From NCBI GenBank assembly GCA_009103225.1, contig RHPI01001567.1, positions 1-64,000 on the forward strand: 64,000 nucleotides of DNA, written 5' to 3'. Every line of letters starts with the position of its first letter. Position 1 is the stretch's first letter. Below the pieces are notes generated by a model. The model saw only the letters and a list, made by a program, of their open reading frames with translations. It was not told where the DNA came from and did not search any database. Shown here in pieces: positions 1-64,000 of this stretch. The translations under genes were made by a program, and so were the position numbers. The stretch is from Chlorokybus atmophyticus (taxonomy: Eukaryota > Plantae > Mesostigma and Chlorokybus algae).

Positions 1-1700
1 AGCCCATGTCGCACTTATTGTCAAATGCTCTGCAGCCACTGCCAACATCAGAACACTTGTGCATTTGCTTGCGTACAACATATTCGTACAGGACTCGCAG
101 TTTAGAATCGGTTGGCACAATGATTTGCTGATTTGCATGGTCAAAATCTCCGGGGATAAACGCAGTGATTTCACTGCAAACTCGTTTAACATCGTCGGGA
201 TGTAACCACAACATAACATGTGCATGCAAAGATCCACGGTGTTGTGTTTCATACCTGATAACATAGTGCATCACACGTCCAAGGATATCCTTTTGCATGA
301 TATATTCTTCAAAGAAAGTGCTGAACCGATGATGAAACAAACGTGCGCACTCCACAGGGGCATCGCGCCAACTAAGTTGCGTGGAGACATTGTGGAGAAC
401 ATTCTGCAAATCAATGATCTCAGGGAATTTGGTACTGGACACTTCATCTGCAGTCATGGTGACAAAGAGATGAGGCATACCCCAATGCTCAACCAGACAC
501 AGCAGCTCACTCAACTTTCGTCGATGCCAACTTGGAGATCTAATGATGTCACCAGGGACACGAAATTTTACAGCGTTTTTGATGGCATCGTTGATTGTGG
601 CTGTAGGTCGTTGTTTGAGGAACTTTTCAATATCAGCGTCCACAGCAACTTCGCGGCACTTTCTGACTGTAAGAAGTGATTGACGGATTTGGTACATCAA
701 CAGCAAATAAGGCTTGTACAATGTGAAAACACAGAACGATTGTGTAAGACGGAACTTGACATAGTCTGACAGTCTGCTGTACACATTACCATCAAAGAAC
801 CCACAATTGTGCGGAAACAACATGGGAAACAGAGCAGACTCAACAGTTAAACTAGGAATGTTGTACGCACCACCTGTATCCATGTGTATTAAAAGAGGAA
901 CACAAGGCTCACGCATCGACATATGTCCAACGCGCAACATGGTGTCCACTGTGACTTCAACTGTGCTGCGCGAAGGAAATGGCAACACAGTGGTTAAAAC
1001 GTATGTGTATGCTGATTCACCAGCAATGTTCAAAGGATTACGATCCTGTGCACGAGACACAATCCTACGAATAGTAGATGAACTGACAATGGGGATGCCG
1101 TCAAAACCAAATGGTTGTTCTGCCAAGGTCTGATATTTCTGAACCAGAGTGTTGGACGATAATAGCTCGCTCAACAACTCCAGCAACAAGATGGCATGTT
1201 GGTTCTGATGTGTAAACTCATCCCAAGTAATAAACGGACCGTTAATCATATTCAACTGCTGAATTTGGCCCGAAGTGAAACTGTATGAGTTATATATAAG
1301 TCGCAAAGCGCCATGGACGTGTTAACAAGGAACAACATCTGCACTACCATTGGATGTGTCTCCAACAACTTGCGAATGTACACTGCGTTGTGTAATACAA
1401 TATAACTGGAACGCTCCGACCCGTGACTACATCGATGGCATTGGTAGTAATCACTATCACACTTGGTATAATCGGACATAAAAACATTAGCCAAATCATA
1501 TGGTGCAACGGTGGATACTGATCGTCGATACATTGAACGATAAGTAGCAGCAGCAGAGTAAAACTGTACATGCCCGCACAAAGAACAACATTGCATTCGC
1601 GTGACAAACTTACGTTGTGCATCTTGCCAACAGGAAAGCAAATCATCGCAGGCGTCCCACAATTCGCAATGCTGAGACAAATCGCAATGTTGCTCATAAG
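1..1700 (-). mobile_element. Helitron (Helentron/Helitron2-like) Rep HUH endonuclease gene, frameshifted, truncated by left window edge
   Basis: Manual translation gives an open minus frame 1249->1, absent from the ORF track because it has no stop in the window. It contains ESALFPMLFPHNCG, IIRSPSWHRRKL..LVEHWGMPHLFVTMTADE (motif 1), DAPVECARLFHHRF, LGRVMHYVIRYETQHRGSLHAHVMLW (HUH motif 2) and QMHKC..C..C. The upstream ORF 1252-1890 (CSLCG...CHRC) joins via a frameshift near 1290. Confidence 0.9.
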
Positions 1701-1861
1701 TCATAGCGGATGACGAAACAACACACCAAGAACATATCAACTGCCCTGGCATTTGTCGCCATCCAAAAGAACCATCTCGGCACAGTCCAGCAATGAGGGC
1801 GTGCAAAGGTGCAAATCCACATGCACAATGTCTCTGATGTGTAGTAAAATTTTGCGATATG

Positions 1862-1940
1862 ATTACATATGCGGCGATATGGTGCAACATGGTGCCATAT
1901 AATTACATATGCGGCGATATGGCGCAACATGGTGCCATGT
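1862..1940. repeat. 40-bp tandem duplication upstream of the Helitron Rep gene
   Basis: ATTACATATGCGGCGATATGG(T/C)GCAACATGGTGCCAT occurs at 1862 and 1902. Confidence 0.85.
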
Positions 1941-2474
1941 GATCAGCAAACGCTGTTAAGTGTTTCAAAACTTAATAATCAACGTAACGTTCACGCCACG
2001 GTACGTGCTGCGATTTTTAGTAAATAATGCCGAGGTTACGACCATAAAAATAATGCTAACCTGAATTACCTTAACGTTAAGATTCAACTAAACGAAACAT
2101 CGCATCGTTAGGCCACCATTTGGTCACGCATGAGATTGATCAAATGGGATCGCAACGGTGACAACAGCCAGTTGCTTAAAAAGGCAGCAAAATGGCCAAT
2201 CATTGCAAAGATGCGTAAAAGATGCTGAAAAATATCTCACCGGCAACCGCTTACCAACGGCGACCCAAATTGCTAGGGATTTGGTGCAATTGCGGCACAG
2301 TTAGTGGTTAAAACGGCCGCGTTTTTTTCGGTACGAGGTCGGGGCAGACCCCATACCCCAAAGACATGCCGCCACTACTCACCCTTGTTCTAACTAGTCC
2401 ACTCTACCCTTTAACGCTAATTGATTACACGCTATAGTTACTGCGTCATCAAACATGGTCAACAGCCGAATGAA

Positions 2475-2680
2475 GGACCATAAATGGTCCGTCTTAAACC
2501 CGGTTTCTAACCGGGATCAGGGCTGGCCCGGTTTTTTGGGGGACCGTGGGACAATTACGTACTGTTTGGATCAGCCCTGGTCCCCGCATGCAAACCAAGG
2601 CGGGCGACCCTGGTCCGGACCCCAAGCCGCCCGGGCGTTTTGGCCCTGGTCCGTACGTGCGGACCAGGGCTGGTCCATGG
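2475..2680. repeat. Left subterminal array of GGACC/GGTCC palindromic motifs
   Basis: GGACCATAAATGGTCC plus repeated CCCTGGTCC/GGACCAGGG motifs. Confidence 0.75.
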
Positions 2681-2694
2681 ATAAATTCCGTGTG

Positions 2695-5600
2695 AACGTA
2701 CCTGTGTCATGTTCTGCAGGTGACGATACACCACGTTGAGGCTGATGAAGGGCGCTCTGGTAAAGGCACTCCCGTTGCTGCTGAGCTGCACATGCACTTG
2801 TTTGTCGCCCTCGCCCCACATCTCGAGATCTGCCAGCTATATGATTGACACATCCGTGTCGGGTGAGTAGATCAGGAGTGTCTTCTGCTCACACATCTTG
2901 GCAAGGTACTACACTCTTGAGTCGGCCTCGGCATGGTTGCATCGGTATGTGTCCATAGTGTCGTAGACTGCCTCTCCATCCACGATGCGGACTCTGCGCG
3001 CAGCATGCGCCCATGGCTCAGTGTTTGAACCACCCGCCATGATGACCTCTTGTCCCTCACGCATGTGGGGGACGGCCATCGCTGGGATGGCTGCAGTAAA
3101 GATGTGGCATAGCTGCCGCTTCAGGTTGCGATCAGCAAGCAGAGTTCGCCATGCCTTTAGCACTTCTGAGGTGAATTCCAGAGCCGTGCTGCTTCTCTGA
3201 CAGCCTGCATCTCGGGTCGACTGCAATGCAGCCTTGACTCCTGTGGAATGCTTAGGATCATCAAAGACAACATGCAGGACCTGTAGTGTCGGGTTATGTA
3301 GACCAGGGACGATGCAGGTCTTGAGCAACTGGTCCAGGTATTCACGTATAGTGCCGACATGAGGGAGAGGGTTCTTGTTGATCAAGAACATGCCCTCCAA
3401 GATTAGGCACTCGACGCCAGGGGGGAAGCTGCGGCGCTCAGCACCTTCAGCTGCACCCACAAGTGCTGCCAAGAATGCCGACTTGTTGCCCTTTCTCATC
3501 AACCCATCGTTGGTGAACAGAGAAGGTATGGGTGAGTACTGCGCAGTACAAGCAGACTCGGTGGCTCCTTGCTTTGCCAAAGCTTTGAGCAGCTGAATCT
3601 CCGTACAGCGCTTGCGTTATGAATACTTGTTCATGCAGAGCATACACCTTGGGCATCTTGCACAGCAGCAGGCACTCTCACTACTAACCTTTTCCCTCAT
3701 ACGTTTCGTGTATGCACGGGTTGCATTCTTGGCTGTCTGCGTGATCGCTATGGTCTTCAGGCCAAAGCGCTTGGTGACCTTGCAAAGAGGTACCTCACGG
3801 CTGTGCGTGACACGGACAAAAAGCTCAAACTGTTCCTGGCCAAGCTGATAGTGCCGCTCAAGGTCCAAGGCAACGCTGGGCTGAGCTTCACGGCCGGTGA
3901 GGTGCTGCAGAGTGTCCCCCGACGGCTCTGCAAAGACATTAGCAGCCTTCAGAGCGCCACACATGCGCTCCACGTTGTACAAAGTGCGCGTGGAGTCACG
4001 AGCGGAGCGCAGCGCAAGGTCCACCCGGTGTCGCCCGTGCATGAGGGCCCGCACCTTGTTGAGCATGACAGCCCGGTAGGTGAAGTGCCCTGACTTCGTT
4101 CTCATGCTGTCTGGTGTTGGACGCCCAATGCAATGCTTCAAGTCTTTGTTGATGAGGGTTTCATGTGCCTCATCGGTTGCCATGTTTGCCGTTAATGGAG
4201 ACAGCAAAACCACCTGCCTGCAGGTGCTCCAAGGCCTCCAGAGGCATGTCTTGGATATCACGCAAGTGCTGGCTGATGAGTCGCTGGTAATGTGGGCGGT
4301 CCCACGCTAAGGCCAGCGGCGCCAACTGCTTGTAAGCTCCCACACGCTGGTGCCAATTGCGTGTTCTGATTGCGCACCACAGCTGAACGTACGCCTCCCC
4401 ATCGCGCTGAGTGAAGTCCCACCACAGGGCAAACGTGGCATCCACCTCGCTGCGCTGCCGTCCCCATCGACTGAACCTCTCAAACCAATCAGGATCATCA
4501 GCATCGAGCAGGCTCCAGTCCTGCTCCTCCACCAATGCTTGCACATCAGGGGTGCTTTGTGCCCACAGCTTGATCTGGTGCCTGTACATGGCCTCCCATG
4601 CCTGAACCATGAACGTGTGCACTCGTTTCCACTGACTGGCGTCCATCAGCAGGTTTCGGGTAGTGCTCTTTTGGTAGCCACAGCGCAGCGCAAGCTCCTC
4701 AAAGCCAGCGTCGTACCTAATCTTCACCACCGTCGGCAACATGTTGTATAGTGCATGCCAGTCCCCGGGTAGCGGGACTACCTAGCCCCAGTAACCTGGC
4801 TCATTCAGTTTCAATTGACCCAGGGTTGTGAATGTCTTCTGATCGCCAAAGATGGGCACGTGATGGTGCTGAGGGTCTACACCCATCCTCCATCTCGCTT
4901 CGTCCAGAGCAAGGCGCAGATTGTCGCTGTTGTCCGGGTTGTAAGAAGAGGCAGGTACATCACTTTGCTAGGTCCAGCATCCAACACTGGCTGTGTATGC
5001 AGCCACGACTCCTTAAGGGTGCCGGCAGAGTATGGGTGTTCTGGGTTGAACACACGCTTCATAATGGTGTTGTGCATGGTTGTTTGAAACTGCAGCACTG
5101 CACCCTTCTCCTCCCACGACAGGCTGACGATGCCGTGCACCGCAGGTGGCGCGACATGGTCAGTACGTGCATCAGGCGCTCTCACATATGTTCGAGGCAC
5201 AGGTGCTGGAATGCCGGCTTCAGCTAAAGTGCGGTGGCGGGTTACCTGCGTGACCCAGCACCAACACAGTTAGACACCACATTACTTGCAATGCCACGAC
5301 CAATGTAGTCATGCATTACATAGTGCACGTACCGGGACATCCTGCTGCATGGGCGCGCATGCGTCTAAGTCCTTGGGCACAGGTATGATGGCCATGGTCG
5401 TTGTGCAATGCAGATCCGTGGTGGCTTTGCCTTCATACGGACCCATAAAGTGGCTCTTCATGTCCCAATTGTCCATAGTCAGCACCACAAACTCCCCTTG
5501 ATCCATGTTGACTAGAGCTGGCCTGCTAATCGTGGCTCGAGCCCTTGCGTTAATGTGTCTGTCGAGAGTTCCACGGCTAGTACACGAGCACACTCTGTTA

Positions 5601-7678
5601 AACATCTGCAACAGGACGTCACTGCTGGAGTAGGCGTCCAATGCCTCTGCTAAGGCAACATGAATCTTCAAGTACGCTTTGGGGTTCCTTGCATACAATG
5701 CCATCGCAAAGATGAAGTCAGTCTTGAGTACCTTGCGCGCCTTGTAAGCCGGTGTTGCCACAAGGTCCACGGCCAACAAGTCGATGTCTTCGCTACAGGT
5801 GAGTGCCCGAAACAGTGCCACCAGCTCCTCACTTGCTTCTCCCATATCTCCTTGTGCCTCCATGAATCTCAGGTCTGGGCATGTCACGGCGTTGATAGCT
5901 ACACGACGTTGCGCTTCAGCGTCCATCAGTTTGCTGATGTAGCGCAGGGTCTCGGAGCACAAAGGCGAGGTGTTCGCCTTATCGGCCATGGCAGACGCCC
6001 TCAGCACTTGCTGCAATGGGTCTATCCATGCTGGAATCACCACCCTACCATCCACACGGTTGCATGCCACCTGGAGTGTCACAGCTTCCTTGAAACACTT
6101 GATTGCCGCATTGTACAGCTGGCGCACATCTCTGACTCCATGCTGTTTGCAGATCACGTTGAGGTTGACCACACAGTTGGGAGACATCAACTGCTTGGCT
6201 ATCGCCACCGACGCTTTGTCACAGGTCGAGACCCTGCGCTGGCTGCCACTCTTCTGAGGTGATCCTCGTGCTGCCCCCGTTGCGCTTGTTGCTCTGCCGA
6301 GTTGCTGCTGGTTGTGTGCTTGCGCAATGCTTCAGCCTGCTGCTCAAGATGATGCGCCTGTTGTGCAAGGCACTCTTCCAGCTCCTCGATATCAGATTCC
6401 AGGCAGCTGCACCGCTGCCCCCACTCCAAAAGTTCAGTGTCCTTCCACCTGTGCTGCTCATCCAGATCGTTGCACTGCTGCGTCAACTGCGCGTTGGCTG
6501 ACAATTCGGCGTCTAGCAGTCGCATTGAGACCTCCCTCGCCCTTGTGCGGGTGGCCAACTCGTCCTCCAAGGCACACTTCCTGCTCTCCAGATCAGTGCA
6601 GGTCTGCCATAGCACATTTGCCCTCCGCCAGTTCCACCTCCACCCCTTGCGCATGCACTTGCAGTTGACGCGTTGCCTCGTGTGACTGCAGCAGCAGTTG
6701 TCTCTTAGCCTCCAGCTCCGTAACTGCTGTACGAAGGTCCTGCTGCGCTGTTAATAGCAACTGACCAAAGTCTTCACGCTGCACGCGGAGTCTTTCTCCA
6801 CCAGCGGCCACCCCCCTGGAAAGAGCTACCAGCGCCTGCTCTCTCGCCACTGACGCACGCTGCATGTCTGCCGTATGCCTCACCAGCAACTCACTTGTGG
6901 CCGCATCAGATGACTGCACTCGTGACTCTAATGCGCTGACTCTCTCTTGACTGATATTGAGCAGCTGCCGCTGCTCATCGACCAGCTCGCCAAGTTGCTC
7001 TGCTCCGCTCTCAGCCTCCCTCAACAGGGCGGTAACCCTATCTACCTATGACTGTGCGTGCGCTGTGGCGTCTTGAGTTTCTAGCAGGCTATCCCAGAGA
7101 TCTGCTTGGTGTTCAGCGCTGTCGCCTTCAGTGGTGCGCAGGCGCGCCTTTAAAGCTTCAGCACGTGCTCGCAATTGCTGCGCTTCCTCAGCTACTACCA
7201 TATACTGCACGTCCACCACGGTACGCAGGCGCTGCGCTTCAGAGGCACGAGCATCGCACCTCTCCCACAAGGACTCCAGCTCCAACACACGCTCTTGCAA
7301 TGCCGAAACGCTGCGCCTCTCTGACACCAAACTCCCTTGCAGGCTGCAACATGCGTGGGTCAATTTCTCCACCTGTTGGCGCATCGTGACAATGCTCCCC
7401 TCAGCCGCATCTATGCCGATCGGCACAGCCTTGCGCTGTGCATGCAGATCCCGGGAACGAGCCTCCAGTCGCTGAATATGACCTGCTCGCTTATCACGCT
7501 CCTCAGGCCTCGCTGCAAACAACACCCTCAGCTCCTCCTCGGTTGTGTCAGCCCGACCACACTGTTGACTGACCGACGCCACCGCCAGCAGCAGCTGCTC
7601 TTGCAGCTCAGCAACCAGTGCCATTTGCGTCGCTAAGTCAGCTTGAATCTTGCACAAAGAACATTGGTCTTTGCATTC
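2695..7678 (-). pseudogene. Academ-type transposase: N-terminal coiled coil, DDE core, XPG/PIN-like domain; multiple stops and frameshifts
   Basis: Concatenated ORFs 7046-7678, 6593-7024, 6199-6654 (coiled coil), then 5309-6208 (ARN..., MDNWD, HCTTTMA). The core continues with GDQKT and PLPGDWH (~4755-4845), NW..R.GAYKQLAP..DRPHYQRL and DEAHETLINKD. The C-terminus has SLFTNDGLMRKGNKS, VVFDD, NHAEADSRV* and IYSPDTDV, and stops abruptly near 2695. Confidence 0.8.
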
Positions 7679-8609
7679 CTGTGCATGAGCATATGTAGCA
7701 TAGCTTATGGTATAGTACAGTACACCCCAGCACATGCACAGTACACTCAAGCACACGCACAGCACAACACAATACTGGACAGTACACTCAGGATTCCCGC
7801 ACATCTGAGTACCCAATGCTGTTTCGAACTTATGCACACTGGCAACCAACCTGAGACAATGCAGCTTTGCACACACCTCCGCACGACCTACGTCCTAGAT
7901 TACGCCCTACAGCACACAGGACACACCTCATTAGATAATGCGTACATGCATCAAGCAGTCCTGCAATGGCCACCCTGTTGCATTGCCAATGATCTCTCGA
8001 TTAAGCCAAAGTCAGCATGCAAACGGGCTACTCTGACTCTGTTCGCTCTTACATAACCGCATGAACTATCCAAAGTTGAGGGACGCACCCCCCACCGATG
8101 CAGATGGGTAAGTCTTCCTGGCTGTCCCCATCGTACCCGCCGGCGTTCTCAAGTCGGACGCGACATGTTGATGTTGGGCTGTCGAGGTGGCTGCAGCCCA
8201 ACATTGGAAGTGCGTCTCGTCGGCCGCAACATGTTGCCGTCATGGTCTACATAGCACTGGTTCTGCTGATAAAAGACAGGGGCCTGGCGTACATGCGTCT
8301 GACCACACGCCAACGCAGTTAGGCACGCACAACTACTCCTTTGACTCTACCAGCAATTACCATGCGTTGGGTCAAGAGTCAAGTTTAAATCACCAACTAT
8401 GAGCCAAATCCCTGACCTGTGGGCCTCGAGCAGCATGCATTTGGGCGGCAGAGTCGGCCATCACCGACTGCGATAGCTGGCTGGGATGCAATGGCAGGAG
8501 CGCAGGAGGGCTCAGTAGCGCAGCCGCCGACACAGAGACCTCCAACTTGGCAGGATGCAGTCCCTGACCACCACATCACGCTATCAGCGTTTATTCAATG
8601 GCCAGTCAC

Positions 8610-9068
8610 TTATGCACACAGCCCCACAACGTCTGAACCATACATTGACGCATGGATGCTACCAATCAGACTGCTCACCGGCAGCATACGGAGACCCTCC
8701 GGCGCCACCTCCCAGCACCTGCCGCTGGTGACAGCCAGAGTGTACACTCTGGCTGCACCCAGCACCTCCTCAATCTTGAGGTCACGGCGCAATATCTCGA
8801 TTTGGGCCTTTTTATTCTCACGCGCAGACTTCGCTGACTTCTTCTTCCCCTCGGCCCTTTCGCCTTCCACCCTTTCACCAGGCTCCTTGCGCTTGCGAGC
8901 AGTCCCCCCTGGAGGCGACGAGGTATGCTCTTGCTCCCGCTCATCACCTCCACCCACTGCATCACCATCGCCCCTTTGCCTGTGCAGGTCGTCATGCTGA
9001 GTGCCATCAGGTGACACACAACCACCCACTTCTGGGCGGTTGGACCAAATACTAGGCGTTGTGGACAT
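8610..9068 (-). CDS. Probable exon of unknown gene inside the Academ-like element (K/R/E-rich, NLS-like)
   Basis: 152-aa ORF with ARKRKEPG...KKKSAKSARENKKAQIEILRRDLKIEEVLG; no homology recognised. Confidence 0.4.
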   Translation of the reverse strand: MSTTPSIWSNRPEVGGCVSPDGTQHDDLHRQRGDGDAVGGGDEREQEHTSSPPGGTARKRKEPGERVEGERAEGKKKSAKSARENKKAQIEILRRDLKIEEVLGAARVYTLAVTSGRCWEVAPEGLRMLPVSSLIGSIHASMYGSDVVGLCA

Positions 9069-9138
9069 GTCTCTAGACCCACAACCCAGAACCCGCCGCC
9101 GCCACCGCCGCCTCCGCCACCGCCCCCATGAACAACAC

Positions 9139-9867
9139 TCAATTCAACATGGAGAGCAACTGAAACGTTTCAAACGATTTGAATCTGGCGCTTAGTTCAC
9201 AACGGTCCCCGTGGACACTAACCGACTCATCGCGACATAGTATGCTAACCGAGCGCGGCGAAACGCGGAATGTCACCGCACGTCGCACTCCCAAAGTGCC
9301 AGCGGCACGGAATGTCAGCGCAGACCGACCCCGAAGAGCTCCGACACGCAATGCGACCGGCCGCGTCGCAGCAATATGGTATAACGAGCGCAGAACCGGC
9401 ACATCCCAGCGGACAAGACAAGCCACAGCCACCGCGACCCAGCTCGACAAACGCTGACACACAGCGAGTTGCTGGGGAACGTGCAGGCCCATTTTGCTTA
9501 TTGAGAACCCTTCGGGCGATCCATCTGTGCAAGGTCCACCAATTTCATTTAGCAGGGGAAAATCCCGGTCTGAGGGTACGGACCATTCATGGTCTAAAGA
9601 CGTCAGGCGGTGTGCATGCTGCCGGCTGATCTCGCCATCCAGCTGGTCGTGTGTGGCCTCAGCTTCATGGGCAGGCTGTGGGTTGTCAACATCGTGCTGC
9701 ACATCAGCCGCCTGCTCCGGCAAGGGTAGGAAATTCTGTTGGCTGCGACGGCGGTGCCTACAACTGGTTTCTCTTATCAGCTGGTTGCAAGTTGATTCCC
9801 AGCTTAGTATTAATGTCCTTGGCAAACTTAACATCTGTCTTGCTTGCCGTTGATATTGCGCCAGCAT
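9139..9867 (-). CDS. Unknown protein domain (LTSxDHEWSVPxDxDFPxLNxIGGP) inside the Academ-like element
   Basis: 242-aa ORF. A diverged homolog at 35.6-36.3 kb shows synonymous third-position changes, supporting coding constraint. Confidence 0.6.
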   Translation of the reverse strand: MLAQYQRQARQMLSLPRTLILSWESTCNQLIRETSCRHRRRSQQNFLPLPEQAADVQHDVDNPQPAHEAEATHDQLDGEISRQHAHRLTSLDHEWSVPSDRDFPLLNEIGGPCTDGSPEGFSISKMGLHVPQQLAVCQRLSSWVAVAVACLVRWDVPVLRSLYHIAATRPVALRVGALRGRSALTFRAAGTLGVRRAVTFRVSPRSVSILCRDESVSVHGDRCELSARFKSFETFQLLSMLN

Positions 9868-10199
9868 TCTGCCACCAAGTACACCGCTAAGAGGCCGCCG
9901 CCAACAGGAGCGCCCCCCCCTGCTCCCTCCGCCGGTGCCACCTCATTGAGCGATAAAACCCTACTGCACAGACCACGATATTCTGAGCCCATGCACGCAA
10001 GTTGACAATCGCACCATGCAAGCTGCTCGACTTTATGGAGTAACTGCACACCGCTCGATATGCTTGGATCAACGGTTACAAGAGGCTGCCATGAAGACTA
10101 CAATCGGCGCCTCACCTCGAAGCTGAACATAACCCATTGTACTAGCCGATTGTTCGCCATGTCATAGTTCAGATTATTCTTAGCTTACCCTTGATAGTC

Positions 10200-11000
10200 G
10201 CACCATGCATGGAGCTGAGCGTGCACCAGCGATTGTCCTAATCACTGTACTACAGACCAACTTAGAACCTTGCATGGTCCGTACTCTCCCCGACCTTTGG
10301 ACCAGGAAAAGCTTGGTTAAGTCAAGGACCATATATGGTCCGCAATCATACAACAATGAAGACCAACATCTGCTTGCTTAGATTAAGGACCATGAATCGT
10401 CCGTACTTTTCCAGACCTTCGGACCAAGAAGCGCTTGGTTAAGTCAAAGATCATGTATGGACCGCAATTATACGACAATGTGGACCAATAGCTGCTTGAT
10501 TGGATTAAGGACCGTGAATGGTCCGCGATTTGTTAGCATTTGGACCAGTAAGAGCTTCAAAGGTGGTAGACCGTGTATGGTGCATGCTGCTTGTCCAAAA
10601 TGACCGATAAGCTGAGCGTGCACCAGCAACGGTCCGCTCAATCAGTGTGCTTCGGACCAGTCACATCGATTTCATTTATCGCAATATATATTGTCCGGCA
10701 TTGTTGTGGTCCAGACCACGCATGGTCTGTACACCCATTGATAGTCGGACCGGCAATATGCCTGGTCTGGCTGCAGACCATGTATGGTCCGATCTTTCGC
10801 GGCCTGTAGCACCGATAATATGTCTGGTCCAGCCACGCACATCTGGTGCGTGACTGCGCACCAGGATTTGAGACCCCGAACGGACCATGCACGGTCTGTC
10901 CCCCGCGAACCAGGCAGTCCTGGCCCGCGGGGTACGGACCGTGCATGGTCATGGGGGTCCGTGAAAGGACCATACCTGGTACTTGACCGTCAATCCATGT
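10200..11000. repeat. Right subterminal array: ~120-bp degenerate tandem units with GGACCAT-NN-ATGGTCC palindromes
   Basis: Repeated AAGGACCATnnATGGTCCG, TTGGACCA and GCTTGGTTAAGTCAA (10310, 10433); GCTGAGCGTGCACCAGC at ~10213 and ~10612. Confidence 0.8.
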
Positions 11001-12821
11001 AATGAGTAGTAATTTGGCTGATTGACCTTACTTGCTTCTCTGCAATGGTCACGCGGTCTTCAATGCATGCCACCTGCTATCGCTGCTGTGAATGCCTTCA
11101 CCAGTAATATGTTTTGTATATGCTAAGAGACTGTCAACAAGCTGCGTGCACTAGCTGCCTTGCTGTGTATTGCTGTTTGTTGATGGTGCCAGTGCATATG
11201 GTCTAACTGCGGAACTTCAGTAGGCCTCCCGCAAATTAACAGCCAACCGTCCATGTGGACGGTATCACTACCAATGGAATGGCAGCCAGATTTCACCCAA
11301 GGCAACAGTCAGGTGGACAACCGAATGTCGTTGTTGCCAGCGCCAACATTGCCGCGACAGCTCCACTGCAATTCCATAGACAGCCGACTGTCAACATGGC
11401 TGGCACCGGCAGTGCGAGAAAAACTCCACTCAACGTCAGTCTGATCCACAGCGGACTGTCAGTATGGCTGGCACCGGCGGCGCTGCCCCCTCTCAGCAAC
11501 CATGGCAACAACCAGACCTGCAAGAGCTTATTAACATGCTTACTGACGGCTTGCATGCACTGACAAGTGATGAAGAGGATGTTGAAGAACCCGAGCAGCA
11601 AGAAATCTCTTAGAAGATTTGCTCTTGCCTGAGGTGCCATGGCAAGGTGTGCACTAATCATGTTGCTCATGCTCACTCAATATAGTGTGCACGGTTGTTG
11701 GACATGCACTGAGGCTGTCCATGCAACTATCATGTCCGCCCACTGCTATGCGCACAACGTTGTGAACCATACTTCGGTCGACATCCCATTTCTTTTTGCA
11801 GTTGATTGACTTGGAGACTGCCATGGCCCACATGCGACTAGACACGGCGGTGCAAGAAAGTATGCACCCACCGCCAATGCCTTCAGCACAATGCGCTACC
11901 CCTCAGCCAGGCATTTCTTGCCAACAACAAACCTCAAAGACACCTACGTAAAAGATGCTGGATAAGTTTATGGCACTGCTGACAGACTAAGAGGACTCTC
12001 ATGCCCAGCAATCACTGATGTGTGTGAAATATGGTAGATGTTTTTCGGCGCTGAGGAAACAATCAATCAGCTTGCCAAGCATTTTGCTTATGACCACAGT
12101 CAGCTGCGAAATGACCTCCTCCACGCCTTGCTCGGCCAGCGCAACCCCTCCCAGTCGGCTTACATCACGGCAGTCAGTGCATTGCCGACTTCCATCGGAA
12201 TGGCAGAGACACAAAAATACACAGCATGCACGCGATGTAATTATCTCTTTTCAGATGCTTACCCATCCGCAGTCAATGACAGAGAGGACATCTACGAGGC
12301 AGATGACAATCGCCACAAGCGTGTGAAGCGCTTGTGGAAACAGCCGTGCGGAGGCCAATGCGGGTGCACGCGCAAGGAGTGCATTAACTTTCTGTACACA
12401 CCCATTGGTCCAAGGCTCGGTCCGTGGCTGCAAGTACCTTCCATCGCATATGACAACCTTGCTGCTTGGCGAGGCAAAAACACCTGGCTCGACGTGCCAG
12501 CTAACCAGCCCTCAGTGCCTCAATGGGAAGATTGGCATGGCAGCAAGTGGAGAGAGCTGTCTTCTTTCTAGGGCTGCACAAAGACTGCACAAAGACCATT
12601 CCTCTGCTAAACAAATGCGATTGTGGACACTACAATTATAATATTGACATGTCCCAGCACAGGGAAGGTTATCAGAAATGGCATTGCGAATGCTCTTATG
12701 ACAATGAAGAGGCTGCGCAGCAGTGTACTGCGGACCCGCGCAACGTTGCGCTTATGCTGCACAGTGATGGTTTCAGCTGCGCATCCACTACAAAACGGAG
12801 CAGCCTTGTCATCAACGTTGT

Positions 12822-13506
12822 TGTAACGATGCTCGTGCTCACATACACAGCACACAAGTCATACAACACATGTGTGCACACTGAGCACAGTCTTCACACC
12901 GGAACCTTGCCTTCCCTCGCGCATACGCATGCGTTAAGCGCGCACACGCACACGAACACTACTACTTCTCACACCAAGCAAGAACGCAGCAGTGTGCCTT
13001 GAATCATGCCTCTCTCAATCATACACCAGTATACTCACAGCAGAGAGCAGAAAGCAAAGCAAAGTTGGTTGTATTATACAGGGTTTTCCTATTTATACCA
13101 GCACCAAAACTAAGCAGGTTTATAACCAGGCATTTTGTTACCAAATTTAAAGGACTGTATAAGTGCAGGCTGCTGCCCCTCGCGTTGGGTACCTTTCAGG
13201 CGGCAGCTGACTGTGCACTCCGCGTCGTAAGGTACTGCACAGCAGGTAGCTGACTGCGAAGTCCACGTCACCTAGCACAGTCTAGTCAGGTGTGACGTCA
13301 CATGCCGCAGCAGTCACGTCGCTATTGGCTCGGCGGCAAGCACGTTGCAGGTTGGCAGCTGCTGGCGAAGGCGAAGTCGCGCGCTGCAGTAGAGCCGGCG
13401 CCAGAAGGGCCCAATAAAGCCTTACAAAACCCTTTATTAAGCCAGAACAGGGTAAAACACATATTATACATGCACTAAAATATGGAAAAGGGTCCAGGCT
13501 GTTACA
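12822..13506 (-). repeat. 3' LTR (685 bp)
   Basis: Near-identical to 18329-19005; TG...CA ends; TATAAATAGG on the minus strand (~13068-13077). Confidence 0.97.
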
Positions 13507-13517
13507 CCCCTTCCACC
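13507..13517 (-). promoter_or_regulatory. Polypurine tract
   Basis: GGTGGAAGGGG directly precedes the 3' LTR on the minus strand. Confidence 0.85.
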
Positions 13518-13519
13518 CT

Positions 13520-16500
13520 GGGGAAGTTTCGCCCTTGAAGCAGACGCGTGCCTCCCTTGGCCTTGTACTCCTGCAAAATCTGTTCGGCGTTGGTGAAACT
13601 CTCCTCGGGTTCGTACGTTGCCTCGTGCATGGGATAGCCGCGCCACTCTACCAAATACTTGCGCACACCTCCCACTCAGCTTGGCCCTCACGAACCAAAA
13701 CCGGAGGCGGGCGAGGTGGCGGCTCCCCCTTGTAAGCTTTAAGGAGCGAGACATGAAACACGGGGTGCACGTGCATGGTATCGGGCAGCTCTAGCTTGTA
13801 CGCTACCTCTGAGATGACCTTAATTACATTGAAAGGCCCCAACCATCGCTCAATCAGCTTGCGCACACCTGTGACCAGCTGCACATGCTTCATAGAGAGC
13901 ATCACACGATCACCCTCCGAAAAGATAACATGCTTGCGATGCGCATCGGCGTTGCTTTTGCCTGTTTTGTGCCATAATTAGAGCCTCACGAGCTGCCTTG
14001 GTAATGTCTGCACACCTCACTAGAAAGCCATCCACGGCCTCCACGTTGGAGCTTTGCATGCTAGGCACCCACGCCGTCAATGGCGTCAAAGGATGTTGCC
14101 CGTAGTTCATGAGGAAAGGTGTCACGCCCGTGCTTGCACTTTTGTTGTTGTTGATGGTGAACTCGGTCAGCTCCAGCATGTCTCCCCAATTATCTTTACG
14201 GCTGTTCACATAGCACCGTAACATGCCCTCGATTACGCGGTTGGCGCGCTCAGTTTGGCCGTCCATTTCGGGGTGGTACGCGGTGCTGAACTTCAAGCTC
14301 GTGCTTGGAGCTGAGTGGAGAGCTGTCCAAAAGTTGCCAGTAAACCGCGGGTCTCTGTCACTTACAATACTCCTTGGAAGGCTATGAGACCGCACCTTAT
14401 GATGGATGAACAACTTGGCAGCCTCAGGAGCCGTGCAAGTCTCCGTACATGGCGCCAATCGCACCATTTTGCTGGTCTTGTCCACAAACACCAAGATAGC
14501 ATCATTCCCTTCGCGTGTTCGTGGCAGCCCCGTAATGAAGTCGAGAGTAACTCGCTCCCACTTCGTCAAAGGTATCGGCAATGGTTGGAGCAGCCCGCTG
14601 GTGCGTTGATTGCTCGCCTTCACCCTTTGACAAGTGTCGCACAATGCCACATAGTCTTTAACATCACGATGCATCTCCGACCAGAAAAATCTCTGTTTCA
14701 ACAAGGCCAACGTCCATACCAGCCCTTGATGACCAGCCATTGGCACGTCATGCGCTTCTCGCATCAATGCTACGCGCATATGCGCAATGTTGGGTATGTA
14801 CATGCGATCGGCATGCCATAGCAGCCCCTCCTTCAATGCCCAGAGGCCACTATGCTCAGACCCATTCTCCAGCGCCTTGATAGTCTTGTCACCTACCGCG
14901 TCCTCGTGCAACAAGGCTCGGATCTGATCCAACCACGCGGGCTGCACTTGCACCACCGTTTCGAGCGCATTGAGTTGGCGACTCAACGCGTCCGCCACCT
15001 TTTTTGAAGAGCCGAGCTTGTACTTCACTTCAAAGTCAAGAAGTTGGAAGAACTCAAGCCAACGAGCTTGCCGACGCGAGAGATGAGGCTGGGTTTGAAG
15101 GTACCTCAATGGCGAGTGGTCCGTTTCAAGTTTAAAGCGCTTGCCTTCAAGGAAACAACGCCATTGCCGTAGTGCTGGCACCTGCGCCAACAATTCCTTC
15201 TCATGAACGGGGTAATTGAGCTCAGATCCGCTCATCTTGCTGAAATAGGCCACCGATTGCAAGCCGTTGCCGTAATCTTGCTGCAAAACTGCCTCAATGG
15301 CCTTGTCGGACGCATCGCACGCCACCACGAAGGGCAATTGCATGTTGGGATGCAGCAGCACGGGAGCCGTTGTTAGGGCCGCTTTCAAGTCAAAAAATGC
15401 CTTTGTTGCAACCTCCAACCAGCTCCAAGACACCCCCTTTCTTAGCAACGCCGTCAATGGTGCCACCAAGTGCGAGAAGCCCTTCGCAAACTTGCGATAG
15501 TAGCCGGCAAGCCCTAGGAACGACATGATTCCCTTCACGTCCTTCGGAGTAGCCCAATTGCGCATCGCGGCAATTTTGTTCGGGTCCGCCTTAATTCCTT
15601 GCTTGGATGCAATGTGGCCAAGGTACTTTACCTCCTCAAGCAAGAAGCGGCACTTGTTGAGCTGAGCAAACAACTTGTGTAGACGTAAACGCTGCATCAC
15701 CTTGCGTAGCAACACTATGTGCTCCCTCTTGCTCTTCGTATACACAAGGATGTCGTCGAGGTACACTAGCACACCCTTGCCGATCAGATCAACAAAGACT
15801 CGTTCATCAAGGTTTGAAAGGTTGCCGGAGCGTTTGTCATGCCAAAGGACATCACCAACCACTGGTAGTGGCCGTAGCGAGTGTTGAAAGCCGTTTTCTC
15901 AACGTCTTCAGGTGCAACACGGATCTGGTGGTAGCCACCAGCTAGGTCCAAGCTTGAAAAGAACTCGGCACCCTCAAGCTGCTCCAACAACTCATCAATG
16001 CGTGGCAAAGGGAACACACATTCTTCTTGGTGATGTTGTTGAGTGGCCGATAGTCGATGCACATACGCAAGGCTCCGCTCTTCTTATGTACAAATAGGTT
16101 AGGTGCACGGTAAGGAGACTTGCTGTGCCAGATGTACCCACGTTGTAGAAGGTCCTTGACCTGGTTCCTCGCCTCTTCGAGCTCAGCCGGAGATAATTTG
16201 TACACCGGTCTATACGGCGGCTTGTGCACGCCCTCTATCAGTCTCCACACGGTGATCAACACTTCGCGTGGGTGGTAGAACAGCTGGTAGCCCATCCACC
16301 ATGACGTCTTTGAACTCCTTAAGCAACTTCTGCACCTCGGGGTCCTCCGAACTCTCCGAAACAGTGCTGACCAGCTCCAAGTCCGACTTGGGAGGTGTCT
16401 CACGCACCATGCACAGCCATGCATCCTTCACATCGTTCTCGGACCAGATCTGCTCCATCTCGTTCTTAAAAACTCGTGACACCAGCTCCGGAACCTCTCC

Positions 16501-17220
16501 CCTTGAGCTAGAAGCATGTTGTGATGCAGCTTGCTGGCGCGCCTTTGTGTCGTGCGCGTCACGCGTATGCAGCACATTGCTAGCAGCCTCGACGCAGCTG
16601 ACACGCTCTTGAACCACACACTTGCCTTGCATTGAAGCATTGAAGCACACTGAAACCTCACCACCGGCTTCCGGGGCATCGAGCACGCGCTTCCTCCAAT
16701 CAACGGCGGTATTATGTGTCCAAAGCCAAGGCAGCCCCAAAATGCCATCAAAGCCATTGTTCGGCTCGATGCAGCAAAAGCGTAGGCGATCCTTCATCAT
16801 CCCCACGTGCATGTTAAGCTCTTTGCTTTGCTTAGAAGCTCCTCCTACTGGCGCATAGCCGTCCGCTAGAGCCACCGAGCCAGCATTTACCCATAACAGC
16901 CACTTGTGCCGACGCGCAACCTCACGACTCATAAAGTTGCTGTTCGCGCCGCAATCCACTAGCATCTTACACTCCATCCAAGGCCCATTGCCCTCCCGGA
17001 TCAGAGCCATGATTCCAAACAGCTGCTTCGCCTTGTCGGGCACACGAACCATACCGCTTTGCGTTGCCGTTGCGCACATGCCGCCAACCGTCAACAATGC
17101 TTCCACGCCGCCAACCGTCAACAATGCTTCCACGCCAGCCGCTGGACCTTCAACATCATAGTAAGGCTGCATCACCACCCCAGCAGAAGCCTCTTCAGCT
17201 ACTGAGGTTAGCCGTTTCCC
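13520..17220 (-). pseudogene. pol: pol: aspartic protease, RT, RNase H, integrase, chromodomain; frameshifted
   Basis: MLVDCGANSNF (PR); [29 protein letters not shown] (RT); VACDASD, ETDHSPL (RH); HDVPMAGH..C..C, TLDFITGL, SDRDPRF, DGQTERAN (INT); WLGPF; YLVEWRGYPMHEATYEPEESF (chromo). Split over four or more frames. Confidence 0.93.
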
Positions 17221-18248
17221 GGCTGTAACATACCCTCCTCCACCATATTCACGCGTCCACCGCCGCGAGCGTTGCGGGCATGTGCAGCAGACTTTGCTTT
17301 GAAGATGGGGCAGCTAGAGCACACATGATCAGCGGAAGAGCACTCCCAACACTTCCGAACTGCCTTGGAATCTTCTCAACCCCTTGTCCCCTTCTTGGAG
17401 ACATGGAGAGCACCCAACTCCATTAAAATTGGCCCCGAGCCAGCCCCATGAGCTGCTACAGCTCCCGAACCAGCCCCAACAAATGCGTACGAGCGATACA
17501 AACCTCCACGAGACTGATTGAAGTGTCCACGATCAGCGTATTTGGCAGTCCCCTTGAAGTACAACACGTCCGTACGCTCGGCAATGCGAATGGCCTCCGC
17601 GAGAGTCTTCGCGTCACGAAGCTCAACTTCCTTGCGACAAAGAGTCTTCAACCCGCGCGTGTAGCGGTCTAGCTGCTCCTCAGTTAAGTTGGGTACGGAG
17701 AGCACAAGACGCTGAAATGCAGAGGTATAGGCCATCACGGACTGCGATTGCACAAGCGTAGAGAGCTGGTCGCGTGCCGTCTTCACACTCTCCACTGGTA
17801 CGAATTGTTTCTTCACCACAGCAGCCAACTCAGCCACGGTAGTGAAAGGAACCTCAAGACCAGCTTCCACACGAGCACAACGATGATGCCATCACACAAG
17901 TGCAGCTCCCTGAAAGAAAGTAGCAGCCACATCGACATGGAGATGTATGGGGACCTCGGTGAGCTTCAACCATGTCGAAACAGCAAAGACCCACTCCTCG
18001 ACACAGTCACCGTCCCTTTTACCCTTGAATGACTTTGGTTTTGGTAGCTTCACATGACGAGAGGCTGATGGAGCAACCACAGGAGCTGTAACGGACACGG
18101 ACGCGCGAGCTTGCGCCATGGCTTGTTGAAATTGTGCCGCTTGAGCTTGGGCAGATGCTTGGACACAGTGCAGCACCTTATGAACAACCACCAGCACTTG
18201 CTGAAACTCCGCAACACGTGCATCATCCATGGTAGCGTCCATAAACAA
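17208..18248 (-). pseudogene. gag: gag with CCHC zinc knuckle; two premature TGA stops
   Basis: KLPKPKSFKG, AALV*WHH, ARDQLSTLVQSQSV, YTRGLK, CWECSSADHVCSSC; stops at 17892 and 17376; ends QPGNG*. Confidence 0.9.
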
Positions 18249-18315
18249 AAAATTACCTCACACACCAAAGACATAGTCAATATCCCCTTAAACAAGAAAG
18301 CCAACCGCTCAAAGG

Positions 18316-18327
18316 GCTCCGATACCA
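18316..18327 (-). promoter_or_regulatory. Primer-binding site, tRNA-iMet type
   Basis: TGGTATCGGAGC lies 1 nt inside the 5' LTR; the canonical plant form is TGGTATCAGAGC. Confidence 0.88.
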
Positions 18328-18328
18328 C

Positions 18329-19005
18329 TGTAACAATGCTCGTGCTCACATACACAGCACACAAGTCATACAACACATGTGTGCACACTGAGCACAGTCT
18401 TCACACTGGAACCTTGCCTTCCCTCGCGCATACGCATGCGTTGAGCGCGCACACGCACACGAACACTACTACTTCTCACACCAAGCAAGAACGCAGCAGT
18501 GTGCCTTGGATCACGCCTCTCTTAAGCATACACCAGTATACTCACAGCAGAGAGCAGAAAGCAAAGTTGGTTGTATTACACAGGGTTTTCCTATTTATAC
18601 CAGCACCAAAACTAAGCAGATTAATAACCAGGCATTTTGTTACCAAATCTAAAGGACTGTATAAGTGCAGGCTGCTGCCCCTCGCGTTGGGTACCTTTCA
18701 TGCGGCAGCTGACTGTGCACTCCGCGTCGTAAGGTACTGCACAGCAGGTAGATGACTGCGAAGTCCGCGTCACCTAGCACAGTCTAGTTCGGTGTGACGT
18801 CACATGCCGCAGCAGTCACGTCGCTATTGGCTCGGCGGCAAGCACGTCGCAGGTTGGCAGCTGCTGGCGAAGGCGAAGTCGCGCGCTGCAGTAGAGCCAA
18901 CGCCAGAAGGGCCCAATAAAGCCTTACAAAACCCTTTATTAAGCCAGAAAAGGGTAAAACACATATACATGCACTAAAATATGGAAAAGGGTCCAGGCTG
19001 TTACA
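18329..19005 (-). repeat. 5' LTR (677 bp)
   Basis: By manual comparison with the other LTR: about 20 substitutions plus 5-bp and 3-bp indels. Confidence 0.97.
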
Positions 19006-22000
19006 GTTGTTGTGCTCAACGGAGGTAAGCGCGTCAGCTCACGGGCTTCTTCCATCATGCCCATGGTATTTGTCCCAATTGACGAGCTATTTGACACTGA
19101 CAAGGACTGTTTAAACCCGTTCATGAAGCCCATGCTGAATGAGTTGGAGGATTTGTACGCCATGGGCTTCCCTACGCACTACGGTTTTGACTCCAGCCAA
19201 GTGGACATCAAGCTCCCACATCGATTGTCCAGTACGCTTGATACATCTGTTCACAAGACTTCGTGGGCAATGCTGTGTCATGAATGTGACTGTCGACATC
19301 GACTGTTAATTAAAAAAAGCATTGTAATGAATCTAGCAGAGTAAGTACATTCCGTTGAGGGCTGTCAAGGACGACTGTCACTATTATGCACTTCATGGGT
19401 TGCCACCTTGTATAGCATCCATTAAGAGCATATAGATTGTCGACAGCGACTGTCAACAGCGACTATCTTTGTGCATTTGTCCACTGTACGCGACATTCCA
19501 TGTTAAAAGGTCGCGATTGTTTCATGCGCGTAGCTTCACACGCGTTGCCCACAAAGCAATGCGTCCTGATGCAACGGGTTTTGCAGGTGAAAAGGCTTTC
19601 CTCGGAGCCATTGTCATGAACATAGCCGGTGACAATCCTGCTCAAAGCGAGATGGGGCAATTCAGGAATGGCGGCTTACGCGGTTGCATTGGCTTGTTGC
19701 CTGCCTGGCAACTCATATCCGGTACTCTACTGTCACCAAAAAAGTCACTTGAGATTCTAGCACTGGCAACGATGTTGTTGAAGAAACTCGAAACAACGGA
19801 ACCGAATTTCACTACGCTAGCAGCCGCTACCACAGTTGCCATCCATTTGCCAAAAGAACTGCAGAAGCCACTTACCAGCTGGCCTATAAAGTTGAAAGCA
19901 CAGAAGATCCCAATCGCAAGAAAGAAAAAGCCAAGAAGTATGGCGACAACGGGCTGTCGCCTTTGTGGAGGCTTTGGCGGATGTACAACTTTGACTCATG
20001 CTAGGACATGGTCTTTGATACCATGCACACGCTAGCCGAAGAACTGGCCAAGAGCTTGACAGCCTGCACTCCAATGGATGGTGGGGACGAGCAGGTCAGC
20101 AAGGCTGAGATTGACAGTCGGCTAACTGTGATGAGAAACGCACGGCCAAAGGAGTTGAGGCATAGTAATCGCTGGCCACATGGCCCCACCAGTGGCCTTG
20201 GAGGGTGGAAGGCGCAGGAGCACCAGCTCTATGTGCAGTTTGCTGCGCCTTATGTGTTCCACAAGCTGCTGAGCGAAGAAAGGAAAGACCTTGTCATGTG
20301 CCTCCACATCATATTTCGCTTGTTTTTTGACATCTCGCGCTGCTTGGGTTGGGATCCCGGCCGTCTAGAGCTCGCTGATGCATTGCTCAGGTACTGGAAG
20401 GTGAACAGTGAGATCTGCTTTGGCACTAACAAGAAGATCATGGAGCACATTGCGGGAACTTGCCACCTGCTCAACAACATCCGTCAACATGGCCACCACG
20501 ATATGTTCTGGTGCTACGCCTTTGAGCGCTATGTGAAGCTGTATGTCAACACCCCATCAAACAGCAAAGACTACGAGATCAGTTTCATGAAGCGATCTGT
20601 CAGGAGATGGTTTTTGCGACTCTTTGGCGTCATGCGTGATGATCAGAGGTCAAGCCTGCTGCTCCACCAAAGAGTCGTCAATGCCCTGTTTGCAATCTGT
20701 AAAACGAAATTCAGCGGGTCCACCAGATATGAGGTGGCTACAATCAGACACGCAGAGGAGATATGGGCTTTTGTGGAAGCATATCCCATATGAGCACACT
20801 CCCAGCACATTAAAGAGAAAGGCATATTGATTGGACGAGGCAGCAGTATGTAGGGAACGACGCCTTGTTCAAACGCATCTGCACACAAGAGAACATTGCC
20901 ATCCACACCAAGTGTGGATGCTGACGAAAAGACCAAGGCTGTTCCCCTACGTGCTGGCTTACAACTTCAGCAACCCAGAGCTGCGATTGCTAGCAGCTGA
21001 TATACCTCTCCATGTATGGCCTGAAACCGTGGATGTGCTGCTTATGAGACATAAGGATGAGAAGAAGTCGGTCTTTGACTTCCGCGTGCTAACTGACCCA
21101 CCAGCACCTGTATCTACTGATCCTCCGCTATGGATCGTTGTTGTTCGACAGCCCCAAGTTGACAATGAAGGCAACATGTTGGTCAACTACCTAAAGCCTG
21201 CTCCTTGACGAGCGAGTGCCCGCCAAGGCCAGCCGCTGTGGGTGGTCAACAAGGACTGTCGCAACCAAAAGGTGTCACCCATTGTGGTCAAGAGGAGGTG
21301 AAGCTGAACTGGCAGCAAGTTGATCACAACAGATGGCAAGAGCAGCCAACAATTGAGGTGGTGCGCATGTTCTATGACAGATATGCCATGTACTACAAGG
21401 CAGGAGAGGTGGCAAAGCTGTTGCTCTGCCATATGCTGCTGCTGCTGCTGCATTGCTGAATGTGCACGTCATTAATGTGCACTACAGATCGACGAGCAAG
21501 TACACAGGTCTTTACAAGTGACCCTTCTTTTCAGCATACAATCTCAAAACTTGATTCACTGTTAATCCACGCTCAATGCGCCTGTCATCAAACTTTTTTG
21601 CTGCTTCCACCCCCCATTCCTCCCATGAGGGACTCCTGTGCATGGCTTGGATCTCGGCAGCCTTTACCTTGATCGCATCCCAAAATGACTTACGTTTACC
21701 GTACGTACGGTGCGTGTCTTGGAGCTTCTGCGCCATGCGGTACATGGGCCACCATCTCGTAAACAACTCGCTAGGCATAATAGTTTTTGCGCGTCCAGTT
21801 GCATAACAGGTGGAGTTGCAGCATCCCCGTTAGTATACTCTTCCCAAGCCTGCGGAATCAGTAGTATTATGTAAGCAGCACCTGTCTTTGGTCATATAGC
21901 CACCCACACTTGTACACATCACCGTGACCACTTGTTTTGCCGTGTGGATTGTGCTGGAATGGTGAAGCTTGTAGCGATCATTTTGCTCGGTTGCTAATGC

Positions 22001-22776
22001 TTCGGTAGCCTCAACACGCTGTGCTCGGTCATGCTGATCTGCTGCGAATGGTGGATGCCGTTGCTGTTGCTGTTGTTGCTGTTGATGTTGCTGCTGCGCG
22101 TTGCCATGCCCACTCATGCCTGCATGGTGCGGATGTTTTCACAATGCATTGCAACACACAACATCAATTCGAGTTTAACATACTGCTATACCTGCGCTGA
22201 ATGCTTCAGCAAAGCGGTTGACTTGTGTGAGCAGAAACGCGAGTAACCTTGCGATGACCTCAGCAGCAACATCCGCTGCCATTGGCACCCGGAGAGACGG
22301 TTTTTGCATACGAGCAAGCACGACTGCAGAAAGTGCTCGCTTGGCAGCACCATTTTCGCGCAGATCACGCAGCAAGGAGCCCAGCTGCAACCCACATTAC
22401 AACTCAGTGCATAGTTGATGACATACAATCAATGTGCGGTGCTTATGTGTGGTGTTACGTGCATGACTGTAACTACCCACGCTTACCAATGGAGGTAAAT
22501 AAGTCATGCGCGCTTCTGTGTGCTCACTCTCAGCGTTTTCGCAAACTCTTGCAATTGCCGCTAATAGGCACGAAACACAACGCTGTTGAAGTACATAATG
22601 CTTGCAGATGTCGTGGTCGGGGGATTCAGTTTGCCACAAGATGGCCACATCCTGCGCGAGCACACGGCGCAACCACTGAAGCAGCTTGAGAAAGTTTTCC
22701 GCAGCTATGTCTTCCAAGCCGCGCTTGACTGCTGCCGAGTCGCGGTTGCGCTGTGCAACAGCATGTTAGGGGGGGN

Positions 22777-23111
<335 letters not shown>

Positions 23112-23559
23112 TGCACATGCTTCGATAGCTCACACCGGCAAGTTGATGCGCTGTACTGACTTGCTTGATAAATTGCAGATGCTCGTCGACCCAAGGCTAA
23201 ATTTGCGCACCCAGCGCGTGTGGTGGCTCCTGCTTGTCAGCATAGCACTATGTCAGCTGTTACTCATAGGCAACTTGTTCAACAACAGGTGATTAACTTA
23301 CCAACATTGCGCGCTTCACGTAATAGCCTCTCGGGTTGGCAGCCTCATAGCCCGCTGCTGCCAGTAGAACTTCAATTGGCAGGTTGCCAAGGTACGAGTG
23401 GGCAATGACATCTTTGGCTTGGTGGGTCATCCGCGATATAGCATATGTGCTGACACCGGCGTTGTCCGTACTTTGCATCCCATTGATGCAGCCTGCGGAG
23501 TTGGATAAGTAGGTCAGATGCGCGGACAAGCCCGCAAGCGCATACGCGCACGCAGGCGG

Positions 23560-24560
23560 ACTAGTGAATGCATCACACAAGCATGGCACGCATGCAGACC
23601 AGCAAGCACAATCTAGCACGCACACGGACACGCAAACTAGCACGCAGATGCACAAGTGCACATGTGCGGACCAGCACGCGCTCAAATGCAAACCAGCGCG
23701 CATGCAAACAGGCACCAGCACGCATGCGCACAAATGCATAGACAGTGAGCAAGACACGCATAAAACAGCCCACACGGACAAGCTACGCAAGGACTAGAAC
23801 ACATGCACAACATCATGCGCATATGTGGACTATTGTATACACGCACGCATGCACACACACGCGGACCAGCTTCCATAGACAAGAACACATGCAAGGGCAC
23901 GCTCGCACGGACCAGCTCGCACAGACAAGCACACATGCGGACGTGCACGCGCGCATACTTCGACCATCATACACACGCATGCAAACATATGCGCGGACAA
24001 GCACGCACGGACCAGCTCGCATAGGCAACAACACATGCGAGGGCATGCTGGCATGGACCATCTGGCTTGGACAAGCACACATGCGGACGTGCACGCGCGC
24101 AAACCTCGACCATCATACACACGCATGCGCATTTATGCACGGACAAGCACGCACCGACCAGCTCGCATAGACAAGAACACATGCGAGGGCACGCTCGCAT
24201 GGACCATCTGGCTTGGACAAGCACACATGCGGACGTGCACGCGCGCATACTTCGACCATCATACACACGCATGCACACATATGCGCGGACCAGCACGCAC
24301 GGACCAGCTCGCAGAGACAAGCACAGATGCACGGACCAGCACGCATAGACAAGAACGCGTGCGGACCAGTACGCGCACCTCCGCAAACCATCATACACAT
24401 GCACGCATGCGGACCATTGGACACACACGCACACAAACATGCACGGGCCGGCACGCACGTGTACCCCATGATGACAAGCACGCAGCCATGCACATGCACG
24501 CACAGATCATGAGCTACACACACATACGCATGCACGAACCAGCTTGCATGGACATGCACG
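23560..24560. repeat. CA/GC-rich minisatellite with ~146-bp unit inside a ~1.1-kb Crypton intron
   Basis: CGACCATCATACAC at 23961, 24107 and 24253 (period 146), with degenerate flanking copies. Confidence 0.85.
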
Positions 24561-27500
24561 CACGCACGTACAGACTCAAATGCTCAACTAACCCGCGTGG
24601 CACTACTTCTTGCTTGGGATGTCATTCGCTCAAAACACTGCAGCGATATGGGCGTACTGCGTTGTGCATGAGATGGGTGTCGTTAGGCGCTTGTCGCCCA
24701 CTAAGCCGTGTGATAAAAACCTTCTATACCATCCGACTCGGATTGTGAAGTCGGGTGGCGGCTCTTTGCGTATCTCCAACTGGTCAAAGAACATGAGGGC
24801 GGTCGCTCCAACAGCGCACCTGTTGTATCACATTGCATCACACAATGCAATACATGTACCATCAATGTGGAGGGAGTGACAATTATTATATTAGTAATAC
24901 ATAAACTTACCTCCACATCCTTGTGGCGCAAGGTCCCAATGTAGGTTGTGTTGCCGTGCGGGTTGGTTTTGCCTGCATGCGACACGACAAGCAGAACAGG
25001 TGCACCTTCAACTTCATTCCCAACTTCCTCGATGGTTAATGCAGCCAAGTCAGCAAGGCCTGCACCACAAATGTGATTGATGCGATCACAATGCTAATGC
25101 ATAACACCACTGCCAGCATAGCATCTGTACGCACAGGTGGCATACAACATTGGCCCAAGGTTGACGCACCCGCCATGCGCGTGTCATTGGACCTACGCAT
25201 AGCCTGACGCTGCCAGAGATAGTCATGCCGCACTTGCGTGTCAGCACGTGTGTCTCTTTCAAACAACCATTGTGACACACGCCTATGTTGGTCTTTGGTC
25301 ACACGGATAGCCATTGTCCCGTCCTGTCTATCAATGCAATCGTCTGCATTCCTGGCGAGCACACACTTGTCTTATCAAGGCATTTGATGAAGTGCATGAT
25401 GCTGCACTTGGTTGAGGATTTGTTGTCGCTTACTTGGTTCGCTGCTGCCGCCTTTACCATTCGCATATCTTCGCCACAATAGGAAGCTTGTACAAAGAAG
25501 GTGTCTGCGGCAAATCAGCTGTGCTTGATTACAAACCAAATATAGGAGCATTGAACCTCGCGTTGGTGGGCACTTATCGTGCCTTTGCCTTGCTGCATAT
25601 ACTCTTGACGCATTACGGCCGACACCGCTTTCATGGTATTGTTTAACGGATACCAAGTTAATGTGTTTTTGTTGCGCAAGAGAAACGCGGTAACCCGCCT
25701 CACCGTCACTTCGTACGGCTCAAACGCAGTGTAGTCCCAACCATTGCTATGCTCAGCCAGGACTCGACAAAAAGCCAAGACTCGACAAAAAGCCTTATAG
25801 CGGTTGTAGCCGCTGGCATATTGGTTAAGTGTCGAAGTGCGAGATAATCCTTGAAAGAGCTGTGTGACATGAGTTGTCATTACACACCAATCGGTTACTA
25901 CGCACATTGCTACATGCAGGCGAGAGTACCCATTCATGCATCCCCTAGTCCTACGTACCTTAGCCATTTCCTGCAATTCTTGTTGTGTGACATTCGGCTC
26001 TCCTCTCTCGTCCGCGACTGGCTCTTGAGACCAACCTGCTTCTGCAAATACCCTCTCTTGCTCCGTATCATAAAGTTCAAAGGGTGGCTGATCACCGCTT
26101 GCTCCAACACCGTTATCTCCTGCGCTCCAACAAGTAGGTGATCCCATGTAGATGTGCAGATTTCTGTTGTCCATCTGCTTGTTGCAGAAGTGTGCGCGAC
26201 CATCCATTCACCTGCCCTAGGCCTTTGACGGTTTTGTGGCATTCTCAGCTGTTCAGCCATTCTGGCTGAACAGCTGAGTCACCCTTTCACCCATGCTGGT
26301 TGGTTGCTTGCTTGCACACCGTGGTGGTTGTTGCCATTGACTGCGCGTTTATGCAAGGAGTTTCATCGGGGAGAGAATATTGCAATCAGCACCTGTATGT
26401 GGATGTGTACAACATGAGTGAACACTGCTCAGCGAGTTCCGGTTGAAGTTTTTGCAAGGATGAGTGCACCACCCTTTGTGCAACTTGTGCAGCCCAACAA
26501 CCATCAGAGGCATGCATACCGCACCGCAAGCAATGCATGCAGTAATTTCTAGAGCAGAACAAGCGCAAAGCGGCCACAAATTGCCACAACCAATCACTCT
26601 GTGCTTGGGTTTGCACATGCTACTAGGGCTCTATGCATGACTCTGTTTGAAATGGGTCCGGGATGCGTGCCACTAGTGAAGTGCGCTATGCATGTGTCAG
26701 TACAAGAAATTGCACGCTGCAGGTCGTAAACCTGTTGCACGGCGCACTTCTCACTTGCAGCTGGTGTAGAGTGTCAGATGCAGGCGCCACGGTTTTAAAC
26801 TGTTGCGTTCTCTCTCATGCATTCTTGTCCATGAGCAAAGACTCAACCTGTTGTTTATTGATGATCTATCACTGTGCGCTGCTGTGCAAGGCAGTCAGCA
26901 ATGCAGTTGAGAGTAATCAACTTGGGGTTTACAGTAGCAAGTACAGGAGACGAAGCAGTCAGTGACACACACCTCCTGTTCAGCATTGCAAAGCTTACAT
27001 CGGTTCTGGTCAAGTGCAGCCTGTTGTCAAGGACAATGCATATCGTTCGCACGCAAATGAATGCACAGCCTCATACACACGCATGCGTGCACGTAGCACA
27101 CTGTTCCTAGCTATTTGCAAGCAATACCCTACACAACAAGCAAACATGCAAACATGAAGGACATGTACACAGTGTGCCAGACTTATAGCGCATATGTGTG
27201 GCGACAACGGCCACCAAGTAGGATGCAAACAGTATGTCACTTACCCTAAGCAATGCATACCCCATCATACCGATGCATGCCCCAACCCTAACCAGCAACG
27301 CCTGTTTACCGCAAGTTGTCCACGCCCTGCAACCAGACAGCCGCCTTTATAGCCCGCCCAACGCGGCCACACCGCCGCCCTGTCTCACCATACCGCCAAT
27401 CACATCAGAGCCCCCGGCCCTCCCAGTCACCGAGCACAGCACGTACTCAATGAACCCGCGGTTTACTGACTCCACATGGCTTGGCAAGCACGGTGAGCGC

Positions 27501-30219
27501 TATCGAACTGACGGATCAGGGGCGCGTCGGCTGGCCGCCGGACGGCTCGGCCATTTGTCGCGCGTCACGCCGCTCGTTACGTCAACCCAGCGTCGATTAC
27601 GTCACCGGCTCGAGGCCTCTAAACGGGGCACGCTTAAAGTGGCGGGGGCCGCGAGGTGACCCCCTCGTAGCGCGCGGCACGACCCCGAGCCGTCCCCCCC
27701 GCCCTGAGGTGATAAACGGGTAGGGTTCCGACGGATAGGCTGAGCAACGCGCGGACGCGTGCGATTCATGAATAAGATGTGAGCTTGAGGCCAAGCTCAT
27801 TAATAAAAGGGGGAGAATGGGCACGAAGTGGGTGCAAAAATGTACTATTAATAAGCCAACAAGACTTAAGGACTCGAATTATAAACCTACTTAGGTTTTT
27901 ATGGTTGAGTTCGTGAGGCCCCATATGACAGTCAGGTCAGGAGCCATCCATGCATCATTCTTCTTGAACCCCATCATCACTCCTCCAACACTGCAAGCCA
28001 ATTGGCAATGAAGACGGAAGTTGGAGTCTGTTGATAAGGTGCAAGAAGAAGCAAGTCAATCTCCCTGTAGAGCATTCAGTGCTCTATGTTACAACTCTCC
28101 CCTATCGTTTCTTCAAGTGAGCCGCTTGCAAAGGCTAGCAGCAGGTTTCCCCAGCATCACATCTGAGTTGGGCAGATGAGGTAAAGCAGCAGCATGCAAA
28201 ATCACTAAAACTGCAAGCCAGCACCATCTCGTCATCTGCAATTCTTACCTGCATAGAAGCAGCAGGCATTGATGTTGATAGTAAGCCCATACAAATAGTG
28301 TACATGGTTCCCTGCGTCATAAGCCAGTTGCTTACACTATGTTGTATTAGGGTTATTATGGCAGAAACCGGCAATACTGTAGAATCTTGTGATGTTTATG
28401 GTTTAAGCTATAGAGACCCTCCCAGATTGGGCGCGGCTTTGCATTGAACCCAATGCATTACGTACATATATGCTAAAATGACGCATTTATTACAGTATTA
28501 AATCCACTATCTCACATTACACTACCATATATACAATGTAAACTATATATTCAAGAATATATATACACTAATATATACACTAATATACATATTCAATTGT
28601 ATCATATCATATACATTTGTATTGTTCCCTTCAAAGGGAACAGTACAGGGGGGGACTCTATCGTGCAAATACAGTTCCCATCGTGTTTTAACAAGGGGGA
28701 GCTGTACAAAAGGGGGACTTTATGGGGTAAATACGGTAGGCCAAACTTTAAACATGCATGATAAACGAGTTACCCCTCTAATTGCTGTCGATAACTATAT
28801 AAAACATGGGTACAAAATGGTTAGACATTGCCTACGCCATCAGCAATGTACAACTTGTTCAAGACTTTTGAAATCGCCTCTTACCTTTACGTTTTGCTCA
28901 TATTGCCTTCGCTGTATATCGCACTTAATTAGCATTGACGACGAGCAACTCTGGAAGTCAATTACCGAATAGGAAGGAGGAAAGCTTCGTGCTCAGATTT
29001 TCCAAGCAAAGGTAGCAAGCCTTTCATAGACGCCTCATTTCTTGCAGATCAAGGACTGGAAGAATGCACAGATGATGGGGAGGATGATTAGGAACATAAC
29101 AGACGTTGCAGTTTCCCATCCTCCCCACCTCAAGTTAACCATTGGGGGTAGTAGTCGATCCTCCGGCTTGGTAGTGAAACGGTTTCTGAACTTGGCTTAA
29201 ACTAGAAGAGCAGAAAACAAGAGACAAACATGACAAAGCAACTTCATCAACATGGTCTCCCCTCTTCTCCCCCTTCAAGCCAACATCAACAGCGCTAGTG
29301 CGCCTTCATCTCCTCGTAATTGCCTTGAGATGTTTAGCTATAGCACGGTGATAGAGCGTTCCACGCCTCCCCACAACTCGGATCACCCTCTGAGCTCGAA
29401 ACAGCGTGGGAGCGGCTTCGCTGATAGGTGAGGATAACCCTAGTGTTCGGGTGACTGCTCTCTCATCTTCCTTCCGACTCTATCGAAATGCATAGTTTGA
29501 GGTTGAACGCTTATCTAGCGCCTCTTCTATTCTGTGTGATACTTTACAACAACAGGACATGCTGCAAGACTGTTGGTTGGACGCTTAGCCGAACAAGGAA
29601 TCTCCTCACGGCTAAACAAAACAGAGAGAGAAGAAACATTGTGGCTTCATCTACCCAAAAAGTTTACGGTGAACGAAGAGCTAAAAGTGTTCACAAAACC
29701 CTGAGCACGCTCTAAACCTTCGAAAAGCACGCAATTGAAAAGAAAAGAAGAAAAGAAAAGATTAAAAGAGAAAAGATTAAAAGAAGATGTATACCCTATA
29801 ATCTTATAATAACATTAATTTTAGATGCGTGCTTTTGGGACTTCTAGAGCGTGCTTACTTTTTTTAGACATTAAGCTTGCACAACATCATCATCAAAGCT
29901 ACATGCTTGAGGGCGTCCTCAATCTACATGCTTACTTCGTCGGTAAAGCAAGCTTGGCACAACCTTGAAAGCCATAAGACGTAACAAAGTACGCGACTTT
30001 TGGGCAAAATAACACGCAATAGTACGCGAACAACAAGCAGTTATTCATATTTCGTTGAAAGTACGTGAAATTGTATGTTATTGGGCTGCAGTAGGTCATT
30101 TTTGTCAATGACCGCGGATAGCGCAGCAAACGGCCTTTGGTGACGTGCCGCGCGCGCGACCTGTCACGCGGCGGGTAGGTCGCGGCGACCCGCCTCACCT
30201 ATTGGCACTGCAAGTAGTA

Positions 30220-33200
30220 GGGTAAGTATGCCTAACTTGGGGCTGTTTGGCGGTCATAAGGTTATGGCTTCCGCGGTGTTGTTTTTTTGGCGGCCATGTA
30301 TATGTATGATGTGTAGATAAAGTTTTTCCCTACACAGCCATATTTTTAAGGGTTTTTTTGGCCTAGTATAACGTTAGTTGCAGTAGGCCAAAGTTGGGGT
30401 GTGAGAGCTGTCAGTCCCAAAAGTCGCGGGCCCTAACTTGGGGACTCGATACAGCCTGCCAAAGGCTGTCAGCAGACTGCAGCCTGTGCTGAAGGCTGTT
30501 CAAGGCAACCTTGCAGCCATTTCGGCATGGCTGCGGCCAGTGGGAGCAGGCTGGGGGGGGGCAGGCGGACACGCAGGTGATAGCCTTGACATGCAGGCTA
30601 TTTGGGCTGCAGGCAATGCTTGCCGCCAAGCGACGAGCATTGCCTTTATTGCAAGGTTGCAAGCAAGGCGGCGAGGTGGGCGGCATGCACAAGGTAGGCA
30701 GCATGCATGGGGGACAGGGGTGCATGTGTGTGTATGGTTGTATGTACAGGGTCAGAGCATTGCTAGCTACCACTAATGCTAGGTGTAGCTACTGCTGGGG
30801 TGGTCTTGCGCTTCTGGCGCCAGCGTGCGCCAGCCTCCTTGGCGAGGTGGTTGGTGGTTGGTGCGGCCGTTGAAGTGACGCTCAGCGACATCCCACAGGG
30901 GATCGCCCAGTTGGTTATGGCATAGCATAGGGTTCCACTCATAGCGGAATAAGATCTTAAGGGCTTCTTTGGCTGTCTGCTCTCTCACATGCCTCTGCTG
31001 CCGTGCATCTTGTGCTGCTGCCTGTGCCTCTGCTCTCTCCTCCTTCTCTAGTTCTTGCTGCCGCTTGGCTGCTGCCTGTGCCTCTGCCTTCTCTTGCCGC
31101 TTCTTCTCTTTCTCTTGTTCTTGCTGCTGCTTGGCTGCTGCTGCTGTCTCTTGTGCCTCTGCTTTTTCTTGTTGCTTCTTCTCCTTCTCCCGCTGTGCTA
31201 TCATCTTCTTCAGCTGTGCTCTCCTCTTCTTCTCTGCTTGTGCTGCTGCCTTGGCTACTGTATCCTCAACTGCTTGGACCTTTTTCAGTGCTGCAGCTTC
31301 TTTGCGAGCCTTGGTTGCTGCCACCTTGGCAGCCTTGGCCTCAGCCTTCCTCTGCAGCTCATCGATCACCTCATCAGCAGTCAACAGGTGAGCAATCTTG
31401 ATGCTCTTGGCCCTCTTTGCTGGCTGCCCATCTGTGCAGTCTTCTTTGCCATTGTCTTCCTCTACTGCCTGCTCATCTCTGACCTCGATTGCCTCCAGCA
31501 GGGCAGATAGTCCAGGTGCCGGTGGGGCTGCTTCAACAGTGTGGAAGTACTTGTCGCAGCAGTGCTTGTCAAGGGGCCACAACCCACAGGCTCTGAACCC
31601 TGAGATGATGTTTTGGGGGGACAACGCAATCAGGTAAGGGTTTACCAGCATCTTCAAGAAATGCTTGCGCTTGAGTGCCTGGTTGTGCTGTCCGTCCTCC
31701 CTCTTACGGTACTCCTTCTTGTAGGCTTCTTTAAGTGGGTGGAAACAGCTGACATCCAACACTTGTAGCCTATGTGTGGTGTGTGGTGGTAGTATGAGGA
31801 TGTGGAGTCCCTGGTCGAGTGCAAAGCGGATCATCTTTGGGTTGTACCTTGAAACATGCCCGTTCGTGACTAACAGCGCAGGGTTCTCAGGGCTGACTCC
31901 TCCTGGCAGCCATGACACCAGCTTCTCAATCCAGAGCTCAAAGATGTCAGTAGTCATCCATGCGTTGGCTTGAGCAAAATAGCGGGCCCCGGGGACCTTG
32001 AAGGCCTTGACATCAGCGCTGACTCTCTCTCCCTTCATAATCACGAGGGGTGGTGCAGCAAGCCCAGCTCCAGTAACTGCGCACATCAAGGTGATGTGCT
32101 CTCTGCTGCCGCTAGTTGAACATTGTGCATACTTGTTGCCACTGCACAGGCAGACAAGTGAGTCAGCATGTGCATGAACATGTGCATGCACATCAATCTT
32201 AAAGACAATGCATGAATCTCAAAGACAACACTAACAACTCTTACCGTTCGCAGATGATGCGGATGTTCCCTGCAGCACTGTCAGGCTCGATGCCAACCTC
32301 GTCTGCTGACAGGATCCTCTCTGGCCCAACACCCAGCTTGTGCACAGTCTCAGCCAGCAGATCAAAGTATTGGTACACAATGTCTGGTGTGAAGGCAACC
32401 CTCCGGGACCTGTCTAGAGGCTCAGCCCTTCTACTGACAAGGTTGTGCCTCTTTCGTAGCCCATCGAACCACTTCTGCCCAGGTATGCCATTGTTGAACA
32501 GCTTTGCGCGCGGGTCTCCCACGAGCCGCTTGCCTGCTTCAACACAAACCTCCCCCCAGGTAACACCTCTCCCCCATTTGTTTCGCAGCTTCACCCACTC
32601 TGCCAAGTCCTTCTCTTCTTCATCAGTCAACACAGTCGGAGCCCCTGGTGCTCTGCATTGCATACACACTTTGCTCAGCCCCCCACCGACGCAGTGACCA
32701 ACCCTGACTGCAACACTGAATGCACTGACACGCAGGACTTGCTAACTCACTTGTACACAGGCAGGTCCTGTTGCTGGGCAACGAATCTGCGCATGGTTGA
32801 GTCAGGGATGTCCAGCTCCTTCACTGCGTCACTCACAAGCATGCAGCCTTGGTTGATCGCAATGACAGCCCTGCTGATGTCCTCCATCCTCCCCTCATTT
32901 GTGCTGTAGTTGCGCTTGCGTTTGTTGGCCTTGGGAGTCTGGGCCTTCACTCTCTTGCCCTGCCAGCAGCATGTTAGCTTGGGTGGTCTGAGTGGCATAT
33001 GCCACCGTGATGACAAGCATGCCAAAGCGTGCAAACTACCCACCCGGGCTCAGCTGCGTGGCATAGCAGTAGGTGTAGTTGCGTAGTTGTGGTAGTCTTG
33101 CCTTGAGCTTTGGGACCTCCTTGCAATGCACAGTCCTCCTTCACACTACTGCCGTGTGCTAACTCAGTGCATGCCCACACTTGCATGCACACGCTCACCA

Positions 33201-33759
33201 CCAACTAGTGCGGTGACGACGTAGCGCGATTTTAAGACTGCAACCACCAACAACACTAGGAAACACACTCCTAAAATCGTGAATGCGCCTACAAAGTACA
33301 GTAATACCAACAAGGTAGCTTCCCTATCAGTTTCAAGCCCAACAACAGCCTCTACACAAAGTTGGTTTTTGGGGGTGTCGCCAACGTAACCCCTAAAAAT
33401 GTGCACATTGCAACTTTTCCATCTCCGTAGCAAATGGGCTGAAACTTGGCTAATGAGACCAATACAATCCACTAGAAAAAAACCGCAACCCATTTGCTAT
33501 TCACATGCTAAAGATATCACTCCATGAAATTACAAAGTGCATAATCCATACTTTGCCACCAAAATTCCCTACTGTTGAACTTTATCACTCCCGCTATACT
33601 AGGCCGTTTGTAAAACTGTTTGAATCCACGCGTAGCTAACGGCCTGAGGCATCACCTCACATTATTTGGCCGTCAAATACCCACTTGTCCGCCAGTTATG
33701 GCACAAAAACGGCCAATTCACCAAGATATGGCGCGTTCCCAAGTTAGGCGGTTTTACCC
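30220..33759 (-). mobile_element. pogo/Fot1-like (Tc1/mariner) transposon A, 3540 bp
   Basis: 22-bp TIRs GGGTAA(GTAT/AACC)GCCTAACTTGGG (18/22 identical); TA TSD at 30218-30219 and 33760-33761. Confidence 0.92.
30779..33043 (-). pseudogene. Spliced pogo transposase (psq-HTH, CENP-B HTH, DDE_1, charged coiled tail); second catalytic Asp mutated to Asn
   Basis: Exons at ~32750-32960, 32241-32669 and 30779-32145; ADEVG, REHITLM, WMTTDIF, LVTNGHVS (D->N), LPPHTTHRLQVLD. Confidence 0.88.
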
Positions 33760-35604
33760 TAAAGCATCTTTGAAAAGTGTTATGATGATATGTAATAACA
33801 TGTCATGCGAAAGCATTACTATTGATGATGGCTTTGATCATATCATACCATTGGTGGGATTAAACACTGCATGATGCAATATAATGTACAATGAGTTGCC
33901 CATCACTTGTTAGCACACATATCGCATCACAAACACTATTAATATTTATCAATAGTACGCATGAACAAGATATAAAATACGTACTGGCCGACGTACTGTG
34001 AAAAAGTACGAAGAAACACGCGTACTTTGCATACCACGTACTAGTACGCTTACACTTTATGACTTCAATGCAACATGGCTACGGTAATTTTGGTGAGTAG
34101 CCTCAGTGCAAACGCACGCAACAGGCAGCAAAGGAGGTGTTGCAAGTCTATACCCACAAATGGTCTGCTGCACTGGAAGACAGTGGCACTGCTAACTCTG
34201 CAAGATATTGTTGAATTACACTCGACTGTAGTGAGCGCTCTTTAATTATGGATATAAAAAGAGCCCTCACTACGAATTCATTTACGCTCCCAATCACCCC
34301 TCGAAGCAAAATGGATCTTTTAACACTATGATGGCTATTGTACTATGATTAGTACTTGTACTGAAAAAGTATCAAACATCGGACTTTTTCGGCCACCATG
34401 TTGCAAACGGTGTAGAAATATCTATAGTCGTGCCTATATATGATTGGAAGCAAAATTGGAAGGCCTACACCAGAAAATTAACGTTGAAATTTATGGGTTA
34501 ATAGTTTGGCAATGTTAGATGCTTTAAAGGCACCAAAATTGCAACATTACATGACCCAAGGTAATGATGAAAGTATAGATGCTATATCAGGCATATCATG
34601 AGGACGAATCTTGCAATAACAGCAATACATGCTAGCAAACACATGTTATATTCACTTGCGCACACATTATCAAGTTTTAAAGATTATTCAAGTGACAACA
34701 CTATACCACATTGCGCAGCCGCAGGCTGCATACTTATCAGCATCTTTGAAATCTTTTCCTTAAATTCATACGTTATAAAGAATGCCTTCTCTGGAGGGTA
34801 TAATTAAATTTTTGAAGGTCTACATGTGTTGCAGCATGTTACCTAAGTTACAAAAAAATAGTACTGAATACAGTGCGGTTACCGGCAAGCCTAATGTTAA
34901 CACATCAGCGTCCTCCCTACCAAAGGCAGATTTGTGTACTTGGTAGGTGACTGAAATGTGGTATGTGTCATGCCATTTCTCCTCGTATGCCGGTACTCAT
35001 TGAGCATGCCTACATTCAGGCCTCCAGTCCGGCCTATCATGAAAACGCGTGCGTCACTCACAAGTAGCCTGCTTGTTGGCTAGTCATGGCTTAAGATTAG
35101 CTCATGACCCCAGCCTACATAGGTACCGCGGGTAGCTGAGTAATTGCAGGTTTAATTATAAGTCATGAGCTATATTGAGGTGGGGATTTAAAAAGGATAG
35201 CCCTGGACATAATCGTTAGCTTATCTTCGGAGCAGTCATGATTTAACTTGTATAATTAGTCACAGTGTTCACTGGATCAGCTCGTGACGCCGTGAGAAAG
35301 CTTGTGAAGCGACTTGACCTGCGAACACGCCATCCCAGTTATCAACAATTCACTCAACATGTGAGAGCCTGTGCATGCTCTTGTGCACTACGCTTGTTAT
35401 TGATATGAGCTTGGTGTAATTAAATATGGTGTGAATGTTGATGTCAGTCAGGGCATAGCATTCACGGGTTGCGTGCTTTTTAACCTTACTTAACAATGTA
35501 ACACACTTTCCACTCATGCAAAGAACTGTGTAAACAGCACTACCTATGGTAGTGGCTTATTTACTCACAGTGTCACCCTCTTTCCTTAAGTGAGGGTGGT
35601 TGCG

Positions 35605-36300
35605 TTCTCACATCAGAAATTACACTGATTGACGTCAAAGGATCATGAATGGTCTGTACCTCGGGACGAAGATTTTCCCTTCCTAAATGTAATTGGTGGA
35701 CCACATATGGTTGGACTATCAATGACAGTTGGACCATGCATGGTGTAAAGTACACGTGAACGGTCCACCTATAGGGTTCAGGTCATTCCCTCCTCTCGTT
35801 GTTGGTGAACACGTCGGACATTGGATTCGCTTAATGGCAAGCACTTCCAGAAGAAAAACGTTACATGCTTTGGCAAGTGGCTTGCAGCTCGTCTTCATTA
35901 GACTTGCACTGTGATCTCGAATAACATGATAGCAGCTGAGGAAGTATGGCAGCATTCCAGCCCCACCTGCACACCGCCCACTACGTGCGACAACTCTTTA
36001 ATATTGAATTACAAACTTTCGTGTCGTCGTCTTGCGACTATACATATGATACGTATTATTATCTCCTTCCGATATGATGGAATTATAAGTCAAAGCCCTA
36101 AAGGTCCGAACGGTGGCGATGGACCGCACATTATCTTTGTTGTGCAGTAGGGAGTACAGAATCGAAATTGCGCGTCGACAAAGCCATTGTCCGCTGGTAC
36201 GCATCAAATACATGTACATGTATAGTTCGGTTAGTGGACCAAGGAACGTTTTACAGTGAGCGCTAGATATAGTCTAGCTGCTTTGAGTACATATTCGCTA
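35605..36300 (+). pseudogene. Diverged relic homologous to ORF 9139-9867
   Basis: 35630-35702 aligns without gaps to the reverse complement of 9533-9605 at 57/73 nt. A second block (SVS..ERFTVSARY, ~36226-36275) matches SVSVHGDRCELSARF. TGA at 35626. Confidence 0.7.
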
Positions 36301-36946
36301 AGCGCATACAAGAGCAAATGGTACCGTTGAAATGCGAAAATGTCTTTAACATAGAAGGCCAAACCACGAGCACCAGCTATTTGTCAGTTGTACATTTACG
36401 TTGAGTGCATATTCTTCATGGGTTTTACTACGGGCACCGACGCCATGCATTGCAAGGTTTAATTGTAATGACGGGCCGAAAAAGGACCATGCATGGTTTT
36501 CCTCCCCTCACGCACAGGCCATGCAAGTGCAAAAGTACCCACCGCCCTGTCGACATGCGTTGCGTTTAGGGTGGATTCACCTAAATGGGGTTTTTCGATA
36601 AGCATATAGCTTTTGCTACGTTGCTTTTTCAGCGCTAGTATATATGTGTTTCTTGAAGCAGTGGTTTTATTTTGTTCTTGGGAGTGCCGCGCCATCGGCA
36701 CTGCGACAAGTTGGGTGGTTTTGGGGTTTTGGCAAGAGCGGAGTTGACCCTAGCATACCTCGCTACTTTTTAAGCTACTTGACAGCTCTCGTAGGGTAGT
36801 AGATGGCTGGTTCTTTGTAGTAAAGACCGGTGGTGACCTTATACATTACGATAGTGGCCGTCACCAACTTTTTGGGCGGCCCAACTTGGATATAACAACT
36901 TTACCGTGTAACGTGGTGCCAATAACCGTGTGTAGGGGCACTAATA

Positions 36947-37321
36947 GGGAAATTCACTTAAAGTGGATTAACTTTGGGTGTACCCCCGCAAATGATGTGA
37001 AACTTGGAAACTTACTTCAACATCAGTAGATAATAACGCTCAACCCCGCCCAAGTTGGTGGAGTATTTCAAATATTACTATCACACTAAGCGTTGTGAGT
37101 ATTAGGGTTACAAATGATAAAGATTGGCATACGTTTAATAATATGGTAATAGCGCAGTACATGGGTGTTGAAGCCTGTTTTTTATATGTTGGATAGATTT
37201 AAATGAGCTATATCATCCCTATAAATTGCACTGTCATCGGACGTTGCATGCGCCAATTAGCTCACCCCATGTACCCATTTCACGCAGTTAGGGTCAACTC
37301 CAAAATTATGTGAATTTACCC
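36947..37321. mobile_element. Possible MITE of the pogo GGGTAA-TIR family
   Basis: TA|GGGAAATTCACTTAA versus reverse complement GGGTAAATTCACATAA|TG; internal CCCAAGTTGG motif. Confidence 0.4.
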
Positions 37322-39588
37322 TGCCTTCATGATTGGGTTGTGATAGGCATGATTGGCAACTAATGGTGCGGCTGTTTGGTCGGGCCTGCCGGCCTGCCGG
37401 CATTTGAGGTTCTGCGCATCAAGGCCGTGCTGGGCCATGAGTGGCACCCGCGACTGTCAGACAGCTACTCGCAACTGCCTCTTGTAGCTGGGCGGCAACT
37501 ATTAGCCCAAACACTGCTTTGGATCGGCGAGATGTACATCTCGCCCATCAAAAACACATCCCCACGTTATGCAATTGCTCACATATATGCGAACAAATGG
37601 CAATAATGAGCGTAGTCATGTGACAACAATAAATGAAATGCTGAATGTGGCGGTATATTAGCAAATATTGCCGCATGTGCATGCAATAGAGACAATATAA
37701 TGCAAACCATACACGTTAAATTGAAAAACTGTGATCGGATGATTTTTACGCAACCGATAACCGTTTGATCCTATCCGTTTTCGTATTATACATTTTACAT
37801 AGCTTTTCGTATTATCGCTAAACACGGTGTAAATAAACGTTCAACAAGCAGAACACAAGAAGTAACAACTGTGAGTTCTGATGTAAAATCAAGTTTAAAA
37901 CCGTTCTATTGAATTAGTACCATACACAAAAAGTAGCTAGCGCCGTTACGCTGCAGTGCATCAATCGAATGCCTTTCTAAGTCAAGCGGTAACATCGTCA
38001 AAACCGCAGTTGCTCAGTACGAGGCACTACCTCATTTAGTGAACAAGCGAAAAGCATCTTTTACCGCTTCAGCAACGGCGAACGAGAAACGGCATGTGAT
38101 GTCGCTCGCATCTTCGGCACAACGCGACAATTTGCCATGGAAACGCGTTTCCCAAACCCCCCAAAGAATCTTAAACCCATCCTACTAACAGCAACTGCAC
38201 TATGTCCGTTACAAAGCGACCTATCGTTATCATAAGCGATTTCAATTGGACGGCAAGCAATACATTAGCCGAACTAATTGCACAGTACTCTGCTTTCATG
38301 TAATAAAGCATTGATGAGTTGGGAGGCCTTGTGCCACCAGAGTTCAGCTCGGCATTGCCACCACTAGGAGGTGGTGGCAATGCCGAGCTGGACATTGGCA
38401 GCGCTGCCATCGCCGCTGCTCAATCCTTTATAACCATGATGACCGGCGCATACAGCAACGCAAACATCAATGTGCATGTTTTCTTTTATTTACAAGTTTA
38501 AGACAGCCGTTCTTTACCTACAATTGTGTTTGCATTGTAAGCACGTGCTTCTTATACATTACTATCATGTGTAATCCCCAAAGAGTATGGCAGTTTGCAT
38601 CAATGCATCAAGCTTAACTAGAAAGACACTTGTCATTTGTGGACTCATTGCAAATGGTTTAAGTTATGTCAACAACGTCATATAATATTGTGATGCATAT
38701 GTTAAGATAGCATGGCCAGCAATCAATGTTTGATGGCCTTCCTGTTTGTACATGCTGTATAACATGCGTGTGCGTATGTGTTATCGTATGAACAGCATTA
38801 TCATGCCCTCAATAACATAGGATTCGGTGGGGAGTTCGATGTGCGCGTATGCTACATATCATGATACGCTTTGCGTTAAGGTGCATTACTTTATATGCAA
38901 CCATTATCACCCCATGCTGATGTGGGGTGCCAACATTATTTGCAAGTGAACCAGCGTGATGACATTAGCCTCCCACAGCCTGCTTTGTTACCGGATGCCT
39001 ATCTCGAAGTCATATTTGTAAGGCATGTCCTCAGACTGAATGGTTTGTGGGTAGGGTAAATGTCCCTAACTTGGGGAGATTTTGAGGTTTTAAGGGTGTA
39101 GCGGGCGGGGTAGTTGTTATTTGGCGGACATGTATATGTGTTTTGTGTAGCTTAGGTTTTTCCCTATACAGCCATATTTTTTTGGGATTTTATGACCCAT
39201 CATAGCGTGAGATACAGCACGCCAAAGTTGGGGTGTGAGGGGCGTCAGTTGAAAAGTCCTCAAGCCCTAACTTGGGGACTCGAGACAGCTGCCAAAGGGT
39301 GTCAGCCTGTGCCAGCCTTTGGTGATGGCTATCACCTTGCACTTCCGCAGCCATTTTGAAGCGGCTGGGGCCTGCTGTGGCAGGCTAGGGTGGCAGGCGC
39401 TTCGCAACCTTGATTGCTGTGATGTGCAGGCCATCCCCTTGCAGGCATTCTTTGCCGCCAAGGCGTTGGCTTTGGCGGCAAACAATGCTCAGTCTCTGCA
39501 AGGTTGCATGCAAGGCGGCACTTGCATGAGGGAGTGGGCGTCCTGCTTGGAGGCGGCATGCATGAGGGAGCGGCATGCATAAGGTTCA

Positions 39589-39590
<2 letters not shown>

Positions 39591-39644
<54 letters not shown>
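39591..39644. repeat. (GT)n microsatellite
   Basis: About 27 GT units in the 3' region of pogo B. Confidence 0.95.
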
Positions 39645-39657
<13 letters not shown>

Positions 39658-39706
39658 CAAGGAATGAGAGTGAAGCAGCTGTTCCTGTCTACCTAGTCCT
39701 AGCTGT

Positions 39707-41800
39707 CTAGGTAAGGGTGCTCAAGTGTCTTGGGCGGTTTGGCCTTGTTCTCCAGCGTGCGCCCGCCTCCTTGGCCTGTGGGTTGGGGCTAGGATCAACA
39801 CGCAGGTGGCGCTCGGCGAATGCTTCTGCATAATCCCACAGGGGGTCGCCCAACTGGTTCTCACACATTCTTGGGTTCCACTCGTAGCGCATGATAATCT
39901 CTGCGGCTTCTCTGGCTGTCCTCTCTCTCTGTTCCAGCTCTGCTCGCCTTGCTTGTTCTTGTGCTACTTGCTTCTCTGCTGCTTCACGCTTTTCTTCAGC
40001 TTGTTCTTCAGCCCTTGCTTGCTTGCGCTGCTCTTTCTCCCTCTCTTTCAGCATCTTCTTGAGCGCAGATGCCTTCTTTTTGCTGCTGTTTTCTCTGCCC
40101 TGGCTGCAGCTTCTTGCTCTGCTTGTGTCTTGCGTTGCTTGGCTGCCTCTTTGCGTGCTTGAATTGCTTCAACTTTTGCTGCCTTCTCTGCATCCTGCCT
40201 CTCCAGCTCCTCAGCGATCTCTTCAGCAGTCAACAGCTGTGCTGTCGTCACACCCCTCCTTTTCTTGGCTGGTGCCTCTGTGTTGAGTGTGCTGTCCTCT
40301 GGGGCGTTGGGGTTGTTGTTTTCAGTTGCATCTCCTGCCTCTATCGCCTCCAGGAGGCATGAGAGGCCTGGGGGTGGTGGGGGTGCCTCTGTGTCCGTAA
40401 AGTACTTGTCCAATGCATGCTTGTTGAGCGGCCACAATCCACAAGCTCGAAAGCCTGCGATGATGTTGGCAGGGGACAGTCCAGTGTAGTAGGGGTTGAC
40501 GAGCAGCCTGAGGAATTCTTTGCGGTTGAGCTCGAAGTTGTACCTGGTTTCCATCCGCTTCCTATACTCCTTCCTGCATGCTTCCTTGAAAGGGTGGAAG
40601 CATGAAACGTCCAACACTTGCAGGCGGTGTGTTGTGTGTGGTGGCAAGACGAGGATGTGAAGTCCCTTGTCTTGTGCATAGCGGATCATGCGGGGGTTGT
40701 ACCTTGAAACGTGACCATCCACCACTAACAGCGCAGGCTTGGAAGGACTCACCCCTCCAGGAAACCACTCCACAACTTTGCGGATCCAGAGCTCAAAGAT
40801 ATCAGTTGTCATCCAAGCGTTCTCCTGCGCGGCGAACCTGGCTCCTGGGACGTCAAAGTCCTTGGCATCAACAGTAAGCCTCTGTCCTTTGATGATCACA
40901 AGAGGAGGTACTGCAAGTCCTGCTCCTGTGACTGCGCGCATCAACGTGATGTGCTCTCTGCTGCCCGTGGTTGAACATTGTGCCCACTTGGCTCCACTGC
41001 ATGCAACAGCACAATCAGCATTGCATGCTTGCATATGTATCTAAGTGGATAATGCATGTGTGCATACTTATGCGTAAGCAAAGCAACTGTGTACCTTTCG
41101 CAGATGATTCTTTGGTTTTGCATGCTAGTGTCTGGCTCTATCCCAACCTCGTCCGCTGATATGATACGCTCAGGTCCAACCCCCAGTTTGGTGACAGTCT
41201 CGGCCAGAAGCTCAAAGTAGTGGTACACAATGTCCTTGCGCAGGGAGACCCTCCTGGACTTATCAAGGGGTTCTGCCTTCCTGCTGGTCAACCCCTTCCT
41301 CCTTCTCAAACCAGAAAACCACTTCAGACTAGGTACTCCATTCATGAACAGGCTTGCTCTTTGATCACCCACAAGACGCTTGCCTGCCTCGATGCACACC
41401 TCCGTTCATGTTACTCCTCTCCCCCACTTATTGCGGAATATCACCCACTCTGCTAAGTCATTCTCTTCTGCCTCCGTAAAGATGGTGGCAGCACCTGGTC
41501 CCCTATTGTGCGTACACTTGTATTACACCCTATTGACTAACACTTCAGCTGGCAGTGCATAAGAAAGGGGCTTACTTGTAAAGGGAGAGGTCTGATTGAG
41601 CCAGGAACCTGCGCATGGTGGTGTCGGGGATGCCAAGATCTTTCACAGCATCACTGACTTGCATGCAGCCCTGGTTGATGGAGGAGACAGCCCTCTGAAT
41701 GTCCTCCATCCGGTCCTGGTATGTGGTGTAGTAACGCTTGCGCTTGTTGGCAGATGGGGTTTTGGCCTTCACTCGCTTGCCCTGGCCGAGTGCAGCAGAG
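39707..41800 (-). pseudogene. Spliced pogo DD35D transposase; TGG->TGA at 41406 and frameshift near 40078
   Basis: ADEVG; VDGHVS-35 aa-LD; same intron layout as copy A; GVT*TEV versus GVTWGEV in A. Confidence 0.88.
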
Positions 41801-42994
41801 TGCATCAGCACAAGGATGCAAACGAGGGTGGTCTGAGTGGCAACTGTCACAGTGATGACAAACATGCCAATGCATGTGCAACACCCACCCTTGCAGAGCT
41901 GCGAGTCACCATGCCCTAAGTTGTAGAAGTGGTAGAGTAGTTGTAGAAGTGGTAGAGTAGTTGTAACTTTGCTGCAGTAGCACTCTAATTGTGTAATGCA
42001 ACTCTGTTTGTCTCTCTCGGACTGCCACACATGCACTTTGCCTTCACACTCTCACTTGCTTGCCCTCTCCACACCCTCCCCGCTAACCTCACAGAAGCAT
42101 GACCTCACACCAACTGCAACACACACTCCACCAGTGAGTGATTGTGGGTGTGCAAAGTGCACTGCAACAACCAACAACACGCCCCACCAAGTTACAGCAT
42201 CCACAATAGCCATTTCTACAACTTCACTTTTTGATCAATGCGTTGCGCGTTATCCCCAATAATAGGGTCATGCTAACGCTCCCATTTTCGCGTGAAACTT
42301 CATGAAACTTGGTAAACAAGCTCTTAAAACCTATAAAAACCCAACAAAAAAAACACCATATCAACTGGCGTTTATACAAGAGAGTTATGATCAAACAAAA
42401 TATAGTAAGACAATACCCCGTTTGAATCAGCATAATTATTAAATTTAAAAATTCAAAACTCCCGCTCTACTTGGCCGTTTGGCAAGGTCTTAGGTTCGTT
42501 AGGTAGCTCTCGGCCAGCGCTATCCCGGCCTATATTCTGGCCGGCAAAGACCAACTAGACCGCCAGTTATGACCAAAAAACGGCCAATCTCCAAGTTAGG
42601 GCCCATTCCCAAGTTAGGGACATTTACCCTACCATGGTAGCATGATTTGAGTTTTGGTGATGGCATTGAGCTGTAGAGCGTGCATGATGTGGAAGCGTAA
42701 TTGGTCGTCACGTGCGTTACGCGCGTCATTTGTTTTGTTTAGAGGAGCCGCGCTTTGTTTCCGTGCTGCTTTACCATCAGCGGGCGGCCATGCAAATTGC
42801 AGACCCTTCCGCATTCAGTAAATGGTCCGCTTGGGACATGTACGCTTGGTGCAAGCGCCCTCAGCAGGTTGATGGTAGTACGACACGCATGTCAAGTACA
42901 ACAAGCACGCCATAGCATACCGCAATTCTACGGGATCTTCTGCGGTGCGCTGACAGGGACACTCTTCAGCGCCTACCGGTACATGTCATGTAAG

Positions 42995-43001
42995 TATAAA
43001 A
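42995..43001 (+). promoter_or_regulatory. Possible TATA box
   Basis: TATAAAA about 250 bp upstream of the ATG at 43249. Confidence 0.3.
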
Positions 43002-43248
43002 GCAAGCGCATGCCTGGTGGGTTTGCTTGTTTGTTTGTTTGTTCAAGCTGCAACTGAGAGCGGCAGGCCAGCCGGTAACACGGTGCACTCCAGGCTCTCG
43101 CCTCGTCCGCGGCAGCCAACACCGCCGGTACGTGCGTGAACCGCTCTCTCTGTGTGTATGCACGTGTGCATGTCTGTGCGTGTGCGCCTTCTCATGGCAT
43201 GCGGCAGCAACAAGGCTCACTCACTGACAAGTGACAGCTGACAGAGAG

Positions 43249-46200
43249 ATGGCTCTCGGAGAACGGAAACACTCCCAGTCGCTGGCGCTGCTGCTGCTGC
43301 TAGCGGTGGTGGTGGTGCTGAGTGGGCACGTGGGCGCCCTCACCGTCGACGACTTGTACCCCTTCGGCCCTGCCAACGGCGACAAAATCATCAAGGCGTA
43401 AGCTTGCCATGCGCAGCAACTTGCAATTGTGTGACTGCATGCCTGCCTTCAGCACCTGTGCGCTCACCATAACTGACCTGCCATGCCAGATCGCACAGTG
43501 ATACTCACAACTGGCTTTGACTTCAGGGGCGATGACCTTGCTTCCGATCTGATCCCGCTGCCATACGCCGTGCCTGTGTTTGGCGACCCCAACGTGAAAG
43601 GAGCATATCTCAATCTGAACGGTGATAATGGTTTCTTGAAGATATATGCTGCCCCCCNNNNNNNNNNNNNNNNNNNNNNNNNNNNNNNNNNNNNNNNNNN
43701 NNNNNNNNNNNNNNNNNNNNNNNNNNNNNNNNNNNNNNNNNNNNNNNNNNNNNNNNNNNNNNNNNNNNNNNNNNNNNNNNNNNNNNNNNNNNNNNNNNNN
43801 NNNNNNNNNNNNNNNNNNNNNNNNNNNNNNNNNNNNNNNNNNNNNNNNNNNNNNNNNNNNNNNNNNNNNNNNNNNNNNNNNNNNNNNNNNNNNNNNNNNN
43901 NNNNNNNNNNNNNNNNNNNNNNNNNNNNNNNNNNNNNNNNNNNNNNNNNNNNNNNNNNNNNNNNNNNNNNNNNNNNNNNNNNNNNNNNNNNNNNNNNNNN
44001 NNNNNNNNNNNNNNNNNNNNNNNNNNNNNNNNNNNNNNCCGCACCCAACTTTCCCCCCACCGCCACCGCCACCGCCACAGAGCAAGCTCTGCTGCCTGTG
44101 CTATAACCTGCAGAATGGCACTCCAGACTTGAGGCGTGCATTCGTTGAGATTGCTCTTTCATGACGCCTTGGCTGAGGAGGAAGTTCTTGATTGGGTTGG
44201 CTCCATGCTTTGTGTGTTGTTTCAGCTTCCAACGCATTACTGCCTGCAGGCGCCCTGCATATGCAAGCTGCCAATGAAGATCACCGCCCCGAAAACAATC
44301 CGTTCCCCACTACTACGGCATATGGCTACAGCATGGTGGCAGCATTTTGGACCGACCTCTTTGTTGGTGACGACAGCGAAGTCGATGATGGTTGCAATGG
44401 ACATGCTTGCACCTTCGTGGCCTACCGCGCCGTTGGCAATGCTGACCTCCTCGCTACCATCACCAGTGACATACGTGGCATCTTCCCTCAAGAAGCACTC
44501 GCAGCGGGCTTCACGGCCGAGTCGGCGCTCATTGCAACATGGTTCAACGTGAGTGTGAACACGCACATGAGAGCGCGTCCGTGTGCGTGCTTGCATCTAT
44601 CTCCAATTGTGTGCGCGCATGCGAGTTTGTGCGCGTCCATATGCGAGTGTGTGGTGTGGTGATTGATGCTGAATGCGCGTGCACGCGTCTGCCTGCATGT
44701 GTGCGCGCACGCATGCGCGAACGTGTTGTGTGCGTGTTGTGGTGATTGATGCTGCAAGCTTCCTTGCTTATTGTGCAGGTGTCACAATGCTGCGACGAAC
44801 GCACGCCTTTCCGCAACACCTTTCAAGCAGTGATAGCCTTCAACACACGCACGGTGTTCGTGGGCTTGCTCTACCCCACGCTGACCTTCGGGGGCCCCTC
44901 AGGTGAGGCAAATTTGCTTGTTAGAGTCGTACAGATGTCCTGGCGGCGCACACATTACGTCAAACATGTGACGCTGACAATTGCGTGCTTGTTGCCGCAG
45001 TTCAAGCTGGATTCAACCTCGGTGATGGCATACACTCATTTCGGCTGCCCAGCTCTTTCTCCGGCGCGGCCACCTTCGATACGAATTCCAATGTCGGCCA
45101 GGTGAGCAAGCACGCATGCACTCTTTCGGTTGCCAGCTCTGCTCCTCATGTCATCGCGCACACGAATGTCATTTGCTTCCTGGCAGGCGGGCAAGTGGTG
45201 GTTTGGACTCGACTCCAGCAACCCAACCATCGGCACATTCAACTAGTGAGTGTCACACTGACACGCGCATGTAACCATTACATGCCTGTGTCATTGTGAC
45301 GTGCCGTGACGGCACGAAGTTGGGATAGCTGGACCAACACCAACATGCTCTTGCTAAGAAAGACTCTGTGTTTTTCGCAGCCTTGATGCACCGATCCCAT
45401 CTAAGGCATGTCAGCAAGTGCCGCTGTATGGAGATACGGGCGTGGACGCGTGCGGCAACCAGCAAGCAATGGATTGGGACCTCAACAATGACGGCGCCTT
45501 CGACGACGCGACGGGTACAACCAGACCTGTCATTGACACCCAAATCTTGCGGTTGACCCCTGGCACATATCCTATCAGCGCCCGGGTCAGATCCGCCCCG
45601 CCATGCCCCGGCGCCGCTTCCAACCCGCTGCTCAGCACAGCTCTCATTCTGACCGGGACGACGCCCACCATCTTCAACATACGCTTAGACCCAGCAAACG
45701 GCAATCCTAAACCGATGGTTGGCGAGGCTATTAGCATCACCCTGAACATAGACATCATATTCTGCAATAACGCCACTACAACCATTGACTGCGGTGCAGA
45801 CTCCATTGCGGTGCGTGTGCATGCCCCCCCCCNNNNNNNNNNNNNNNNNNNNNNNNNNNNNNNNNNNNNNNNNNNNNNNNNNNNNNNNNNNNNNNNNNNN
45901 NNNNNNNNNNNNNNNNNNNNNNNNNNNNNNNNNNNNNNNNNNNNNNNNNNNNNNNNNNNNNNNNNNNNNNNNNNNNNNNNNNNNNNNNNNNNNNNNNNNN
46001 NNNNNNNNNNNNNNNNNNNNNNNNNNNNNNNNNNNNNNNNNNNNNNNNNNNNNNNNNNNNNNNNNNNNNNNNNNNNNNNNNNNNNNNNNNNNNNNNNNNN
46101 NNNNNNNNNNNNNNNNNNNNNNNNNNNNNNNNNNNNNNNNNNNNNNNNNNNNNNNNNNNNNNNNNNNNNNNNNNNNNNNNNNNNNNNNNNNNNNNNNNNN

Positions 46201-46269
46201 NNNNNNNNNNNNNNNNNNNNNNNNNNNNNNNNNNNNNNNNNNNNNNNNNNNNNNNNNNNNNNNNNNNNN

Positions 46270-46345
<76 letters not shown>

Positions 46346-47388
46346 TCCCTCTGTCTCCCTCTCTCGCTCCCTCTCTCGCTCTGGTCATGACAAGCGGTGT
46401 TACCTGCGCGCGCGTGCATGCGGGCACATGCCTGAAGCCATGCGTGCGCGCACAACAGTACAAGTAAAGTGTACATGTGCTTGCCTTTCGGTATGAGTTA
46501 TCTGAGCGCTCGCCAGCAACACGTGTCATGTGCAGGGAGAGGCAGAAGGCAGCTGTCGGTACAGCACCCCTGGAGTCAAGAACATCACCGTCACCATCAT
46601 GCAGCACGGCTTGAGCACCTCCGGCACTACAAGCATTAGTGTTGTGGAGTACAAGCAAGCATGCAGCCCGTACGTCAAAGATGCCCGCATAGCACGCATT
46701 GTCTTGTCAGCTCTGACGCCATGGTTGTTTTGCTACGTGCATTAGAGCGGAGTATCCCCCCAATGGAAGAGCCGTTGGGCAGCGGGGCTGTCCCCAAGTT
46801 TACTGGGAATCGGGATACTATGCGTGCAACTACCCCGCCCACATCAAGCCCTCCACGCGACTGTGGGTGGCGTTCGCAAGCAGCGCTGCGGAAGATGCGG
46901 CCGTCATCCGACGCTTGTACGGCAACCGCACTATGATACAGGCCCTGCGCAAGTACAACAGCAAAGACCAGGTTGGCTGAGATGAGAGGTGTTATGGTGT
47001 GTTATGGTTGCAACATTTTGTCAATCCAGTGTAACGAGAGGCTGGTTATCTTGCAGGCGAATCTGTTTGCAAGCGAGGCTGCTGCGGCACTGCTCAACGC
47101 CTTAACACTGGCGTACCCGCAGTGCCCTCTCGCTGTTAAGCTCAAATTCCGCCATGCTCTGTATCGCGGCGTCTCCTCGACAGAGGGTGAGTCTCTCTCT
47201 CTCTCTCCCTCTCCCTCTCCCTCTCGCTCTCTCGCTCCCCCGTGCGTGAGGGAAGTTGACTCAACCAAACATCCTTGATGGGTTACTTATCGCTGTGGCA
47301 CTATGCAGCGCGCACAGTCTACAACACCTTTCTCTACCACAACAACGCTATTCAAGGATGCACCCTGCCTTTTTGTCAAGATAAGTGA
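43249..47388 (+). CDS. Secreted protein: signal peptide + NIDO + two PKD-like domains + PDF1/meiosis-5-like C-terminal domain (11 or more exons, two gaps)
   Basis: Predicted exons: 43249-43397, 43527-(gap 43658), 44250-44548, 44779-44902, 45001-45101, 45187-45245, 45381-45810, 46536-~46648, ~46746-46971, 47057-47186, 47309-47388. Most junctions are phase-consistent GT-AG. Motifs: LYPFG..GD, AAFWTDL, IATWFNV, NTFQAV, QAGFNLGDG, SNVG..GKW, WDLNNDGAFDDATG, YSTPGVKNITVT, EAAAALLNA..YP. Confidence 0.82.
43658..44039. other. Assembly gap
   Basis: Run of N flanked by C-rich sequence. Confidence 0.99.
45833..46269. other. Assembly gap followed by (CT)n
   Basis: Run of N. Confidence 0.99.
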
Positions 47389-48339
47389 GGTTGATCACCT
47401 GCAGCTAAATCCCTTTGCTAAGACATTGCTGATTTTGGTCACTCCAACTTGAATATGTCAAGTGTCATGGTGAATGGTAGTTGAAGTCATGTTGAGTATC
47501 GAACTACAAACGCTGGTGCCCATGTCTTAGAGCGTCGTAGCGCTTGTTAGGGGTATGCAATTATAGCAATAAAAGTGCGTTTTTGTACAGTGTACGTAGC
47601 GTCATGCAGCATTAATAACGACCATGACAAGGTCACAACTAAACTGCGACAAGTGACATGTACTACAAGCAGCAGTAATGTATATATTGCTTTACGGCTA
47701 TATCATTTCTTTCTTTCTCTTTCTCGTGTTTGGGAATCGCATAACGAACACCTTGTCGTGATGTGTACAACAATGCAAGGATACAATAGTAACAGTGTTA
47801 TCATGAGCAGGCGAGGCGAGTATAACAACGGTAAAAACCTTTTTTTGTATACTTCTGTAACACTACTGCGTTATCTTCTCAAGCATGTATGAAGACTACT
47901 GGCATACTTGCAGCAGCAGTGTGCACGACCTGAGTGTATGACATAGAAGCATCGGGGCGTGTCGGAGAAATAGAGGGAGAGAGTTGTCGTCCTGCATGCT
48001 GCTGCTGTTGCTTTGCTGCCCATTGCCAACCATGCCCATGTGGTCAGGTGAACACAAACCTGCATGGTTGCTGTATGACTAACGGGTCAGGCAAAGTTGA
48101 CGTAGCATAGAGAGTGCTGGCATGGTGGTGAGTCATATGTTGTAAACTAATAACGCGAGGTGGTGCATGTCACTTGTATGTCTCAGCACACCAGGCATGC
48201 CGACATAGCAGCATACCCCTTTTGTATACACATCTGAGCGTATATCTGCTTGGTACAACAGCCACCACGTCATGCACAATAACAGAGCTGCAGCAACCTC
48301 TGAAAACTATCGTACGTTGCCCAAAAACACGGTGTACGC

Positions 48340-49600
48340 ACAGTCTAGCACACAGGAGAATGGACGGTGTAAGTGTTGCATACAACCAACAGCACCGCGA
48401 GTTAGGCGTACTTGGTGGTGAGGCATCGCTTGATGGCACCCACCGTCACGTGAAGGTGAGGTTGATGTGTTGCAAAGCTTGGCACCAATTGAGGAGGGCA
48501 CAACTGCGCCTTCATGGCGGCGCACTTGTGGCTGTGCACGGCGAGGGCGGCGCGGAAATGTGCGTGCGGGGGAGCCTGTTGCCAAGTTGATACGGCGAGC
48601 GTGCTGACCCTCTGCTTGTTCTCGTAGCCTTCAGAGGCGGCAGCGCCGGCGTGTGGAGCTTTAGGGTCTTCCACCTGGGCTCGATGAAAGACTGTCCGGG
48701 CCACCAGCCCGGACAGAGTCATGTGCCCAACAGCGACAGGCCCCATACCTCGCCACTCGCATACAATCTGGGGCTGAAGCGTATCGGGCCCGTGCCGGGC
48801 ATATACATCACCGCATACACGAATGCGAACTTCAAGCGGCGTCTGGTCGCCTTCACGCAGCTGCTTGAGGACAAACACATCAGGGAGATACGCAAGGGCT
48901 GGCTTCTCGATGCTGGTACGCAGCATGGTTAACACTTGGTCATCCTTTTTAGCACCCCATGGCCCACGCATGCGCACACACGGCCACACAGACAGGTGCC
49001 TGCGGCCAAGTTGAAGGAGTACCTGCGAGTTCGTGGCCTGCAGTACAAGGAGGTCAGCGCAGTGTTCAGCAACTTGCACGTGTTTGAACAATGCACAGCA
49101 TGGCACGGTGATCTGTTGGTGTGATGGTGTTTGCACAACTGGTACAACTGCGGCGCATGCTTGGCTGGCAGGAGTTGAACAAAGTAGCCAAGACGATGTC
49201 CGTGTCGGACTTGGCGAGATGGAACACTGTCACCAGGTTTGCGTGGCGTCGGAGCAGGGACGACTTGGTGGCGTTCTTGGAAGCCAACCCTGGCATGGCT
49301 GAGAGCACAAGCTCCTGGAAAGACACGTGAGCGCAGCCCCCCCGGGCTCAGAAGCAACCAAACGGTTGCTCAGGCAGGCTCGCACCTGCACGTACACCTG
49401 CATACGCATATGTATACCCACAAGTGCAGCTTTTTTCACAGGCACGCCATCTGCTTCAAGCGCATGTCAAGTCAACCCACAACTGTTTGTTCCACAGATG
49501 GTTTTGGTGCAGCAGCGACTTCGTGCCCATATTTTGTGGCTTATGTTTGCCTGGAAACTGGTTGAACTTGAACGCTTGGAGCCCAGTAATACCAAGTAAG
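48340..49600 (+). CDS. Probable spliced gene of unknown function
   Basis: Exon-like blocks with canonical splice signals: ~48627-48915 (GVWSFRVFHLG...KHIREIRKGW), 48994-49050 (VPAAKLKEYLRVRGLQYKE), 49171-49327, 49500-49596. Exon phases are not fully resolved. Confidence 0.45.
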
Positions 49601-49698
49601 CAACTTGCGCGCATCGCCACATTGCCTTGTGCCATGCCCCACCCCACCCCCCACGCACCCACACCTGCACGCGCACGCGCAAGCATACACATACACGC

Positions 49699-50605
<907 letters not shown>

Positions 50606-51148
50606 NACACAAGCAAGAAACTGCCTTCTACACGGGCAAAGTGTATCCTGAGCAAAGATCTGGTGGCTCAACTCCACTGAAGACAGCGCTGGTGCATCGC
50701 GTTGCACAACCTTGCAAAGCAACCCAGTTAATGGACTCAAGAAGGAAACGAACAGTGCCCAAGCAGCATGCTCTCTGCACTGGCTGGCAACAGTATCACA
50801 CTAGTGATAACAAATCAGTGAAAATCTGTCGGTGATGATTGTGACAATTGCACTCACATTCGTGTATTATAGCGGCCCCTATAGGCTACTGCAGCGGTAG
50901 AGACGATGTGATGTCCTTGTTGAAATATATGCCACCTGTCTAGTGCCATGACTGTCTCCAAATCCTATGCAGCAAACAGAGCTTGCTAACACAAGAACTC
51001 AATCCAGCACTTGCAACATGTCATGCACAAACGACCATCCAGGTCCACGAGCATACCATATGGCAACCGCACTGGCGCTCATTATTCAGCAATCTATTGA
51101 TGTTCTATGTAACCAACCCGTCCTAAGCTATCGTTGCATAATTACAGT

Positions 51149-53703
51149 TTACGTCTGACACAAGCGTGCATCTTTGGGGTTCAGCAACCGTACGGTGTCT
51201 TCAGTTGTCCTCCAGCCTTGAGTGGTGGCAGCCTTGAGGAAGGCAGGGAACCGCAGGCGCGTGTCAACATGGCCAGCCACAATGGCGTCCTGCACTTCCG
51301 CTGGAAGGTAACCTCTGTGGTGGTGCCAAGAGTGCTGAGATGTGCTTGAAATTGAAGCCGCCGGCGCAGACGCCGCGTGCATGTGTGTCGCGGAACCCTT
51401 GGAGAACTGTGATGTATGCATCCGGCGGAGTTTTTGCAAGTGGTGCAAAGTGGCATGGCCCTGCGTGCAGCGCAGTGTTGAGTAACTTGCATGAGACCAT
51501 ACAAGACCATACATATGCGGGCATGCATGCGGCCTCTTACGCAATCACAACAACCTAAGTCTAGCAAGCTCGGCTTGAGTTTAGTCGCAACAACCACCTA
51601 ACAATGAATACAGAGAGCTGGATGAATACAACTTGCCTGGAATGCTGCGCGCAGTATATCTTCTGGTGACGCGTTATCTTTCAACACAACAAACACTTTC
51701 CTCTTGTCCAGGCGGTATGTTACAAGGTACGACTCGTCCCTGAAGGTCTGCGCTGCCATCTTGAAGGCCTCCGCTGTTGGGAAGGCTTCGCTCACCCTGG
51801 CACCCAACTCCATCGGCCGATGCCGCGCCCACGGGAACACGCACAGAGCCTCGCTCTTATTCGCATCCTTGGGAGGCATTACTTCCCCTGAGAGACAGTC
51901 AATCTCAAACCATGATCATCATCACAATGCCATTCACTGCTGCATTGTTGGTGTCACAAACAATGCGTACCATCTTCAAGGTAGCGGTTGGCGACGACTT
52001 CAAGGCGCGAGCGGTTGAGTGTGGGTATTTGCACGCTTCTGACCTCGCGATAGGAGCCAAATATGTAGCCCGCGGCAAGGGTCCCGTAAGTGGCCCAGAG
52101 TGCAGATGAGTGGCGCCGCGACAGGCAGATGCCAATGCCCGTCCCCACCAGATCAGCCAGGTTGCTCACACTCTCGCCCTTCGCCGTGATGTCACCCAGG
52201 TTCTCGCTGCGTGCAAACGCCTTGTATATCGGTGCCCGTGTGGACGACGCTGTCACAGCAGCCAGATTCTGCAATGCATGATGCGAGTCCTTCAGTTGTG
52301 GCTGATTGCTGTTGTTGTGGCAATTTCATATTGCAACAACTCACCAAGAGCTGATTGTGTTTGCCAGCAGCACAACACTACTACACATTGATGCTGTATG
52401 CACACACCCTTCACACCTGCACAATCATGCACAAGTGCACGCACATGCAATGCGCGTTCTGCATACAGTGTACCTTGGCTAGGTTTGCACAGCATGCGAG
52501 CGGTAGGAAGTATCGCGGGAAGAAGGCTGTGGCGAGCTCGACGGATGCGCCGCCCATCATGAGGACATTGCCAGCGAAGCGGAACTGCTTGAGCTCGCAG
52601 TCAAACTTCTTCCCTTGGCGGGCGAACAGCATCTTGCCGAGACGGCCGGCACCGTCCTTAATGGCCCAGTTAACAGCCACAGCCGCAGCTGCGGGAGCGT
52701 GGCCGCGGTTTGGAGCACCAACAGCAGACAAAAGCGCCCGCGTCGTGAACACGCTCAAAGCCCCTCCAAATAAATACTGCACAGGAAACGACACACAAAC
52801 ATCAGAGATCGGTCAAGCGCGAACAGTCACATCCTGAAATGCAGCTGGCTGTTTAAGCTGATGATCCAACATACTCAGCACTTGATCAAATATCAAAGCA
52901 GTATAGTGCACACTGATTTAGTTGCGTTGTGCTACACCACAATTCACTGCTAGAATGCACGGTACTGAGCCATGGTTGCTGCTTTTACTGTTGATTTTGA
53001 CTACTTCACAGTGCACCAGTCTCATTGTCTCATCTGCGTTGTTTTGCACCTGCACAGCCCTCCATCGCATGTAGGGCGCAAAGTCCGGTGAGACGGTGGC
53101 CGGGTAGCCGTCTGGCAGGATCCATGAGCAGCACCATGCCTTCATCGACTGTACCAGGCGCCGGGATCTGTCCGTAACCACCTCAACGACCTCAAAATCA
53201 GCCTCGCTTCGACTTCGACTTCTACTGCTACTTAGACTCTTACTGCTATTCCTATTTACAAGCCCTTTTCTATGCCCATGCCCGCCCTTCCGCCTGCCAC
53301 TCTCCCCCCTGGCGAAGTACATGTGGCACCGCCCATTGCTGATCTCGAAGCAGAGAGGCTGATCTTCCTGTGCTTCGTCTCCTCCTCGTCCTTCCCCTGC
53401 TCCTGCTACGGCTCCTCTGCCTGCTGACCGTCCGCTGGTCTGGGCCGGCGGACTGCTGTGCAATGCATCCAGAGTTTGCTCGTGCAGTGCTGATGTAGAT
53501 GATGATGCCGCCGTAGGCGCCACGCGAGAGTTGCTGCTGTTCCGGTGCTGCAGCCGAAGCTGGAGAGGTGAGCAGCCGGGCCTCCATGCCGCTTGTGGCG
53601 GCATAGAAGACGAGCCTGAGGAGGAAGAGGAGGCCGACGATGACGAGGAGGAGGCGGACGACGAGGCAGCCGGCGCCGAGCTCTTGCAATTGGAGAACGC
53701 CAT
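51149..53703 (-). CDS. RUS2: Root UVB sensitive 2-like (DUF647/RUS family) with Ser-rich transit-peptide-like N-terminus; 5 exons
   Basis: Exons 53703-53050, 52776-52474, 52268-51971, 51887-51637 and 51460-51149. Motifs ILPDGYPATVS..YMRW, AVNWAIKDGAGRLGKMLFARQGKKFD, NLAAVTASSTRAPIYKAF..ENLGDITAKGE, TLNRSR, ELGAR, DILRAAF, GWR..LLNPK.ARL match Arabidopsis RUS2 as recalled. The frame is intact. Confidence 0.93.
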
Positions 53704-56017
53704 CTGCGTGCAATGCTTTGAAATCACAACAGCCTCCTTTACCGAGGACTTGACTCACTACCCTCCTATCTCCGCCCCTGCGCTACGCTTACACCAACCA
53801 TCCCACCGCCGCCGCCGTTGCCGCCAGATTGCTCCACCTGTACCAGGTTGTTCGTCCCACCTTTGACATCTCACTTGGCTCCGATATCACTACACTACAA
53901 AATGTCGGGTGTGCTCAGATGGTACCTGCTGGACGCGAAGAAGGCGATATCATGCGGTTGATGGTGGATTTCCGGCATAGTACAGTGTGAGGTGCCACGC
54001 TGGAGTGGAAACCGCGCGCGATTTGAACGGAGCGGCGGACGGCGCACTGGCCAATTGGGCGGCCCATGGTACGCGCCACCACGTCAGCGCCAGCGGTGGA
54101 CGGGATGATAGAGGAAAAGTGGACGGCAGAGGCTCGCGGACCGCCATGCGAACGTCGCATGATGCGGCGTCACGGACCGTGACATGGTCACGGTCACATA
54201 ACACCTTGCTACAACATACACTTAACCTTACTTGCCTGTACTTGACTCTATACAAGTTAGTTATCATTTCGCCCTATGCTGCTCGCAGCAGCCTGGTCGC
54301 TCCTATGAAAGAAGAAGTAGACTGCTGTGAAACTAATTAATGAAGTTAATAATCATGCGTTAGTGTAAGTGGTGTTGCGGCGTTCAACAGCTAGTTAATA
54401 CGATGACAGCATCTTTAAGTTTATGATTTACAGTGTAATATATAGGGAGCTACTGTACTTCATGACACGGTTAGGCTCCAGTGCTATAACACTATGCATA
54501 GCTTGATTAGTAAGCTATGTGTTATGCATTTGCTTGTGTGCAACTTGTGTGATTAAAGCACGAGCGTGAAACTCAAAGCAACCGCTCGCGATGTTTATCT
54601 GACCGACCTTTGATACAATAAGAACACCTTATCACACACCGCATTATAAGTTATGCTGCATGGAACACGCACAACCGAGCACACGCAATAAATGCATACC
54701 CTTTCGATTGCATCGCCACCGCACACACGCAATGCACTACACTCGCTCGATACGGATGCAACTTAAACAGCGTGCACAGCACCGGCCACAAAATATTAAT
54801 GTGCATTGTGTTAACACGAGGGGCACCTTCAGGGGTCAATGTTGGCGTCCAAAGCTATAGTCAACACTTGTCGTGTAACAGTCGAGGCCAATAATCATGT
54901 TTTCAGGATCTTTTTCAGCCTTATTTGTCGAACATCATGTTTTCACGACTTTTGGTGAATATTGGCGAGTTGTGTGCGAGTCTGTCGCAGATATTGACCG
55001 GGGCTAAGGACCAGTCTGGAAGCCGCCAGAAAACGGAGGGCCAGTCGAGAAGGGCCCGACCAGATTTCAGGAACGGCCTGGCGCCAAATAGTATAAGTTG
55101 GTCATACGGGCACCAAATGAAGAGTTCTTTGGTGTGTAGGAAAGGTCTGGGAGGGTATTACACGATTGTGCAAGTTTGATTTATTAGCTTCTAATTCCGT
55201 CTAGCGCAAGAATCGTTCAGACAGTAGCATGTGCAGACCGGTAGGTATAAAAGAGACAGTTCATTATGTGCAATACAACCTTTATCGCCCTGGTTTCTTG
55301 TGTGCAAGCTTGTTGGTAGTTAGCAGTGATTGCTAGCGTGTGTCCACTAGTGTGAGCTTGCTTGTATGACGATGCAAGGCGCTACACAAGTTGGTGTGTA
55401 GCTTCGAGCGCATGCGCGTGGGCACGCAAGTGGCGGGGCGCGTGTGTGCGTGGCAGAGGGGGCAAGGTTCTGGTGTGAATACCGTGTCTTGGTGAGAGGG
55501 TTGTTGATTGGATTGTTGATTGCCAACTCACAGGTAGCAAGGCACAAGCACCGTCACAGGTCGTGCCTTCATGAATTCACTGTTTGTAGCATCTAGATAC
55601 CTTGCGCAACTTATAGGCGTCGATGAGGGCCCCATCTACAATTAGTGTTACTAATTGGATTCTGCAACAACGACCGCCGAGGCGCGTGCAACACTTAATA
55701 TCGACGATGACGAGCAATACAATATCGACCGCAACATGTCATAATGCTATAGTGGATCGCCCACATAAATGCCGTCCATGGCAACAACCGTACTGTTTAA
55801 TAATAAAAAGTTGTCGTATATATACGACACGAGTATATTTGATAAAAGGGGTCAACTTGATCTTCTTCCCTTTGCGGCTGCGCCACTTTTCTGGTAGCTC
55901 GTCCCATGCATACACTGTAAAGCCTCCCAACTTGGAGACCAGCCACTCGAGCTGCGCACACAATCGAGCAGGCAACTCATTTGGAATGCGCAATTTGTTT
56001 CTTGGTTCAACACAATC

Positions 56018-56075
56018 ATTAAGGATGTTATCAAATCGCAGGTGCCCACACCTGCGATTTGATAACATCCTTAAT
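56018..56075. repeat. Perfect 27-bp inverted repeat with 4-nt loop
   Basis: ATTAAGGATGTTATCAAATCGCAGGTG-CCCA-CACCTGCGATTTGATAACATCCTTAAT. Confidence 0.95.
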
Positions 56076-57253
56076 CTGAATGAACTCCCAACGTTGCGGC
56101 TCCTTTGAAGCATTGGGGAAGTAGATTCTAATATGATGGTACTTCATGCGTTTCTCTGTAATGGTATTACACACTTTCGTTGGATGTTCAAGCTGCTTGA
56201 CAACATGCAAGCAATGGGCTATTGCAGAGACGCACTCATATCACGTGAAGGCTCGGGACTATGAGCACGCTGAAGCTTTGTGTTGGGTATATATAATTGC
56301 ACACTGTGCGGTCATTTACATGTAAATTCTCATGGCATGCAGACATTTGTCCCAACTCTTGGCTACAGCATCCGCTATAGCACAAAGCTGCACTATGTGA
56401 GTGAGCGTTACGGTACGCGTACCATACGGCTCACTCACATAGTCTTTTGCTACAATGGAGCAAATGGTAGAAGGCCAAGATGTTTGCGTGGGAATGTTAA
56501 AATTTATGCCATAACTTAAAATGCGGCGTACATCAATTCAGCTTGTCTTTTGCATATAAACAGGCGCTCCAGGGCTTTAAACGACTCCAGTTTCACAAGG
56601 TCCAAGTCCGAGAAGGTTCTAGATGCGGACTCGGGTTTGGAGACTTATACGAGCTGTCAAATAATTAAGCCATGGTTACATTAGCAGCTGGCGCATGTTC
56701 GACATGAGTTATTGCTTATCAAAAAGCTCTTAAACTCTGCTATATAACACAAATTAACGCGCAGCATTTCATGGAGTGTGCTGGATGCAGTCGCTTTTAC
56801 ATTACACAGATGTGTTCCGCGCGATTACAAAGCCCGTGAACATGTTGGTAATATAAGATCTTCATCTTGTTATTGCAGTATGTTAACAATGGTGTTGTCG
56901 CGTGCACATATGCGTGTCTATCAGCGCACCTTAAAACATAATAGAAATAGAGCGTTTTTCAGATGATGCTTGCCTGCATGTGGCATCTTGCCGCAATGAT
57001 TGCACCCTCGCCCTCCAGCACCTTCAGTGTCCGCTCTTTTGTTTGGAAGCAAGCGTCACCAACGTTCGTAGGCCTGATCACTAGCCAACTGTAACGCAAG
57101 ACTGCACGCAGGGTGGTCTCGGTGTACACTACCCTAGCTAACAGACGCCCGCTTCGCTGGCAAAATGGGCCATACGTTTGCTGGACCCTTCTAGGTCACC
57201 TTGAGGGTCTTGAGGCATCCCTTTTTCGACCTTTGACGCTACGAGCAAGCCCC

Positions 57254-57440
57254 NNNNNNNNNNNNNNNNNNNNNNNNNNNNNNNNNNNNNNNNNNNNNNN
57301 NNNNNNNNNNNNNNNNNNNNNNNNNNNNNNNNNNNNNNNNNNNNNNNNNNNNNNNNNNNNNNNNNNNNNNNNNNNNNNNNNNNNNNNNNNNNNNNNNNNN
57401 NNNNNNNNNNNNNNNNNNNNNNNNNNNNNNNNNNNNNNNN
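57254..57440. other. Assembly gap
   Basis: Run of N flanked by poly-C. Confidence 0.99.
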
Positions 57441-60196
57441 CCCCCCCCCCCTGCCTGTCAAGCACCTTCCCTTGCAGTGGCACCCGATTGTAGGTGCTTA
57501 GCAATACGCCCTGCCCTCCTTTGGGACAAGTCTGTTAGTTTTAACCGTGGACTCTTCACCCACCAAAGGACCCTATAGAGTGCAAGCGGCACCAATGATT
57601 AAGCGTCTGCGTGGCTTGAAACAAGCCAAAAGGGCACGGTTGCAAGCCCTACGGGGTTGACTGCTTCGTTGCTGATCAAGCATAGCCTCTTTTACCCAAG
57701 ATGACATCACCTTGCAAGAGGCCTGTGTGGCTGCAGCAATTGGTCTACAACGCTACAGCAAATGGTCAACAGCGTTGACAACGGTCACGTGTGCTCATAG
57801 CACGCTGCATTCTCTCATTTACAAGGACTATTAGCAACTATAAAACAAAGTTATAGCATGCCTTACATGTGCTATGAGGTGATGAAGCGCTTGCGCTAGA
57901 TTAGGGCATAAAAAGAGAACTGTAAACACATACACATAATACACTCCTGTATGATTTTTAGCGACCACGCACATGACCCCATGCAGTGCAAGTCATACCT
58001 CTCTCTTGAACATTGCCTTAGCCCCACCTCTTGCAGTAGTACAACCTGAGACTAGACTTGCAGTTGCCTAAGGAACGTACAAGACATGCACGCAAGCATA
58101 TTGCCTTTCAACTCTAGCAACACCGCATGTGAGGATGATGTCCCCCATGCAATTGGCCGTTTCTTCCCCACTCGCAAAACTACCATAGCGAGTTAATTTG
58201 CGGACTTGAAACTGAAGTTCTTTATTTTTACACTGCACGCAAGCAAAAGTGTCTTAGAATGGCGGGGGCCGGATTAAAAGAATAAACAATGTAGAGAAGT
58301 AGACTCAACAAGCATATGCAAAAGTACAAGTACATGGTAAGATGGGAGCCCCGTGTGGAGGAGAACTGACGAGAGGGAGATAAGTCAGTATGAAGTCGTC
58401 CGAGAAGGAGTGCCTAACCACTCGAGGAAAGGGGAGCGTCAAAGAAAAAGACCATTGATGGTTGCGACAATTTAAAGTAAATTTAGACTTTATTATGGCA
58501 GTGAGACGCTTATCTATGTCATCGGAGCTCACTATAGAGAGCACCCGCTGCAAACCTTCATACGCAACGTGCGTGATGGCAGCGGATGTAACGCGGGGCT
58601 TAGCCGACTAGGCCATGGTAGCAAAAGTCGCTACTATGAGAGGTTGTGTATTGCTTATCAATGCTTCAATGGCCCTTCTTAGCCTATTTCACATTACCCG
58701 GCATTCCAGCGGAGATGGATATAACGCACTGTATAGCGGAGTGAGGCACGCAATTAAAGATGGAGCGGTTGCGTGAGAGTCTATTATGCTAGAGGACGGG
58801 GGAAAAGCTTGCTTGAATTGGTGCGCAGTGCAGAGGAAGGGTAGGGAGGGTGAAAGAAGGGCGCATGAAAAGAGCGGTCAAAGTGATGGCCAGTAAAGAG
58901 GCGCCATACAGAGCAAAACTAGTGCCACACGTGTGCATTGTATGTGCACACGTGAGGCCGCTACACGTGGCACTATTTTCTTGGTGAAGAAAGGGGGGGG
59001 GGGGGGGGGGGGGNTACACATTACACTCTCATCCACAGGTGGAAGTGGAGCAGGCGATCATATATAAAGAGTGCATGATGCAGCCGCCGCCAAAGAACAA
59101 AGTGGACAAAACGGTTGTGCGGGGAAGAGTGAACAAACTGTCACACGATGTGCTAGCTATTCTCCGAGGAGAGCGCATCTGGCCATTTGCGTGAAGCTGA
59201 AGAGAGTCAAGGTGGCGGAAGGTGAGCACATGACACCCCCACCACAAGCGGTATTCCCAAAGCAAGCTGAGCTGCTTCATAGCAGAGCCAACAGCCTGTT
59301 CAGTTGATCACTTAGCGAGAGCATGGTGAACATGCCAGTACATGAGGGGGGCCGCACCACCCTCCACCTTTTGAAGCGCTATGGCGAGGAGGTCGATCCA
59401 TGCATGCCTATTGACGGGCATTACTGGCATGGTAGAGTGGCCAGCGACTGGCGAAGGAACACATGGATGCGCACAAATTGATGACACTTGCAGGAGGCTG
59501 CTGCAAAGCCTTTGCGGTGACACTCTGTCCTCCGGAAGGATAGAGTGTCACTATCTGAGCCATAAAGGTCGAAGGCAACACCCTTGCACTTTCGCAAGTG
59601 ACCGCGTCCATTATATAATTGCTTTTATTATAGCGGGTGAAGCAGTCGGCAGGCTTCCCTATTAAAAAAGGCGGGGAGACCAACACCAATGTGGAGAAGC
59701 AGAAGCCCCTCATTGGGGAGCCTCTCGAGGCAGTTGCGCAGTTGCTGAAGCTGCGCTTGTCACAAGCGCAGCTCGGGAGGTACGGTGCCCGAAAGGGAGC
59801 AAGTTGCAATGCAGCCAGAAAGGGATGGCGTCAGCATTGTAGAAGGCTTTGTTTGAGGTGCTCCAAATGTCACGCACTACCTGAAACCCGTAATGGCCCA
59901 CCTAAGGTGCCAGAAGACCTCAACACCTTGTCGTCAGCCTCAATGTGCGGGTCAAGAAAGATGTTGACGAGGCATCATGGTGCAAGCTCAGGCTTGCTGC
60001 AAGCATATAAAGGTCAGCACATGCAGAAAATAATGCGTATATGGTAGTGTATGGAACATCGTCGCAATATGTTTTCCCTGCCGACCGACTAATAATAATA
60101 ATGGCAACGGCCGTGCACCTGAGGACGCTTATCTAAACTGTCGTAGCTCAAGCCACCTGTAATCTTGATACAGGGACCTAATAGTAACTTTCGTTA

Positions 60197-60530
60197 CTGT
60201 AAGGCCCTTTTTGTTACAATTTAGTCTTTAACAGTTGACTATGCCTAACTAACAGGCGCCTGTTAGTTACCTATTAGGCCTTAACAGGTGACTTTACATA
60301 ATTAACAGGCACCTGTTAGTCACACACCAGGCCTTAACAAATGACTTTGTGTAATTTACAGGCAACTGTTAGTTACACATCAGGCCTTATTAGGTGACTA
60401 CAACTAATCAACGGGCACCTGTAAGTTACAAATCAGTCTTACTTAGGTGAGTCAGCCTATGTGACAGGCACCTGCAGGTTACACACCAGTCCAGCGCAGG
60501 CGACTAAGCCTAATTCGCAAGCACCAACTA
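60197..60530. repeat. 53-bp minisatellite (~6 degenerate copies), each with palindrome TAACAGGCRCCTGTTA
   Basis: Units start at 60250, 60303, 60356, 60409 and 60462 (period 53). Confidence 0.88.
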
Positions 60531-60885
60531 GGTAATTATCGACAAAATAAGGCATTCTTTAACAACTGAAGGTGATCAATGCCTGACTGTCGTCATATGT
60601 ATTTGCATAGCTTGACTACACGCGACTGTCACTGACATCCAGCATTGTTATGTGCCTGTGCTGTGTACATGTACATGAAATGTGTACAGTGTCTCTCAGT
60701 CACTTGCCAAGGCTTGTAGTTCGATTATGTGACTCGAATGCAGTTCTGTTGTATATCATAGGGATGCAAGTATTGATGTGCATGAGCATAATGACGATTG
60801 ACTGAGCTGGTTTAAGATGCACAACACTCAGTCACAAGAGCCTTGTAGCTATGTACACTACCAGCTAAACGGACTACCAACTGCG

Positions 60886-62713
60886 CTACAGCTCCTCTCC
60901 ATCATCGCTGGTCTCGTCATTACGGAACAAAGCACCACGCGCTGGGGCCTGTGGAGGAGACGCCGGAGCTTGCTCTTCCTCCTCAAACGGTTGTGCCAGC
61001 CAATCAAATGCCGCTTCTGCCTCAGCGAGCGGGTCACGAGCTGCTGTCTCTTGCGGCCGGCGCCGATTGGGATCTTTCAGGTATTCGACACAAGATGCAG
61101 TGCGGCGTTTCACAAGGGTGAATGGCTGGAGGGCTGCGTACCGTTGCCTCATCTCCCGCTTCATTGACATGATCATGGTGTTGATTTCGCTGAGGTACTC
61201 TTCATGTGTGTCTATGCTGGCAGCTAGGAGAGGGTCTCCATCCTTGCCCTTTAGGATGCGCTCCACCTGCGTAGTTTACAGGCATGTCATAGTGGCATCG
61301 AAAGCCACTATTTACTGTAACGCGTCTGCAAGCCTGTAGTTTGGGGCTACAGCATTCCTGAATTGCTAATGATGGAGTTCAGAGTGCTCACCGTAAGCAA
61401 CAGGTATGCGAGGTGGTTGACTATTAGCTGCCGGCGACCAGGTGTAGTGACGGCGTAAGACCAGCATTGCACGATCATTTGCCAGATTATGGGATTGCCC
61501 CGTTCATGGATGTATCTCCTCCGCTCCGGGTCCGCAGTGTCGGTCACCTCAAAACTCCGCCATGACTTGTCTGCGACAGTCACATGGACAAGGCATTAGT
61601 CACGAAATAGATAGTTCAAGTTGAGCCTGCACCAGGCTAGAATAGTGCCTGTGACTTACTTTGGAGCGCGTTGCGCATCTGGGCTTTTTGGGTCTCGGGG
61701 TCCATTAGGGCGTCGATGTGCCTGATTGAATCGGTTACAATAGGCGAGATGAGTACGTGTGTATGGAGGCTGAGTAAGAAGGCAGTGTTGCATAGCAGAC
61801 ATGGTGGTGAGGGACCCAACTCACTTGCGCTTGTTGCTGATAAACAGTGTCCACTTGTACTCCTTCTCAAGGACATGCTTGATCTTGGTGACGTTCTCAG
61901 ACCGGACCTGCGTAGCTTTCTTCAGGGCGACACTCCAGTGGAAGGGGCACTCTTAGGAGTCCAGTACACCTCATAGGATATTGGCCGCATCGGCCTCGTC
62001 GTCATGGTCGAAGCCAACTACCTGTCACGGGCAGGTTGGTCAGTGTCACGGTGCAGTGCGGTCATGAAGCATTCACAACACCTGACACATGACGTTACGA
62101 ATAGTGTCCTCCTTGGGATAAACGTGGCTCTCTACCCAGTGGCCGTTTATGATTTCAACGACGGCATCTCGCAAATGCTGTCCACAGAAGAACAATCCGT
62201 TACACACATACACACAGTGTCACAGTGTCACACAGTGCTTACCTCGTTGCCAATCTTCCACTTGCTTGGGGAAGGGTTGCTGACGGCCGAGGTTGCCACG
62301 TCACGGCCAAATGCGTTTGGGTTGGGGGTTCCAATCGACCCTCTGCAAGCACAACCACATGAGTCATGCTGCCAGCCATGAAAGATGCAACCCTCACAGT
62401 TGCAAAAGAAGAACAACGAGCACAGTGTATCTAGAACGCATGCAGTGAGTCACTGTGCTAGTCATGATAGAAGCAAGTATTCAAGTTAGAAGTTGAGCAA
62501 GAAGCAACGTGCACAGTGCATCAAGAATGCATGCTGTCTAGCTTGCCCTTGCGACTGCGGTGTCAGGTGGAGTTGTTGTGATGTGCTGGGCGTTAGCGCG
62601 GGGTCTTGCTGCGATTGGTTGGCGACGGTTGCCTGGTTGAACACTGGGGGCAATGTGGACAACTGGCGCCGACCTCCACGACGAGGTGCACTTACGGATG
62701 GACCACGAGGCAT
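60886..62713 (-). pseudogene. Multi-exon gene of unknown function, probably a transposon accessory gene; in-frame stops
   Basis: Exon-like blocks: MPRGPSVSAPRRGG.., HLRDAVVEIINGHWVESHVYPKE, VVGFDHDDEADAANIL*GVLDS*ECPFHW.., WRSFEVTD..HLAYLLL, EEYLSEINTMIMSMKREMRQRY; cag/GT boundaries. Confidence 0.5.
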
Positions 62714-62889
62714 CTCTCCAACTGATAGTCGGGTGCCGCCTGTTTAGCTGTAAGTGGCGCTGCCGCCTCCAACGCTGCCGCCGCCGGTTGGCCCGCCCGA
62801 ATGTATGAGGCGCGAAAACGAAAATGAGGCGGTTTTGAACGTCTAGAGTCCCGCACTAGAGTCGCACTTGTAGTGCGTCCTTGCTCCTA

Positions 62890-63060
62890 TGGTTGATGGT
62901 ACGACTTATGCATTCGTGCCATGCATGCTTCGTACAACCATTGTTACCAATGGTTGTGTCGTAACATTTATGGTACGACAGAGGCATCTCTCGTCCAACC
63001 CCAGCGATTGCCGTACAATGGCTCTGTCGTACCATCCATGGTACGACAGAGCCATTGCTC
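62890..63060. repeat. Palindrome cluster (TGGTACGAC motifs) including a perfect 20-bp-stem hairpin
   Basis: CAATGGCTCTGTCGTACCAT-CC-ATGGTACGACAGAGCCATTG at 63016-63057; CAACCATTG-ttac-CAATGGTTG at ~62935-62956. Confidence 0.85.
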
Positions 63061-63099
63061 AATCAGCCCAAATGGGAGTTAGCATGCACTCACCCAAAC

Positions 63100-63530
63100 A
63101 CGCTTCATTGATGGCCGGATGATGGCACGCAGGGGCACCAGGTCGATGACGGGTCGAATGTCAGGCTTGATGGGCCTGGGTTCGACTAGGAGGCGGAGGA
63201 CCAGGAGTCGGAGGAGGCGGCGGCGGCGGCGGCGGCGTGGCACATCTTGCGAGAAGTTGTGGTCGTAAGAGTTCAAGCAGCGAAGCCAGCTACTACCGGT
63301 CGCTACGTCATGGATCATGGCAGGCGTCAGCAATAGGGCTGTCCAACATGCATCACCAACATTGGACAAACCAGCAGGCAAGCCATTAAAGACCATCTTC
63401 ACACAGAGAGCTGCTTGGTGGCTCGCTTTCTGCAACAGGGAGTGGATCAGGAGCTGCAGTCCTTGGAGCCCCTTGTCAGAACCATGCGGGACCAATTGCG
63501 GCTGTGGGAACAAGCACAAAGGAATGCAGA
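63100..63530 (+). pseudogene. Possible N-terminal exon of a second CACTA-type transposase
   Basis: Acidic stretch, then *GCPTCITNIGQTSRQAIKDHL (C-x2-C...H, transposase-associated-like) ending at a GTACGC donor; two TAG stops. Confidence 0.35.
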
Positions 63531-64000
63531 GGTACGCTCAACAGTCACATGCATTTCCTTGCAAGAGCAATTTGTTTTTTAGCGCAGTCCATGTGATATA
63601 TGTAGCGTGGCTGCAGGCCTCCACTATTCACCCATACCCACCCTACAGTCAAGCCGACATGGCGGAAGCAAGAGCAGATAGACAGAGCTGGGCGGCGGTA
63701 TGTTGTTGCTAATCTCGCTGTGCATGTTTACTGCAATGTCGGCTCCAATGCATGCCTACCTTTGCATGCTAGGATGTGCGTGAGCGTGCGAAGTCGCGCG
63801 CGCGTGCCGAACGAAGTAGGCTGGGTTTGAGCACAGGAGCGCGTGGCCATTCGTCCGGCATTCAACCAATAGTGCATCAACCAGCAATGACGCAGTCCAT
63901 GCAATCATTCGTGCATCAACCAGCAATGCCGCAGGTGACTGTTCGAAGCAACCAACTGATGACGATGTGACGCAGTTGACTATTGCAATTGCAGTGTCGC

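Follow-up and report, generated by a model that had tools for sequence, protein, structure and literature searches.

The coding region at positions 43249-47388 (+ strand) of the window, the 64-kb stretch of DNA that we analysed, belongs to a real nuclear gene that is expressed in an early-branching streptophyte alga of the Chlorokybus type. In the reading that we favour with moderate confidence, the gene is one of a family and encodes a modular protein that would be secreted and would act in the extracellular matrix. From its N-terminus, this protein would carry a signal peptide, then a NIDO domain, then a pair of PKD-like beta-sandwich domains, and at its C-terminus a helical module of PDF1_C type that bears disulfides. 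The family is multi-copy, is so far known only from the Chlorokybus lineage, and has never been described.

Module order of the predicted protein

The features of the encoded protein are placed as follows.

43249..43338, + strand: start codon and predicted signal peptide of about 30 aa (translation, hydropathy scan)
43339..45245, + strand: NIDO domain with an LYPFG-type N-terminal extension (exons 1-6, Pfam PF06119)
45381..45651, + strand: PKD-like beta-sandwich domain 1 (initial 90 residues encoded by exon 7)
45472..45516, + strand: DWDLNNDGAFDDATG loop, a candidate calcium-binding site of the DxDxDG type (repeat-unit alignment, model)
45652..46669, + strand: PKD-like beta-sandwich domain 2 (end of exon 7, to 45810, and exon 8, 46536-46669)
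46746..47385, + strand: helical module with five Cys, PDF1_C-like (exons 9-11)

The predicted signal peptide consists of a basic n-region, a 13-residue core of Leu, Val and Ala with a hydropathy peak of 3.76 at residues 14-24, and V-G-A in front of the likely cleavage site. These properties of the translation and of the hydropathy scan agree with the original prediction of a secreted protein, and we infer that it does leave the cell. The short motifs quoted in that prediction, namely the LYPFG start, WDLNNDGAFDDATG and the pattern C..YW...AALLNA...C.L..C, are present in the protein, whose 608 residues comprise 16 Cys and three N-x-S/T sequons.

The NIDO domain is complete, as had been claimed, and is not broken by the first of the two assembly gaps in the gene, the joint across which is seen in transcripts. 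By itself, exon 3 reaches 30.6 bits with PF06119 over profile positions 22-87 (cut-off 25), and exon 4 follows collinearly with 19.9 bits over positions 99-122. A paralogous protein, P0002 (Chrsp33S05072; EukProt EP00898 / JGI Chlat1), attains 96.1 bits over positions 3-183 of 186, and exons 1-6 tile its residues ~60-306, which are its NIDO region. Animal proteins with this domain are nidogen, alpha-tectorin, mucin-4 and SNED1; a NIDO domain above the Pfam threshold and a predicted extracellular setting are common to them and to the protein described here, whereas the accompanying animal modules are absent from the latter and its host is an alga. A survey of domains recorded NIDO in the filamentous Zygnema and its absence from land plants (PMC11096116). 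NIDO and a GDSL lipase domain were found together on one intron-less metagenomic gene.

The region following the NIDO domain had been read as PKD repeats. What stood of this claim is the presence of two PKD-like beta-sandwich domains, as judged by predicted fold, while the Pfam threshold for PKD was not reached on the window exon. The family unit homologous to the pair encoded in the window was modelled as a PKD-type beta-sandwich (pLDDT 90.6), and domain 2 is nearest to the PKD domain of 1l0q. Domain 1 is 38-43% identical to two PKD-type domains of a bacterial PKD-repeat protein, P0001 (pairwise E-values of 5e-8 and 3e-7), which are themselves near-threshold, K319L-like PKD domains; in a word search with exon 7, carried out via the gap-spanning ORF, P0001 was the single, weak bacterial PKD match (E 3.4e-4). 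The Pfam PKD models (PF00801 / PF18911) did not match exons 7 and 8 even at E<=10. Among the repeat units of the family, PKD stayed below the threshold in 11 of 12, and one unit matched PKD with E 0.031 and PKD_4 with E 0.11; a PDB sequence search with the repeat unit returned chance-level matches only. The beta-sandwich fold links the window domains to P0001 and to the S-layer PKD domain of 1l0q, as may a WD.(D/N)NDG.F.DA.G loop, which also occurs in the K319L-like PKD domains of P0001. Two features set the window domains apart from PKD-repeat surface proteins of bacteria and archaea: matches to Pfam PKD and PKD_4 are sub-threshold or absent, and the unit is a fixed pair of two dissimilar domains with conserved cysteines.

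Within the aligned repeat units, D33, D37 and G38 are nearly invariant, and the model positions the DWDLNNDGAFDDATG motif as a loop after strand 29-33. This DxDxDG-type loop of domain 1 probably binds calcium.

The C-terminal module and PDF1_C

The original prediction likened the C-terminal module to that of the land-plant PDF1 proteins. The part of this proposal that held is a predicted fold match. An AF2 model of the P0002 module, built from a six-row alignment (pTM 0.59), is all-helical and superimposes on a 100% PF27764 Streptophyta cluster with TM values of 0.60/0.56 over 107 residues (rmsd 2.9), both structures being predictions; PF27764 is PDF1_C, the "Protodermal factor 1 C-terminal domain". 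A link in sequence to plant proteins was not found. A word search with the module profile among proteins of 104-331 aa (5808 candidates) yielded family members and no plant protein at E<=10, and an exhaustive search with exon 9 returned Chlorokybus proteins alone. The precomputed Pfam lists for two of these, P0005 (Chrsp86S07998) and P0006 (Chrsp29S04468), hold no PF27764 over the module part, the release used possibly predating that model. Nothing matched the module in NCBIfam or in a local Pfam copy that lacks the PF27764 model, nor did the PDB, searched by sequence and by fold, contain a solved structure resembling it; a feature search of the Atlas, run on exon 9 by itself, gave no usable match.

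These searches of profile, exon 9 and Pfam lists favour an alternative that we consider unlikely, yet the most serious of those we weighed. The module might have no relation to PDF1_C and be a helical domain with cysteines that is specific to Chlorokybus, in which case its AALLN-type motif and its match in fold would reflect convergence or a weak-model artefact; the pLDDT of the module model is just 60.6, and TM values near 0.5-0.6 are fairly easily reached by small helical domains. Two observations argue against it. Among the best 30 Atlas models, TM values of 0.60-0.64 were attained by PDF1_C and bacterial clusters only, with unrelated entries at 0.30-0.44, and an independent language-model search also listed a cluster that partly carries PF27764. 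Homology of the module with PDF1_C is suggested by these predicted structures.

The notion that the PDF1 domain is of a land-plant type is weakened, since the Atlas annotation places PDF1_C in a bacterial cluster as well and bacterial hypothetical proteins match the module fold. PDF1_C therefore seems to extend beyond land plants.

PDF1 and FOCL1 are proteins of the land-plant epidermis and of cuticle ledges, and plant proteins of this type have a proline-rich N-terminal region instead of NIDO and Ig-like domains. The resemblance to the algal protein, itself predicted to be secreted, lies in the C-terminal location of the module and in the predicted fold; an AALLN-type helix and a start with Cys..W are features that we take to be common to both. 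We regard it as an evenly balanced question whether the PDF1_C of land-plant PDF1 and FOCL1 is truly homologous to the algal module, in which case secreted proteins near the streptophyte base would already have used it as an exchangeable C-terminus, and it would here have been joined to NIDO and to calcium-loop Ig-like units for the matrix of cell packets, and would ultimately stem from a widespread family of small bacterial proteins. Should the end module truly be PDF1_C, a domain of the land-plant epidermis and cuticle ledge would be placed in a very early-branching streptophyte alga, joined there to modules whose more familiar settings are matrix proteins of animals and surface proteins of bacteria. 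This would provide a testable handle on the assembly of plant extracellular proteins before the colonisation of land, and on the biochemistry of PDF1_C as well. Should the fold match be fortuitous, the gene would simply belong to an expanded family of algal surface proteins, uncharacterised and found in the Chlorokybus lineage only.

A Chlorokybus protein family and its possible role

The proteins retrieved with exon 9 are five in number, unnamed, and all from Chlorokybus atmophyticus; they are built from the same modules with 1-5 repeat units, and their C-terminal modules are 44-67% identical to that of the window protein. Each window exon is collinear with P0002 and P0005, and the window exons align with the family proteins at 27-70% identity. 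P0005, with NIDO, a single repeat unit and the C-terminal module, has the layout of the window gene. The other members deviate from it: P0002 possesses five repeat units, P0003 (Chrsp31S04786) has three and no NIDO, and P0006 is a truncated protein. The family members are paralogues or distant orthologues and not the window gene itself. Exons 7 and 8 form a unit of 564 nt flanked on each side by a phase-2 intron, so that it could be duplicated or lost with the reading frame kept; the members vary between one, three and five repeat units, and in the presence or absence of NIDO.

A whole-protein word search with P0005 recovered P0005 itself and one weak NIDO protein. P0007, a bacterial fn3/amidase protein, was rejected as a relative, its match being spurious (seven short stretches, 28% identity). 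No literature linking Chlorokybus, NIDO and PDF1 was found, save the remark on Zygnema NIDO in the domain survey. The claim that no known protein has such an architecture is correct in that none has been described, and incorrect in that the public proteome of Chlorokybus atmophyticus already contains the architecture, without a name.

Judged by the types of domains alone, a role in the matrix or wall is the most likely one. The protein would be a structural or adhesive component that holds the cell packets of the alga together, in which the Ig-like repeat units could form a spacer stiffened by calcium and binding could fall to the NIDO and PDF1_C-like modules at the two ends. A quite improbable alternative casts it as a surface recognition or defence protein: its modules would bind foreign polymers or microbes, and its family would have expanded under diversifying selection. 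The existence of multiple copies with variable repeat number and 30-65% identity between them would fit such a function, as would beta-sandwich domains like those of bacterial surface proteins; however, the window gene encodes no transmembrane or signalling part, and any recognition would therefore be confined to the outside of the cell.

Gene structure and transcript evidence

The exons, untranslated regions and assembly gaps are located as follows.

43127..43243, + strand: 5' UTR intron (joint 43126>43244, GT..AG, in X2 and X3)
43249-43397, 43527-43621, 44250-44548, 44779-44902, + strand: coding exons 1-4 (spliced transcript contigs)
45001-45101, 45187-45245, 45381-45810, 46536-46669, + strand: coding exons 5-8 (spliced transcript contigs)
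46746-46971, 47057-47186, 47309-47385, + strand: coding exons 9-11 (spliced transcript contigs)
47386..47587, + strand: TGA stop and 3' UTR up to the poly(A) site (X2 loose end, 24 A after 47587)
43658..44038, no strand: assembly gap 1 (N), within intron 2 (43622-44249)
45833..46269, no strand: assembly gap 2 (N), within intron 7 (45811-46535)

Contigs from three public runs of two studies (X1, X2 and X3) confirm the splicing of a coding region with 11 exons and 1824 nt in frame, which extends from the ATG at 43249 to the TGA at 47386-47388 and whose introns are of the GT..AG type in 10 of 10 cases. These contigs are devoid of introns, and one of them closes with a poly(A) stretch at 47587, which marks spliced mRNA as their source; transcription starts upstream of 43126.

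The joints across gap 1 (43621>44250, shorter side 94 letters) and across gap 2, between exons 7 and 8 (45810>46536, shorter side 135 letters), were each recovered from X1, X2 and X3. Both gaps are thus intronic, the coding sequence is complete, and there is a single gene rather than two split by the 45833-46269 gap, in keeping with the original prediction. Its proposal that exon 2 runs into the first gap is contradicted by the same transcripts, which end this exon at 43621. The joint of exons 8 and 9 has a shorter side of 26 letters, under the 31-letter rule for joints, and finds support in a reading frame that matches and in uninterrupted collinearity with the paralogous proteins. An artefact, be it a fusion of two genes across a gap, loss of coding sequence in a gap or bacterial contamination, may be suspected from two N gaps in the gene span and from bacterial look-alikes of the PKD-like and end modules, but it is already largely refuted and highly improbable in view of the bridged gaps, the ten GT..AG introns and the poly(A) tail, the fact that no residues are missing at either gap relative to the paralogs, and the outcome of scanning genomes of bacteria and archaea, in which the module patterns matched 44 stretches, none of them confirmed as relatives.

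A tblastn search with all exons detected no second copy of the gene within the window. A few odd joints in X1 and X6, with non-canonical ends and sides of 23-25 letters, are read as cross-mapping of paralogous transcripts. Directly after gap 2, a (CT)n microsatellite occupies positions 46270-46385.

Transcript structure of the NIDO/PKD-like gene

The gene at 43249-47388 (plus strand) is a multi-exon gene of eukaryotic type. Contigs assembled from four public transcript runs of one organism were aligned to positions 43100-47600; those of three runs from two studies (X1, X2, X3) match at 95-100% with every predicted intron spliced out, and one of them is terminated after 47587 by 24 A residues. 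The missing introns and this poly(A) run together identify spliced, polyadenylated mRNA as the source of the contigs. Their joints define the following structure, into which the two assembly gaps (N stretches) have been placed.

43127-43243 (+): intron in the 5' untranslated region
43249-43397, 43527-43621, 44250-44548, 44779-44902 (+): coding exons 1-4
45001-45101, 45187-45245, 45381-45810, 46536-46669 (+): coding exons 5-8
46746-46971, 47057-47186, 47309-47385 (+): coding exons 9-11, with a TGA stop next
43658-44038: gap 1, within intron 2
45833-46269: gap 2, within intron 7

Together the exons make up 608 codons (1824 nt), and each of the ten introns between them has GT..AG borders. Contig overlaps link exons 1-3, 3-5, 4-8 and 8-11. 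The least secure joint, between exons 8 and 9, extends over 26 letters of exon 8 and is supported by the agreement in reading frame and by homology. The splicing anticipated in the original prediction is hence borne out at the RNA level, including the joints that span the two intronic gaps; the extension of exon 2 into gap 1 is not, as the transcripts splice out at 43621.

At 43330-43368, 45184-45463 and 46644-46790, contigs from X6, X1 and X3 match over short conserved stretches before their sequence diverges, one of them going on with an MDWDLDND-type reading. Such contigs come from transcribed paralogues, or from a sister species carried under the same organism label.

Predicted secretion signal, NIDO domain and PKD-like repeat unit

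Residues 1-30 of the protein, read by eye, open with a basic stretch, followed by a 13-residue core of Leu, Val and Ala and by V-G-A ahead of the likely cut; they are predicted to form a signal peptide. The exon translations contain 16 cysteines and three N-x-S/T sequons, a content that fits a secreted protein.

All exons were searched one by one, not as a joined protein. Exon 3 by itself reaches 30.6 bits to Pfam NIDO (cut-off 25; profile positions 22-87), and exon 4 contributes a further 19.9 bits at positions 99-122. Exons 1-6 successively cover the N-terminal part of two predicted Chlorokybus atmophyticus proteins, with no block absent at the gap; one of them, P0002 (Chrsp33S05072), matches positions 3-183 of the 186 in the NIDO profile with 96 bits. 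From these exon scores, the collinear tiling and the near-full profile match of P0002, we conclude that the NIDO domain is present and complete, as had been claimed. NIDO domains in streptophyte algae have already been remarked on, for Zygnema (PMC11096116). An intron-less gene on a 3-kb Logan contig (L001, 700-2295) encodes 531 amino acids with NIDO and a GDSL-type lipase domain, a case of NIDO occurring outside animals and in prokaryote-like surroundings.

Exons 7 and 8 align end to end with one repeat unit of the Chlorokybus family, with no residue lost at the gap. One such unit (P0002 495-676), modelled from a 12-row alignment, consists of two beta-sandwich domains (pLDDT 90.6), for which Foldseek returned tandem pairs of generic Ig, cadherin and fn3 type. 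The DWDLNNDGAFDDATG loop lies in domain 1, with D, D and G positions that hardly vary across the family. A word search with exon 7 gave a single weak match, the bacterial or metagenomic PKD-repeat protein P0001, two domains of which share the loop (38-43% identity over 42-71 residues) and have K319L-like PKD scores near threshold. Pfam PKD and PKD_4 remained below threshold on the window exon and in 11 of 12 family repeat units. The domains described originally as a PKD and a PKD-like repeat are therefore justifiably called PKD-like, but not members of Pfam PKD. The loop fits the DxDxDG pattern of calcium-binding sites, and would be expected to bind calcium. P0002 and P0003 (Chrsp31S04786) show weak, sub-threshold Pfam GEVED and TSP_3 matches on WD.DNDG.FDD loops, consistent with a calcium-loop motif apparently common to several bacterial and animal repeat types.

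An unnamed Chlorokybus family and its C-terminal module

When exon 9 served as query of an exhaustive HMMER search covering 1.84 billion representatives, six proteins matched. Five are unnamed Chlorokybus atmophyticus predictions (EukProt/JGI Chlat1); the sixth, an fn3-rich bacterial protein, was judged spurious. P0002 (NIDO, five repeat units, end module) and P0005 (Chrsp86S07998; NIDO, one repeat unit, end module) align collinearly with all 11 window exons, and P0003 has three repeat units and the end module without NIDO. Identities of 27-70% mark these relatives as paralogues or distant orthologues rather than as the gene itself; within the 64-kb window a further copy was not found. The repeat-unit cassette (45381-45810 plus 46536-46669) measures 564 nt and has a phase-2 intron on either side, so that a unit could be duplicated or removed in frame; this symmetry fits paralogues whose unit number is one, three or five.

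Modelled with AF2, the end module of P0002 is all-helical, at only moderate confidence (pLDDT 60.6, pTM 0.59). In an ESM Atlas shape search four rows stand out, the rest lying at or below 0.44. They include bacterial hypothetical proteins (TM 0.60-0.64) as well as a cluster from Streptophyta under the name "Protodermal factor 1 C-terminal domain-containing protein", annotated to 100% with PF27764 PDF1_C (TM 0.60/0.56; rmsd 2.9 over 107 aligned residues). A language-model search placed bacterial small proteins on top (score 0.91) and, at rank 8, a bacterial cluster with PF27764 in 11% of its members; a profile word search with the module yielded no plant protein at E<=10. The PDF1-like C-terminus proposed earlier is consequently upheld as a predicted fold match, but not as a sequence link. 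On these models, we consider homology of the end module to PDF1_C fairly probable, and the value of the finding hinges on this link. The same shape and language-model evidence suggests that PDF1_C is not restricted to land plants.

Every module type in the protein is already known. Our literature search found no paper describing the NIDO/PKD-like/PDF1_C-like architecture, which is already present, without a name, in the public Chlorokybus proteome.

Proposed role and genomic surroundings

The modules run from the predicted signal peptide through NIDO and two Ig-like domains to the PDF1_C-like end. As all module types are extracellular, the cysteine number is even, and neither membrane anchor nor enzyme domain is present, the sequence indicates that this is probably a secreted protein of the matrix or one associated with the wall. 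The Ig-like repeat unit might then act as a spacer, stiffened by calcium, that keeps the two binding ends apart, and such a protein could help to hold the alga's cell packets together or to assemble its wall. The main functional rival is a recognition or defence protein.

Around the gene, the window holds these features:

40051-41034 (-): DDE_1 (pogo-type) transposase ORF, 328 aa (Pfam DDE_1, 67.6 bits), about 2 kb upstream
46270-46385: shorter CT tract adjoining gap 2
47180-47242: shorter CT tract, intron 10
about 49700-50605: (CT)n/(GA)n microsatellite of roughly 0.9 kb, downstream, ending at a single N (50606)
52921-53727 (-): UVB_sens_prot (RUS/DUF647-type) ORF, downstream, weak Pfam match (27.6 bits vs cut-off 28.3)

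ORFs at 40944-42036, beside the transposase ORF, gave no Pfam match. The CT-type repeats may have caused the assembly gaps, and the UVB_sens_prot ORF probably forms a single exon of an adjacent gene.
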